NCBI GenBank assembly: GCA_964016885.1
Contig: CAXHJY010001166.1
Span: 1-62,737, forward strand
Reading direction: 5' to 3'
DNA length: 62,737 nt
Source of the DNA: Eledone cirrhosa
Taxonomy: Eukaryota
This document shows positions 1 through 62,737 of the stretch, in pieces. The notes beneath the pieces were generated by a model. It worked only from the letters and a program-made list of their open reading frames with translations, had not been told where the DNA came from and ran no database searches. Position 1 is the first letter of the stretch. Every line of letters starts with the position of its first letter. The translations under genes were made by a program, and so were the position numbers.

Positions 1-338
1 TCATGCAATAATATTTGTGTTTTCATCAGATAAAACAGGAGAACATGATATGAAGGCTAAAAAACACTTGTGGATAGTGCAGTTTTAAATCAACATATCA
101 ACTGCACTATCCACAAGTGTTTTTTAGCCTTCATATCATGTTCTCCTGTTTTATCTGATGAAAACACAAATATTATTGCATGATGATGTTTGTTTTTGAA
201 ATGCGCATAATAAAATACATGGAACTCCTTTAACCATCTTTTGATCTTATATTATGTATACTCCAGTCCTACAAACTGTAGAGTGCTTCTTATCCGATAT
301 CTGCATTGCTTTATTGTACTACAATAAAACTCACCTCC

Positions 339-340
<2 letters not shown>
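1..340 (+). mobile_element. Hammerhead-bearing Penelope-like/retrozyme mini-element, family A, with inverted arm (1-84 vs ~99-183)
   Basis: Bases 1-84 are the reverse complement of ~99-183. The element ends in (TA)n. A second copy lies on the minus strand at ~44077-44326. Confidence 0.7.
147..217 (+). ncRNA. Minimal type I hammerhead ribozyme motif (family A)
   Basis: Stem I ttttat(149-154)/ataaaa(210-215); CTGATGA 155-161; stem II aaacacaaa..tttgttttt; GAAA 198-201; palindromic stem III T-GCGC-A; UH=TA 208-209. Confidence 0.8.
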
Positions 341-375
<35 letters not shown>

Positions 376-378
<3 letters not shown>

Positions 379-597
379 ACGGACTTCTTTCGCATCTTCT
401 TCTCTTTCCGTTGCATTACCATCTCTGTTTGTTTACACGTCTCGCTTACTCCACCCAATTCTACTTGTCCCAATAACTTTTTTTAGTTATTGCTCGCACC
501 AGCCCGAGGTATATGGTCTTTAATGCGAAGAAATACCGATGATGGCTGGAAGATCACTGATGACGGACAGTCCTGTCTTCTTGCTCTAATTTTATTC

Positions 598-598
<1 letters not shown>
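376..598 (+). mobile_element. Penelope-like fragment with an incomplete hammerhead (CTGATGA only), family H
   Basis: Homologous to 632-860 (-) and 34763-34990 (-). Reads gatcaCTGATGAcggac at 552-568 with no downstream GAAA. Confidence 0.5.
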
Positions 599-629
<31 letters not shown>

Positions 630-631
630 AT

Positions 632-1075
632 GAAAACAAACGTGCTGCGTGGTTGCAAATGGGTTACATATGAATAAAGTTAGTCCTTCATCAGTGATCT
701 TCCAAACATCATTGGTATTTCATCGCTTTAAAGAACATATACCTCCGGTTGGTGCGAGCAACGGCTAAAGAAAGTCGTTGGGACACGTAAATAAGGGGAA
801 CGAGCGAGAATGTAAACAAACAAGGATGGTAAAGCAACGAAAAGTGAGGAAGAAAGAGTCAAGTCCCAGATTTCCATGAATATAAATTCGGTGAAATCGT
901 GAACGAGAGAGAATAAAGACCATCAAACCTAGTCGAAATGTGAGCAAGGAAGGAATTCCGCACAGGTCTAACGGGAGGAAGAAGGAGTCAAGTCCTTTAA
1001 TTCGGTGAACATAAGTTCTGTGAAATCGTAGACAAGAGAGAAAAAAGGAACAACCAGCCTGGTCAAGCGTGCGAA
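632..1075 (-). mobile_element. Penelope-like fragment, family H, inverted relative to 376-598
   Basis: tcatcagtgatc at 688-699; shares ggtgcgagca..gggaca with the other copies. Confidence 0.45.
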
Positions 1076-1079
1076 AGAG

Positions 1080-1209
1080 GGGGCAGAGAGAGAGGATAAG
1101 ACAGAGAAAGAAAGAGACACGGCGAGAGAGAAAGGAAGAGAGACATAGAGAGAGAGAAAGGAAGAGAGACATAGTGAGAGAGAGAGAGAGAGAGAAAGAA
1201 ACAGAAAGA

Positions 1210-1249
<40 letters not shown>

Positions 1250-1312
1250 AAGAATGACACAGCGAGAGAGAAATGAAGAGAGACATAGCGAGAGAGAAAG
1301 GAAGAGAGACAT

Positions 1313-1349
<37 letters not shown>

Positions 1350-1425
1350 GAAAGAGGGTGAGAGAGAAAGAATGACACAGCGAGAGAGAGAAAGAAAGAA
1401 TGACACAGCGAGAGAGAGAGAGAGA
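1080..1425. repeat. (AG)n-rich compound microsatellite
   Basis: Direct reading. Confidence 0.95.
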
Positions 1426-1769
1426 TCAAAGGTATAACTTAAAATATAAAATCAGAAGAACTAAGTATCTATCTATTGATAAATCAGCTATTACAATTAA
1501 TATATCTATATTTATATATTTATACATTGTTATTATATATAGCTAATAGAGACACCACATAAAAGTCGTCCGACATTTTGTCTGTAATAAATCTTTGACT
1601 TTGCCATATTGGGGTAATGAACGGAGGAAGAAGCTTCCTCTGTCGGTAACTATCATAAAATTTTGTTCAAGAAGAACATATTTCTTTTCTGGCTATTTGA
1701 TAATATCCTACCAGAGATTTTATCGCTAGGATCAATAATAATGTCTCTCATCAATCTATGACAATCTGT

Positions 1770-2463
1770 CATATATGTGCGCGCGTGTGTGCGTGTGTGC
1801 GTGCGTGTGCGTGTGTGCGTGCGTGTGCGTGCGCGTGCGCGTGTGCGTGTGCGTGTGTGTGTGTGTGTGTGCGCGCGCGTGCGCGTGTGCGCGTGTGTAT
1901 TTATATACATTCACTCTCGTTTTCTGTATATGTTTATATTTATATGTATAAGTGTGTGTCCATGCAAACACACACATATATATAGATATATATGTGTATA
2001 TATATGTATATATATATCTGTGTATATATATATGTGTGTGTGTATATATATATATGTGTGTGTGTATATATATATATGTGTGTGTATGTATGTATATATA
2101 TATATATGTGTGTGTATGTATATATATATATATATATATAAATATATATATACACCCACACACATATATACATACACACACACACACATATATGCATATA
2201 TATACATACAGATAAATATATATATATACAGATAAATATATATATACAGATATATACAGATTATATATATATATATTAATTTAATATTGTAAATATACTG
2301 CAAATACTTGTCGAGTGCTTTTATATCAGTTATAAATATTTACTAGTTGTAACCCAACAATTTAAATATAACTTTCCATATATGTGTATATATTTTATGT
2401 GTGTGTGTGGATGTGTGTGTGTGTATATTTATATATGTATCCATATGTAAATATATATATATA

Positions 2464-2513
<50 letters not shown>

Positions 2514-2916
2514 TATGCAGACATAAATAGATATACGTGTACGTATGTGTGTGTGAACATACGTATACATCTATTTGTCGTCTTTCTTATAATGAATAAC
2601 AGATAATTCTTCGGTTTTATTTTAAAGCGAATGTGACATTTCATCCTACTTTTTTGTCTCTCTTTCTGTTACACACACATTTGTGTGTGTGTGTGTGTGT
2701 GTTTGTGTGTGTGTGATTGTATGTGTGTGTGTGATTGTATCTGTGTGTATGTATATGTGTGTGTGTATGTGTGTATATATATATATGTATATATGTGTCC
2801 GTGTGTGTGTGTGTGTGTGTTTGATTGTTTGTGTGTGTATGTATATGTGTGTGTCTGTGTGTATTTGTATGTAAGGGAATGTGTGTATATATATATATAT
2901 ATGTATATGTGTGTGT

Positions 2917-2947
<31 letters not shown>

Positions 2948-2958
2948 ATCTGTATATA

Positions 2959-2994
<36 letters not shown>

Positions 2995-3142
2995 CTGTAT
3001 ATATCTGTATATATATATTTATCTGTATGTATATATATGCATATATGTGTGTGTGTGTGTATGTATATATGTGTGTGGGTGTATATATATATTTATATAT
3101 ATATATATACATACACACACACATATATATATATATATACAT

Positions 3143-3201
<59 letters not shown>

Positions 3202-3204
3202 TAT
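1770..3204. repeat. Compound (TG)/(CG)/(TA) microsatellite blocks
   Basis: Direct reading. A family-B 3' tail is interspersed at 2276-2378. Confidence 0.9.
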
Positions 3205-3270
3205 AACAAGGGCGGTGCCCCAGCATGGCCTCAGCCGGATGGCTGAAACAGGTAAAAGAGTAAAAGAGTA
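3205..3270 (+). mobile_element. SINE/LINE 3' tail fragment (ccagcatggc..ggctgaaacaggtaaaagagtaaaagag)
   Basis: Short repeated tail; a reverse-complement copy is at ~44040-44075. Confidence 0.5.
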
Positions 3271-3282
3271 TATATATATATA

Positions 3283-3490
3283 GTGAAGGCGTGTGGCTGA
3301 GTGGTTAGAGAATTGGATTCGCAATCGTGAGGTTGTGAGTTCGATTCCTGGACCAGGCGATGCGTTATGTCCTTGAGCAAGACACTTTATTTCACGCTGC
3401 TCCTTCTACCTGGAGTTGCGACCGATAGATAGTATTAGCAATTGGAAAGACCAATGGGAACATTGTTTCCTCGGTCCGATTTGCCGAAAG
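3283..3490 (+). mobile_element. tRNA-derived CORE-like SINE with composite 3' tail
   Basis: A box tggctgagtgg, B box gttcgattcc, CORE-like tgtccttgagcaagacactt, then tail tacctggagttgcgaccgatagatag. Confidence 0.8.
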
Positions 3491-3509
3491 TCAATTCGAT
3501 AGAAAAAAA

Positions 3510-5352
<1,843 letters not shown>

Positions 5353-5890
5353 TGTTCAATACGAACTATTCCTGAAAGACCTGGTGAAAGCATTTTATAG
5401 ATTTTTCTGAATCCTAATGGGAGCAGACATGTCTATCTGACAACAAGTGTCTTCGCATTCTTCATATTTCTATGATTGACATTACGATATTGAAAACCTT
5501 TCTCTTAAATATCTGTTATCAAGTAGAAAACGGAATGTGATATTCTACTTGGGATATCAGCTAAACATATCTGTATATCTGCGAATATATACATTAATGT
5601 TTTCAGAGTCACACACGCACGCCTGCATATCTATATTTGGAAACTCTGGTTCGTAGAAGCGAGACGTAACTGAGAACCTTGCGATTTCAGAGACAGGTTC
5701 GATCATTACATCGATCGTTCCACGAGCTGGTCGCTAGCGAAACGATTGTAATATGTCCAATAAATTTTATTCGTCGCAACACTTATTCTCCATTTCTGAT
5801 GTGATATCTATCTATCTATCTCTATCATATATATATATATATATATATACGATATTAAGTAAATGGAAACTATATTTATAAAACCATATT

Positions 5891-5956
5891 TATTTCATTA
5901 TATATATTTCAGGGATATCATATTAACAATATGCTATGCCTTCCTCAGACAAAATA
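5891..5956 (-). ncRNA. Minimal type I hammerhead motif (family B, left arm)
   Basis: Reverse complement of 6091-6156. Confidence 0.75.
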
Positions 5957-6090
5957 CAATATAAACAGTTTCATAGATAAATAGATTTGACATACCGTAC
6001 AACATCGACTTGTATTTGAAAAGCTTTTCAAATACAAGTCGATGTTGTACGGTATGTCAAATCTATTTATCTATGAAACTGTTTATATTG

Positions 6091-6156
6091 TATTTTGTCT
6101 GAGGAAGGCATAGCATATTGTTAATATGATATCCCTGAAATATATATAATGAAATA
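6091..6156 (+). ncRNA. Minimal type I hammerhead motif (family B)
   Basis: tattttgt-CTGAGGA-agg..catatt/aatatg..cct-GAAA-TATATA-TA-atgaaata. Confidence 0.75.
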
Positions 6157-6285
6157 AATATGGTTTTATAAATATAGTTTCCATTTATTTAATATTGTAA
6201 ATATACTCCAAATACTTGTCGAGTGCTTTTATATCAGTTATAAATATTTACTAGTTGTAACCCAACAATTTAAATATAACTTTCC

Positions 6286-6318
<33 letters not shown>

Positions 6319-6319
<1 letters not shown>

Positions 6320-6506
6320 ATTGTTTCTACTTTTGGCACAAGGCCAGCAATTACCCAGTGCATTACTGGTACTTTATTTTATCGACCCCGTAAGGATGAA
6401 AGGCAAAATTAACCTCGGCGGGATTTGAACTCAGATCGTAAAGGGACGTAACTATGCTGGAAAGCATGGCGTCCGACCCCCTACCGATACTGCCAATCCA
6501 CCGCCC
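6319..6506 (-). mobile_element. tRNA-derived Meta-domain-like SINE
   Basis: Reverse complement of ggcggtggattggcag..gagttcaaatcc..gcctttcatccttacggggtcgataaaataaagtaccag..gtagaaacaatt. Confidence 0.85.
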
Positions 6507-6622
6507 TTATTATATATATATATAATAATAATAATAAATTTGAAGACTAAAATCCAAAGCAGCGATTCTTTGCTTAAACTTTAATCTGTTATTTTAATAA
6601 ATATAAATATAAATATATATAT

Positions 6623-6675
<53 letters not shown>

Positions 6676-6676
<1 letters not shown>

Positions 6677-6870
6677 GCATGGCTTACGGGTGAGAGCATT
6701 GTGCTTGAAATTGGGAGTTTGTGAGTTAGATTATCAGACCGGGTGATGCGTTGTGTCCCCTGAGCAAGGCACTTTATTTCAGGCTGATCCTCTAGTTTGC
6801 TCAACTGTAGAAATGAGTTGCGACGTCACAGGTGCCTTTCCTTGGATAACATCGGGGATGTGGCGAGCGG
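6676..6870 (+). mobile_element. CORE-like SINE (diverged)
   Basis: cgcatggctta..ttgtgtcccctgagcaaggcactttatttc. Confidence 0.65.
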
Positions 6871-8687
6871 GGACACGAATTATATACGCACCAAATATAT
6901 ATATATATATATATATATATACCATTTAGTAGTGTTAAACCGGATAACAGATTAAATATACTACTCAACTACAAGAAAATTCCCCCACAAAATGGTCGTT
7001 CTCGTCTTCACTGTTTCTATCTACACACATTAATAGAGACAAAGCTATGTTAGCAATGGCAGCAGTCTTCATAGTTAATCTTCTAGTTAACAACTAACCA
7101 TATAGCCATGTCTGAAAGAAAGCCATTTCGTAATTTACCAAACCACTATAACAAAAATAACCACACGGTCTTCTTTCTCATTTACACTGTTTCCGTTTAC
7201 CAACTTCACTCACAGGTAGCTGATCGATACGAAGCTAAAATAGGAAACATCGATTCTCGAAACTAACTACTTCTGAACCATTAAACATATAGTTATGTCT
7301 GGATGCATAAGGCATATCTATAATCTACCACACAATTATTAGAGAACCTCATTATATGGATTTCATTTTCTTTCACACAATTTCCGCCTACCATATGTCG
7401 TTCACAGGATTTTGATCGACAGGAAGTTATGTTTAGGAAACGCACAGTTTTCGAAACTAACTTCTTCTTAACAATTAAACAAACAGCTATACCTGGATGC
7501 ATCAACCATATTTGTAATCTACCACATAATAACAAGAGGAGCCCATCATATGATCTTTCTCTTTCACACAATTTCCGCATACCAAATCTCGCTCACAGGA
7601 TTTTGATCTACGAGAGAGCATGGTTGGGAAACGAACTGTTTTCGAAATTAACCTCGTAGCTAAGAACTCACCAAGTAGCTATTCCTGAACGGAAGCCAAA
7701 CGTTATAAGGAAATGCTACTTAGTTTCATTTCTGTCTTTGATGTACCAATAACACAGAAACCGAGACGAGCCAAAATAAATGAATGTATATATATTTAGT
7801 ATATATATATATATATATATTGCTGCGAGATTCTTTTAATCATGGCCAACGTAGAGATTAAACTGTTGACGTTTGATCAATAATTTCACTTGTAGAGAAA
7901 TGTTTCATGAAATCACCCACCACAGGAATAATTGCTAATCAAATCAATTCTATCGTTCAGAGATTGCCAATAGCAGATCTTGCAATTAACAAAGCTGTTA
8001 CGTAAATTTGCCCGTTAAATCTTTTGAGGTGTGTTCCTGACTATTTCCACAGAATTGCCAGTCTAATTATTATTATAATTATAGACGAAGAACAAAAGAA
8101 TCCACTGCTATGGGAAAAACTGACATGTATATTTAATACACACACACACACATATATATATATATACATATATATATATACATATACATATTTACATATA
8201 TATATATACATATACATGTACATATTTATATATACATATATATATACATATATATATATACATATATACATATATATATACATATTTATATATACATATA
8301 TATATACATATATATATACATATTTATATATACATATATATATACATATTTATATATACATATATATATACATATTTATATATACATATATATATACATA
8401 TTTATATATACATATATATATATACATATTTATATATACATATATATATACATATTTATATATACATATATATATTCATATTTATATATACATATATATA
8501 TTCATATTTATATATACATATATATATTCATATTTATATATACATATTTATATATACATATATATACATATACATATTTATAAATATATATATATATATA
8601 TACATATTTATAAATATATATATATATATATACATATTTATAAATATATATATATATATACATATTTATATATACATATATATTCAT

Positions 8688-9585
8688 ACTAGCATTAAAG
8701 CCCGGCGTTGCTCGGGGTCATTAAGTTACCAAAGTTAGGTTGCACCACCCATTTTATGGCAGCACTTTTTTGTCTGCCAGGCACTGGGTGAATGAATTGC
8801 AGACCTGTAAGCAGGAGCTGCGCCAGCAGTGACAATTGTAGTTTCGCCTATGGATATTATCTCTGTGCAAAAAAGTGTTGAAATTTATTGTTTCACAGTA
8901 CTTGCGCAACACGCGCGTAGACGATGCCAGCCGAACAACAGAGCTGCGATGGAGTTGTTCTGCATGGTTGTCTGTGTGTTTTCTAAATTTAAGACAGTAG
9001 GGAGGGTTGTGATATGAGGGAGAGTTAGCTGTTGTTTCTAGCAGGTTTAGTGACCTCATAGCGGATATGTGTTTTCTAAATTTAAGACAGTAGGGAGTGG
9101 TGTGATATGGGGAGAGTTAGCTGCTGTTTCTAGCAGGTTTAGTGACCTCATAGAAGATATGTTTTCTAAATTTAAGACAGTAGGGAGGGGTGTGATATGG
9201 GGGAGAGTTAGCTGCTGTTTCTAGCAGGTTTAGTAACCTCATAGAGGATATGTGTTTTTTTAATTTAAGACAGTAGGGAGTGGTGTGAACGGACAGTATC
9301 ACCATCAAGCTTGGAAAGAGAAAGTAGCAGAAAGTATGAAGTTGTATAGATTTTGAATGGTAGTAGAAAGAGTTCAGCAGTTTAAATGAGAGAGAAACAT
9401 CGTAAAATATTGAGTTTTATCTATTTTTTGCGTAATTGTGGGTGAAATTGAAAAAATTATCTGCGTCAAGACGCAATTGAAACTATTTCGAATGCTGAAT
9501 TGTAAATTTCAATTGAAGAAATTCTCTATCGTAGATTTCTATAACGAAGGAGCATGACCACACACTGAGCTTTATAGATTATGAT
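8688..9585 (+). mobile_element. Non-autonomous Helentron/DINE-like element with internal ~92-bp tandem repeat
   Basis: Starts actagc...cccggcgttgctcggg (subterminal hairpin) and ends gagctttatagattatgat. Repeat units at 8991, 9084, 9174 and 9267. Inserted in a TA-rich tract. Confidence 0.55.
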
Positions 9586-9947
9586 ACATATTTATATATA
9601 CATATATATATACATATTTAATATATATATATATATACATATTTAATATATATATACATATACATATTTAATATATATATACATATACATATTTAATATA
9701 TATATACATATACATATTTAATATATATATACATATACATATTTAATATATATATACATATTTAATATATATATACATATACATATTTAATATATATATA
9801 CATGCATACTTAATGTATATATACATGCATACTTAATGTATATACATATATACATAACGTATATATACATACATACACATATTTTTTTATATATTTGTAT
9901 ACCTATGGCGAGTGTTTTCGCGTATGCTTGTGTATGTACGTATTTGG

Positions 9948-9978
<31 letters not shown>

Positions 9979-10025
9979 CACATACATAATGTATATATAT
10001 ATATATATATATATACATACATACA

Positions 10026-10613
10026 TGGTGGCTGCCAACTCGTTTTCGAGTACGGCCACTACTTTATATCCATGTAGGAGAACCCCTACCGATGCGCTGA
10101 ACGAGTGTGACTTTTTAGTCCAGCCAGCGACTTGAAAACTCTGGTACAAACACTACACTTGTGACAATTATTGACACATAGTGCTGGGCCCATGGTACCA
10201 TGTGACGACAAGTGCAGGGAGATCTCCTGATATAAAGCAATGCCTGTGCCGTGAAGCTTTTATAGTGAGCAAAGGCACTGCACAAAGCCAGTCCCACTCT
10301 CTTAACCAAGATGATATTTACCAAAAAGAAGAACAAGTCAACATCATTGAATACCATCAGGTGTTATAGAGTTTTCCTTCTCCTAGAATTCTGCCTTGAC
10401 AAAGGCTAAGGGGTCATCTCTCCCGGTGATTTTGGATGGCCATTGACTCTTAAGAGCTCCTTTGCCCTTTGACAGGTTTTGTTTTTAGTCCTGCAGGATG
10501 TCCAAAGTCACCCTCCTCACCAAAAAACCTTCGGGTTGCCAGTTTAGTCGCCAACCATGGGACAGGTTTTACTGGGATACATGTTACCAGTAGCACCAAC
10601 TGGTGACCTGACA
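10026..10613 (-). mobile_element. Bipartite non-autonomous RTE-like retroelement (~600 bp)
   Basis: Highly similar to 22814-23423 and 54249-54858. 5'UTR-like part plus C2H2 remnant plus stem-loop tail. Confidence 0.7.
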
Positions 10614-10894
10614 TACATACACACATACATACATACATACATGACAATAAATGTAGGCTATGTAAAACAAAGATCGAGGATGTAAGCCACATTGTTTCCA
10701 ATTGTTAATATTATCTATCGGTCGCAACTCCAGGTAGAAAGTATCTCATATATATAACCCAAACTTTATATGGTTCGTTGATTATTCAACGAATACAATT
10801 TTACAATAGATTAGAAGCACTCGACAGTTTTTATCTGGAGTATCTATAATATTCAATATATTAATAAATGAGAAATATAATCATAACCAAAGTA

Positions 10895-10961
10895 TATATT
10901 TTATTATACATATTTCAAAGGTACAATGGTGTTTCAGTACGTTTTCATCAGATAAAATATA
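10895..10961 (-). ncRNA. Minimal type I hammerhead motif (family C, left arm)
   Basis: Reverse complement of 11065-11131. Confidence 0.75.
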
Positions 10962-11064
10962 AGAGATTGGTTATACGACATACCCCTAAGGTCTTGAACC
11001 TTCAAGTACCACTACAGGGATTGAAGGATCAAGACATTAGGAGTATGTCGTATAACCAATCTCG

Positions 11065-11131
11065 TATATTTTATCTGATGAAAACGTACTGAAACACCAT
11101 TGTACCTTTGAAATATGTATAATAAAATATA
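11065..11131 (+). ncRNA. Minimal type I hammerhead motif (family C)
   Basis: 10-bp stem I tatattttat/ataaaatata; CTGATGA 11075-11081; stem II aaa.gtac/gtac.ttt; GAAA 11110-11113; TATGTA; TA. Confidence 0.8.
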
Positions 11132-11825
11132 TACTGTGATTATGATAATATCTCTCATTTATTAATATTTTGAATATCATATATATACATATATATATGT
11201 GTGTGTGTGTGTATATATGAATTAATTTCTAGCTGGAGTTCCGACCGATAGATAGTATTAGCAATTGCAAAGACCAATATATATATATGAAAAGATAAGA
11301 TTGAGAAGATGGAGGTGGACCTTAGAATAAATTGATTTACAAATTTGTTATAAACAACCTTTAGCTGTCATCTTTGATAAGTTTGATGCTGAGATTAAAT
11401 GCAGATTTAGAAGTAATCTATTTGTTTTTGTGTTAGCATTCTTCAATATTGCCAAATAAAATGGAAAAACCTGATTAGCTAATAATTGCATTTCTATGGA
11501 ATTTGTTATAGAAACAGATTGAAAATTAATATTAAATTTCTTTGGAAATTAAATATATTACAAAAACTAATAAAACAAATGGCTTTAAGCTGTACATTTC
11601 AAATATTAAGAGAATTAGCTTCATTAATCGTATACTTGGCTGCTATTGCTAGCAGGTCCTGTGATCAAATACATGCACATTTGAAAGGTGTTTACAGTAG
11701 GAGAAACATTTTATAAGCTTATGCTGTTTTTATTGTCAGACCTGTCAACTCTACACGTCGGACGAGGAGATCTTCCACTTACTTTGGAGTGGCTGAGAGA
11801 TATCTTCTCTTGTAAAAATGGGTAT

Positions 11826-12082
11826 CTTCTTTTCTTTAAACAGCTTACACCTATGCAGGTTTAGCTGGCCTCCTCCAAAGTATATCTCATTGGGGGTGTC
11901 TTGGGTGATTTAATGATAGGGACTCCAGTCCTATGATCTCATTTCTACAGCTGAGTAAATTGGAGCAACGTGAAATAAAGTGTCTTGCTCAAGGCAACAA
12001 CACATCACCCGGTCCGAAAATTGAACTCATAACCTTTCGATTGCAAGTCCAATACTCTAACCACTAAGCCATGCGCCTTCAC
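11826..12082 (-). mobile_element. CORE-like SINE with 9-bp TSD
   Basis: tRNA head at the 12082 end; TSD aatgggtat at 11817-11825 and 12083-12091. Confidence 0.8.
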
Positions 12083-12423
12083 AATGGGTATAGCTTTCAT
12101 TATGTAAATATCTCCCAATTTTGCCTCATTTCTTCCCATTTCTTCATGGTATTCCCCGTTTGGGTTTTTAGAGGTTGGAAGGTCTGCACTGTGGACGCCA
12201 CGAGACTGAAAGATTAAGATTGCTTCTCAATCATAAGGTCTAGATTTCGAACCCAATCCGTGGCATATTAGGCAAGTGTTTTCATACACTTAACGATACA
12301 ATCGCCCTGTATATCAGGAAACAAAATGTTGCTAATCTTTCCTGTTCTGTGCTTGGTCACCTGTTTCTTCCTAGTAGTTGTGGTTAAGCTGTTTTAAATA
12401 TCCCTGTATGCCCCTGTCTTAAT

Positions 12424-12610
12424 AATTGTTTCTACTTTTGGCACAAGGCCAGCAATTACCCAGTACATTACTGGTACTTTATTTTATCGACCCCGTAAGG
12501 ATGAAAGGCAAAGTTAACCTCAGCGGGATTTGAACTCAGACCGTAAAGGGAGGTAACTATGCTGGAAAGCATGGCGTCCGACCCTCTACCGATACTGCCA
12601 ATTCACCGCC
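12424..12610 (-). mobile_element. Meta-like SINE
   Basis: Family match; degenerate TSD cctgtcttaataat / cctgtccaaataat. Confidence 0.85.
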
Positions 12611-12711
12611 ACCTGTCCAAATAATGCGAGCCAGTCTCTCTATGGTTCCAGCAGACAGCGTTCCGAATATGTTAACCCGTTGGTTATCAATGGAGATGCT
12701 CTGAAGGAGTC

Positions 12712-13060
12712 AGTCCATCTTGCCTGGCTCGTACATAAGGGTGGGCATCTCCGTCTTGACCCGATCGCAGGTAGAAATGAAATGTTTCAAGTACCCATCG
12801 TACCAGATTTTTCCACCACTATAGCTGTCACAAAAAGCCAGTCCACTTCACCGAGCTCGTTCTTGGTGGATGGCCATTTCTGTCCCGACCTGATCGTAGA
12901 AAGACATGAAAAGTTTAAAGGACACATCATACCATATATCTTCACCACTATAGTTTCGACCAAAGGCCAACCCACTTCGCCGAGCTGGTTGTAGCTGGAT
13001 GGCCTTCTCAGTCCCGACCCAATCACAGTAAGAAATGAGGTATTTAGGAGACCCGATACT
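12712..13060. repeat. Degenerate 129-bp tandem repeat (~2.7 units)
   Basis: gacc anchors at 12758, 12887 and 13016, exactly 129 bp apart. Confidence 0.7.
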
Positions 13061-13500
13061 TTGACACCGTGTATGTGTTATACATTAATATACCATTCAC
13101 ATTTATCGTCTGCTCAACCGAAAATGAAAGAATTTCACGATTAAAATTGATATAAAAACTAGAAAACGTATATTCGGAAATAATTTTACAGAATTTTTCG
13201 GTATATATTAAATTAATTCTTTCTAAATGGACGTAAATTAAATGGAGAGATACAGCATATATTAATGGCTTTTGTTTTAGTTTTTTTTTTTACGATAATG
13301 ATTGCTCAACTTTGTTCTAAGTTTTGGCTATATTGATTTTCGTTAACATTGATGATGATGTGGTTGTTGTTGTAGTTACTGTTATTTTCTATGATCACCT
13401 CCTCGTCTGACACCACCTCTTACTCTTTCTTCATCACCTCATCCTCGTTATTATTTTCATTATCATTAATATCATTAATATCATTATTATTATCATTATT

Positions 13501-14304
13501 TGGCAGTACCAGTAGGGGGTCGGACGCCATGCTTTTCAGCATTGAGTTACGTCCCTTTATGTTCTGAGTTCAAATCCCGCCGAGGTTAACTTTGTCTTCC
13601 ATCCTCACGGGGTCGATAAAATAAAGTACCAGTAATGCACTGGGGTAATTGCTGGCCTTGTGCCAAAAGTAGAAACAATTATTATTATTATTAATGGTGG
13701 TAGATTGGCAGCATCGGTACAGCGTCCGACAACGTGCTTCGTGGCATAAAGTTACGACCCTTTACATTCTGAATTCAAATCTAGCCGAGGTTAGCTTTGC
13801 CTTTCATCCTTACGGGGTCGATAAAATAAAGTACCAGTCACGCACTGGGGTCGATTTAATCGACTTTCCTCTCCCTTAGAATTGCTGATCTTGTGACTAT
13901 AGTAGAAATAATTGTTTCTATTCTAAAATAGGCACAGCGCCAGCAATTACCCAGTACATTACTGGTACTTTATTTTATCGACCCCGTAAGGATGAAAGGC
14001 AAAGTTAACCTCGGCGGGATTTAAACTCAAATCATAAAGGGACGTAACGCTTCGAAGCATGGTGTCCGACTCTCTACCGATAGTGCCAATCAACCGCCCA
14101 TTATATTAGACTATAAAGGGCGGTGGATTGGCAGTATTGGTAGAGGGTCGGACGCCATATTTGACGTATAGAGTTACGACCCTTGCCATTCTGAGTTCAA
14201 ATTCCGCCGAGGTTAACTTTGCCTTTCATCCTTACGGGGTCGATAAAATAAAGTACCAGTAATGCACTGGGTAATTGCTGGCCTTGTGCCAAACGTAGAA
14301 ACAA
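13501..14304. mobile_element. Cluster of four Meta-like SINEs (+13501-13680, +13696-13910, -13911-14099, +14118-14304)
   Basis: Family matches; nested TSDs. Confidence 0.85.
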
Positions 14305-14610
14305 TTATATTAGACTATAGTAGAAATAATAATTATTATCGTCATCATCGCAGTTATCGTTGTTGATGTTGTTGTTATTGTTGTTGCATGATCCAAGGTA
14401 TTGAAATCTTGTTTAAACAATAACAATTCTCTGTGACGACAACAAAGTAAAAATCTAGCAACGAGCATTTACATAAAAACAAATGGAAATGTAAAATCAA
14501 ACTGATTCTCTCCAAATGAATATTGATTTTCCATACACACCTTTCTCTCTCTCTCTCCTTATATATATATATACACACATATATACATATACACATATAT
14601 ACATATACAC

Positions 14611-14641
<31 letters not shown>

Positions 14642-14937
14642 CATATATATACATATACACACATATATATATATATATACATATACACATATATATATAT
14701 ACATATACACATATATATATATACATATACACATGTATATATATATACATATACACATGTATATATATATACATATACACATGTATATATATATACATAT
14801 ACACATGTATATATATATACATATACACATGTATATATATATACATATACACATGTATATATATATATACATATACACATGTATATATATATACATATAC
14901 ACATGTATATATATATATATATATATACATATACACA

Positions 14938-15002
<65 letters not shown>

Positions 15003-15009
15003 TTCTAAC

Positions 15010-15063
<54 letters not shown>

Positions 15064-15744
15064 CCCGCGTGCGTGTGCATGTGTGTGCTTGTGGGTGTAA
15101 TAAACATTAAAATGTATATATAATGTGATGCCATGACGAATCTGCACGTACTAAACTCTGCCATATATGGAGTTACCAATTTATAATTACATGAGATGTG
15201 AACAAGTAAGTTAATGAAGTACACACCATATTAGTTTCTTTCTAGAAAATGTGTTATGCTCAAAGCGAACCTAAATGATTGCATACATTCTAATTACACA
15301 CACAGACAGTACACTCGAAAGTGTTAAGTTACTTGTATTTGAAGACAGTGAAATCCAGAGAGCATAAATAATTAATACAAATTTCACTTTTAGTGTCACA
15401 ATTGTTTCTATGGAGATAAATCCAGTGCCTGTGCGTAGAATAAATCAATTAATCTGCCAAACATTATTAATTAATAATTTAAATATCTATGAGACAAAAA
15501 ATCCGCATTTCATCAGGAAAAACAGAGAGATAAGTTGTGATACTTAACACACTCTGATCACTAAAAATAAAAATGTATAAAAGGGGAAAAGCAAGCTTTC
15601 GAAATGGGAAGACAATATGTAAATAATATTGAACATACACGCAGAGAATATATTATTAATATAAATATTAAAAGTGAAGTTCCGCGGTAGATAGGCATAT
15701 TACTATAAAAAGGAGTGCGCAGATTTGAAATAAATGGGGTAAGA

Positions 15745-16775
15745 AACTGTCACGAGAGCTGGACAACAGAAGATCTTCAGAGGAGAAACTATCAGGAGAG
15801 CTGGACAGTTGAGTCTTCAGAGGAGAAACTATCAGGAGAGCTGGACAGTAGAGTCTTCAGAAGAAACTATCAGGAGAGCTGGACAGTAGAGTCTTCAGAG
15901 AAGAAACTCTCAGGAGAGCTGGACAGTAGAGTCTTCAGAGAAGAAACTATCAGGAGAGCTGGGCAGTAGAGTCTTCAGAGAAGAAACTATCAGGAGAGCT
16001 GGACAGTAGAGTTTTCAGAGAAGAAACTATCAGGAGAGCTGGACAGTAGAGTTTTCAGAGAAGAAACTATCAGGAGAGCTGGACAGTAGAGTCTTCAGAA
16101 GAAACTATCAGGAGAGCTGGACAGTAGAGAGTCTTCAGAAGAAACTATCAGGAGAGCTGGACAGTAGAGTCTTCAGAGAAGAAACTCTCAGGAGAGCTGG
16201 ACAGTAGAGTCTTCAGAGAAGAAACTATCAGGAGAGCTGGGCAGTAGAGTCTTCAGAGAAGAAACTATCAGGAGAGCTGGACAGTAGAGTCTTCAGAGAA
16301 GAAACTATCAGGAGAGCTGGGCAGTAGAGTCTTCAGAGAAGAAACTATCAGGAGAGCTGGACAGTAGAGTTTTCAGAGAAGAAACTATCAGGAGAGCTGG
16401 ACAGTAGAGTTTTCAGAGAAGAAACTATCAGGAGAGCTGGACAGTAGAGAGTCTTCAGAAGAAACTATCAGGAGAGCTGGACAGTAGAGAGTCTTCAGAG
16501 TAGAAAATATCAGGAGAGCTGGACAGCAGAAGGTCTTCAGAGAAGAAACTCTGAGGAGAGCTGGACAGTAGAAGGTATTCAGAGAAGTAACTCTGAGGAG
16601 AGCTGGACAGCAGAAGGTATTCAGAGAAGTAACTCTGAGGAGAGCTGGACAGCAGAAGGTCTTCACAGGAGAAACTATCAGGAGAGTTGGACAGCAGAAG
16701 GTCTTCAGGGAAGAAACTAAGGAAAGCTGGACAGAAAAATCCTTCAAGAGACCTGGACAGTAGAAGGTCTTCAAC
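15745..16775. repeat. ~40-bp minisatellite (caggagagctggacagtagagtcttcagagaagaaactat), ~25 units
   Basis: Direct reading; homogeneous centre with diverged edges. Confidence 0.95.
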
Positions 16776-16873
16776 AGAGAAGATTATTGTTTAAATGGTT
16801 TGCTACTTCTTAAACTATCATTTCTATAAATATTCATATATTCTCTCTCTCTGAGAGAGAAAGAGAGAAAGAA

Positions 16874-16907
<34 letters not shown>

Positions 16908-17092
16908 GAGGAGGCTCCGAGAAGATAATAGAATATGCTAAAATAATTTTGTTGTACCCTGAACAGGCTATTAGTATTACAGTTTGATAACAAACTAATT
17001 AAATTTGTGTTTGTCTGTGCGGTCCGTTTTATATATGTTGTACACAGTGACCAGAAACATAATTATGTACCCCGGATACACACACACTATAT

Positions 17093-17159
<67 letters not shown>

Positions 17160-17169
17160 GTACCAATGT

Positions 17170-17340
17170 TGTCTTGGTTACCCTTGAAATATGTATAATA
17201 AAATACATATGGTTTTATAAATATAGTTTCCATTCATTTAATATCATTGAATATTTACTCCAGTAAACTGTTGAGTGCTCTAAATCAGTTATAAACATTT
17301 ATGTTTGTCGGACTTCCAACAAATTAAATACAACTTCTAC
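17170..17340 (+). mobile_element. 3' half of a hammerhead mini-element (B/C-related)
   Basis: GAAAtatgtaTAataaaata followed by a family-B-like tail, flanked by (TA)n. Confidence 0.55.
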
Positions 17341-17341
17341 T

Positions 17342-17375
<34 letters not shown>

Positions 17376-17521
17376 TATAATCATGTGTGTGTGGATATAT
17401 ATATATATATAAGTGCATATATTTAAGTACACATACACGTACGTATATATATATATATAATCATGTGTGTGTGGATATATATATATATATAAGTGCATAT
17501 ATTAAGTACACATACACGTAC

Positions 17522-17563
<42 letters not shown>

Positions 17564-17603
17564 GCATTAGTATATAAAGATGATTGTACACTCTACACTT
17601 TGC

Positions 17604-17667
<64 letters not shown>

Positions 17668-18357
17668 TTATGCTTTAATCTAATTTTAATAGCTCGTAAA
17701 AGAAAAGAAAAATGATTTTGTCATTTTTTGATCTGTTAGATTGTTGTCCGGCACATAATGAATATATAAAACACACACAAATAAAAACAATACATAATAC
17801 ACAGAGAAAAAAACACAAAAAAAAACAAGGATGGCTGTCTATGATATTGACCATTAAAAGGATTCTATAGACAGCTATAATTAAAATGAAAATGATAAAT
17901 ACTAAGATATATGTCAAATATTGTTGTCTATGCGCTAACATTTGATTTTTTCCTACCCATTGTTTGTTCAACATTAAAATCAATAATAATAAAGATAACA
18001 CCAAAAATCTAATATTTCTTTGCTGGGTATAGTCAGAAACAGAAGTCAAATTTCTTTAAAAAAAAAAAAAATTTAGCTGATTAATTGAATTATAAAGAAT
18101 TATTATTAGGAGTGAAGGTAAAATATTTTGAGAAATTTATTTATTGATATATAAATATATCTAGTTAAGGAAGTTCGTTTATGATATAAAGTTTGAATGT
18201 GTAGGAGAGGAAATATAAGGAATGTCTTTAGATGTATTGAATGGAAAATCAACATGGTTTATGTAATGAAAATATAATGAAATTGCATGAAGTTAAAAAA
18301 TAATAATAAAGAAATTCAAGTTTAAACACTTTTCCTAACACTGCTGATATATAATGA

Positions 18358-18406
<49 letters not shown>

Positions 18407-18432
18407 TACATATTTATGTGTATGTATCTATA

Positions 18433-18842
18433 TGATGGCTGCAAACTCTGCTAAAAGTATTGAAATCTCTTGTCAGATTATAGAGTTTGGTGCACTTTTA
18501 GGCTACGGCCAGTCACACGAACCTGTAACATATCCTGGACAAGCAATGCCTGTGATTTGAAGGTTTTTTAAGTGGGGAAAGGCCTTGCACTCGACCAATC
18601 CCACTCTCTGAGCATCGAAAACACTACGCAAAAAGGAGAACTCGTCAACATCATCGGATACTTCCGAAGCCACAGATTTATTTTCAGTTTCCCTCTCCTA
18701 GAAAGGTGTTGACAACTGGGGCCTTCACAAAAAAAAAAAGTAGTATTTCGATGACCCTTGAATCTGCTGATATCCTCCACCCTTTGACGAGTCTTTTATT
18801 TCATCCAGCAGGGTGTCCAAATATCACCCTCCTCACCAAACT
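18433..18842 (-). mobile_element. Diverged relative of the bipartite RTE-like family
   Basis: Shares aagcaatgcctgtg, cccactctc, gtcaacatcatcggata and caccctcctcaccaa. Confidence 0.6.
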
Positions 18843-19243
18843 AGGGGTAGAGATTAAACCAGATATATAGAGAGAGAGGGGTAGAGATTAAACCAGATAT
18901 ATAGAGAGAGGGGTAGAGATTAAACCAGATATATAGAGAGAGGGGTAGAAAGGAAACCAGATATATAGAGAGAGGGGTAGAAAGGAAACCAGATATATAG
19001 AGAGAGGGGTAGAAAGGAAACCAGATATATAGAGAGAGAGGGGTAGAAAGGAAACCAGATATATAGAGAGAGGGGTAGAGATTAAACCAGATATATAGAG
19101 AGAGGGGTAGAAAGGAAACCAGATATATAGAGAGAGGGGTAGAAAGGAAACCAGATATATATAGAGAGGGGTAGAAAGGAAACCAGATATATATAGAGAG
19201 GGATAGAGAGTGAACTAAATATAGTGAGAGAGAGAGGTAGAGA

Positions 19244-19301
<58 letters not shown>

Positions 19302-19897
19302 GGCGTAGAGAGTTAACTATATATAGTGAAAGAGGGGTAGAGAGTTAACTAGATATATATAGAGAGGGGTAGAGATTAAACTAGATATATAGAGAGATGG
19401 GGGTAGAGATTAAACTAGATATATAGAGAGATGGGTATGGAGTTAAGTAGATATAGTGAGAGAGGGGGGTAGATATATATATAGAGAGGTAGAGAGAAAA
19501 TCAGATATAGTTAGAGAGGGTAGAGAGTTAACTAGATATATAGAGAGATGGGTATAGAGTTAAGTAGATATAGTGAGAGAGGGGTAGATATATATATATA
19601 GAGAGAGGTAGAGAGAAAATCAGATATAGTTAGAGAGGGTAGAGAGTTAACTAGATATAGTGACAGATAGGTAGAGAGTTAACTAGATATATATAGAGAG
19701 ATGGGTAGAAATCAAACCAGATATAGTGGGAGAGGGGTAGAGAGAAAACTAGATATATAAAGAGAGGAGTAGAGAATAAATCACATATAATTAGAGAGGG
19801 GTAGAGAGTAAACCAGATATAGCTAGAGAGGGATAGAGTAAACCACATATAGAGAGAAGGGTAGAGAGTTAAGTAGGTATAGTTAGAGAGAGGGGTA
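18843..19897. repeat. ~30-32-bp purine-rich minisatellite (gagaggggtagaaaggaaaccagatatata)
   Basis: Direct reading. Confidence 0.9.
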
Positions 19898-20371
19898 CAT
19901 AATCTCAAAGAAGTAATATATTATGCTTCACTCGAAGCTCTTAAACTGCCAAAACAAAATTATCAATTGCTTCAAGGGAAATTATACAGAAATGCAGTCC
20001 ATAATTACAAATATATTGCACTCGTCTCATAGGATAGGAATTGGTAACAAACATCCTTCAGGAAACACGAAATACATCGACTGTAAAACGAACTATATAA
20101 TGGACCTTGACGAAAAGGAAAGACAAGTGGTAGTCAACAAAAGCTGTCAAGCTTTAAACTGTTGCGGATGGAAAATATTTAAAAGCCTTCTATGAAGGCT
20201 TAAAATAGCTCTATGGCCTTCAGCAATGCGAGTCCTCAATAGTGGTATAAGAATAAAGTAGATCCACTTGGTTAACAGATAAAAGTGGTATTCTCAACTA
20301 CCGGAAAGAGCTCATTGAAACGGGTTTAAATCCTCCATCTATTGTGGATGATGATATCATTGACGCAATTA

Positions 20372-20462
20372 CTTTGTCTTTCATCCTTACGGGGTCGATA
20401 AAATAAAGTACCAGTAAGGCACTGGGGTAATTGCTGGCCTTGTGCCAAAAGTAGAAACAATT
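20372..20462 (+). mobile_element. Meta-like SINE, 5'-truncated
   Basis: Family match to the 3' half only. Confidence 0.75.
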
Positions 20463-20573
20463 GATATGTATATATATATATATATATATTTATGTGGAGA
20501 GATGGTGTGCTGAATAGGACCCGTCCAACCTTTGCAAGCAGGGAAAAGCGGACGTAAAATGATGATATATATA

Positions 20574-20656
20574 TATTGGGTGTCTCCAAAAATGTATAAA
20601 GATATTTATTACACTGCTCACTGCTGTTGAAATCTGTATACATTTTTGGGAACACC

Positions 20657-20661
<5 letters not shown>
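20574..20661. mobile_element. Tc1/mariner-type MITE relic
   Basis: Imperfect TIRs tattgggtgtctccaaaaatgtata / tatacatttttgggaacaccctgta, flanked by TA. Confidence 0.55.
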
Positions 20662-20707
<46 letters not shown>

Positions 20708-20710
<3 letters not shown>

Positions 20711-20951
20711 CGGAGGAAATGTGGTAAGGAACCAGATGGACCATAACGCACCAGTAGAGTCCAGAAATAGCCGTCGAAACAGCTTGAGCTCTGCCGTCGG
20801 TGTCATACTTTTTCCTATCTATATATATATATATATATATATATATAACGGAGGAAATGTGGTAAGGAACCAGATGGACCATAACGCACCAGTAGAGTCC
20901 AGAAATAGCCGTCGAAACAGCTTGAGCTCTGCCGTCGGTGTCATACTTTTT

Positions 20952-20956
<5 letters not shown>
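20708..20956. mobile_element. Two tandem internally deleted family-X elements
   Basis: Identical ~110-bp units separated by (TA)n. Confidence 0.75.
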
Positions 20957-20990
<34 letters not shown>

Positions 20991-21399
20991 AGTAAGACAG
21001 AGAGAGAGAGAGAATAAGAGAGATAGAGAGAGAGGGGGGGAGAGAGATAGAGAGAGAGAGAGGGGGGGAGAGAGATAGAGAGAGAGGGGGAGAGAGATAG
21101 AGAGAGAAAGGGGGAGGGCAGTCTTATTGTAATCTGACATGATACTTTTTGAGTTATAGCCGTCTCATAAGTTATTTCATATTTTCTTTCAATAACTGTG
21201 GACAATCTTCTATCATACAATTTCGATATTAATGTAGATATGTGGATATGAAGGTCACCTTGTCAGGGAGATATTATAAACAAGCTATTTTTGTTATTCT
21301 TTCTTCAGCATATCATCGCCCGGTAAAATGTCAATTTATATATATCAAAATAAACCAAAGTTTCGTTTCGTTTTGTTTCGACATAGTGGTGATTATACG

Positions 21400-21605
21400 T
21401 GTGTGTATACATATCATATATATAATCCATATGTATATAATCTATATATATATATATATGTATGATATGTATGTCTATATACATACATACAAACGCATAT
21501 ATATCTGTACACTTATATATACATATAATATATATATACATACCTATTTATATATATCATAGATATATATATGCATAGATATATATATGTATACACTTAT
21601 CTATA

Positions 21606-21640
<35 letters not shown>

Positions 21641-21835
21641 ACATCTATCTATATATATACCATATATATATGTATGCACCTATCAATATATATATATATA
21701 TATATATGATATATATATATACATCTATCTATATATATACCATATATATATGTATGCACCTATCAATATATATATATATATATATATGATATATATATAT
21801 ATACCATATATATGTGTATGCACCTATCAATATAT

Positions 21836-21880
<45 letters not shown>

Positions 21881-21944
21881 TATATATATGTATACACCTA
21901 TCTATATATATATCATATATATATATATACACCTATCAATATAT

Positions 21945-21980
<36 letters not shown>

Positions 21981-22320
21981 ATTTCTATATCCATTTATGC
22001 ATATTATATATATATATGTATACACCTATCAATATATATCATATATATATATATATATATATATAAATATATACAAATTATATATGCATATTATATACAC
22101 ATATATATACATATTATATACACATATATATACATATTATATACACATATATATACATATTATATATACATATATATACATATTATATATACATATTATA
22201 TATACATATATATACATATTATATATACATATATATACATATTATATATACATATTATATATACATATATATACATATTATACAAACATATTATATTATA
22301 TATATCCATACAATCACGAA
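21400..22320. repeat. (TA)-rich compound microsatellite
   Basis: Direct reading. Confidence 0.9.
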
Positions 22321-22637
22321 TGCATACATATACACAAATGGATATATATTTATCTTGTTCAGTAAGTATTGAATGATCTCAGACATTATAAACCTGATAA
22401 ATGTGATTTATTGTCTGCGAAACCTAAAGAATATTCTAGATAATAAGACAAGCAGCAGTAAGTGACGTGATGTGTGAAATGAAGTCGGGCCAGGGAACTC
22501 CATTGAGGACAAAAAACTTTACAATGGATTTAAATGAATAATTGCAGCAAAGAGATTTCGATGTTTCGTATCACCGTTTTTCATGATAACCTTTCACCTG
22601 AATGGATTTTGTTAATTGTATTTTTATGCATGCATGC

Positions 22638-22679
<42 letters not shown>

Positions 22680-22813
22680 GCTTATGTATATGTATATATA
22701 CACGCGCACGCACATATTTATATATATATATATATATAGATAGATATATATATATATATATGTGTGTGTGTTTGTGTATGTATGTAAGTATGTATATATA
22801 TATATATACATTA

Positions 22814-23423
22814 TGTCAGGTCACCAGTTGGTGCTACTGGTAACATGTATCCTAGTACAACCTGTCTCATGGTCGGGTCGTTGGCGACTAAACTGGCAAC
22901 CCCACCAAGGTTTCTTGGTGAGGAGGGTGACTTTGGACATCCTGCAGGACTAAAAACAAAACCTGCCAAAGGGCAAAGGAGCTCTTAAGAGTCAATGGCC
23001 ATCCAAAATCACCGGGAGAGAAGACCCCTTAGCCTTTGTCAAGGCTTAATTCTAGGAGAAGAAAAACTCAGATATAACACCTGCAACTCTGATGGTATCC
23101 AATGATGTTGACTTGTTCTTCTTTTTGGTACATATCATCTTGGTTAAGAGAGTGGGACTGGCTTTGTGCAGTGCCTTTGCTCATTATAAAAGCTTCACGG
23201 CACAGGCATTGCTTTATATCTGGAGATCTCTCTGCACTTGTCGTCACATGGTACCATGGGCCCACCACTATGTGTCAATAACTGTCACAGGTGTAGTGTT
23301 TGTACCAGAGTTTTCAAGTCGCTGGCTGGACTAAAAAGTCACACTCGTTCAGCGCATCGATAGGGGTTCTCCTACATGGATATAAAGTAGTGGCCATACT
23401 CGAAAACGAGTTGGCAGCCACCA
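22814..23423 (+). mobile_element. Bipartite non-autonomous RTE-like retroelement
   Basis: 3' part translates [25 protein letters not shown]; tail gccatactcgaaaacgagttggc. Confidence 0.7.
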
Positions 23424-23698
23424 TATATATACACACATACGCATGAACATATATGTGCCTATACATATATATATATTTGTGTGTGTGTTTGTGTGTGTAT
23501 ATATATATATATATACACACACACACATACATGTATATATGTGTGTGTATTTGTCTATATATATATATGTGTGTATATATATGTGTGTATATATATATGT
23601 GTGTGTATATATATGTGTGTGTATATATATGTGTGTGTGTATATATATATATATATGCATATATATATATATATATATGCATATATATATATATATAT

Positions 23699-23778
<80 letters not shown>

Positions 23779-23939
23779 TATTGTATTGGTAGGTACCATA
23801 TAAAGTAATGTATCATAAGAGATTAAAATAAGAAATTGTTTTGTGCGGCCATTGTTCTGGTAAGTCGTGTGTGATATGGAGACAGCAATTATGTGTTGAA
23901 AGAGAGATATATATTGGCTGATATGTAACGCTTTGGTAC

Positions 23940-24037
23940 TGTAGTAGTAGTGGTAGTAGTAGTAGTAGTAGTAGTAGTAGTATTGGTAGTAGTAGTAGTA
24001 GTGGTAGTAGTAGTAGTAGTAGTGGTAGTAGTAGTAT

Positions 24038-24068
<31 letters not shown>

Positions 24069-24197
24069 GGTAGTAGTAGTAGTAGTAGTAGTGGTAGTAG
24101 TAGTAGTAGTAGTAGTAGTAGTATTGGTAGTAGTAGTAGTAGTGGTAGTAGTAGTAGTAGTAGTAGTAGTAGTGATGGTAGTTGTGGTAGAGTAGTA

Positions 24198-24267
<70 letters not shown>

Positions 24268-24459
24268 GTGGTGGTGGTAGTAGTATTGGTGGTGGTAGAG
24301 ATAGTGGTGATAGTAGTGATGGTAGTGGTAGTAGTAGTAGTGGTGGTGGTAGTAGAGGTGGTGGTGATAGTAGTATTGGTGGTGGTAGAGGTAGTGGTGA
24401 TAGTGATGGTAGTAGTAGTAGTAGTAGTGGCGATAGTAGTAGTGGTAGTAGTAGTAGTG

Positions 24460-24508
<49 letters not shown>

Positions 24509-24740
24509 AGGTGGTGGTGATAGTAGTATTGGTGGTGGTGGAGGTGATGGTTGTGGTGGTAGTAGTAGAAGTGGTGATAGTAGTAGTATTTGTGATGATA
24601 GTGGTAGTAGTTGTATTGGTAGTAGTAGTAGCAGCAGCAGCAACACCAGCAGCAGCAGCAACAGTAGTAGTAGCCGCAACAGTAGTAGTAGCCGCAACAG
24701 TAGTAGTAGCCGCAACAATAGTAGCAGTAATAATAGTAGT
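23940..24740. repeat. (TAG)n/(TGG)n trinucleotide-derived repeat
   Basis: Direct reading. Confidence 0.95.
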
Positions 24741-25123
24741 CATCATCATCATCATACGTCGACTACTGTCGAGATGATGGATCTCACTCTCATGCCCCAG
24801 AATCCCCTGTCCCCCATCGCCGCCCCCAGGTCCCGTCTGCTGAATCCCGTATCCCTAGAGATAACGTCAGGGAATGACAGCTTCTTCTCCTAGTCAGGCT
24901 GGAGTCAGGGTTCCAGAGCAAGAGAGCGGATATGATTTCATTGCTGGCACGGTGACAGTGGCCAGCAAATTGAGCTCTCCGGGATTTTAGAAGGGCAGAG
25001 GCTCGAGGGAGTTTGCCATAGATTTTAGACAAGGTGGGATGTCGTTTCCAGGATAGGTTATGCACTCTCATTAAGAGGCGGGTATATGTGCCATCCAATC
25101 TCCTCTCAAGTTGTGATGTTAGT
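24741..25123 (-). mobile_element. RTE-group LINE 3' fragment (frameshifted) with (TGA)n tail
   Basis: Translates LDGTYTRLLMRVHNLSWKRHPT..RRAQFAGHCHRA..LLLW, then MGDRGFW after a frameshift; ends in tgatgatga. Confidence 0.75.
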
Positions 25124-25498
25124 GATAATAGTAGTAGTAGCAACAACAGTAGTAGCAGTAATAATAGTAATAGCAACAGCAGTATACTAGTACTGGTGAT
25201 GTGATTTATATAAATACAATTGATTATTTCTGTAATAACCCGAAGTAGACAGACGTGTTTATCTTGGCCATCTAGAAATTATCTCATGTAGACACAAAAT
25301 CATATAATTCTACAGAATCGAGAGATATGTTAAAACTTTGGATTAAATACCTTGCGGTACTTGTTCAGGTTCTCTGAGTTCAAATCCTTCGTTGCTTTAT
25401 TGCCTTCCGGTTCGATAAATAAAGTATCAGTCGAAATAGAACGGACGGTGTGTAGAATTGTTGAAAATGTCGAATATATTGCTGTATATATTCTGACT

Positions 25499-25876
25499 AT
25501 GTATGTATGTATGTATGTATGTATGTATGTATGTATGTATGTATGTATGTATGTATGTATGTATGTATGTATGTATGTATGTATGTATGTATGTATGTAT
25601 GTATGTATGTATGTATGTATGTATGTATGTATGTATGTATGTATGTATGTATGTATGTATGTATGTATGTATGTATGTATGTATGTATGTATGTATGTAT
25701 GTATGTATGTATGTATGTATGTATGTATGTATGTATGTATGTATGTATGTATGTATGTATGTATGTATGTATGTATGTATGTATGTATGTATGTATGTAT
25801 GTATGTATGTATGTATGTATGTATGTATGTATGTATGTATGTATGTATGTATGTATGTATGTATGTATGTATGTAT
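25499..25876. repeat. Perfect (TATG)n, ~94 units
   Basis: Direct reading. Confidence 0.98.
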
Positions 25877-25877
25877 G

Positions 25878-26042
25878 GTGGAGGCGCGTGGCTAAGTGGT
25901 AGGTGAATTGGATTCGCAATCGTGAGGTTGTAAGTTCGGTTCCCAGACCGGGCGATGCGTTATGTCCTTGAGCAAGACACTTTATTTCACGTTGCTCCTT
26001 CTACCTGGAGTTGCGACAGATAGATAGTATTAGCAATTGGAA
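25878..26042 (+). mobile_element. CORE-like SINE with composite tail
   Basis: Family match to 3283-3490. Confidence 0.8.
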
Positions 26043-26642
26043 ATTTTATGACATTATGTGCATGATGTATTCTGTCTTTTTCCATATAGCGCTGGCCTCG
26101 GAACCCCTTGCTGGTCCTTTAACCTTATTCTGGTGACGCAGTTCGATGGAGCATGCAGCTATTGATATACTCTGATGATTCCTGCCATGGGGTATGGATG
26201 AAACACTGCTAGCTAATAAAACAATGTATTTCTAAGCACTCTTTGGTTATTCCTATAACTATAACTATAACGGCTCTGTTGTATACCAGTTATCCTACTT
26301 GAGCTAAAACCACACTGTCATACCAAGGGCAATATATCTGCGTGTCTGGGCATATTGATATATTTGTCAACGAAACTATATATAAATAAAGATTCAGCGA
26401 GAATCGCATTTTCGGCGGGCTGGAAAAGCGAAGCGAAACGCAAAAATCAGAAATGATACTAGCAAAGTGCTAAATAGTTAAAAACCAGAGCTAAACATAT
26501 TTATATAAATTTATAAAAGTTACTTTTGTGATCCGTCATATTAATTTTAGGTTTCCTTGGCATGAAGGGTTGTCTTATTTTCAAAGCCTAGTTCATGCAT
26601 TATGTAAGAGGCATCATTATATGGATGCCTCTTCTATAAATT

Positions 26643-26711
<69 letters not shown>

Positions 26712-26969
26712 AGAGAAAGAGAAAGAGAGAGAGAGAGAGAGAGAGAATTTAGTATATCTACTAACATATGCGTACAGATGTACGCTAATGTCAGCAAATA
26801 CACAGGTTATGTCATAGTACCTAGGTGGTTCAATGCAGGAGGATGCAGAACAATAATATAAAAGACGTAACTGTCTTTATCCCATTGCAGAAACTAATTA
26901 GTTGGAGTGAAAATTTTAGTAAGTAAGTTAATTTTAAAAAAATTTTTTTTTTAATTTTCTTATTTTACG

Positions 26970-27010
<41 letters not shown>

Positions 27011-27090
27011 GATAAGCAGAACAAGTAAAATTCAATCAATTTTTCAAAATACATTAAAAAATATAATATAAATATTTACCTCTTCTAGCG

Positions 27091-27172
27091 GCCCTTACTG
27101 ATCAGTTTCGCTTTGTAAAACCTCATAAATCCGATGGATTTATGATGGAAAACCAAAGCTCATCAGAGAAGC
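27091..27172 (-). ncRNA. Type I hammerhead motif with extended stem II (family D)
   Basis: Minus strand: ttct-CTGATGA-gctttg..tcataaatcc/ggatttatga..caaagc-GAAA-CTGATCAG-TA-aggg. Confidence 0.7.
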
Positions 27173-27263
27173 ATTTTCCCTTCCTAGGGCTAAACGTCCC
27201 AGGAACGACAAAATATACAACCTCCTGCCAGCTAATAAAGGTCTGAAAGGTCGTAAAAGTGAC

Positions 27264-27303
<40 letters not shown>

Positions 27304-27725
27304 TTATATATATATATATATATATATATAATGAGAAATAAGATAGATTAAGGAGACGGGTTGGTTGGAATTGGAAAAAAATGTCTAGATAAAAATAACA
27401 GGTCCATTTGTGTTGACATCCCAGGCTCTCGTAATGCTGCATTGTTTTACGCAAAATTCTACCTACCAAGTATGATCAACCTGAGTGAATATTCCGATTA
27501 GACATTACAGAAAGTTTCGGTCAATGTGATAGAAGACGGACTAATAAGATTCTTATATTTACTGTAATGTTGGCTTTCTTTTCTTTTCTGTGTTGAGTAG
27601 CAATAAAGAAACACAAAATAAATATAGAACTTTGCTTCTTGAAAGAAGTTTAGGAATAATTTATCGTAGGCAATTTTAGTAATTAATTCATGCAAACATC
27701 AACTTGAAATTTAATTGAAACCAAA

Positions 27726-27726
<1 letters not shown>

Positions 27727-27813
<87 letters not shown>

Positions 27814-27952
27814 GTGTGTATATATATATCTATATATGTATATATATATATATGTGTGTGTATGTATATATATATATATGTATATATAGATATATGTATA
27901 TATAGATATATGTATGTATATATATGTATATATATATGTATGTATATATATG

Positions 27953-27983
<31 letters not shown>

Positions 27984-27998
27984 GTATGTATATATATG

Positions 27999-28063
<65 letters not shown>

Positions 28064-28090
28064 GTATATATATATATTTCTATATATATA

Positions 28091-28129
<39 letters not shown>

Positions 28130-28417
28130 GTATATTTATTATATACACATATATATATATATACATATGTATATTTATTATATACACATATATATATATA
28201 TACATATGTATATTTATTATATACACATATATATACATATGTATATTTATTATATACACATATATATACATATGTACATGTATTATATATATACATATAT
28301 ATACATATGTATATATATAATACATATACATATGTATATATATGTATATATATATGTATTATATATATACATACATATGTATATGTATTTTATATATACA
28401 TATATGTATCTAGGTAT

Positions 28418-28451
<34 letters not shown>

Positions 28452-28478
28452 CACATTTATTATTATTACTATATATAT
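27727..28478. repeat. (TA)/(TG) compound microsatellite
   Basis: Direct reading. Confidence 0.9.
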
Positions 28479-28479
28479 A

Positions 28480-28662
28480 GGGTGGTGGATTGACAGTACC
28501 GGTAGAGAGTCGGACGCCATGCTTTGCAGCAAAGAGTTACGGCCCTTTAATGTCTGAGTTCAAATCCCGCCGAGGTTAACTTTGCCTTTCATCCTTACTG
28601 GGTCGATAAAATAAAGTACCAGTAATACACTAGGATAATTGCTGGCCTTGTGCCAAAAGTAG

Positions 28663-28664
<2 letters not shown>
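28480..28664 (+). mobile_element. Meta-like SINE
   Basis: Family match. Confidence 0.85.
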
Positions 28665-28712
<48 letters not shown>

Positions 28713-29911
28713 GATAGATAGACATAAATGCAATTGCGCTACAATTGAATAGAATTTCAATCGAATCTTCTGCCGCTGCAGATACATTTACAACCTTTTG
28801 GTATATCATTAGTCAGCTCTGTTGATAACCAACTATGAACAAGTTTATTCCCGTACAGGCGACTTTCACATTGCAGCCAATTATACAATATAATTAGTTT
28901 CCAAATTATATTGATCCGGAAAACATAAAATGAGATCCCAGTGTAATATACCTTTTGTTCACTGGGTTACTTCGTGCTCTAGAGCCAGAGAAGAATATTC
29001 TTTACAAGCAAGCATTTATACAACAAGCCTTCTAGCAATAGTTTATGTTACAAAATGAAATTTAATATATCTTATCTTCCCCCGCTTTGGTTTATCCCCA
29101 CCTGTCAGTTTCCTTCACTTTAGTGATACCAATATACATTGTAAAAGTAAAGTAACAAGCATTGTTACTTGTACATATTGTGTAGAAAATCTATATAACT
29201 AACTTTCAGCACGTAATACTTTTTCAATAGCTTCCATTGGTATTACAATTACATTTTCAAAAGGATTTCATGTTCGGAATTCAACAAAAATGATATATTG
29301 TGAATACTTTCTCACGTCAGTATTTATTGAAAGACACCAGAATGAAATTGGTATAATAAACCTTTCAATGCATTCATGGTTAACAGAGATTGTAGATTTT
29401 GTGAGATTATATATCCTACACACGTTGCCAACACGAAAACGAAGTCAGCTAAAATCCACGAACATGAGACTTTATAGAGATGACTGAAACGCTATATACA
29501 TAAACATGAATATAGAATTGTTGGATTGGCTTCATACATATAAATGAAGACAGTGTTAGCCGACTGGCATATGTAAATATAGATATGATAGGGAAAAAAT
29601 CTATAAAAATATATAATGTAAAACTTCGAAAGAATTTTATATAAAAATTATGCTAAATACAAACCTGATATTACGAATGATGAATCCTTAAAAAGAATGC
29701 AGCTTCACAAGACGTTGACTAAACCTTCGCACATATATATATATAGTAAAACTGATGATGTCACATGTGCGTGACGAAAGAAGTTCGATAAACTGTATGT
29801 ATATATTTATAACTATATTTTTAACCATTTGTCAATCAATGATAAACATTAATTGCCAACTAAATTAACTATAGGAATAAATCAAATATACAGAAGTGTG
29901 ACGAAAGAACT

Positions 29912-29959
<48 letters not shown>

Positions 29960-30147
29960 TTTTAACTGTTGGTCAATCAATGATAAACATTGATTGCCAG
30001 CTAAATTAACTATAGGGACATAAAATATACAGAAGTGAAAACCAATCCATACCTAACAGTGAGTGTGTTTTATTATTATTTCTGGCAATATTATAACAAT
30101 ATGACCCTCCCCAAATATAACAATATATATATATATATATATATATA

Positions 30148-30249
30148 GGGCGGGTAAAATTCTCGAGATCCATGGATGAGTTCTCCCCAGCGGTCTCTGT
30201 CCCTCATCATCGCTGCCATGTCCTGTATCTTCAAGAGACCTGTGTCTGT

Positions 30250-30252
<3 letters not shown>
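30148..30252 (-). mobile_element. Extreme 3' end of an RTE-group LINE ORF inserted in (TA)n
   Basis: Translates DTGLLKIQDMAAMMRDRDRWGELI, a DTGL...M.DR..W C-terminal signature like the 24.7-kb fragment. Confidence 0.55.
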
Positions 30253-30288
<36 letters not shown>

Positions 30289-30661
30289 GTATGTGTGTGA
30301 GGCGGTTTGTGTGTATGTATTTATATTTATACGCACAGAAGTGTGAAATAAACGTCTGGAGATATATGAGAGAGCAGATGATGTTATACAGAAGACAGAA
30401 ATACCAAACACCTTCATGATTTAACATCTAACCTTTTCAGCTACTATGTTAATATTCCCCAAACAACACTGTACTGAAATCTCCATCATAAATAATATAG
30501 AGAATCATCTGCTATGCCATTAATCACTTCATCCAACTCATTGTTTTATATCATGGATGTATTACTTCTGAGGTTTGTGTCCTGTGACATTTTCTTGTGT
30601 GTGTATATATATATATACACGCATACACGCATGTACGCATATATATACATATGCATGTACG

Positions 30662-30698
<37 letters not shown>

Positions 30699-31154
30699 AC
30701 TATTATCGTTACATTTTTGCTTCCATTATTAAATCGTCCATTTTATTAATCAAGTATGAATATTTTCTTTCAATCAAAATTGTTTTCGTTGCTTCTAAGA
30801 CAAGGATCCGATTACATGGATATTAATTCAGGATTTGAAAGTATATTTATCGAAAAGTGATCAATAGGGAAAAATATGGTGGAAAATATCAGTCTATAAA
30901 TAATTCTTTAAAAACTGTATTTAAATTTATGTAAGATAATATGATGAACATAACGATAAAATAAAATGTACTTGTTATGTTTTATATCGTATATCATAGC
31001 AGTAATTGATGTCGTTTTAATTTGACACAAAAACAACAGCTTTTGTGTGGGAAAGATTGGAGATTTTCGAAATGAAACAAGTATGAAAATTGTTAATTTA
31101 ATCATCAACACCCGACAATGAAATTTGAAATTGATTTACTAAATCAAATTAAAT

Positions 31155-31209
<55 letters not shown>

Positions 31210-31234
31210 CGTATATATCCGTGCAGTGGTGTCA

Positions 31235-31267
<33 letters not shown>

Positions 31268-31270
<3 letters not shown>

Positions 31271-31366
31271 CGAAGGAAATGTGGTAAGGAACCAGGTGGA
31301 CCATAACGCACCAAAGTACTCAATACTTAGGGTAGTAGAGTGGGTAATAGGAACAAGTAAGACCCC
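31268..31366 (-). mobile_element. Family-X element truncated at the predicted ribozyme cleavage site
   Basis: Homology to 61169-61266 stops after gacccc. Confidence 0.7.
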
Positions 31367-31946
31367 TTCTTTTTTCACAGGTTAGTAGTAAATCTGTGAT
31401 GGCAAATTGGTGGGGGAAGGGGTAGCTAAACCTGCCGGTAGGAGAACAATAGGTAATTTTCCGAAAGTTAAAATGTTGCTGCTCTCACCCGCTGATCTCG
31501 TTTCAATCAACAAAGTCACGGGGTGTGCAAAGTTTCAGCTCAATTGGACAACTGTTAGGCGACCCTCAAATGCCTTGAAGTTGGAACATACTAGACACAA
31601 TGATTAAGTCTGTTCAAAAGCGGTATACTGTTCCCTATGTCGACCATTTTCTTTTTTCTTCTTAGAGAAATTTAAAAAATAAGGGGCCACCACTCTCTAC
31701 CTAACCTTTCGTAACTGTACTCCTTGTTGTTGTTGTTTACTTTTCCAATGTGTGTGTGTATTAGAGGAGCTCCGATTTCAGAGTCAGGATCGAACATTAA
31801 TCGATCGTTCCTCGAGCTGATCGACAGTGAAACATATGTAATATTATTAAATATGTATATAATGCAACACTGATTCTTTGTTCACTTTTAACATTATTAT
31901 ATATACATATATGTGTGTGTATATGTATTTATTTATGTATATTATA

Positions 31947-31981
<35 letters not shown>

Positions 31982-32195
31982 TTATATCTATCTATCTATA
32001 TATCTATCTGTGTATGCATGTATATATATATAGGTGTGTGTGCGTGTGTATATATATATATATAGTAATAATAATACATTTGAAGAGTAAAATCCAAAGA
32101 GGGCTCGATAAGGATAAATATATATCAACATTTCAGAAGATCCCGTTAAGGGTGAAAGCAGCGATTCTTTACTTAAACTTTAATCTGTTATTTTA

Positions 32196-32248
<53 letters not shown>

Positions 32249-32528
32249 AAAGTTTTATTTAAGATTGTTGGGTTACAACGAGTAAATATTTTATAACTGA
32301 TATAAAAGCACTCAACAGTTTCTGGAGTAGGTTTTTTATTTACATACATCTCATCTTTTTATTTACATCTTTTTATTTACATACATCTCTTCATCTTCTT
32401 CTTCTCATCTTCGTCTTTCTTTCTATATAACTGTCATAACAGTTTCACTACCAAATCAACTTTTTAAATGGAAGTTGCATTATTTAAAAGGTATGTCAAA
32501 AATTATTTATAAAACAGCTTATGTATTG

Positions 32529-32594
32529 TATTTTGTCTGAGGAAGGCATACCATATTTTTAATATGATATCCCTGAAATATATATAACGAAATA
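32529..32594 (+). ncRNA. Minimal hammerhead motif (family B)
   Basis: tattttgt-CTGAGGA-..-GAAA-TATATA-TA-acgaaata. Confidence 0.75.
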
Positions 32595-32634
32595 AATATG
32601 GTTTTATAAATATAGTTTCCATTTGTTTAATATC

Positions 32635-32669
<35 letters not shown>

Positions 32670-32672
<3 letters not shown>

Positions 32673-32760
32673 CGAAGGAAAAGTGGTAAGGAACCAGGTG
32701 GACCATAACGCAGTCCAGAATTAGCCGTCGAAACGGCTTGAGCTCAGCCGTCGTTCCTAT
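32670..32760. mobile_element. Internally deleted family-X element
   Basis: Tail fused directly to gtccagaattagccgtcgaaacggc. Confidence 0.7.
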
Positions 32761-32930
32761 ATATATATATAAATATATTTTTTTTTATTTTATAGAAGGA
32801 GCTTCTACAGGATGAATGAAACAGTACTAGTCCTGTAGAAGCTCCTTCTATAAAATAAAAAAAATTTACTCTGCCATGTATTGAGTACCTTACTTACTGT
32901 GGTTATCCCCGACTCAACCCGGGACCTACG

Positions 32931-32973
<43 letters not shown>

Positions 32974-32994
32974 ATGTGTGTGTATGTGTATGTA

Positions 32995-33040
<46 letters not shown>

Positions 33041-33728
33041 TATATACAGGATGACAAGATAGATTCACATCAAATATATATCTTAACTGAAATAGCGTGT
33101 GTTTTGGTATTTGAAAAACATTCGTTATAAATATTCTTTCAGTTTTCATTGAAAACACCAAAACGAATTCGATAGCCAGTTCCCTATGGAACCTGTATTA
33201 TATTGTAATTCCTTCCATTACATCTTATTAGGAATGATAGTTCGTATTTGAAAGCTTTATATTTTCATATCCATTACGTATGCACAATGTAGGTATGACA
33301 TTGCCTGACTTACAACTAACTGGAAGCGAATTATTAGTATACTCTGTGCAATGTACGCTTTGTAATATCATATTTTAATACTTTCTCTGGTTTCTCAATG
33401 GGAAGGGATAAGATATATAGAGATATCGAGAGGGGGGGATTTAAGAGTTCATATTTGCAGAGACGTGAAGTGGCTTTGTTATTTTAAATACTCCGTTAGG
33501 TATACACATACGTACATACACATATGTATGTGTATGTATACATTTATACACTGAAACACACCTACACACATTATATATTTATATATATGTGTGTGTGTGT
33601 GAGCGTGTGCGCGTTTGTGTGTTGCTTTAAGCGTGTATATATGTATATATACGTGTATGTGTTTGCATGAGTGCGTATATATATATGCATAAACGTATGA
33701 TATATATATATATATGCATGTGTTTCCG

Positions 33729-33773
<45 letters not shown>

Positions 33774-33903
33774 ATGTATTTGTGTATGTATGTATATATA
33801 TATATTACATACAGACATATAAATACATATTTTTTCTGTATATATATATATATATATATATACAATATTAAATAAATGGAAACTATATTTATAAAACCAT
33901 ATT

Positions 33904-33969
33904 TATTTCATTATATATATTTCAGGGATATCATATTAACAATATGCTATGCCTTCCTCAGACAAAATA
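33904..33969 (-). ncRNA. Minimal hammerhead motif (family B), within element 33862-34149
   Basis: Same sequence as 5891-5956. Confidence 0.75.
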
Positions 33970-34145
33970 CAATATAAACAGTTTTATAGATAAATAGATT
34001 CGACATACCGTAACAACATCGACTTGTATTTGAAAAGGTTGATTTGGCAGTCATACATATAAATATACTCCAAATACTTGTCGAGTGCTTTTATATCAGT
34101 TATAAATATTTACTAGTTGTAACCCAACAATTTAAATATAACTTT

Positions 34146-34190
<45 letters not shown>

Positions 34191-34762
34191 TGTCTTTCCG
34201 TGTATATATATATATATATATATACATGTATTTCTGTGTATATATATATATATATATATATACTTATACACACATATATATACATATTTGTTCTGTATAT
34301 ATATATATATGCAACCGCCGTTTCCAATCACGTTCTAATGTTCCGTGTAGTGTTTTAAGTGTATTGTGACGTGTAATACCACATATTGGCTTTTTCTTGT
34401 AATATGATAACACATCTTAAGCTTAATTAGTTATAACTTGGGAATATAAATATAAAAGAGAACCAGGCGAGAATGCTTTTGTGGTTGAGGCATTTGCTTT
34501 GCTACCACACGGTTTCATGTTCAATGCCACGTTGTAAAAACTTAGAGAATTGTATTCTACTGTATGTTCATGTTGAGGGATATTTTCACTGATAATATCA
34601 GCCTTACCTGATGGTTATCTTCGAATGAAACATAACTAGACCTATGGTAGCCATTTCTATATTAAATTTGTTGTTTACAATCTAGTAATGTAGTGAATAC
34701 CTTACTTACTGCGATCAACCCCGAATGCACCCGGGACTCACACAATATATATATATATATAT

Positions 34763-34990
34763 GGAAAACAAGGGGAGAAGGATACTGCGTGGTTGCACAT
34801 GGATTACATATTATAAAATTAGTCCCTCATCAGTGATTTGCCAACCATCATTGGTATTTCATCGCATTAAAAATCAGATACCTCAGGTTGGTGCGAGCAA
34901 TAACTAAAATAAGCTATTGGGACAAGTGAAACGCGTAAAGCGAGTGAGACAAGTAAACAACAGAAGGAAAAGCGAACCGAAGGTTGGAAA
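34763..34990 (-). mobile_element. Family H Penelope-like fragment
   Basis: Homologous to 632-860. Confidence 0.5.
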
Positions 34991-35045
34991 AACAGCAAGC
35001 AACATGATAGTTATCCGATCAGCATAAGCTGGGTGATATATATAT

Positions 35046-35243
35046 ATAGGAAAAAGTATGACCTCGACGGTAAAGCTCGAGCCGTTTCGACGGCTATTTT
35101 TGGACTACAGAAATAGCCGTCGAAACGGCTTGAGCTCTGCCGTCGGGGTCATACTTTTTCCTATTACTCACTCTACTACCCTAAGTATTGAGTACTCTGG
35201 TGCGTTATGGTCCACATGGTTCCTTACCACAACTCCTTCGTTA
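35046..35243 (+). mobile_element. Family-X fold-back element
   Basis: Palindrome 35046-35164 plus tail, then (TA)n. Confidence 0.75.
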
Positions 35244-35312
35244 TATATATATAAATATATATATATATATACAATATTAAATAAATGGAAACTATATTTA
35301 TAAAACCATATT

Positions 35313-35378
35313 TATTTCATTATATATATTTCGGGGATATCATATTAACAATATGCTATGCCTTCCTCAGACAAAATA
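35313..35378 (-). ncRNA. Minimal hammerhead motif (family B)
   Basis: Near-identical to 5891-5956. Confidence 0.7.
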
Positions 35379-35519
35379 CAATATAAACAGTTTTATAGAT
35401 AAATAGATTCGACATACCGTAACAACACCGACTTGCATTTGAAGAGGTTGAGCTGGCAGTGAAAAAATTTTACACAGAGAGAAAGAAAGATAGAAAAAAG
35501 AAAAAAGAAAGAAAGACAG

Positions 35520-35562
<43 letters not shown>

Positions 35563-36405
35563 ATAAGAACAGATTACATAGATTGGTTGTATTCTAATTT
35601 CACAATCCGGACATAGATTTGTAGAGACTTCAATTAAAACGCCAACAGTCTGTAAAACGTTAAACTAGATTAAATATTATTATCTGTAATAACGAAATAC
35701 CATATTGATACACCAATATTGGGAGCGGGGATTACGTAAGCGATTTTCTTTCCTATTTCAAGGAGATATGCATATCAAGGAATCTAGCTTGATTATTATT
35801 TAGTTTACAAAGTTGTCTATTCTGTTAAATATGATTTAACTTGGTCCATTTGAAAGCTAGCGGGAGATCGACGACGATAACCTAATACCTAATCTAAATA
35901 TCTCTCTATATATATATACACACACATATATATATACACATATACACACATATATATACAGAGAGAGAGAAAGCAGGTTTGTTTATAGGCAGCGAGCGAA
36001 GTTTGAAAATAGGCAGTTACATGTGCTTACGCCGTATATATATATATATAGCTTTCGACAGCTAGATCCATGAGGGTCCTGCCTATTTCCCACTCTAATA
36101 CCCTTAGTATTGAGTACTCATGTGCGTTATGGTGCACTTAGGATCATGCAACACCCTCTTTGTTCCGAAGGAAACAATTCTAGTCCTGTAGAAGCCATTT
36201 CTATATTAAATAGAGAGAGAGAGAGAGAAGTAGTAACAACAGTTACTTCACCATACCGAGAACAATTGTTTCACCTTCAGCTAAAGATTCGCTAAAGTGA
36301 AACAATTGTTCTCGGTATGGTGACCTAACTGGTGTGTTACTACTTCTACCAAACTCGTCCCATGGACTGAGCGCTCTACCACTATGGATATTACCTTCCA
36401 GTGTT

Positions 36406-36452
<47 letters not shown>

Positions 36453-36642
36453 ATAGATTTTGAGTTTATGTTGGTTGTATACCAACACCTCAGTATGCAG
36501 GCTGGAGCACTCGACGAAGTGCCCAGGTTGGTTTGGTTACTCCTGAGTAGTGTAAAATAAAGTTAAATAAAAGTCAATTGATTAAAATTTAGCTTCGTTT
36601 ATTACTGCTATATATATTTCAGTGACAGCCATACTAATTCAA

Positions 36643-36697
36643 ACTACCTGAAGAGGTCACAGCCAAAGATGGCTGTCACTGAAATATATATAGCAGT
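36643..36697 (+). ncRNA. Minimal hammerhead motif (family E) inside inverted repeat 36552-36750
   Basis: actac-CTGAAGA-ggt.acagcca/tggctgt.act-GAAA-TATATA-TA-gcagt, with one stem I mismatch. Confidence 0.7.
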
Positions 36698-37232
36698 AAT
36701 AAACGAAGCTAAATTTTAATCATTTGACTTTTATTTAACTTTATTTTATATATATATATATATTATATATATATATATATATATATCCCCACCACCCACT
36801 CTCACATATGCTTATATATATATATATATTGTTTAAACGGAATGAAAAACGAAGAGGATGTTGGCGTGCTTCGAATTAACAATTGAAAGGATCCTAACAT
36901 AAATATTTCATATCGCACACAATTCAGTCTTCTAATAGTTTTAGAAGTGGAAGGATCGCTAATTTCTCAACAACTACTCAGAAGCAGAGAACCATATTGA
37001 CTTCACTTAATAAGATATTGCGAAACAGTTTTCAAAACTGTCTAGTTGTTACCAGGCTATTGCCCGATATAAGTCTGTTATTTTTCTTAATTTAGTACTT
37101 AAAATTAAGTTTGACAAATCATATTGCTGTAGTTAGTATTTTTTCACCCGAGCTAACCTAGTCCTTACGATTCGAACACATGTATGTTTATATTAGTGTT
37201 CATCTTTCTTGTTTATTCAATTATATATATAC

Positions 37233-37282
<50 letters not shown>

Positions 37283-37539
37283 ACTTTAACAAAGTTACCA
37301 ACTCAACAACCTCCAACAGCTGAATTCTATAGATATATTAACTTTTCTATAATTGGTTTATATCATAGTGATGTCTAAGCTGGAATGGTTTCAGTTGAGT
37401 TTTCGTCAGCGATAGAAATATATACAGTATATGGCTGCAGGTTTTATAATTAGACAACGCAAGCTATGATAGAAATCTTTCTCACTTTTCCTATTTCATT
37501 AAGTTTATAAAGAGAAACCCGTTAGAATCAGGCGACGTG

Positions 37540-37718
37540 TGTTTATACATATATATGTATATACATATATATACACACGAATATAGATACATATACACAT
37601 ATATATATATACACATACACACATATATATATATACACACACATATATATATATATATACACACACATATATATATATATATATACACACACATATATAT
37701 ATATATATATACACACAC

Positions 37719-37749
<31 letters not shown>

Positions 37750-38440
37750 TATATATATATATATACACACACATATATATATATATATATACACACACAT
37801 ATATATATATATATATACACACACATATATATATATATATATACACACACATATATATATATATATACACACACATATATATATATATATACACACACAT
37901 ATATATATATACACACACATATATATATATACACACACATATATATATATACACACACATATATATATATACACACACATATATATATATATACACACAT
38001 ATATATATATATACACACACATATATATATACACACACACATATATATATACACATATATATATATACACATATATATATATACACATATATATATATAC
38101 ACATATATATATATACACATATATATATATACACATATATATATATACACATATATATATATACACATATATATATATACACATATATATATATACACAT
38201 ATATATATATACACATATATATATACACATATATATATATACACACACATATATATATATATACACACATATATATATATACACACATATATATATATAT
38301 ACACACATATATATATACACACATATATATATATATACACATATATATATACACACACACACAAATAATATATATACACACACATAATATATATATATAT
38401 ATACACACACACACAATATATATTTATACACACACAAATA

Positions 38441-38475
<35 letters not shown>

Positions 38476-38543
38476 AATAATATATATACACACACACGCG
38501 CACAAATCATATATATACACACGCGCGCGCGCGCACACAAATC

Positions 38544-38580
<37 letters not shown>

Positions 38581-38727
38581 TATATATACATATAGATATA
38601 TATATATAAATATATATAAATAAATAAATATATATATATATACACATATATGTATACCGATATATGTTTGTGTGTATGTTTGTGTGTGTGTATGTTTGTG
38701 TGTGTATATGTTTGTGTGTGTATATGT
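37540..38727. repeat. (TA)n(CA)n compound microsatellite
   Basis: Direct reading. Confidence 0.95.
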
Positions 38728-38930
38728 GTGAAGGCACGTGGCTGAGTGGTTAAATAATTACATTCGAAATCTAGAGGTTGTGAGTTCGAATCCCGGACCG
38801 GGCGATGTGTTATGTCCTTGAGCAAGACACTTTATTTCACATTGCTCCTACCTGGAGTTGCGACCGATAGATAGTACTAGCAACTGGAGAGACCAACGGA
38901 AACATCGTTGTCTCGGTCCGATCTGACGAG
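38728..38930 (+). mobile_element. CORE-like SINE with composite tail
   Basis: Family match to 3283-3490. Confidence 0.8.
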
Positions 38931-38995
38931 CTCCACCTCATCGTTAAGCGAATGAAGTCTGGGGGTCTTGTCGATCGACCATACAATATTATAAT

Positions 38996-39543
38996 AATTT
39001 TTACTTTTGGCACAAGGCCAGCAATTATCCCAGTGTATTACTGGTACTCTATTTTATCGAGTCCTTAAGGATGAAAGGCAAAGTTCACCTGGGTGGGATT
39101 TGAACTCGGGCTGTAAAGCATGGCGTCCGACCCTCTACCGATAGTGCCAATCCACCTATAATAATTGTTTCTACTTTTGGAACAAGAGCAGCAATTACAC
39201 CAGTGCATTACTGGTACTTTATTTTATCGACCCTGTAAGGATGAAACCCAAAGTTAATCTCGGTGGGATTTGAACTCAGATCATAAAGAGCCGTACCTCT
39301 TTGGTATGCAAAGCATGGCGTCCGACCCTCTACCGATACTGACAATCTACCTGTAACAATTTTACTACTTTAGGCACAAGGCCAGCAATCACCCAGTGCG
39401 TTACTGGTACTTTATTTTATCGACCCCGTAAGGATGAAAGGCAAAGTCAACCTCGGCGGGATTTGAACTCAGATCGTAAAGGGACGTAACTATGCTGGAA
39501 AGCATGGCGTCCGACCCTCTACCGATACTGCCAATCCACCGCC
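38996..39543 (-). mobile_element. Three head-to-tail Meta-like SINEs
   Basis: Copies at ~38996-39156, 39163-39351 and 39358-39543. Confidence 0.85.
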
Positions 39544-39659
39544 AATCCACCTGTAATAATACTAATTAAATTAATTTGTCAATTTCGAGTTCCTAACTAG
39601 ACGTAATCCAATAAAATCTTGATTCTAGTTATAGTATTTGAACATTTTCATCTTTCTTC

Positions 39660-40342
39660 CATCTCGAAAATCTGGGGATCCATCCGGATAAGTTGGAGAC
39701 GGTTGCTTCTGACAGGGCCCCACTGGAATGAGGGTTTGAGGACTATGCCCCCAAGTCTCTCTCAGGATTAAGTTGGCGAAAAAGTAGGAGAAGATCTCGA
39801 AAATCTAGGGATCGAACCGGATCAGTTGTAGACGGTTGCTTCTGATAAGATCCACTGGAAGGAGGGTTTGAGGACTCTGTCCCCAAGACCCACTCAGGAT
39901 TAAGTTGGCGAAGAAATAAGAGAGGAAGATCTCGAAAATCTGGGAATCTAGCCGGATCAGTTAGAGACGGTTGCTTCGGACAGGGCCTACTGGAAGGAGG
40001 GTTTGAGGGCTCTGCCCCCAAGACCCACTCAGGATTAAGTTGGCGAAGAAATAAGAGAGGAAGATCTCGAAAATCTGGGAATCCAGCCGGATCAGTTAGA
40101 GACGGTTGCTTCGGACAGGGCCTACTGGAAGGAGGGTTTGAGGGCTCTGCCCCCAAGACCCACTCAGGATTAAGTTGGCGAAGAAATAAGAGAGGAAGAT
40201 CTCGAAAATCTGGGAATCCAGCCGGATCAGTTAGAGACGGTTGCTTCGGACAGGGCCTACTGGAAGGAGGGTTTGAGGGCTCTGCCCGCAAGACTCTCTC
40301 AGGATTAAGTTGGCGAAAAATAAAGAGAAGATCTCGAAAAAT
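39660..40342 (+). repeat. 135-bp tandem repeat x5 derived from a LINE ORF C-terminus
   Basis: gatctcga anchors at 39793, 39928, 40063, 40198 and 40330; unit translates EEDLENLGIQPDQLETVASDRAYWKEGLRALPPRPTQD*. Confidence 0.8.
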
Positions 40343-40674
40343 CTTCTGACGTATATTACATGTTCACTGTAATATATAATTTCGTTAAAACTAAGAACTA
40401 GATATATGTTAATAAGAATAACTGACGGGGCCGTGCATTCATAATTATTTCAATATTACCGAAATCGGATACAGCTATTCTAGCCAGAATCTGATTATTC
40501 ATATTGTCCGAAGATTTAGCATAAAGTTCAGTAGTTTATCGATAAGATGTCACTAAATTATCTAAGATAAACAAGGTCATTAGAGAGTTAATTTCATATG
40601 GGGAAGTTATTAGATATATATAATATATTAATATGTTTATACGTTATCTCCAAGAGTCACTTTTGAAATTAGAT

Positions 40675-43935
<3,261 letters not shown>

Positions 43936-44194
43936 GTTTCAGAAGATCATGTTATAGAAATTGGTTAAACATTTAATCTGTGCTAATAATATAGATATAT
44001 AAATCCTGCCAAGGATTTTAGTCTTCACATTTATTATTACTCCATTACTCTTTTACCTGTTTCAGCCATCTGGCGGTGAGTTTTATTGTAGTACAATAAA
44101 GCAATGCAGATATCGGATAAGAAGCACTCTACAGTTTGTAGGACTGGAGTATACATAATATATAAGATCAAAAGATGGTTAAAAGAGTTCCATG

Positions 44195-44265
44195 TATTTT
44201 ATTATGCGCATTTCAAAAACAAATATCATCATGCAATAACATTTGTGTTTTCATCAGATAAAATA
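44195..44265 (-). ncRNA. Minimal hammerhead motif (family A, second copy; element ~44077-44326)
   Basis: 8-bp stem I tattttat/ataaaata, CTGATGA, GAAA-TGCGCA-TA. Confidence 0.8.
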
Positions 44266-44444
44266 GGAAGACATGATATGAAGGTTAAAAAACACTTGTG
44301 AATAGTGCAGTTTTAAATCAACATATGAGAAGTAGTTTTAGATTGATGAGTGATATTGGGAAAAAAAATGTTGAGGGGGGGGGGGGGGGGCTTGGAAAGG
44401 ATGAAAAAGAGGAGGAGTTGAGAGTAAAAAGTGGAGGGGGAGGG

Positions 44445-45995
44445 GAGACTGTGATAGGAAAACTCCAAGATAAGAAGACACCAGGAAGAGACATGATTGT
44501 CGGCTACTGGTACAAACAACTAATATTCTATCGGAGGTATCTTACTGACCTCTACCAACAAGTTCTTAAGGGCGATACACTTATACCAGAATGGTTGACA
44601 TTAGCACAAATGTTACTGGTCCCCAAGAACAAAGACACCCACTTTGCAAAAAAACTACCGACCCATTGCATACCAGAACCTGATGTATAAGATGTATACA
44701 GCCTGCCTGAACCTATTCCTCCAAGATCACTGTGAAAATAATAACATCATCACAGATGAACAAGCAGCTGGAAAGAAAGGGGTTTGGGGATGTGCTGAAC
44801 AACTCCTAATCAACAAAACTGCGTTGTCGGAGGTGCGACAACTTAGGAGGAATATGACTACAGTCTGGCTGGACTACAGGAAAGCTTTCGATTCTGTTCC
44901 CCACTCTTGGATGATAGAGGCCCTCCAACTTGCTAAAGTCCCAGACATTATTGTCAGAGTCATAGAGGCTGTCTTCTTCTTGGGCTACTATCCTAAGGTT
45001 AAAGACAGAGAGGAAGGATTCTATTTTTACTGATAAAATAAAATATTGCAGGGGTATATTTCAGGGGGACAGTCTCTCTGTGATATTGTTCATCTTGTCA
45101 TTAAACCCCTTGTCCTTTCTGCTCAAGAAATGTGAGGGATACATCATTGGCTCACAGGAGGACAGAAATACAAACCTAACCCATAATTTCTTTGTGGACG
45201 ATCTGAAACTATGCCAAGAACATGGATGGGGTGAAGAAAAATCTTGACCGGGTTACAACGTTCTCAAAGGATATAGGAATGGAGTTTGGCCAAGATAAAT
45301 GCTCATACATGACTATAGAGCGGGGAAAAATAACAACCCAATCTAGCAACATTGTCATCAATGGCCTAACTGTTTCACCGATATCAGATGAGGACTGCTA
45401 CAGATACCTGGGGATAGATGAGAACATATCCTATAATGGTATCTGTAATAAAGAACGCGTAACCAGGGAATACTACACCCGATTAAGAAAGATCTGGTCA
45501 TCGGAACTCTCTGCGCAAAACAAAACAGTGGCTCACAATGTGTTTGCTGTGCCTGTCCTAACACCAATGTTTGGAATACTCAATTGGACGATAGACGAAA
45601 TCCGAGCAGTTGATGTTGGAACTCGAAAAATACTGAACAACACCGGAAACTTCCACATCAACAGTGACATAGACCGCCTTTACTTGAAACATAAGCAGGG
45701 AGGCAGAGGCCTAACATCAGTCCAGACGATATTTGAATGTCGCATCATATCTCTCCGACAACATCTACGAACCTCGAAGCGTAGGAGCCCGTTTCTCGAG
45801 CAAGTCTATCTGCATGAAACAGATAAGATCATGAGAGTTGGAAGGAACTCCTTGAGAGATATTCCCTGTGTGATAATCAAAAACTCGCACCCAGGGATGT
45901 CGCTCAGCAGTATCGCAGTGAATCCATGGATGAAAAACTGCATGCCTATCAGCAAAAAAATCTAGCATAGATATGTTGCCAGGAAGCTCCAGAGT
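44445..45995 (+). pseudogene. Frameshifted reverse transcriptase of a Dong/R4-like non-LTR retrotransposon
   Basis: Motifs across frames: LLVPKN, NYRPIA, GVWGCAEQLLINK, WLDYRKAFDSVPHSW, RGIFQGDSLS, FVDDLKL, FSKDIGMEFGQDKC, YRYLGI, IDRLYL..GGRGL. About four frameshifts. Confidence 0.88.
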
Positions 45996-46022
45996 AGTAA
46001 TATGTATGTATGTATGTATGTA

Positions 46023-46391
46023 TGTCAAGGCAGAATTCTAGGAGAAGGAAACTGATATAACACCTACAACCCTGATGGTATCCAATGATGTTGACTTGTT
46101 CTTCTTTTTGGTAAATACCATCTTGGTTAAGAGAGTGGGACTGGCTTTGTGCAGTGCCTTTGATCACGGCACAGGCATTGCTTTATATCTGGAGATCTCT
46201 CTGCACTTGTTGTCACAAGGTACCATGGGCCCAGCACTGTGTATCAATGATTGTTACAAGTGTAGTGTTTGTACAACAGTTTTCAAGTCGCTGGCTGAAC
46301 TAAAAAGTCACACGCGTTCAGCGCATCGGTAGGAGTTCTCCTACATGGATATAAAGTAGTGGCCGTACTCGAAAACAAGTTGGCAGCCACC
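46023..46391 (+). mobile_element. 5'-truncated bipartite RTE-like element
   Basis: Family match; ORF 46075-46332 ends [23 protein letters not shown]. Confidence 0.7.
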
Positions 46392-46729
46392 GTGTGCGTG
46401 CGTGCGTATATATATATGTGTGTGTATAAGGAAAGTCATAATATATGCTCCTCTGACTTATATAGACATTGATCTCAGTTTTTTACTCGTTAATTCTCGT
46501 CAATAATGACGTCACTGCCTTTGAACTTATTCAGCTTTACATGGCAGCCATTGGTGTTACTCCATTTACTTTTAGTGTTGTTGTGGTTGTTGATGTAGTT
46601 TTATTTTGTTGAAGACACGATCAGATGAAAAGTTTAGAAGTGGATATATATCCATTCATGTGCGTACGTGTGTGTAAATATATACTATATATATATATAT
46701 GTATGTTTATGTGTATATATATATGAATA

Positions 46730-46762
<33 letters not shown>

Positions 46763-46771
46763 GAATACATA

Positions 46772-46802
<31 letters not shown>

Positions 46803-46906
46803 TTTCATTATATATAATTATTGATTAATTATCTATATAGTCACAAACGCAGGCATAACATATGTATGTATACTATGTATACTAATATATATATATACTA
46901 ACATAT

Positions 46907-46957
<51 letters not shown>

Positions 46958-47379
46958 ATGGGTGTGTGTCGAAAATTGATCAATTTCTGTCTACAATCGA
47001 TCAGTTATCGATGTGTGAATCAATAATTAACAATAGGAAACTTGATGAAACCAACAATACATGTGTGTACTTCCTTGCACGATGATGTTCACCAAGATCT
47101 ATTAAACATCAACTATATATACATCAACTATATATACATCAACTATATATACACAGACTTGAGCAGTTGGCACACATTGGTCTACATCAATAATATATCG
47201 TCTTCCTGTCTTCCTCCGTCGCAACGTTTTTTGAAATATCCACTTCTGCGTTTACAGATTGACTTTGTTAGTTTCAGAAGATCCCGTTAAGGGTGAAAGC
47301 AGCGATTCTTTGCTTAAACTTTAATCTGTTATTTTAATAAATATATATATATAGTCAAGTCGTCACGCGTGTTCATTAA

Positions 47380-47410
<31 letters not shown>

Positions 47411-47540
47411 ATATATATATATATATTATAAGTTGAGCCAACTTATGCAGCTTCATATGCAAATGAGATTAATCACCTCATTTACACAGACGACAAAACT
47501 ATATTTTCTCGCCTGTCTTCTAGTCGCAAGCAGTGGGAGG

Positions 47541-47586
47541 GACCGTCCTGACGAAGGCTAGTTAACCCTGAAATGCATAGACGGTT
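47541..47586 (+). ncRNA. Compact minimal hammerhead motif (family F)
   Basis: gaccgtc-CTGACGA-agg..cct-GAAA-TGCA-TA-gacggtt. Confidence 0.8.
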
Positions 47587-47610
47587 GTCCCCCTTGCTTG
47601 TTGGACATCA

Positions 47611-47611
<1 letters not shown>

Positions 47612-47664
<53 letters not shown>

Positions 47665-47694
47665 TCTATTATTGTCCCTACATTTTTACATTCA

Positions 47695-47731
<37 letters not shown>

Positions 47732-48330
47732 TATATATACACACACATGCATACACACATATATACATATATATACACACACACATGCATACACACATAT
47801 ATACATATATATACACACACACATGCATACACACATATATACATATATATACACATGCATACACATATATACATATATATACACATGCATACACACATAT
47901 ATACATATATATACACACACATGCATACACACATATATACATATATATACACATGCATACACACATATATACATATATATACACATGCATACACACATAT
48001 ATACATATATATACACACACATGCATACACACATATATACATATATATACACACACATGCATACACACATATATACATATATATACACACACATGCATAC
48101 ACACATATATACATATATATACACACACATGCATACACACATATATACATATATATACACACACATGCATACACACATATATACATATATATACACACAC
48201 ATGCATACACACATATATACATATATATACACACACATGCACATTATATATATACACAAACATATATACATATATATACACATATATATACACACACACA
48301 CTTACAGGCATATAACATATATATACACAG
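47612..48330. repeat. (TA)/(CA) derived ~36-bp minisatellite
   Basis: Direct reading. Confidence 0.9.
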
Positions 48331-48518
48331 TTCAAGGAGACAACAAACATCAAGGAGACGAAAAAGTCTTATTAGTTTCACGCTTTATATTAGTAAGAGG
48401 AAAGAAATTTCGACGTGTCAGACATAAGCCCTTCTTCAGGAGTACAAAATACAGACAGGATCTCTCTCTCATTCTCTCTCTATATATATTATACATTTAT
48501 ATAATTGCGTCTGTAGGC

Positions 48519-48568
<50 letters not shown>

Positions 48569-48662
48569 TAAGTATGTATACGTACATAAGTATGTATACA
48601 TACTTATATTTAAGTAACAGCCGTACTAAAAGTGAGAAATGAAATTTCGTTTCATTTTTTCC

Positions 48663-48699
<37 letters not shown>

Positions 48700-48833
48700 A
48701 TGAACACACGTGACGACATGAGTAGATATTTTTGTACATCAAGCTAAATATCAAATGTATATATACTTTATTATCATTCATAATATACATTCAAAATTAA
48801 TAGCACGTACACACTATACTCACAGATTATATT

Positions 48834-48878
<45 letters not shown>

Positions 48879-50329
48879 ATATACTTAAATCATCATCGCT
48901 TAACGTCCATCTTCCCCGCTAACATGGGTAGGCATATAGATATATATATGTTTATATATATACACCGTGATACCATAATACTTTTACAATATATCAAACA
49001 TCTCTAAAACTATTATTTATCAAACGTCATGGTGTAACTTCGTTTACTATATATTAACTGTAATCAATTTTTGTAAGTGTGGAAGAAAATCTGATATATC
49101 AGATGTAGCGAAAATCTTAACCAATCAGCTATTATTACCTCCATTTTGGAAGCAGACGATAAATATAATATTGATTGATTGAACATTAACTATCTACCTC
49201 AATTTCATGGCGGCCTTTGATATTATTATTATTATACAAGATTTGTATGATGTGGATAACTATGTGTGAAATATTTGCTTCCTACTAGCTAGAAACAATT
49301 TCAATTCTGTAATGAGACATAATAGAGATATTACTTAATTTACATGTGTGTTGGCAGGTCGGAATTATTTATTATATATGCATAAGACCAGCAATTTAAG
49401 AGATGGTGAAAGCTGATTATATCGACTATAGCAACTAACATCTGAAAAGATGAAAGACAAGGTTGAAATTGTGAGATTTGGTCTCTGAATGAAGACATCC
49501 TGAACAAATACTGCAAAGCAGTCTATCTGACGCTCTGTCTATTTAATCCAACAGACTCTGCTAGTAGAACATAATAAAATGTACATGCATCCACTTATAT
49601 CTACGTACACTTACTTATATCTACGTACATACATCTATGTATATTTGAAATATTATCAGGGTCATCTTTGGCTTTCGTCCCCTACATTGTATGTGTATGC
49701 TGTGTTTTTTTATAATTCATTGGCTCCCCAAAAAGTCATTAAGGCTGCTAAATATGTGTGCTGCATTACGAACAAGTTTAAACCAAGAAAATAAATTTTG
49801 AGAAAATTCTGTTTTGAAATATCAACTGCAAAGATTTAAAAATTGACAACATGTAATTCATATGAAAATATATCGTGTACATAGAAAGAAAGAGCATTTA
49901 ATAAGTTATTCAACGTTACATAATTTTACTCACCTAGTGTGAGTTTTTATTTTGAAAAGAAATGTCGACACCAATACAGCCTTACAATCTCCAGCTTCTG
50001 AGAAAACTAATGGCACTCTATTTTCTCTATAAGTTGATGGTCTGCCCTAGGTACACTTGAAATAAATTGGGGATTCACACAAAAGATTGTAATAATGGAA
50101 ATTTCACCATGCGCCCTGGTGCATATATTTCTGTTAATGAGGTTTTTGATTCACTAAATACTGAATTCGGTTATGGAAAAAACACAGAATTCCAAAAATA
50201 GTGACCAATATATATACATGATGAGACGTCACATGTCACTAAAAGTTGAGAACTACTACTACTACTACTAGTAATAGTAGTAGTACTACTACTTCTACTA
50301 CTACTACCGAGTACGCGATATTTGGAATT

Positions 50330-50376
<47 letters not shown>

Positions 50377-50843
50377 AATGAGTGTGGGCGTGCGAATCTG
50401 TGTGCGTGACTGCGCTGAAATCCCGTAACATAGCTGTTCAACAAAATATTTATAAATCGATAATTTAACTACTCGACTTGAGACAATATGTAGTGTGATC
50501 GATATGCATGATCGAATCAATATAATATTGATACGATAATTATCCGACTGTTTCTCTTCAAACTTCACGTTAAGTGTCAAAATATTAAGCAATAACTCTA
50601 CAGAAACTAAATGAAGCCAATATATTTACAACCGCTTCCTAATAATATTCAATATTTAGTATATAATATTAGGTCTTGAATCAGATAGAGTCGTTTGCAG
50701 AATATATGAAAGGAGGTCTGTAACGACCTTCATAATTTCCCCTTTATCTGCGCCATATTGGAAATGCACTTATTTCCACTTCAATGGTAATTAATTCCCT
50801 CAACTGAGCTATATAATTTTGCACTAGGCCAATCCCTCTCTCT

Positions 50844-50893
<50 letters not shown>

Positions 50894-51359
50894 CATGTGT
50901 GTGTATGTGTGTGTATGCATGTGTATGCATGTGTATGCATGTGTGTGTATGTGTGTGTATGTGTGTGTATGCATGTGTATGTATGTGTATGCATGTATAT
51001 GCATGTGTATGCATGTGTATGCATGTGTATGAATGTGTATGAATGTGTATGTATGTATTGCATGTATGTGTATGCATGTATGTGTATGCATGTATGTGTA
51101 TGCATGTATGTGTATGCATGTATGCGTATGCATGTATGTATGTGTGCGCGTGTGCGTGTGCGTGCGTGTGTGTGTGTGCGTGTGTATATATGTATGTAAA
51201 AGGTAAACAGAAATAACAACACAATCGGTACAGTATACAGAAGGAATATATTAGATTAACGCTTGATATAGGAGGAAGAGAGTCTTAACAGCGTGGGATT
51301 GGAAAAAATGTCTTTAGATAAAAATAACAGGTCCATTCGTGTTGACATAAACAAAACCA

Positions 51360-51537
51360 CAAAGAGAGTGTGGTAAGAAACCAGGTGGACCATAACGCTC
51401 CAGAGTACTCAATACCTAGGTTAGTAGAGTGGATAATATGAAAAGAGTCAGGACCCCGACGGCTTATTTCCGGCCGTTTCATTCGGATCTAGCCGTCGAA
51501 ACGGCCGGAGCTCAGCCGTCGGGATCCTGACTCTTTT
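51360..51537 (-). mobile_element. Diverged family-X fold-back element
   Basis: Tail homology plus palindrome 51441-51537. Confidence 0.65.
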
Positions 51538-51577
51538 TGTGTGTATATGTAAATATATATATATATATGAGAGATAG

Positions 51578-51624
<47 letters not shown>

Positions 51625-51656
51625 AGTGCGTGTATCTAAATATGTATGCATGAATC

Positions 51657-51698
<42 letters not shown>

Positions 51699-51774
51699 TG
51701 GAAGCGTGAGATAGAAAGAGATAGATACATACATACGCACCTTGTTCTTATTATACACACACACACATATATAG

Positions 51775-51803
<29 letters not shown>

Positions 51804-51811
<8 letters not shown>

Positions 51812-52105
51812 AAAAAGAGATGAAATCGAAAATGCAACTGGAGTCTTATTTTTTTTTTAAATATATATATTTATTTGGTTCCTTTACCGGTTTCGCAGTT
51901 CTTCTGCTTTTCAAAAGGTGAGTTGAGATGGAGGGTCTGTGGTTTTTCTCACATGTGAGAAAAACTATAGACCCTCCATCTCAACTCACCTTTTGAAAAG
52001 CAGAAGAACTGCGAAACTGGTAAAGGAACCAAATAAATATACATATTTAAAAAAAAAAAAATAAGACTCCAGTTGCATTTTCGATTTCATCTCTTTTTCT
52101 TTATA
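51804..52105. mobile_element. Zero-spacer ~150-bp palindrome carrying variant hammerheads (family G)
   Basis: Centre aca|tgt at 51953/51954; motifs at -51881-51918 and +51989-52026. Confidence 0.75.
51881..51918 (-). ncRNA. Minimal hammerhead motif with U3-A8 core
   Basis: Minus strand: cctt-TTGAAAA-gcag.aagaa.ctgc-GAAA-CCGG-TA-aagg. Confidence 0.65.
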
Positions 52106-52191
52106 CTTTCACTCGTGTAGGACACCTCGGTTATTTTTCATTTTGTAAAAAAAACCTCACTTTCTAATATATATATATATAAATAAATATA

Positions 52192-52226
<35 letters not shown>

Positions 52227-52589
52227 CCGATAATTAAGATAATAGGTGATTTAAATATCTGTTACTGAAATAATATAACTGGAGATTTATTATTTGAAAT
52301 AGTTCCAGAGATTCAATTGACATATCAAGTTAGCGATAATTCCGATCAGACACTTAGTATATCGATAGTAGTCGTTCGATAAATCTTCGGTTTGCTTAGA
52401 ATTTCTAGATCACTAAAATGTGTTTTATTTTACATTTGCTTAAGAAAACCAAGGTGATGTCAGACCACACTGGAAGTTTTCCAACACCATCCTGCAATGA
52501 AATATTGTATGTCCGTGTTGCAAATGTCTCGAAAGATAGACTGCGCGTGAATATATAATAGATATCATGTATTTTATTGTGGTTCCTGC

Positions 52590-53180
52590 TCTACCACTTT
52601 ACAGAGTGTTCTGGGTGTATTTTATCATGGCACCAACACTACCACTTTACACAGTGTACTAGGTGTATTATTTTATAATGGCGGTGGATTGGCAGTATCG
52701 GTAGAGGGTCGGACGCCATGCTTTCCAGCATAGTTACGTCCCTTTACGATCTGAGTTCAAATCCCGCCGAGGTTGACTTTGCCTTTCATCCTTACGGGGT
52801 CGATAAAATAAAGTACCAGTAATGCACTGGGATAATTGCTGGCCTTGTGCCTAAAGTAGAAACAATTATTTTATAATGGCACCAACACTACCATTTTACC
52901 GAGTGTACTGGGTGTCTTTTATTGTGGCACCAACACTACCACTTTACAGAGTGTACTAGGTGTATTATTTTATCATGGCACCAACACTACCATTTTACCG
53001 AGTGTACTGGGTGTCTTTTATTGTGGCACCAACACTACCACTTTACAGAGTGTACTAGGTGTATTTTATCATGGCACCAACACTACCACTTTACAGAGTG
53101 TACTGGGTGTATATTTTACAATGGCTCCAGCACTACCACTGGGTACACTTTACAGAGTGTACTGGGTGTATTTTATTGTA
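52590..53180. repeat. ~50-bp minisatellite (ggcaccaacactaccactttacagagtgtact..) interrupted by a SINE
   Basis: Direct reading. Confidence 0.9.
52680..52864 (+). mobile_element. Full-length Meta-like SINE with 13-bp TSD
   Basis: attattttataat at 52667-52679 and 52865-52877. Confidence 0.9.
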
Positions 53181-53713
53181 TGGGTCTGTCTAGTTAAGGG
53201 CCATGTAGCCAAGGGCACATATAGGTAAGAATCCGTGTAGATAATGACCCGTCTAATTAAGAGCCCGTGCAGGTAAGAACCCGTGTAGGTAAAGGACCCA
53301 TTTAGTTAAAGGACCCTTTTACATATTAACAGAAAGCAAGCTACATCTCTTTTCGAACACACAGAAACATTAAACACAGCCAAAGCCATAAAAACAACAG
53401 CAAGCAAAGTTCACACAAACGAGAATAGTCATTATACTAATAAGAATTTTTCTTTTAATTTCAGTTTTTTTCTAATTTCAGTTTTTTTCGACATATTGTA
53501 GAAACATTTTTTGCTGTGTATTGGAATATTTATCTTCAAAAGACAATGTCTGTAGTGTTTGATTTAAAAAAAAAGATAATTTAGGAGAAAAAAAAAGTAT
53601 TGTTATTTTGAAATCAATACAAACATATATTGTATATGTGCAAATCCTCTGCGTATCAATATATCTTAATAGTCAATCTACACACACACACACTTACATG
53701 AACATGTGTGTGG

Positions 53714-53760
<47 letters not shown>

Positions 53761-53894
53761 TTAAAGAAAGAAGCGTAACATGGTTGGCTATACAATAAGG
53801 GCTTTATTTAAAGTACTGACAATTGTTTCGTTGATCAGGTGTGTCTAGAGTTCGCTAATCGCTTGAGATTACCTATAACGATAACTTGTTATCC

Positions 53895-53935
<41 letters not shown>

Positions 53936-53940
<5 letters not shown>

Positions 53941-54131
53941 AACGAGTAGGACCCCGACGGCTGAGCTCAAGCCGTTTCGACGGTTAATTCTGGACTGAAT
54001 TAGCCGTCGAGACGGCTTGAGCTCAGCCGTCGGGGTCCTACTCGTTCCTATTAGCAACTCTACTACCCTAAGTATTGAGTACTTTGGTGCGTTATGGTCC
54101 ACCTGGTTCCTTACCACATTTCCTTCGTTAT
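53936..54131 (+). mobile_element. Family-X fold-back element
   Basis: Palindrome 53936-54051 plus tail, (TA)n on both sides. Confidence 0.8.
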
Positions 54132-54248
54132 ATATATATATATTTAAAAGAAGCAAGAGAATGGCATATATACATATATATATATATATATACATAGATG
54201 TATATATACATACACACATATATACATACACATATATATACATACACA

Positions 54249-54858
54249 TGGTGGCTGCCAACTCGTTTTCGAGTACGGCCACTACTTTATATCCATGTAG
54301 GAGAACCCCTACCGATGCGCTGAACGACTGTGACTTTTTAGTCCAGCCAGCGACTTGAAAACTCTGGTACAAACACTACACTTGTGACAATTATTGACAC
54401 ATAGTGCTGGGCCCATGGTACCATGTGACGACAAGTGCAGAGAGATCTCCAGATATAAAGCAATGCCTGTGCCGTGAAGCTTTTATAGTGAGCAAAGGCA
54501 CTGCACAAAGCCAGTCCCACTCTCTTAACCAAGATGATATTTACCAAAAAGAAGAACAAGTCAACATCATTGGATACCATCAGGGTTGCAGGTGTTATAT
54601 CAGAGTTTTCCTTCTCCTAGAATTCTGCCTTGACAAAGGCTAAGGGGTCATCTCTCCCGGTGATTTTGGATGGCCATTGACTCTTAAGAGCTCCTTTGCC
54701 CTTTGACAGGTTTTGTTTTTAGTCCTGCAGGATGTCCAAAGTCACCCTCCTCACCAAGAAACCTTGGTGGGGTTGCCAGTTTAGTCGCCAACGACCCGAC
54801 CATGAGACAGGTTGTACTGGGATACATGTTACCAGTAGCACCAACTGGTGACCTGACA
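54249..54858 (-). mobile_element. Bipartite non-autonomous RTE-like retroelement
   Basis: Family match. Confidence 0.7.
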
Positions 54859-54859
54859 T

Positions 54860-55525
54860 AACATACATACACATACATATATATATACATACATATATAC
54901 ACACATACATATATATATACATACATATATACACATATATACATATATACATACATATATACACATATATACATACATATATACACATATATACATACAC
55001 ATATATACACATATATACATACACATATATACATACACATATATACATACACATATATACATATATACATACACATATATACATACACATATATACATAT
55101 ATACATACACATATATACATACACATATATACATATATACATACACATATATACCTACACATATATACATATATACATACATATATACATACATATATAC
55201 ATACATATATATATACATATATATATATACATATATATATACATATATATATATATATACATATTGTTATACTTTGGGATTTCAGATAAAGAATCTTGCT
55301 AAACAAATTCAGAAACGAAATATATATACATACATATATATATATACACGTATATATATATACATACACATATATACATACACATATATATATACATACA
55401 CATATAAATATATACATACACACAAACATATATATATACATACACATACATATACATACACAAACATATATATATACATACAGACATATATATATACATA
55501 CAGACATATATATATACATACAGAC

Positions 55526-55583
<58 letters not shown>

Positions 55584-55870
55584 ACACATATATATATATA
55601 TACACAGAGATACAGTGTGCTTACTTTATTCATTTACTAGTCCTATATAATTACGTCTGTCTCTTAAGCAGGGTTATGTTCTGTAAAGCTAGTTTATTCA
55701 TAAACTCTATATCTCTCATATCCTCCAAGCTATTGAGTATTGTAATTTATCTCTGCAAGCGTTCTCCTCACGATCAAAACATACTATTATACACATACAC
55801 ACGTATATATACATGTGGGTGTATGTATATATATATGTGTGTGTGTATGTGTGTATATGTATATCTATGC

Positions 55871-55914
<44 letters not shown>

Positions 55915-56163
55915 TATATGCGTGTAATTGTATGCATATTTATATATGCATATATACATATGCATATATATATATGCATATATATACATATACATACACA
56001 TATATATACATATACACATATATATATATACACATGCTTCTATAAATACGTATACATATATGCATATGCATATATATACAGGCTTCTATAAATACGTATA
56101 CATATATGCATATATATATATACATATATGCATATATATATAGAAACATTTATACACACACAC

Positions 56164-56207
<44 letters not shown>

Positions 56208-56223
56208 TTATATAAATACATAC

Positions 56224-56263
<40 letters not shown>

Positions 56264-56281
56264 TTATATATATATAAATAC

Positions 56282-56324
<43 letters not shown>

Positions 56325-56369
56325 CATACATATGTATATATATATATATATATATAAATACATACATAC

Positions 56370-56406
<37 letters not shown>

Positions 56407-56411
56407 CATAC

Positions 56412-56452
<41 letters not shown>

Positions 56453-56457
56453 CATAC

Positions 56458-56516
<59 letters not shown>
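54860..56516. repeat. (TA)/(CA) compound microsatellite blocks
   Basis: Direct reading. Confidence 0.9.
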
Positions 56517-56520
<4 letters not shown>

Positions 56521-56939
56521 CGAATATGTTTATAATAACATGATTATATACTTTATCATACAGAATTGGTCTGTATCATGTTATGATAATATTACCAGCC
56601 ATTGTAATAATATCCTGTCTGATATGCAAAGAATTATCTTTATCCACTTTAATACACACTATTCTATTAATATACATATATACACATTTCAGTATTTCAC
56701 TAATACGAACACGTATCGAATTATTCCGGTAATCTCTTTCCTGTCTTTCCGTGATTACATTCCTGTTTTTATTCCTAATAAATATCTGAACGGAATTGTT
56801 TCCTTATCTCATGATACGATAAATGAAGTTTATTTCACCCTTCATGTAATATTGTTTTTCAGTGTTTTCAGGAAATCACCTTCAATTGTTCGCTGTAAAT
56901 ATTTTTGAGTGTTGCTTGCTTTTTCTCGGTCAATGGAAG

Positions 56940-58158
56940 TGTTTGTGGTGTGTGTTGTGGTGTGTGTGGTGTCTGGTGTGTGTGGTGTCTTGTGTGGTGT
57001 CTTGTGTGGTGTCTTGTGTGGTGTCTTGTGTGGTGTGTGGTGTGTGTGTGTGTGTGTGGTGTGTGTGGTGTCTTGTGTGGTGTGTGGTGTGTGTGTGTGG
57101 TGTGTGGTGTGTGTGTGTGGTGTGTGGTGTGTGTGTGTGGTGTGTGGTGTGTGTGTGTGTGGTGTGTGGTGTGGTGGGTGGTGGGTGGTGGGTGATGTGT
57201 GGTGTGTGGATGGTGTGTGTGGTGTGTGGATGGTGTGTGTGGTGTCTGGTGTGGTGTGTGTGGTGTCGGGTGTGGTGTGTGTGGTTAGTGTGGTGTGTGT
57301 GGTGTCTGGTGTGGTGTGTGTGGTGTCTGGTGTGGTGTGTGTGGTGTCTGGTGTGGTGTGTGTGGTTAGTGTGGTGTGTGTGGTGTCTGGTGTGGTGTGT
57401 GTGGTGTCTGGTGTGGTGTGTGTGGTGTGTGTGGTGTCTTGTGTGGTGTGTGTGTGGTGTGTGTGGTGTCTTGTGTGGTGTCTGGTGTGGTGTCTTGTGT
57501 GGTGTGTGTGGTGTCGGGTGTGGTGTGTGTGGTGTCGGGTGTGGTGTGTGTGGTGTCGGGTGTGATGTGTGTGGTTAGTGCGGTGTGTGTGGTTAGTGTG
57601 GTGTGTGTGGTGTGTGTGGTTAGTGTGGTTAGTGTGGTGTGTGTGGTGTGTGTGGTTAGTGTGGTTAGTGTGGTGTGTGTGGTGTGTGTGGTTAGTGTGG
57701 TTAGTGTGGTGTGTGTGGTGTGTGTGGTTAGTGTGGTGTGTGTGGTTAGTGTGGTGTGTGTGGTGTGTGTGGTGTGTGTGGTGTGTGTGGTGTGTGTGGT
57801 GTCTGGTGTGGTGGGTGTGGTGTGTGTGATGTGTGTGGTTAGTGTGGTTAGTGTGGTGTGTGTGGTGTGTGTGTGGTGTGTGTGGTGTGTGTGCTGTGTG
57901 TGGTGTCTGGTGTGGTGGGTATGTGTGTGGTGTCTGGTGTGTGGTGGGTGGGTGTGTGGTGTGTGGATGGTATGTGTGGTGTGTGGTGTGTGTGCTGTGT
58001 GTGGTGTCTGGTGTGGTGTGTGTGGTGTCTGGTGTGGTGTGTGGTGTGTGGTGGGTGATGTGTGTGTGGTGGGTGATGTGTGGTGTGTGTGTGTGTGTGG
58101 TGTGTGGATGGTGTGTGTGGTGTCTGGTGTTGTGTGTGTGAGGTGTGTGGTGTGTGTG
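56940..58158. repeat. GT-rich low-complexity repeat (gtgtggt variants)
   Basis: Direct reading. Confidence 0.95.
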
Positions 58159-58513
58159 TATATATATGTATATATATTAAAATAACAGATTATATATATA
58201 TGTACATACATATATATATACAATAAGGATAAGGAACAAGGATTCAGTGTTGCATTATAACATTTAATAACATATTACATATGTTTCACTATCGATCAGC
58301 TCGAGGCAAGAGCTATTATATATGTATGTGCTTTTGTTTTGTTCTCTGTTAATGGCTCAAAACAATCTTCTGTTATGGAGTTAGTTTAGTTGTATCACAT
58401 TTCCAGCCATGTCACTTCCCACATAAATGCTACAGTGAAACTATTGCTTAACATAAGAGCATACATTCTTACATTCTTACAGTCTTATATTCTGATATTC
58501 TTACTTCTGTATA

Positions 58514-59255
58514 GAACAATAGTTTATCCAATATTTAAGTGTATCTGTTGCAGTTATATGCAGTTTATAACCTTATTTATACAAGTTTCTATTTAATATA
58601 TTTAATTCAAATGATTAAGAGTTCAGAGACTTATGGACGAACAATAGTTTATCCAATGTTGAAGTGTATCTGTTGCAGTTATATGCGGTTTATAAGCTTG
58701 TTATATACAAGTTTCTATTTAATATATTTAATTCAAATGATTAAGAGTTCAGAGACTTATGGACGAACAATAGTTTATCCAATGTTGAAGTGTATCTGTT
58801 GCAGTTATATGCGGTTTATAAGCTTGTTATATACAAGTTTCTATTTAATATATTTAATTCAAATGATTAAGAGTTCAGAGACTTATGGACGAACAATAGT
58901 TTATCCAATGTTGAAGTGTATCTGTTGCAGTTATATGCGGTTTATAAGCTTGTTATATACAAGTTTCTATTTAATATATTTAATTCAAATGATTAAGAGT
59001 TCAGAGACTTATGGACGAACAATAGTTTATCCAATGTTGAAGTGTATCTGTTGCAGTTATATGCGGTTTATAAGCTTGTTATATACAAGTTTCTATTTAA
59101 TATATTTAATTCAAATGATTAAGAGTTCAGAGACTTACGGATGAACAATAAATTATCCAATGTTGAAGTGTATCGTTTGTAGTTATATGCGGTTTATAAG
59201 CTTGTCATGCATAAGTTTCTAGTTAATATATTTAATTCAAATGAAGAGTTCAGAG
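58514..59255. repeat. 126-bp tandem repeat, ~5.9 units
   Basis: gaacaata anchors at 58514, 58639, 58765, 58891, 59017 and 59143. Confidence 0.95.
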
Positions 59256-59474
59256 AGTAGAGGCCATTTTATAAAGCGCAATTATTTTGTGTATTGTCCG
59301 CGTAGAATCAATGCATTTCAATAAAAGGTTAAACCAAATATTCCTCTTCGTGTTAACAAGGAACGTTAATTATCAAAGCGCCCATAAGACCACATAACCT
59401 TGGTCATGCACTCCTCAGCACAAGTTATGGCATGAAAGCACTGGTAATGAATGGCTATATACAGAGGTACGTAC

Positions 59475-59512
<38 letters not shown>

Positions 59513-59738
59513 CTATATATATAAATAAATATATATAAATAAATATATATAAATAAATATATATAAATCTCTATATATGTATATATAAATCTCTATATAT
59601 AAATCTCTATATATATATATATATAAATAAATATAAATATATAAATATAAATCTATATATATAAATATAAATCTCTATATATAAATAAATATAAATCTAT
59701 ATATATAAATAAATATAAATCTATATATATAAATATAA

Positions 59739-59783
<45 letters not shown>

Positions 59784-60408
59784 TATATATATAAAAATAT
59801 ATATATATAAAAATATATATATATAAAAATATATATATATAAAAATATATATATATATATAAAAATATAAATATATATATAAAAAAATATAAATATATAA
59901 ATATATATATAAATATACACACACATGCGTGTGCAAAGACACACATATATAAGTGTGTGTGTGTGTGTGTGTGTATATCTTTGTGTGTGTGTGTGTATAT
60001 CTTTGTGTATGTATGTTTGCCTATATGCATGCAAGAATGTATATGTGCATGTATATATATATATATACATGTATGTATATATATATATATATACATGTAT
60101 GTATATATATATATATACATGTATGTATATATATATATATATATACATGTATGTATATATATATATATATATACATGTATGTATATATATATATATACAT
60201 GTATGTATATATATATATATATATACATGTATGTATATATATATATATACATGTATGTATATATATATATATATATACATGTATGTATATATATATATAT
60301 ATACATGTATGTATATATATATATACATGTATGTATATATATATATACATGTATGTATATATATATATACATGTATGTATATATATATATATATATATAT
60401 ACATGTAA

Positions 60409-60494
<86 letters not shown>

Positions 60495-60605
60495 ATGTAT
60501 GTATATATATATATGTATGTATATATATATATATATGTATGTATATATATATATATGTATGTATATATATATATATATGTATGTATATATATATATATAT
60601 GTATG

Positions 60606-60636
<31 letters not shown>

Positions 60637-60821
60637 ATATATATATGTATGTATATATATATATATGTATGTATGTATATATATATATATGTATGTATAT
60701 ATATATATATATATGTATGTATATATATATGTATATGTATGTATATATATATATATATGTATGTATATATATATGTATATGTATGTATATATATATATAT
60801 ATATGTATGTATATATATATG

Positions 60822-60902
<81 letters not shown>

Positions 60903-60915
60903 ATATATATGTATA

Positions 60916-60946
<31 letters not shown>

Positions 60947-60970
60947 GCATATATATATATATATATATGC

Positions 60971-61014
<44 letters not shown>

Positions 61015-61083
61015 GCATATATATATATATATGCATATATATATATATATGCATATATATATATATGCATATATATATATATA

Positions 61084-61168
<85 letters not shown>
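59475..61168. repeat. (TA)-based compound microsatellite
   Basis: Direct reading; source of the spurious 400-540 aa ORFs. Confidence 0.95.
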
Positions 61169-61170
<2 letters not shown>

Positions 61171-61357
61171 CGAAGGAAATGTGGTAAGGAACCAGGTGGA
61201 CCATAACGCACCAAAGTACTCAATACTTGAGGTAGTAGAGTGGGTAATAGGAACCAGTAAGACCCCGACAGCTGAGCTCAAGCCGTTTCGACGGCTAATT
61301 CTGGCCAGAATTAGCCGTCGAAACGACTTGAGCTCAGCTGTCGGGGTCTTACTGGTT

Positions 61358-61362
<5 letters not shown>
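61169..61362 (-). mobile_element. Family-X fold-back element (most intact copy)
   Basis: Palindrome 61247-61362 centred ctgg|ccag at 61304/61305, (TA)n on both sides. Confidence 0.8.
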
Positions 61363-61429
<67 letters not shown>

Positions 61430-62199
61430 TGATCATTTCAACCCATGAACATATTGTCTGTAGTTAGGATCAACATTTAATTTACAATATATAATGCTTT
61501 CCTCATGTGGGAAAGATGAAACGAACTGGATGATACATACGCCTTACCGCCATACATCATTAGAAAGGACAGTAGCGTAATTATCGCTGAGATCACACGA
61601 TCTTACAGATAGACAGAATATTATTCTTCCTTGGGGATATATTATTATATAAAACAGGAAATATCACTTCGAATCCGATATGAAGATGACTGAATTTGAA
61701 GATAATAGAACTATTGGGCATTGCAGAAACCTATAATATTTTTTATTATAATACATTACGTCTATCAGTTTCGTAAGTAATTTGGGAGCATGTCGATGTT
61801 ATTGTGTTCATTTTACAATGTGGTGAAAATGTTGTTTTCTATTATAGGTGTATAGAAAAATAATAGGATAATCGATCGAATCGAATAAATTTATGTTTAA
61901 ATGTCACTTATTTTCTCGATCCCGAAAAATGACTTTGCGTGGGATATGCAAAAATGTAAAGTAAAGATACATGAAATATATAGATCACCACCATCATCAC
62001 TCGTCGACTAGATACAACGACCGCCATCTTAGAAAAAAATAGTAGATGTAGGCTTTAGTCGATTGTATCTCCCTATATTATATGATTGATACTTTATTTT
62101 ATTGATCCAAGAAGAATCAATACAGGATCAATGACTGCATTATCTTTTTCTTTTAAAAATAAATCTGATGAATTCATTCGGGAGTTTTATATCGAATAA

Positions 62200-62737
62200 G
62201 AATGTTTCTACTTTTTAGCAGAAGGCCAAGTACATTACTGGTACTTTATTTTATCAACCCTGTGTAGGATGGAAGGCAAAGTTAACCTCGGAAGTTTTTT
62301 AACTCGGAACGTAAAGGGCCATAACTCTATGCTGCAAAGCATGGTGTCTGACGTTCTAATTTAAATAATTGTTTCTACTTTTGGTACAAGGCCAGCAATT
62401 TATTACCTCAGTGCATTACTGGTACTTTATTTTATCGACCCCATAGGGATAGAAGGTAAAGTTTAACCTCGGCAGGATTTGAACTCAGAACGTAAAGGGT
62501 CATAACTATGCCGCAAAACATGGTGTCTCATGCTCTACCGATACTGCCAATCCACCGTCGAATAATAATTATTTCTAATTTTGGCACAAAGTCAGCAGTT
62601 ACCTCAGTAAATTACTGGTACTTTATTCAAATACTGTAAGGATTTGAACGGAGACCATTATTCTCTGTGCTTTAGATGACCATCGCTATTCTTTTGTTGT
62701 AACCGATAGAACAAAATGGCGGTGGATTGGCAGAATC
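62200..62737. mobile_element. Cluster of Meta-like SINE copies and fragments (three minus, one plus starting at ~62718)
   Basis: Family matches. Confidence 0.75.

Follow-up and report, generated by a model that had tools for sequence, protein, structure and literature searches.

In the window, that is, the whole 62,737-nt stretch of Eledone cirrhosa DNA analysed here, one minus-strand copy of a dispersed repeat, family X, begins at the predicted cleavage site of a hammerhead ribozyme, and the question raised by this locus is whether the copy was made from RNA that its own ribozyme had cut. The first-pass annotation had described the copy as beginning at ggggtc, and this is what we find: gacccc lies at 31361-31366, followed by ttc, and the match to family X is 31270-31366. 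The sense motif that it quoted, GAAAC-GGCT-tgagctc-AGCC-GTC^ggggtc, is also present in other copies in the window. Positions in the repeat are counted here from the predicted cut (^), so that +1 is the first G past GTC, which is base 31366 in this copy. Judging from DNA junctions and predicted folds, it is quite probable that the copy, which starts exactly at the predicted cut, was reverse transcribed from ribozyme-cut RNA, and that such cleavage takes place in vivo.

The surroundings of the copy differ from the description that had been given of them (Table 1). The sequence past its end had been called unrelated, and truncation by an adjacent element had been considered. In fact, an A-rich linker of 8 nt is followed by the 3' UTR of the element itself, 94.7% identical to positions 3802-3876 of a full-length copy in which the cut site is 4009/4010, and a different repeat starts only at about 31447 and is itself without its last 15 bp. 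The 3' UTR piece meets this neighbour through a short shared word, the pattern expected for the 5' join of an insertion; together with the loss of the neighbour's last 15 bp, this means that family X interrupted the neighbour and not the reverse. The 133 nt that hold the ribozyme are absent from the copy. As a case that would count against cleavage, the annotation had named the missing part lying beyond an inserted transposon; no such arrangement was found, and a search across the whole window did not find the 133 nt anywhere.

The junction at the cut is exact and shows no microhomology. At the other end, the copy stops at +97, as do most sampled family X copies, and this end is likely the start of reverse transcription. 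The linker probably represents oligo(A) added to an RNA whose 3' end had been trimmed. In the loci matched by a search across the junction, the two sides lie 130-150 nt apart, and no second copy with the exact junction was seen among the 40 best candidates. Similar A-rich linkers precede +1 in six loci (L032, L050, L056, L060, L091 and L240), and pieces of the ORF or 3' UTR are joined through A-rich linkers at the site in L032, L050, L056, L060, L228 and L404; the window copy belongs to this latter class. The other family X copies in the window consist of an inverted and a forward arm with (TA)n on both flanks. None of the family X copies in the window has the 5' half of the hammerhead, which was found only in longer genomic copies.

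Table 1. Coordinates of features in the window, and genomic loci in which U6 is joined at the cut
Feature	Position	Strand	Remarks
Family X end-repeat segment	31270..31366	-	from +1 (31366) to the fixed 3' end at +97 (31270)
A-rich 8-nt linker, foreign to the element	31367..31374	-	
Piece of the same element's 3' UTR	31375..31449	-	last base 134 nt upstream of the cut site
Incomplete, unrelated high-copy repeat	31447..31674	-	without its last 15 bp
(TA)n target flank	31238..31269	.	borders the insertion at its 3' end
Typical two-armed family X copy	53940..54128	+	an inverted arm (+20) and a forward arm (+97) that converge close to the likely promoter start
Two-armed family X copy	61171..61359	-	subfamily with the best-folding hammerhead
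Two-armed family X copy	35049..35241	+	another subfamily
Family Y	36160-36200		related repeat, also at many other loci
Tandem arrays	15741-16783; 39661-40340; 58514-59256		units of ~40, 135 and 125 nt
Abundant SINE-like family	6317-6508, 12420-12611, 13501-14305, 52677-52871, 62203-62627		~190 nt
U6-at-cut loci	L415/L237, L427, L436, L451, L452, L438, L463, L431, L458, L472		two with the junction in both arms

By its sequence motifs, family X forms the end repeat of a Penelope-like retrotransposon whose protein has Hydra-clade features; exact matches to a 34-nt anchor of the repeat number 15,934 in the genome, which is 3.0 Gb in size. Where two family X repeats lie some 3.6 kb from each other (L309-L311, L323), the DNA between them has motifs of a reverse transcriptase (YRDD) and of a GIY-YIG nuclease at the C terminus, both identified through these motifs; Pfam and PDB-sequence searches with the element's protein gave no match. 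As in endonuclease-bearing (EN+) Penelope-like elements, a single ORF encodes both domains and is flanked by end repeats, and partial tandems, an inverted 5' copy and an optional tail all occur, the 3' ends being at +20 or +97. The features of the Hydra clade are present as well: DKT in place of DKG (residue 199 in the L311 frame), an RWR motif, corresponding to the clade's RWK, in the L050 start-codon frame, a CxCX5C linker that is intact in L310, L321, L325 and L327 and altered in L311, CxxC and CxH beside the conserved E and N, no CCHH (a single Cys lies between the IY and YIG motifs), and (TA)n at the end of nearly all of the 95 sampled arms. A second, divergent Penelope-type ORF with similar motifs (L311:570-2139, minus strand) adjoins the family X element. 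The Naiad clade is ruled out by the nuclease being C-terminal and not N-terminal and by DKT in place of DKA, and a Helitron/MITE reading was abandoned when the full ORF came to light. Nor is family X a non-LTR retrozyme, as its copies are dispersed two-armed fragments and not non-coding tandem units each with a whole hammerhead.

The hammerhead itself is seen in the long copies of family X, which carry a stem I of 5 bp, a seven-base core, a stem II of 6-8 bp with a loop of about 40 nt, GAAA, a stem III of 6 bp and GUC, with the three stems placed around the core in the type I order I-II-III-I'. Its 5' half was present in 6-7 of the 95 sampled copies and missing from most. The canonical C3-G8 core (CUGANGA) occurs in no long family X copy examined. 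Two subfamilies, including that of the window copy, have a U3-A8 core, a variant reported from Schistosoma Cercyon in the available part of PMC4209133, and show the 3-8 base pair, the GAAA and an NUH cleavage site; a third has a mismatched C3.A8 core, and a G3.A8 mismatch also occurs. Folding one natural copy of each, we obtained the hammerhead as the lowest-energy structure in the best-folding subfamily (pair probabilities 0.98/0.76/0.75), in competition with other folds in the second, to which the window copy belongs (0.91/0.38/0.35), and rarely in the third (0.47/0.14/0.09). Variation within family X is too small to reveal covariation of the stems; in stem I, as read by eye, both strands differ from one sister family to another and also among copies of family Y. 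An Rfam scan of the window, which lacks the long copies, gave microsatellite-driven miRNA matches only, among the 150 of 558 rows listed.

The hammerhead layout is shared by sister families present at these loci, the cores of which are canonical or U3-A8. Family Y is a related repeat with a canonical CUGAUGA hammerhead, the stem I of which covaries by eye between subfamilies; its likely promoter start is just upstream of the whole ribozyme and not inside it. Families W and V have U3-A8 cores and a minimal palindromic stem III, V carrying GCAA for GAAA, and family Z has a canonical core with a long stem II as in family X. The window holds family W with two arms and one copy of family Z.

To see where copies start, the first 100 anchor matches listed were taken as a sample, and 95 were fetched. 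The main class, 50 of the 95 arms, starts at -36 to -48, about 40-45 nt upstream of the cut, at an initiator-like A preceded at 29 nt by a TATA-like word (the spacing is 32 in family Y). On the initiator consensus, this class likely marks the transcription start and promoter. At the promoter-end junction, two loci (L107, L164) have long runs of T or A, oriented as if the enzyme had added A to run-off cDNA ends. Most sampled arms run straight through GTC/GGGG; 6-7 of the 95 start within about 1 nt of the cut, where 1.4 are expected (p about 0.003) from 27 ends over 59 other positions, or a background of about 0.5% of arms per base. Three-G variants at +2 that continue upstream (L103, L177, L203) were left out of this count.

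A spike of 5' ends at GTC^ had been named beforehand as the test of cleavage in vivo, and it is present genome-wide, with 341 junctions at +1 vs 61 at -23, the single control position counted, which has the same GTC^G context. Normalised by the 92 and 80 sample matches, the excess is 4.9-fold, a rough ratio because many joins in both sets share G-run microhomology; part of the 341 is inflated in this way, many being inverted-arm joins that share G letters. Direct joins to (TA)n were counted by hand in 35 distinct loci among the first 100 rows listed. Ten were at +1/-1, one at -3, none at -4 to -10 and two at +2 to +6, so that the site has 10 and the 13 positions next to it have 3 in all, and 11 more were at +7/+8, where TA microhomology exists. 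The annotation's reading of the copy as the 3' product of cleavage thus gains support from the spike and from the start at the cut, but it needs amending in that the cut is a minor class of end (those 6-7 arms) and that the copy is not merely truncated but continues through its linker into its own 3' UTR. Chance truncation, which the annotation had allowed, does not account for the site junctions as a class, which exceed chance, although one copy alone could not have shown this.

The other side of the cut is recorded too. In 13 loci, A/U-rich inserts lie exactly between the two halves of the cut, after L303 and L394 had been dropped as chance matches outside the family. Over the span from -5 to +4, all seven loci with A/U-rich inserts carry them between GTC and GGGG (100 of the 124 matches listed). 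This span replaced an insert control at -23 that was uninformative, as the first 100 of its 725 matches consisted entirely of local duplications and joins of inverted arms; the fifth of the genome from which these came was also empty of tails at the site, within the insert length limit. In eleven of the 13 tailed loci the element goes on upstream of the tail and includes the ribozyme's 5' half, vs none of 23 duplication or G-run-gain controls (p about 1e-7), and such continuation occurs in 6-7 of the 95 arms of the unbiased sample. It follows that the tails were attached to RNA 3' ends terminating at GUC and not to a copy that had paused on an RNA begun at the promoter. In 6 of 16 site loci the partner arm also has its end at +1/+2, which is the case in 0 of 23 control loci (p 0.0025), as expected if both cDNAs ran off one RNA end. 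One locus (L398) has the same 5-nt tail at the cut in both arms, which points to one joined RNA template or to identical jumps.

The junctions are unevenly spread over the subfamilies. The best-folding one provides 44 of the first 100 site junctions (hand count) and 7 of the 13 tails, whereas it accounts for 17 of the 92 arms in the sample and for 10 of some 58 duplication matches (about 17-18%; p about 3e-4). The duplication matches were added as a denominator because copies of this subfamily are under-represented by the 34-nt anchor as well as by the -23 control. Among bystander copies, 14 of 33 are of the best-folding subfamily, a proportion that was not used as a denominator, since the loci had been chosen on family X junctions, and that argues for caution with the subfamily ratio.

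A third kind of junction involves U6 snRNA. At one site locus the 3' end of U6 (identified with Rfam) is joined to +1 in both arms. The U6 3' motif has 112 matches, of which 100 were listed (25 of them in a tandem array), and 77 ends were examined. Joins of U6 to hammerhead families were found in two loci for family X, three for W, two for V (by BLAST; one with a mismatch at +1) and three for Y (short matches, read by eye). U6 is fused at the predicted cut (+1) in 10 of the 10 chimeras, over four Penelope-type hammerhead families, and among the 77 ends there was no U6 join elsewhere within 150 nt, even at the much commoner promoter end of family X. Hammerhead cleavage leaves a 5'-OH end and, on the other product, a 2',3'-cyclic phosphate. 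U6 ends in a 2',3'-cyclic phosphate, and RtcB ligates U6 to 5'-OH ends, according to the available part of PMC6789731. However, many other repeats, in which no ribozyme was sought, also carry U6 fusions; a U6 fusion alone is no proof of a 5'-OH, and end-to-end template jumping is a possible alternative. The tandem array of U6 3' motifs, with at least 25 motifs at a period of about 1.8 kb (G000:C19:31778863-31830972), is likely a U6 gene cluster. Of the dispersed U6 ends (L414-L487), about a quarter are attached to one repeat, at almost the same position in it, and others are attached to the heads of tRNA-like SINEs.

Could the same junctions arise without any cut, by reverse transcriptase pausing at the foot of stem III or at the G run and switching template, with 3' exonucleases halting at the same hairpin? 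Stem III is a stable hairpin by itself (-7.8 kcal/mol) with its foot 1-2 nt from the cut, a few flank joins are at -1/-2, and subfamilies with mismatched cores still give some site junctions and tails: 3 of the 13 tailed loci have the C3.A8 core, the hammerhead fold of which is poorly populated and which, by the fold model, should cut badly in cis. However, the best-folding subfamily, which gives the most site junctions, often has the weaker stem III hairpin (-5.6 kcal/mol), with a stem III pair probability of 0.16 vs 0.34-0.38 in the promoter-started leader, although stalling would predict the reverse. In families W and V this place forms no hairpin (0 kcal/mol), yet U6 is at +1 in 5 of their 5 loci; the inserts are not scattered over -5 to +4, and both arms end together. 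We therefore regard pausing as improbable.

Another explanation is that RNA ends do exist at this bond but result from a second start site or from cutting by a protein nuclease, in which case the hammerhead fold would be a relic. All family X subfamilies seen have a non-canonical core (U3-A8, C3.A8 or G3.A8), and DNA records cannot identify the catalyst. This explanation is nevertheless very unlikely, as the junction falls at an NUH site in four families with different flanks, one of which has a canonical core and a covarying stem I, and the junction rate follows predicted fold quality; a second start site, moreover, would not yield matching tailed 3' ends. It is equally hard to credit that the window copy coincides with the site by accident, having been produced by chance truncation or by a DNA deletion at a later time that left filler bases, for, although this is a single locus with a junction unrepeated among the best candidates, and truncation does occur at the background rate, the junction is exact, without microhomology, and has an A-rich linker like those of L032, L050, L056 and L060, and the repeat that was cut is the neighbouring one.

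The best reading of these junctions is that germ-line RNA of family X is sometimes cut by its own ribozyme and that the cut product is reverse transcribed. Most RNAs would start at the promoter, which lies in the long loop of stem II, and would therefore contain the ribozyme's 3' half alone; those reading through the 3' UTR would hold all of it and would sometimes cut themselves, so that one product begins at +1 and the other finishes with GUC. The enzyme would nick (TA)n and prime at the internal sites +97 and +20, as the fixed ends and the available part of PMC11167929 suggest. The cDNA would then be copied towards the RNA 5' end and, at +1, would either stop and be joined or continue, through a template jump or a prior ligation, onto a free 3' end. 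Such acceptors would include: the tailed, intact GUC end; U6; and, for the window copy, an oligo-adenylated end trimmed by 133 nt. The window copy may thus have been primed at +97, have run off at +1, jumped to the oligo-adenylated end trimmed to -134, taken in some 75 nt more of 3' UTR, and finally been joined to the neighbour by microhomology. Cleavage is in any case a minor route, most templates being uncut, in agreement with what the accessible text of PMC11167929 describes.

A wider reading can be offered tentatively, and we would not bet on all its parts holding together: with the promoter inside the ribozyme, only read-through RNAs might cut themselves, unless a 3' end pairs with a 5' leader; unit RNAs with 5'-OH ends might be circularised or joined to U6 by host RtcB; tailed or trimmed ends might be caught by jumps of the enzyme; circles might give rise to full tandem, promoter-restoring copies; and the genome might then be a countable fossil record of cleavage rates for each subfamily.

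Hammerheads sit in the end repeats of most Penelope-like clades. Their function in these clades is called unclear in PMC8557442, and PMC4209133 states that in vivo evidence is absent and proposes self-scission with circularisation; for Anolis Poseidon, PMC11167929 reports no RNA reads beginning or ending at the site and finds cleavage dispensable for insertion in vitro, each as given in the excerpts available. Germ-line junctions are a DNA record of likely cleavage in vivo and a way round the absence of RNA ends. They mark both sides of the predicted cut, recur in four families and track predicted fold quality, and they allow a question so far open to be tested directly on natural variants that can be named; counting junctions can be applied to any genome. 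In the titles and abstract openings searched, we found no report of genomic copies or U6 chimeras ending at Penelope hammerhead sites, nor of a promoter within stem II or a genomic record of both cut ends; the supplements of PMC8557442 (Hydra families, hammerheads), which lay outside this search, may hold family X.

Both the kind of element and the kind of ribozyme are already known, and the comparisons that follow are with the accessible portions of the cited papers. Family X resembles the Hydra clade (PMC8557442) in its C-terminal GIY-YIG, DKT, RW(K/R), CxCX5C linker, lack of CCHH and CxxC/CxH, and also in (TA)n targets, inverted and partial-tandem insertions and a hammerhead in the end repeat. 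It differs in having a U3-A8 core, a stem II loop, some 40 nt long, in which the likely promoter start is located, and fixed 3' ends 77 nt apart instead of 30-40. With the Penelope hammerheads of PMC4209133 it shares type I topology, a short stem I, a long stem II, G10.1-C11.1 and the U3-A8 variant, but its stem III is a full 6 bp and not minimal. Metazoan non-LTR retrozymes (10.64898/2026.07.22.740005, PMC7229834), for which a cycle of cutting and ligation has been proposed, likewise have type I hammerheads tied to Penelope end repeats, whereas the short copies of family X are fragments of an element with a full ORF. As in Poseidon of Anolis carolinensis (PMC11167929), two internal start sites of reverse transcription define the tail, both DNA strands are nicked and extended, and uncut RNA is the main template; unlike the RNA reads of Poseidon, a minority of the genomic copies of family X end at the cut. 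The chimeras, finally, are like those of U6 and LINE-1 (PMC6789731), in which RtcB ligates the U6 3' end with five U to the 5' end of a retroelement and the product is then retrotransposed, except that the L1 partners are variably truncated and here the join is at one fixed base, the predicted product of a ribozyme.

Follow-up and report, generated by a model that had tools for sequence, protein, structure and literature searches.

The stretch of Eledone cirrhosa DNA analysed here as a whole, hereafter the window, is 62,737 nucleotides long (contig CAXHJY010001166.1). At 61169..61362 it contains a complete stub insertion in a (TA)n repeat, of which near-identical copies occur elsewhere in the genome. 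The stub consists of two arms joined head to head. Arm B (61171..61304, minus strand) was placed by BLAST to a real parent unit, at parent positions 3398-3531, and extends from near the inferred transcription start to an end site, B. Arm A (61305..61362, plus strand; parent 3398-3455) ends at site A, which is marked by TTCC and then TATA. The 79 nt between sites A and B form a tail that is present on one arm only (61171..61249, minus strand). According to the sequence and the fold of the parent, arm A carries the 3' half of a hammerhead ribozyme at 61310..61347 (plus strand), in the order stem II 3' arm, GAAA, stem III with a palindromic loop and stem I 3' arm; the predicted ribozyme cut falls after position 61342.

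Four palindromes had been reported in the original prediction. All four are present, at 35046-35164, 51441-51537, 53936-54051 and 61247-61362, the mirrored 10-mers quoted for them were found, and their arms do contain the hammerhead 3' half; each lies within or adjoins TA-rich repeats. The stub at 35046..35242 belongs to a second subfamily and has arm A at 35046-35107 (minus) and arm B at 35108-35240 (plus), the tailless arm extending further 5'. An older third subfamily is represented at 51369..51537, where arm B (51369-51480, minus) stops at GAAAC and arm A (plus) retains the stem II 3' arm; this copy (51441) is without any central hairpin. A near-identical duplicate of it, together with its flank, lies on another small contig (L280, G000:C747:80515). 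In the stub at 53936..54129, arm A (53936-54000, minus) reaches the inferred start, and arm B (53997-54127, plus) is shorter at the centre. The tailless arm is thus the longer one in three of the four copies.

Other members of the family in the window are less symmetrical. At 20709..20818, about 45 nt of arm B (minus) are followed by arm A (plus) from G-AGTCC, a form resembling the product of L1 twin priming, and 20847..20956 is its tandem duplicate. At 32671..32753 a short arm B (minus) is joined to arm A (plus) from AGTCC, and arm A has an internal deletion. In these three copies arm B amounts to just 40-45 nt. A further arm B (31269..31366, minus) has its 5' end exactly at the predicted ribozyme cut (parent 3436) and is preceded by an upstream piece of the 3' UTR at 31384-31446, while 36082..36137 (plus) is a degraded fragment of the tail region. 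A scan of the window for CUGANGA gave no match belonging to the palindrome family. Head-to-head palindromes with outward-facing CTGANGA at 1-183, 5933-6114 and 10901-11125 probably represent further families of Penelope-like element (PLE) type. The window also holds unrelated palindromes of 70-300 bp among TA repeats (36553-36748, 36226-36347, 51805-52105 and 32787-32856), pieces of a broken non-LTR reverse transcriptase-like ORF at 44289-45965 (plus; motifs YRPIA, VWLDYRKAFDSVPH and YRYLG) adjoined by a CTGATGA motif at 44257 (minus), and a 190-bp repeat of which several copies, in both orientations, cluster at 12420-14321.

The family is abundant in the genome (3.0 Gb, 1,796 contigs searched). 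Palindromes with exact arms numbered 5,111 and 3,178, far above chance and against 0 for a reversed-pattern control, so that the genome contains at least 8,289 short palindromes. The mirrored 10-mers, which had been described as private to each copy, turned out to be shared. The variant of the 61247 copy was present in all 30 of the best genome matches to the 61169 copy, and among 144 junctions the variants of the 61247, 35046 and 53936 copies were identical in both arms at 56, 7 and 6 loci, respectively. The 51441 variant, CCTGACTCTT, was found in at least 12 of 30 loci fetched with a pattern for its subfamily, one of the 12 being the near-identical duplicate of the window copy. Variants that are rare in the same set of 144 junctions (which excludes four junctions without a scored tail, three of the third subfamily and one duplicate) behave differently: mirroring was seen for 0 of 35 that are restricted to one locus and for 1 of 123 that occur at no more than three loci. 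It follows that the mirrored 10-mers distinguish subfamilies and that conversion between arms is rare.

These counts bear on the alternative offered in the original prediction, that the mirror is made after insertion by gene conversion between the arms (or, similarly, by flipping of the spacer). The palindrome centre is the part that differs between copies and often occurs in reverse-complement pairs, as such a process would produce; still, the near absence of mirrored rare variants contradicts it, and differences in arm length of kilobases (see below) are not producible in this way. We regard post-insertion conversion as barely tenable. The mirror arises at insertion, as the original prediction had held.

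The source of the stubs could be identified. One locus (L026) joins a palindrome to the start of an ORF, and a genome search with this piece led to full elements. The parent is a unit of 3,531 bp, arranged in tandem at some loci, with an ORF of 717 amino acids that was intact in 9 of 13 fetched parents. In its sequence, read by eye, a reverse transcriptase (RT) domain (QFDIESYY, YRDDGL) is followed by a C-terminal GIY-YIG endonuclease (EN; VIYQC...AYIG), and there is no N-terminal EN. The RWK motif is present as KRLRWRTFF (RWR, a conservative change), and SDKTGNLY provides DKT in place of DKG. The linker contains CxCx5C (CNCPDRSIC), CCHH is absent, CxxC (CNLC) and CxH (CKH) flank, and a single Cys lies between the equivalents of GIY and YIG. 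Searches of Pfam and of PDB sequences with the 717-aa ORF gave no match; 2,049 full-length relatives, mostly unnamed, have about 40% identity to it. Insertion is into (TA)n, 126 of 148 A ends and 139 of 148 B ends running into such repeats. The motifs match those of the Hydra clade, and the parent may be assigned on this basis to Hydra-clade PLEs. Descent of the family from a PLE with a hammerhead had been correctly predicted.

Three other identities were considered and rejected. A Naiad, suggested for the ORF start, does not agree with the C-terminal EN and the motifs, which point to Hydra. Non-LTR retrozymes are defined by non-coding tandem units, each with a complete hammerhead; here the tandem unit codes for a protein and the stubs hold half a ribozyme. 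Finally, a MITE or another DNA transposon with terminal inverted repeats would not have an unmatched 79-nt tail at one end and a variable centre, nor would its arms range continuously in length up to full copies of the ORF.

The end of the parent unit (the pLTR) folds as a type I hammerhead, with stems I-III in the minimum free energy (MFE) structure of a real parent. The z-score of this MFE is 0.39, so the energy alone is no evidence; the alignment of 11 parents from three subfamilies has 83.5% of cells paired and four pairs changed on both sides. Among five other parents that were folded, L275 and L191 gave no hammerhead and L276 gave stem II only. A parent with a hammerhead, as predicted, thus exists, but its core is YUGANAA (U3-A8) and not the CUGANGA that had been claimed. 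The core has 7,291 matches in the genome; among the 100 listed, A stands at position 8 in all, N7 takes all four bases and C stands at position 3 in about 22, which consequently have a C3/A8 mismatch in the core. The subfamily with this mismatch is abundant and includes the parents L176, L191, L213, L216 and L218. Rfam returned nothing relevant for the parent pLTR and, for the window, only microsatellite-driven miRNA matches among the 150 listed of 761.

The palindromes do not contain a complete core: in both arms the YUGANAA half is missing, and so is the stem II 5' arm of the parent. Nor are they centred on stem II, as had been proposed. The stem II 5' arm of the parent is GNTCGGCTATT and the loop is about 35 nt long, and this combination was kept in 0 of 152 palindrome centres; the left half of the palindrome instead matches the reverse complement of the stem II 3' arm exactly.

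The outer ends of the insertions are fixed. In each insertion one arm ends at site A and the other 79 nt further, at site B. In a script test of 152 junctions the tail was on exactly one arm in 148 and on both arms in none. Among 20 long insertions, selected visually as head-to-head pairs among the 100 parent-core matches listed, 19 had one A and one B end, and the tail was on both arms in 2 of 20 strongly lopsided joints. A small hairpin lies just 3' of each end site, A and B (parent L056:7315-7440).

The inner ends vary, and either arm may be the longer. In 101 short joints not chosen by orientation, the tailless arm was longer in 30, the tail arm in 47, and the arms were equal in 24. This count excludes 37 joints chosen by likeness to the query, nine not scorable by the parent-match test, four without a scored tail and one duplicate, and it includes loci selected for a one-base mismatch between the arms as well as the composite locus L117:5129. 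Among the 20 long insertions, the tailless arm was longer in nine (by up to 2.6 kb) and the tail arm in six, four were equal or unresolved and one was complex; the longer tailless arm contains no template for the tail.

This distribution of lengths is difficult to reconcile with snap-back self-priming, in which a single cDNA folds on itself and serves as template for the second arm. Such a process was proposed in the original prediction, with stem II as the hairpin primer, and is inferred for PLEs in PMC3846280. It predicts arms from the same source, as observed (see below); there is a slight excess of longer tail arms (47 vs. 30, p 0.07), and many centres are short perfect palindromes. However, no copy can exceed its template in length, and yet 30 of 77 asymmetric short joints and 9 of 20 long insertions have the tailless arm as the longer one. 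The stem II 5' arm and loop that would serve as primer are in none of the 152 centres. A self-priming loop is also implausible at 653 joints in which both arms end at the same last base with a gap of only 1-2 nt, and 12 of 49 listed joints at the ribozyme cut are gap-free, which leaves no room for a loop. In addition, an extra G stands on both arms in 2 of 50 listed joints and at two further loci, L128 and L131. On the strength of the longer tailless arms and the loop-free joints we rejected snap-back as a general route and consider it very improbable.

A second alternative is that hairpin DNA is made off the chromosome, is cut by the EN at A on one strand and at B on the other, and is then inserted; "EN-mediated resolution" is the wording of PMC8557442. 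Copying of both arms from the same RNA is accounted for by this route, which also permits the tail on either arm, but the same staggered cut would be needed in both polarities at about equal rates, and the hairpins would need loops of up to 2.6 kb as well as loop-free or double-G joints. Moreover, RT starts at the tail bounds have been directly seen in vitro for another PLE (PMC11167929). This route appears unlikely to us.

The two arms of an insertion share their source. According to the prediction, arms should pair by locus, and at one diagnostic base they do: 8,289 palindromes were matched and 105 mixed, where about 8,060 mixed joints would be expected. The 105 look like point changes and not like chimeras, since at the remaining diagnostic sites the arms agree in most of the loci listed; one or two joints, L078 and the composite L117:5129, do look chimeric between subfamilies. 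A further comparison uses the two positions at which centres are found, the predicted cut and the inferred start. At most 46 joints combine them, 32 of which read through the cut site, whereas about 1,260 would be expected from two RNAs (computed from 184 cut-site joints and an estimated 2,150 start joints). If the arms drew on a local pool of identical RNAs, the agreement in subfamily would be accounted for, but the agreement between cut and start would not. Since mixed joints fall far below the two-RNA expectation, it is likely that one RNA templates both arms. In the 20 strongly lopsided joints the tail arm was the short arm in 14 and the long arm in three, as expected if B follows A. Together with the window copies that have just 40-45 nt of arm B, an outcome known from L1 twin priming, this fits one RNA on which A is copied first and B by displacement.

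The more common centre has a sharp position. The arms extend to the A in TT(A)GTCC or end slightly before it; this +1 position is 58 nt from site A and 137 nt from site B, and many arms fall 1-5 nt short of it. In the 653 joints in which both arms reach +1 and the insert is 1-2 nt, 493 carry a single G:C. Among the 50 listed (inserts in this class, in the cut-site joints and in the mixed joints were counted by eye among the matches listed), single inserts were G/C in 38 of 43, and the two joints mentioned above read CG, i.e., a G on each arm. No G stands at -1 in any of 94 parents. Of 30 extra-G loci, 25 could be resolved and 5 could not; in the 25, the G belonged to the tail arm 13 times and to the tailless arm 12 times. 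A C templated by parents with TCAGTCC (3 of 94) was rejected as the source of the G: 6 of 30 extra-G loci belong to a subfamily in which 50 of 50 parents have TTT-AGTCC, so a templated C is insufficient. Centres reading TGTACA were considered as corrected quasi-palindromes, which was likewise rejected, as they derive from a subfamily whose parent has TTCAGTAC.

The position of TTAGT/TCAGT is constant in three subfamilies whose loops otherwise differ, and we take the motif to resemble the Initiator, TCAKTY. The common centre would correspond to the start of capped transcripts, inside loop II at the A of TTAGT/TCAGT, and the extra G:C is likely to be the copied cap. Against the cap, a C added without template wherever a template ends would likewise appear as G; the cut-site joints are without this G. 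In several folds TTAGT is also paired, as part of an inner hairpin in loop II, and may be conserved for reasons other than a promoter; inspection by eye revealed no evident downstream promoter element. For insertions made by L1, a cap-derived extra G has been described (PMC11702581).

The rarer centre lies at the predicted ribozyme cut. A pattern search revealed 184 palindromes, all of one subfamily, centred on the predicted cut, and only 14 joints centred just upstream, in stem III. Among 49 distinct cut-site loci listed, 45 stop no more than 1 nt from the cut. The single inserts listed here were A/T in nine and G/C in 1 of 10, in contrast to G/C in 38 of 43 at the start joint (p 4e-6). The cut-site palindromes that were fetched (15 matches at 14 loci) each carry a single tail; those of simple structure measure about 112 bp. 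This centre would represent the 5' end left by self-cleavage of the ribozyme at GUC; the cut-site palindromes provide indirect evidence, drawn from genomic sequence, for ribozyme cutting in vivo. Self-cleavage of the parent after H17 is supported, likewise indirectly, by the 184 insertions that end at the predicted cut.

Both centres might have another origin even if the insertions are primed from two ends, namely stalling of the RT at RNA helices or later cruciform deletions. The common centre does lie in the 3' arm of the inner loop II hairpin and the rare one at the base of stem III, and GACCCC/GGGGTC can arise by deletion on 1 nt of microhomology. Such processes nevertheless do not explain why the extra G is specific to one position and missing at the cut site, nor do they explain the peak of 184 vs. 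14 or the stopping of both arms at the same one of two sites, and we find them improbable as the cause of the centres.

Starting from what was observed directly, namely the parent, the fixed ends with one A and one B each, the same-source arms, the freedom of either arm to be longer and the two sharp centres, we consider the palindromes to be the shortest insertions of a PLE, formed when both strands of the cut (TA)n target prime reverse transcription on one RNA. We give this explanation as a whole, including the cap and cut centres, a probability of roughly 0.78. One strand would start at site A on the element RNA and the other 79 nt downstream, at site B. The cDNA from B would displace that from A, both would run off the 5' end of the RNA, and end joining or a template jump would link their 3' ends head to head. 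The position of the centre would then equal the 5' end of the RNA, either the capped start (common) or the ribozyme cut (rarer). The abundance of stubs would follow from RT starts that lie 58 and 137 nt from the cap, close to the 5' end of the mRNA encoding the enzyme itself.

A wider reading, which we put forward tentatively and hold to be possible rather than probable, is that the stubs constitute a fossil map of the 5' ends of germline Penelope RNA, with replication through a viroid-like circle. A promoter inside loop II of the ribozyme would yield a capped mRNA with half a ribozyme and no cutting. Read-through RNA would have the whole U3-A8 ribozyme and would be cut to unit length; the cut RNA, if kept linear, would give the 112-bp duds and, if circularised, long rolled-out tandem arrays. 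The circle has a single locus in its support, a tandem array of four coding units (L056 and L057, G000:C1:437.20-437.21 Mb). Its units 1 and 3 differ from units 2 and 4 at a single base, compared with 41-63 mismatches to other loci. This period-two alternation fits a two-unit circular template, and duplication of a two-unit block explains it equally well.

Much of the architecture has counterparts among known elements. The Hydra clade (PMC8557442) likewise has a single RT-GIY-YIG ORF with RWK (conservatively changed to RWR here), DKT, CxCx5C, CxxC and CxH and no CCHH, a (TA)n target, a hammerhead near the unit end and partial tandems; an inverted 5'-truncated copy and a one-sided tail are both known PLE features. 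The Eledone parent differs from that clade in its unit of 3.5 kb (generally <3 kb) and in its hammerhead, which is not the one listed for Hydra-1_Obim. Its core is U3-A8, whereas the Hydra hammerheads listed in part of the supplement of PMC8557442 all begin with ctga.ga, and its tail measures 79 nt against the 30-40 bp stated there for Naiads and PLEs generally. The sections of that paper drawn on here do not describe thousands of minimal palindromes with mapped centres.

The closest biochemical parallel is the Poseidon element PAc, which in vitro nicks and extends both strands with two internal RT starts bounding the tail (PMC11167929). PAc shares with the Eledone element the AT-rich target, the two RT starts at the tail bounds and a predicted dimer. 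Its starts lie inside the ORF, while sites A and B both lie upstream of it. The two starts of PAc are used without strand preference; A is strictly paired with B here, and this pairing is left unexplained by the PAc results reported there. For PAc, the same study found no RNA reads ending at the ribozyme cut, in contrast to the 184 insertions described above. L1 twin priming (PMC11702581) is similar in that the second DNA end primes internally on the same RNA to give a head-to-head joint, and in the extra G from the cap at full 5' ends. The L1 cDNAs, however, cover adjacent stretches with a loss or overlap of 1-10 bp, whereas the Eledone arms usually copy the same 5' stretch from fixed sites, which gives a palindrome.

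Palindromes at head-to-head inverted junctions and an Inr-like motif in the pLTR are also reported for other PLEs (PMC3846280), where self-priming on an antisense template is inferred; the joints analysed here point to a sense RNA copied twice. The hammerhead resembles that of the Schistosoma PLE Cercyon (PMC4209133) in the U3-A8 core, the G10.1-C11.1 pair and the palindromic loop 3. It is unlike the Cercyon hammerhead in its stem III of 5 bp and its loop II of about 35 nt with the inferred start, and the Eledone genomic copies, unlike those of Cercyon, end at the predicted cut. The sections of PMC9719517 and PMC13282606 drawn on here add nothing on the mechanism. In the portions of the literature covered, the architecture, the U3-A8 core and the two starts have already been published. 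In a search of the literature with subscription papers and bioRxiv supplements outside its scope, PLE palindrome centres mapped to a cap or to a ribozyme cut were not found; new relative to the literature found are the link of the centre to the cap, the link of the centre to the cut and the mixed-joint test.

How PLEs form inverted copies and what role their hammerheads have are stated as open in the portions of PMC8557442 and PMC11167929 used here. PLEs are the closest relatives of telomerase, and the thousands of young joints in the genome of E. cirrhosa allow models of insertion to be separated by counting. These joints argue against the published self-priming and for a sense RNA that is read twice from two fixed sites. 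They also indicate that stubs of this kind can be misfiled as hairpin DNA transposons. The intact ORFs, together with exact predicted coordinates for the start, the cut and sites A and B, make each step testable. If the wider reading is true, an autonomous coding retrotransposon would replicate via a viroid-like circle and be primed from both ends of a break.
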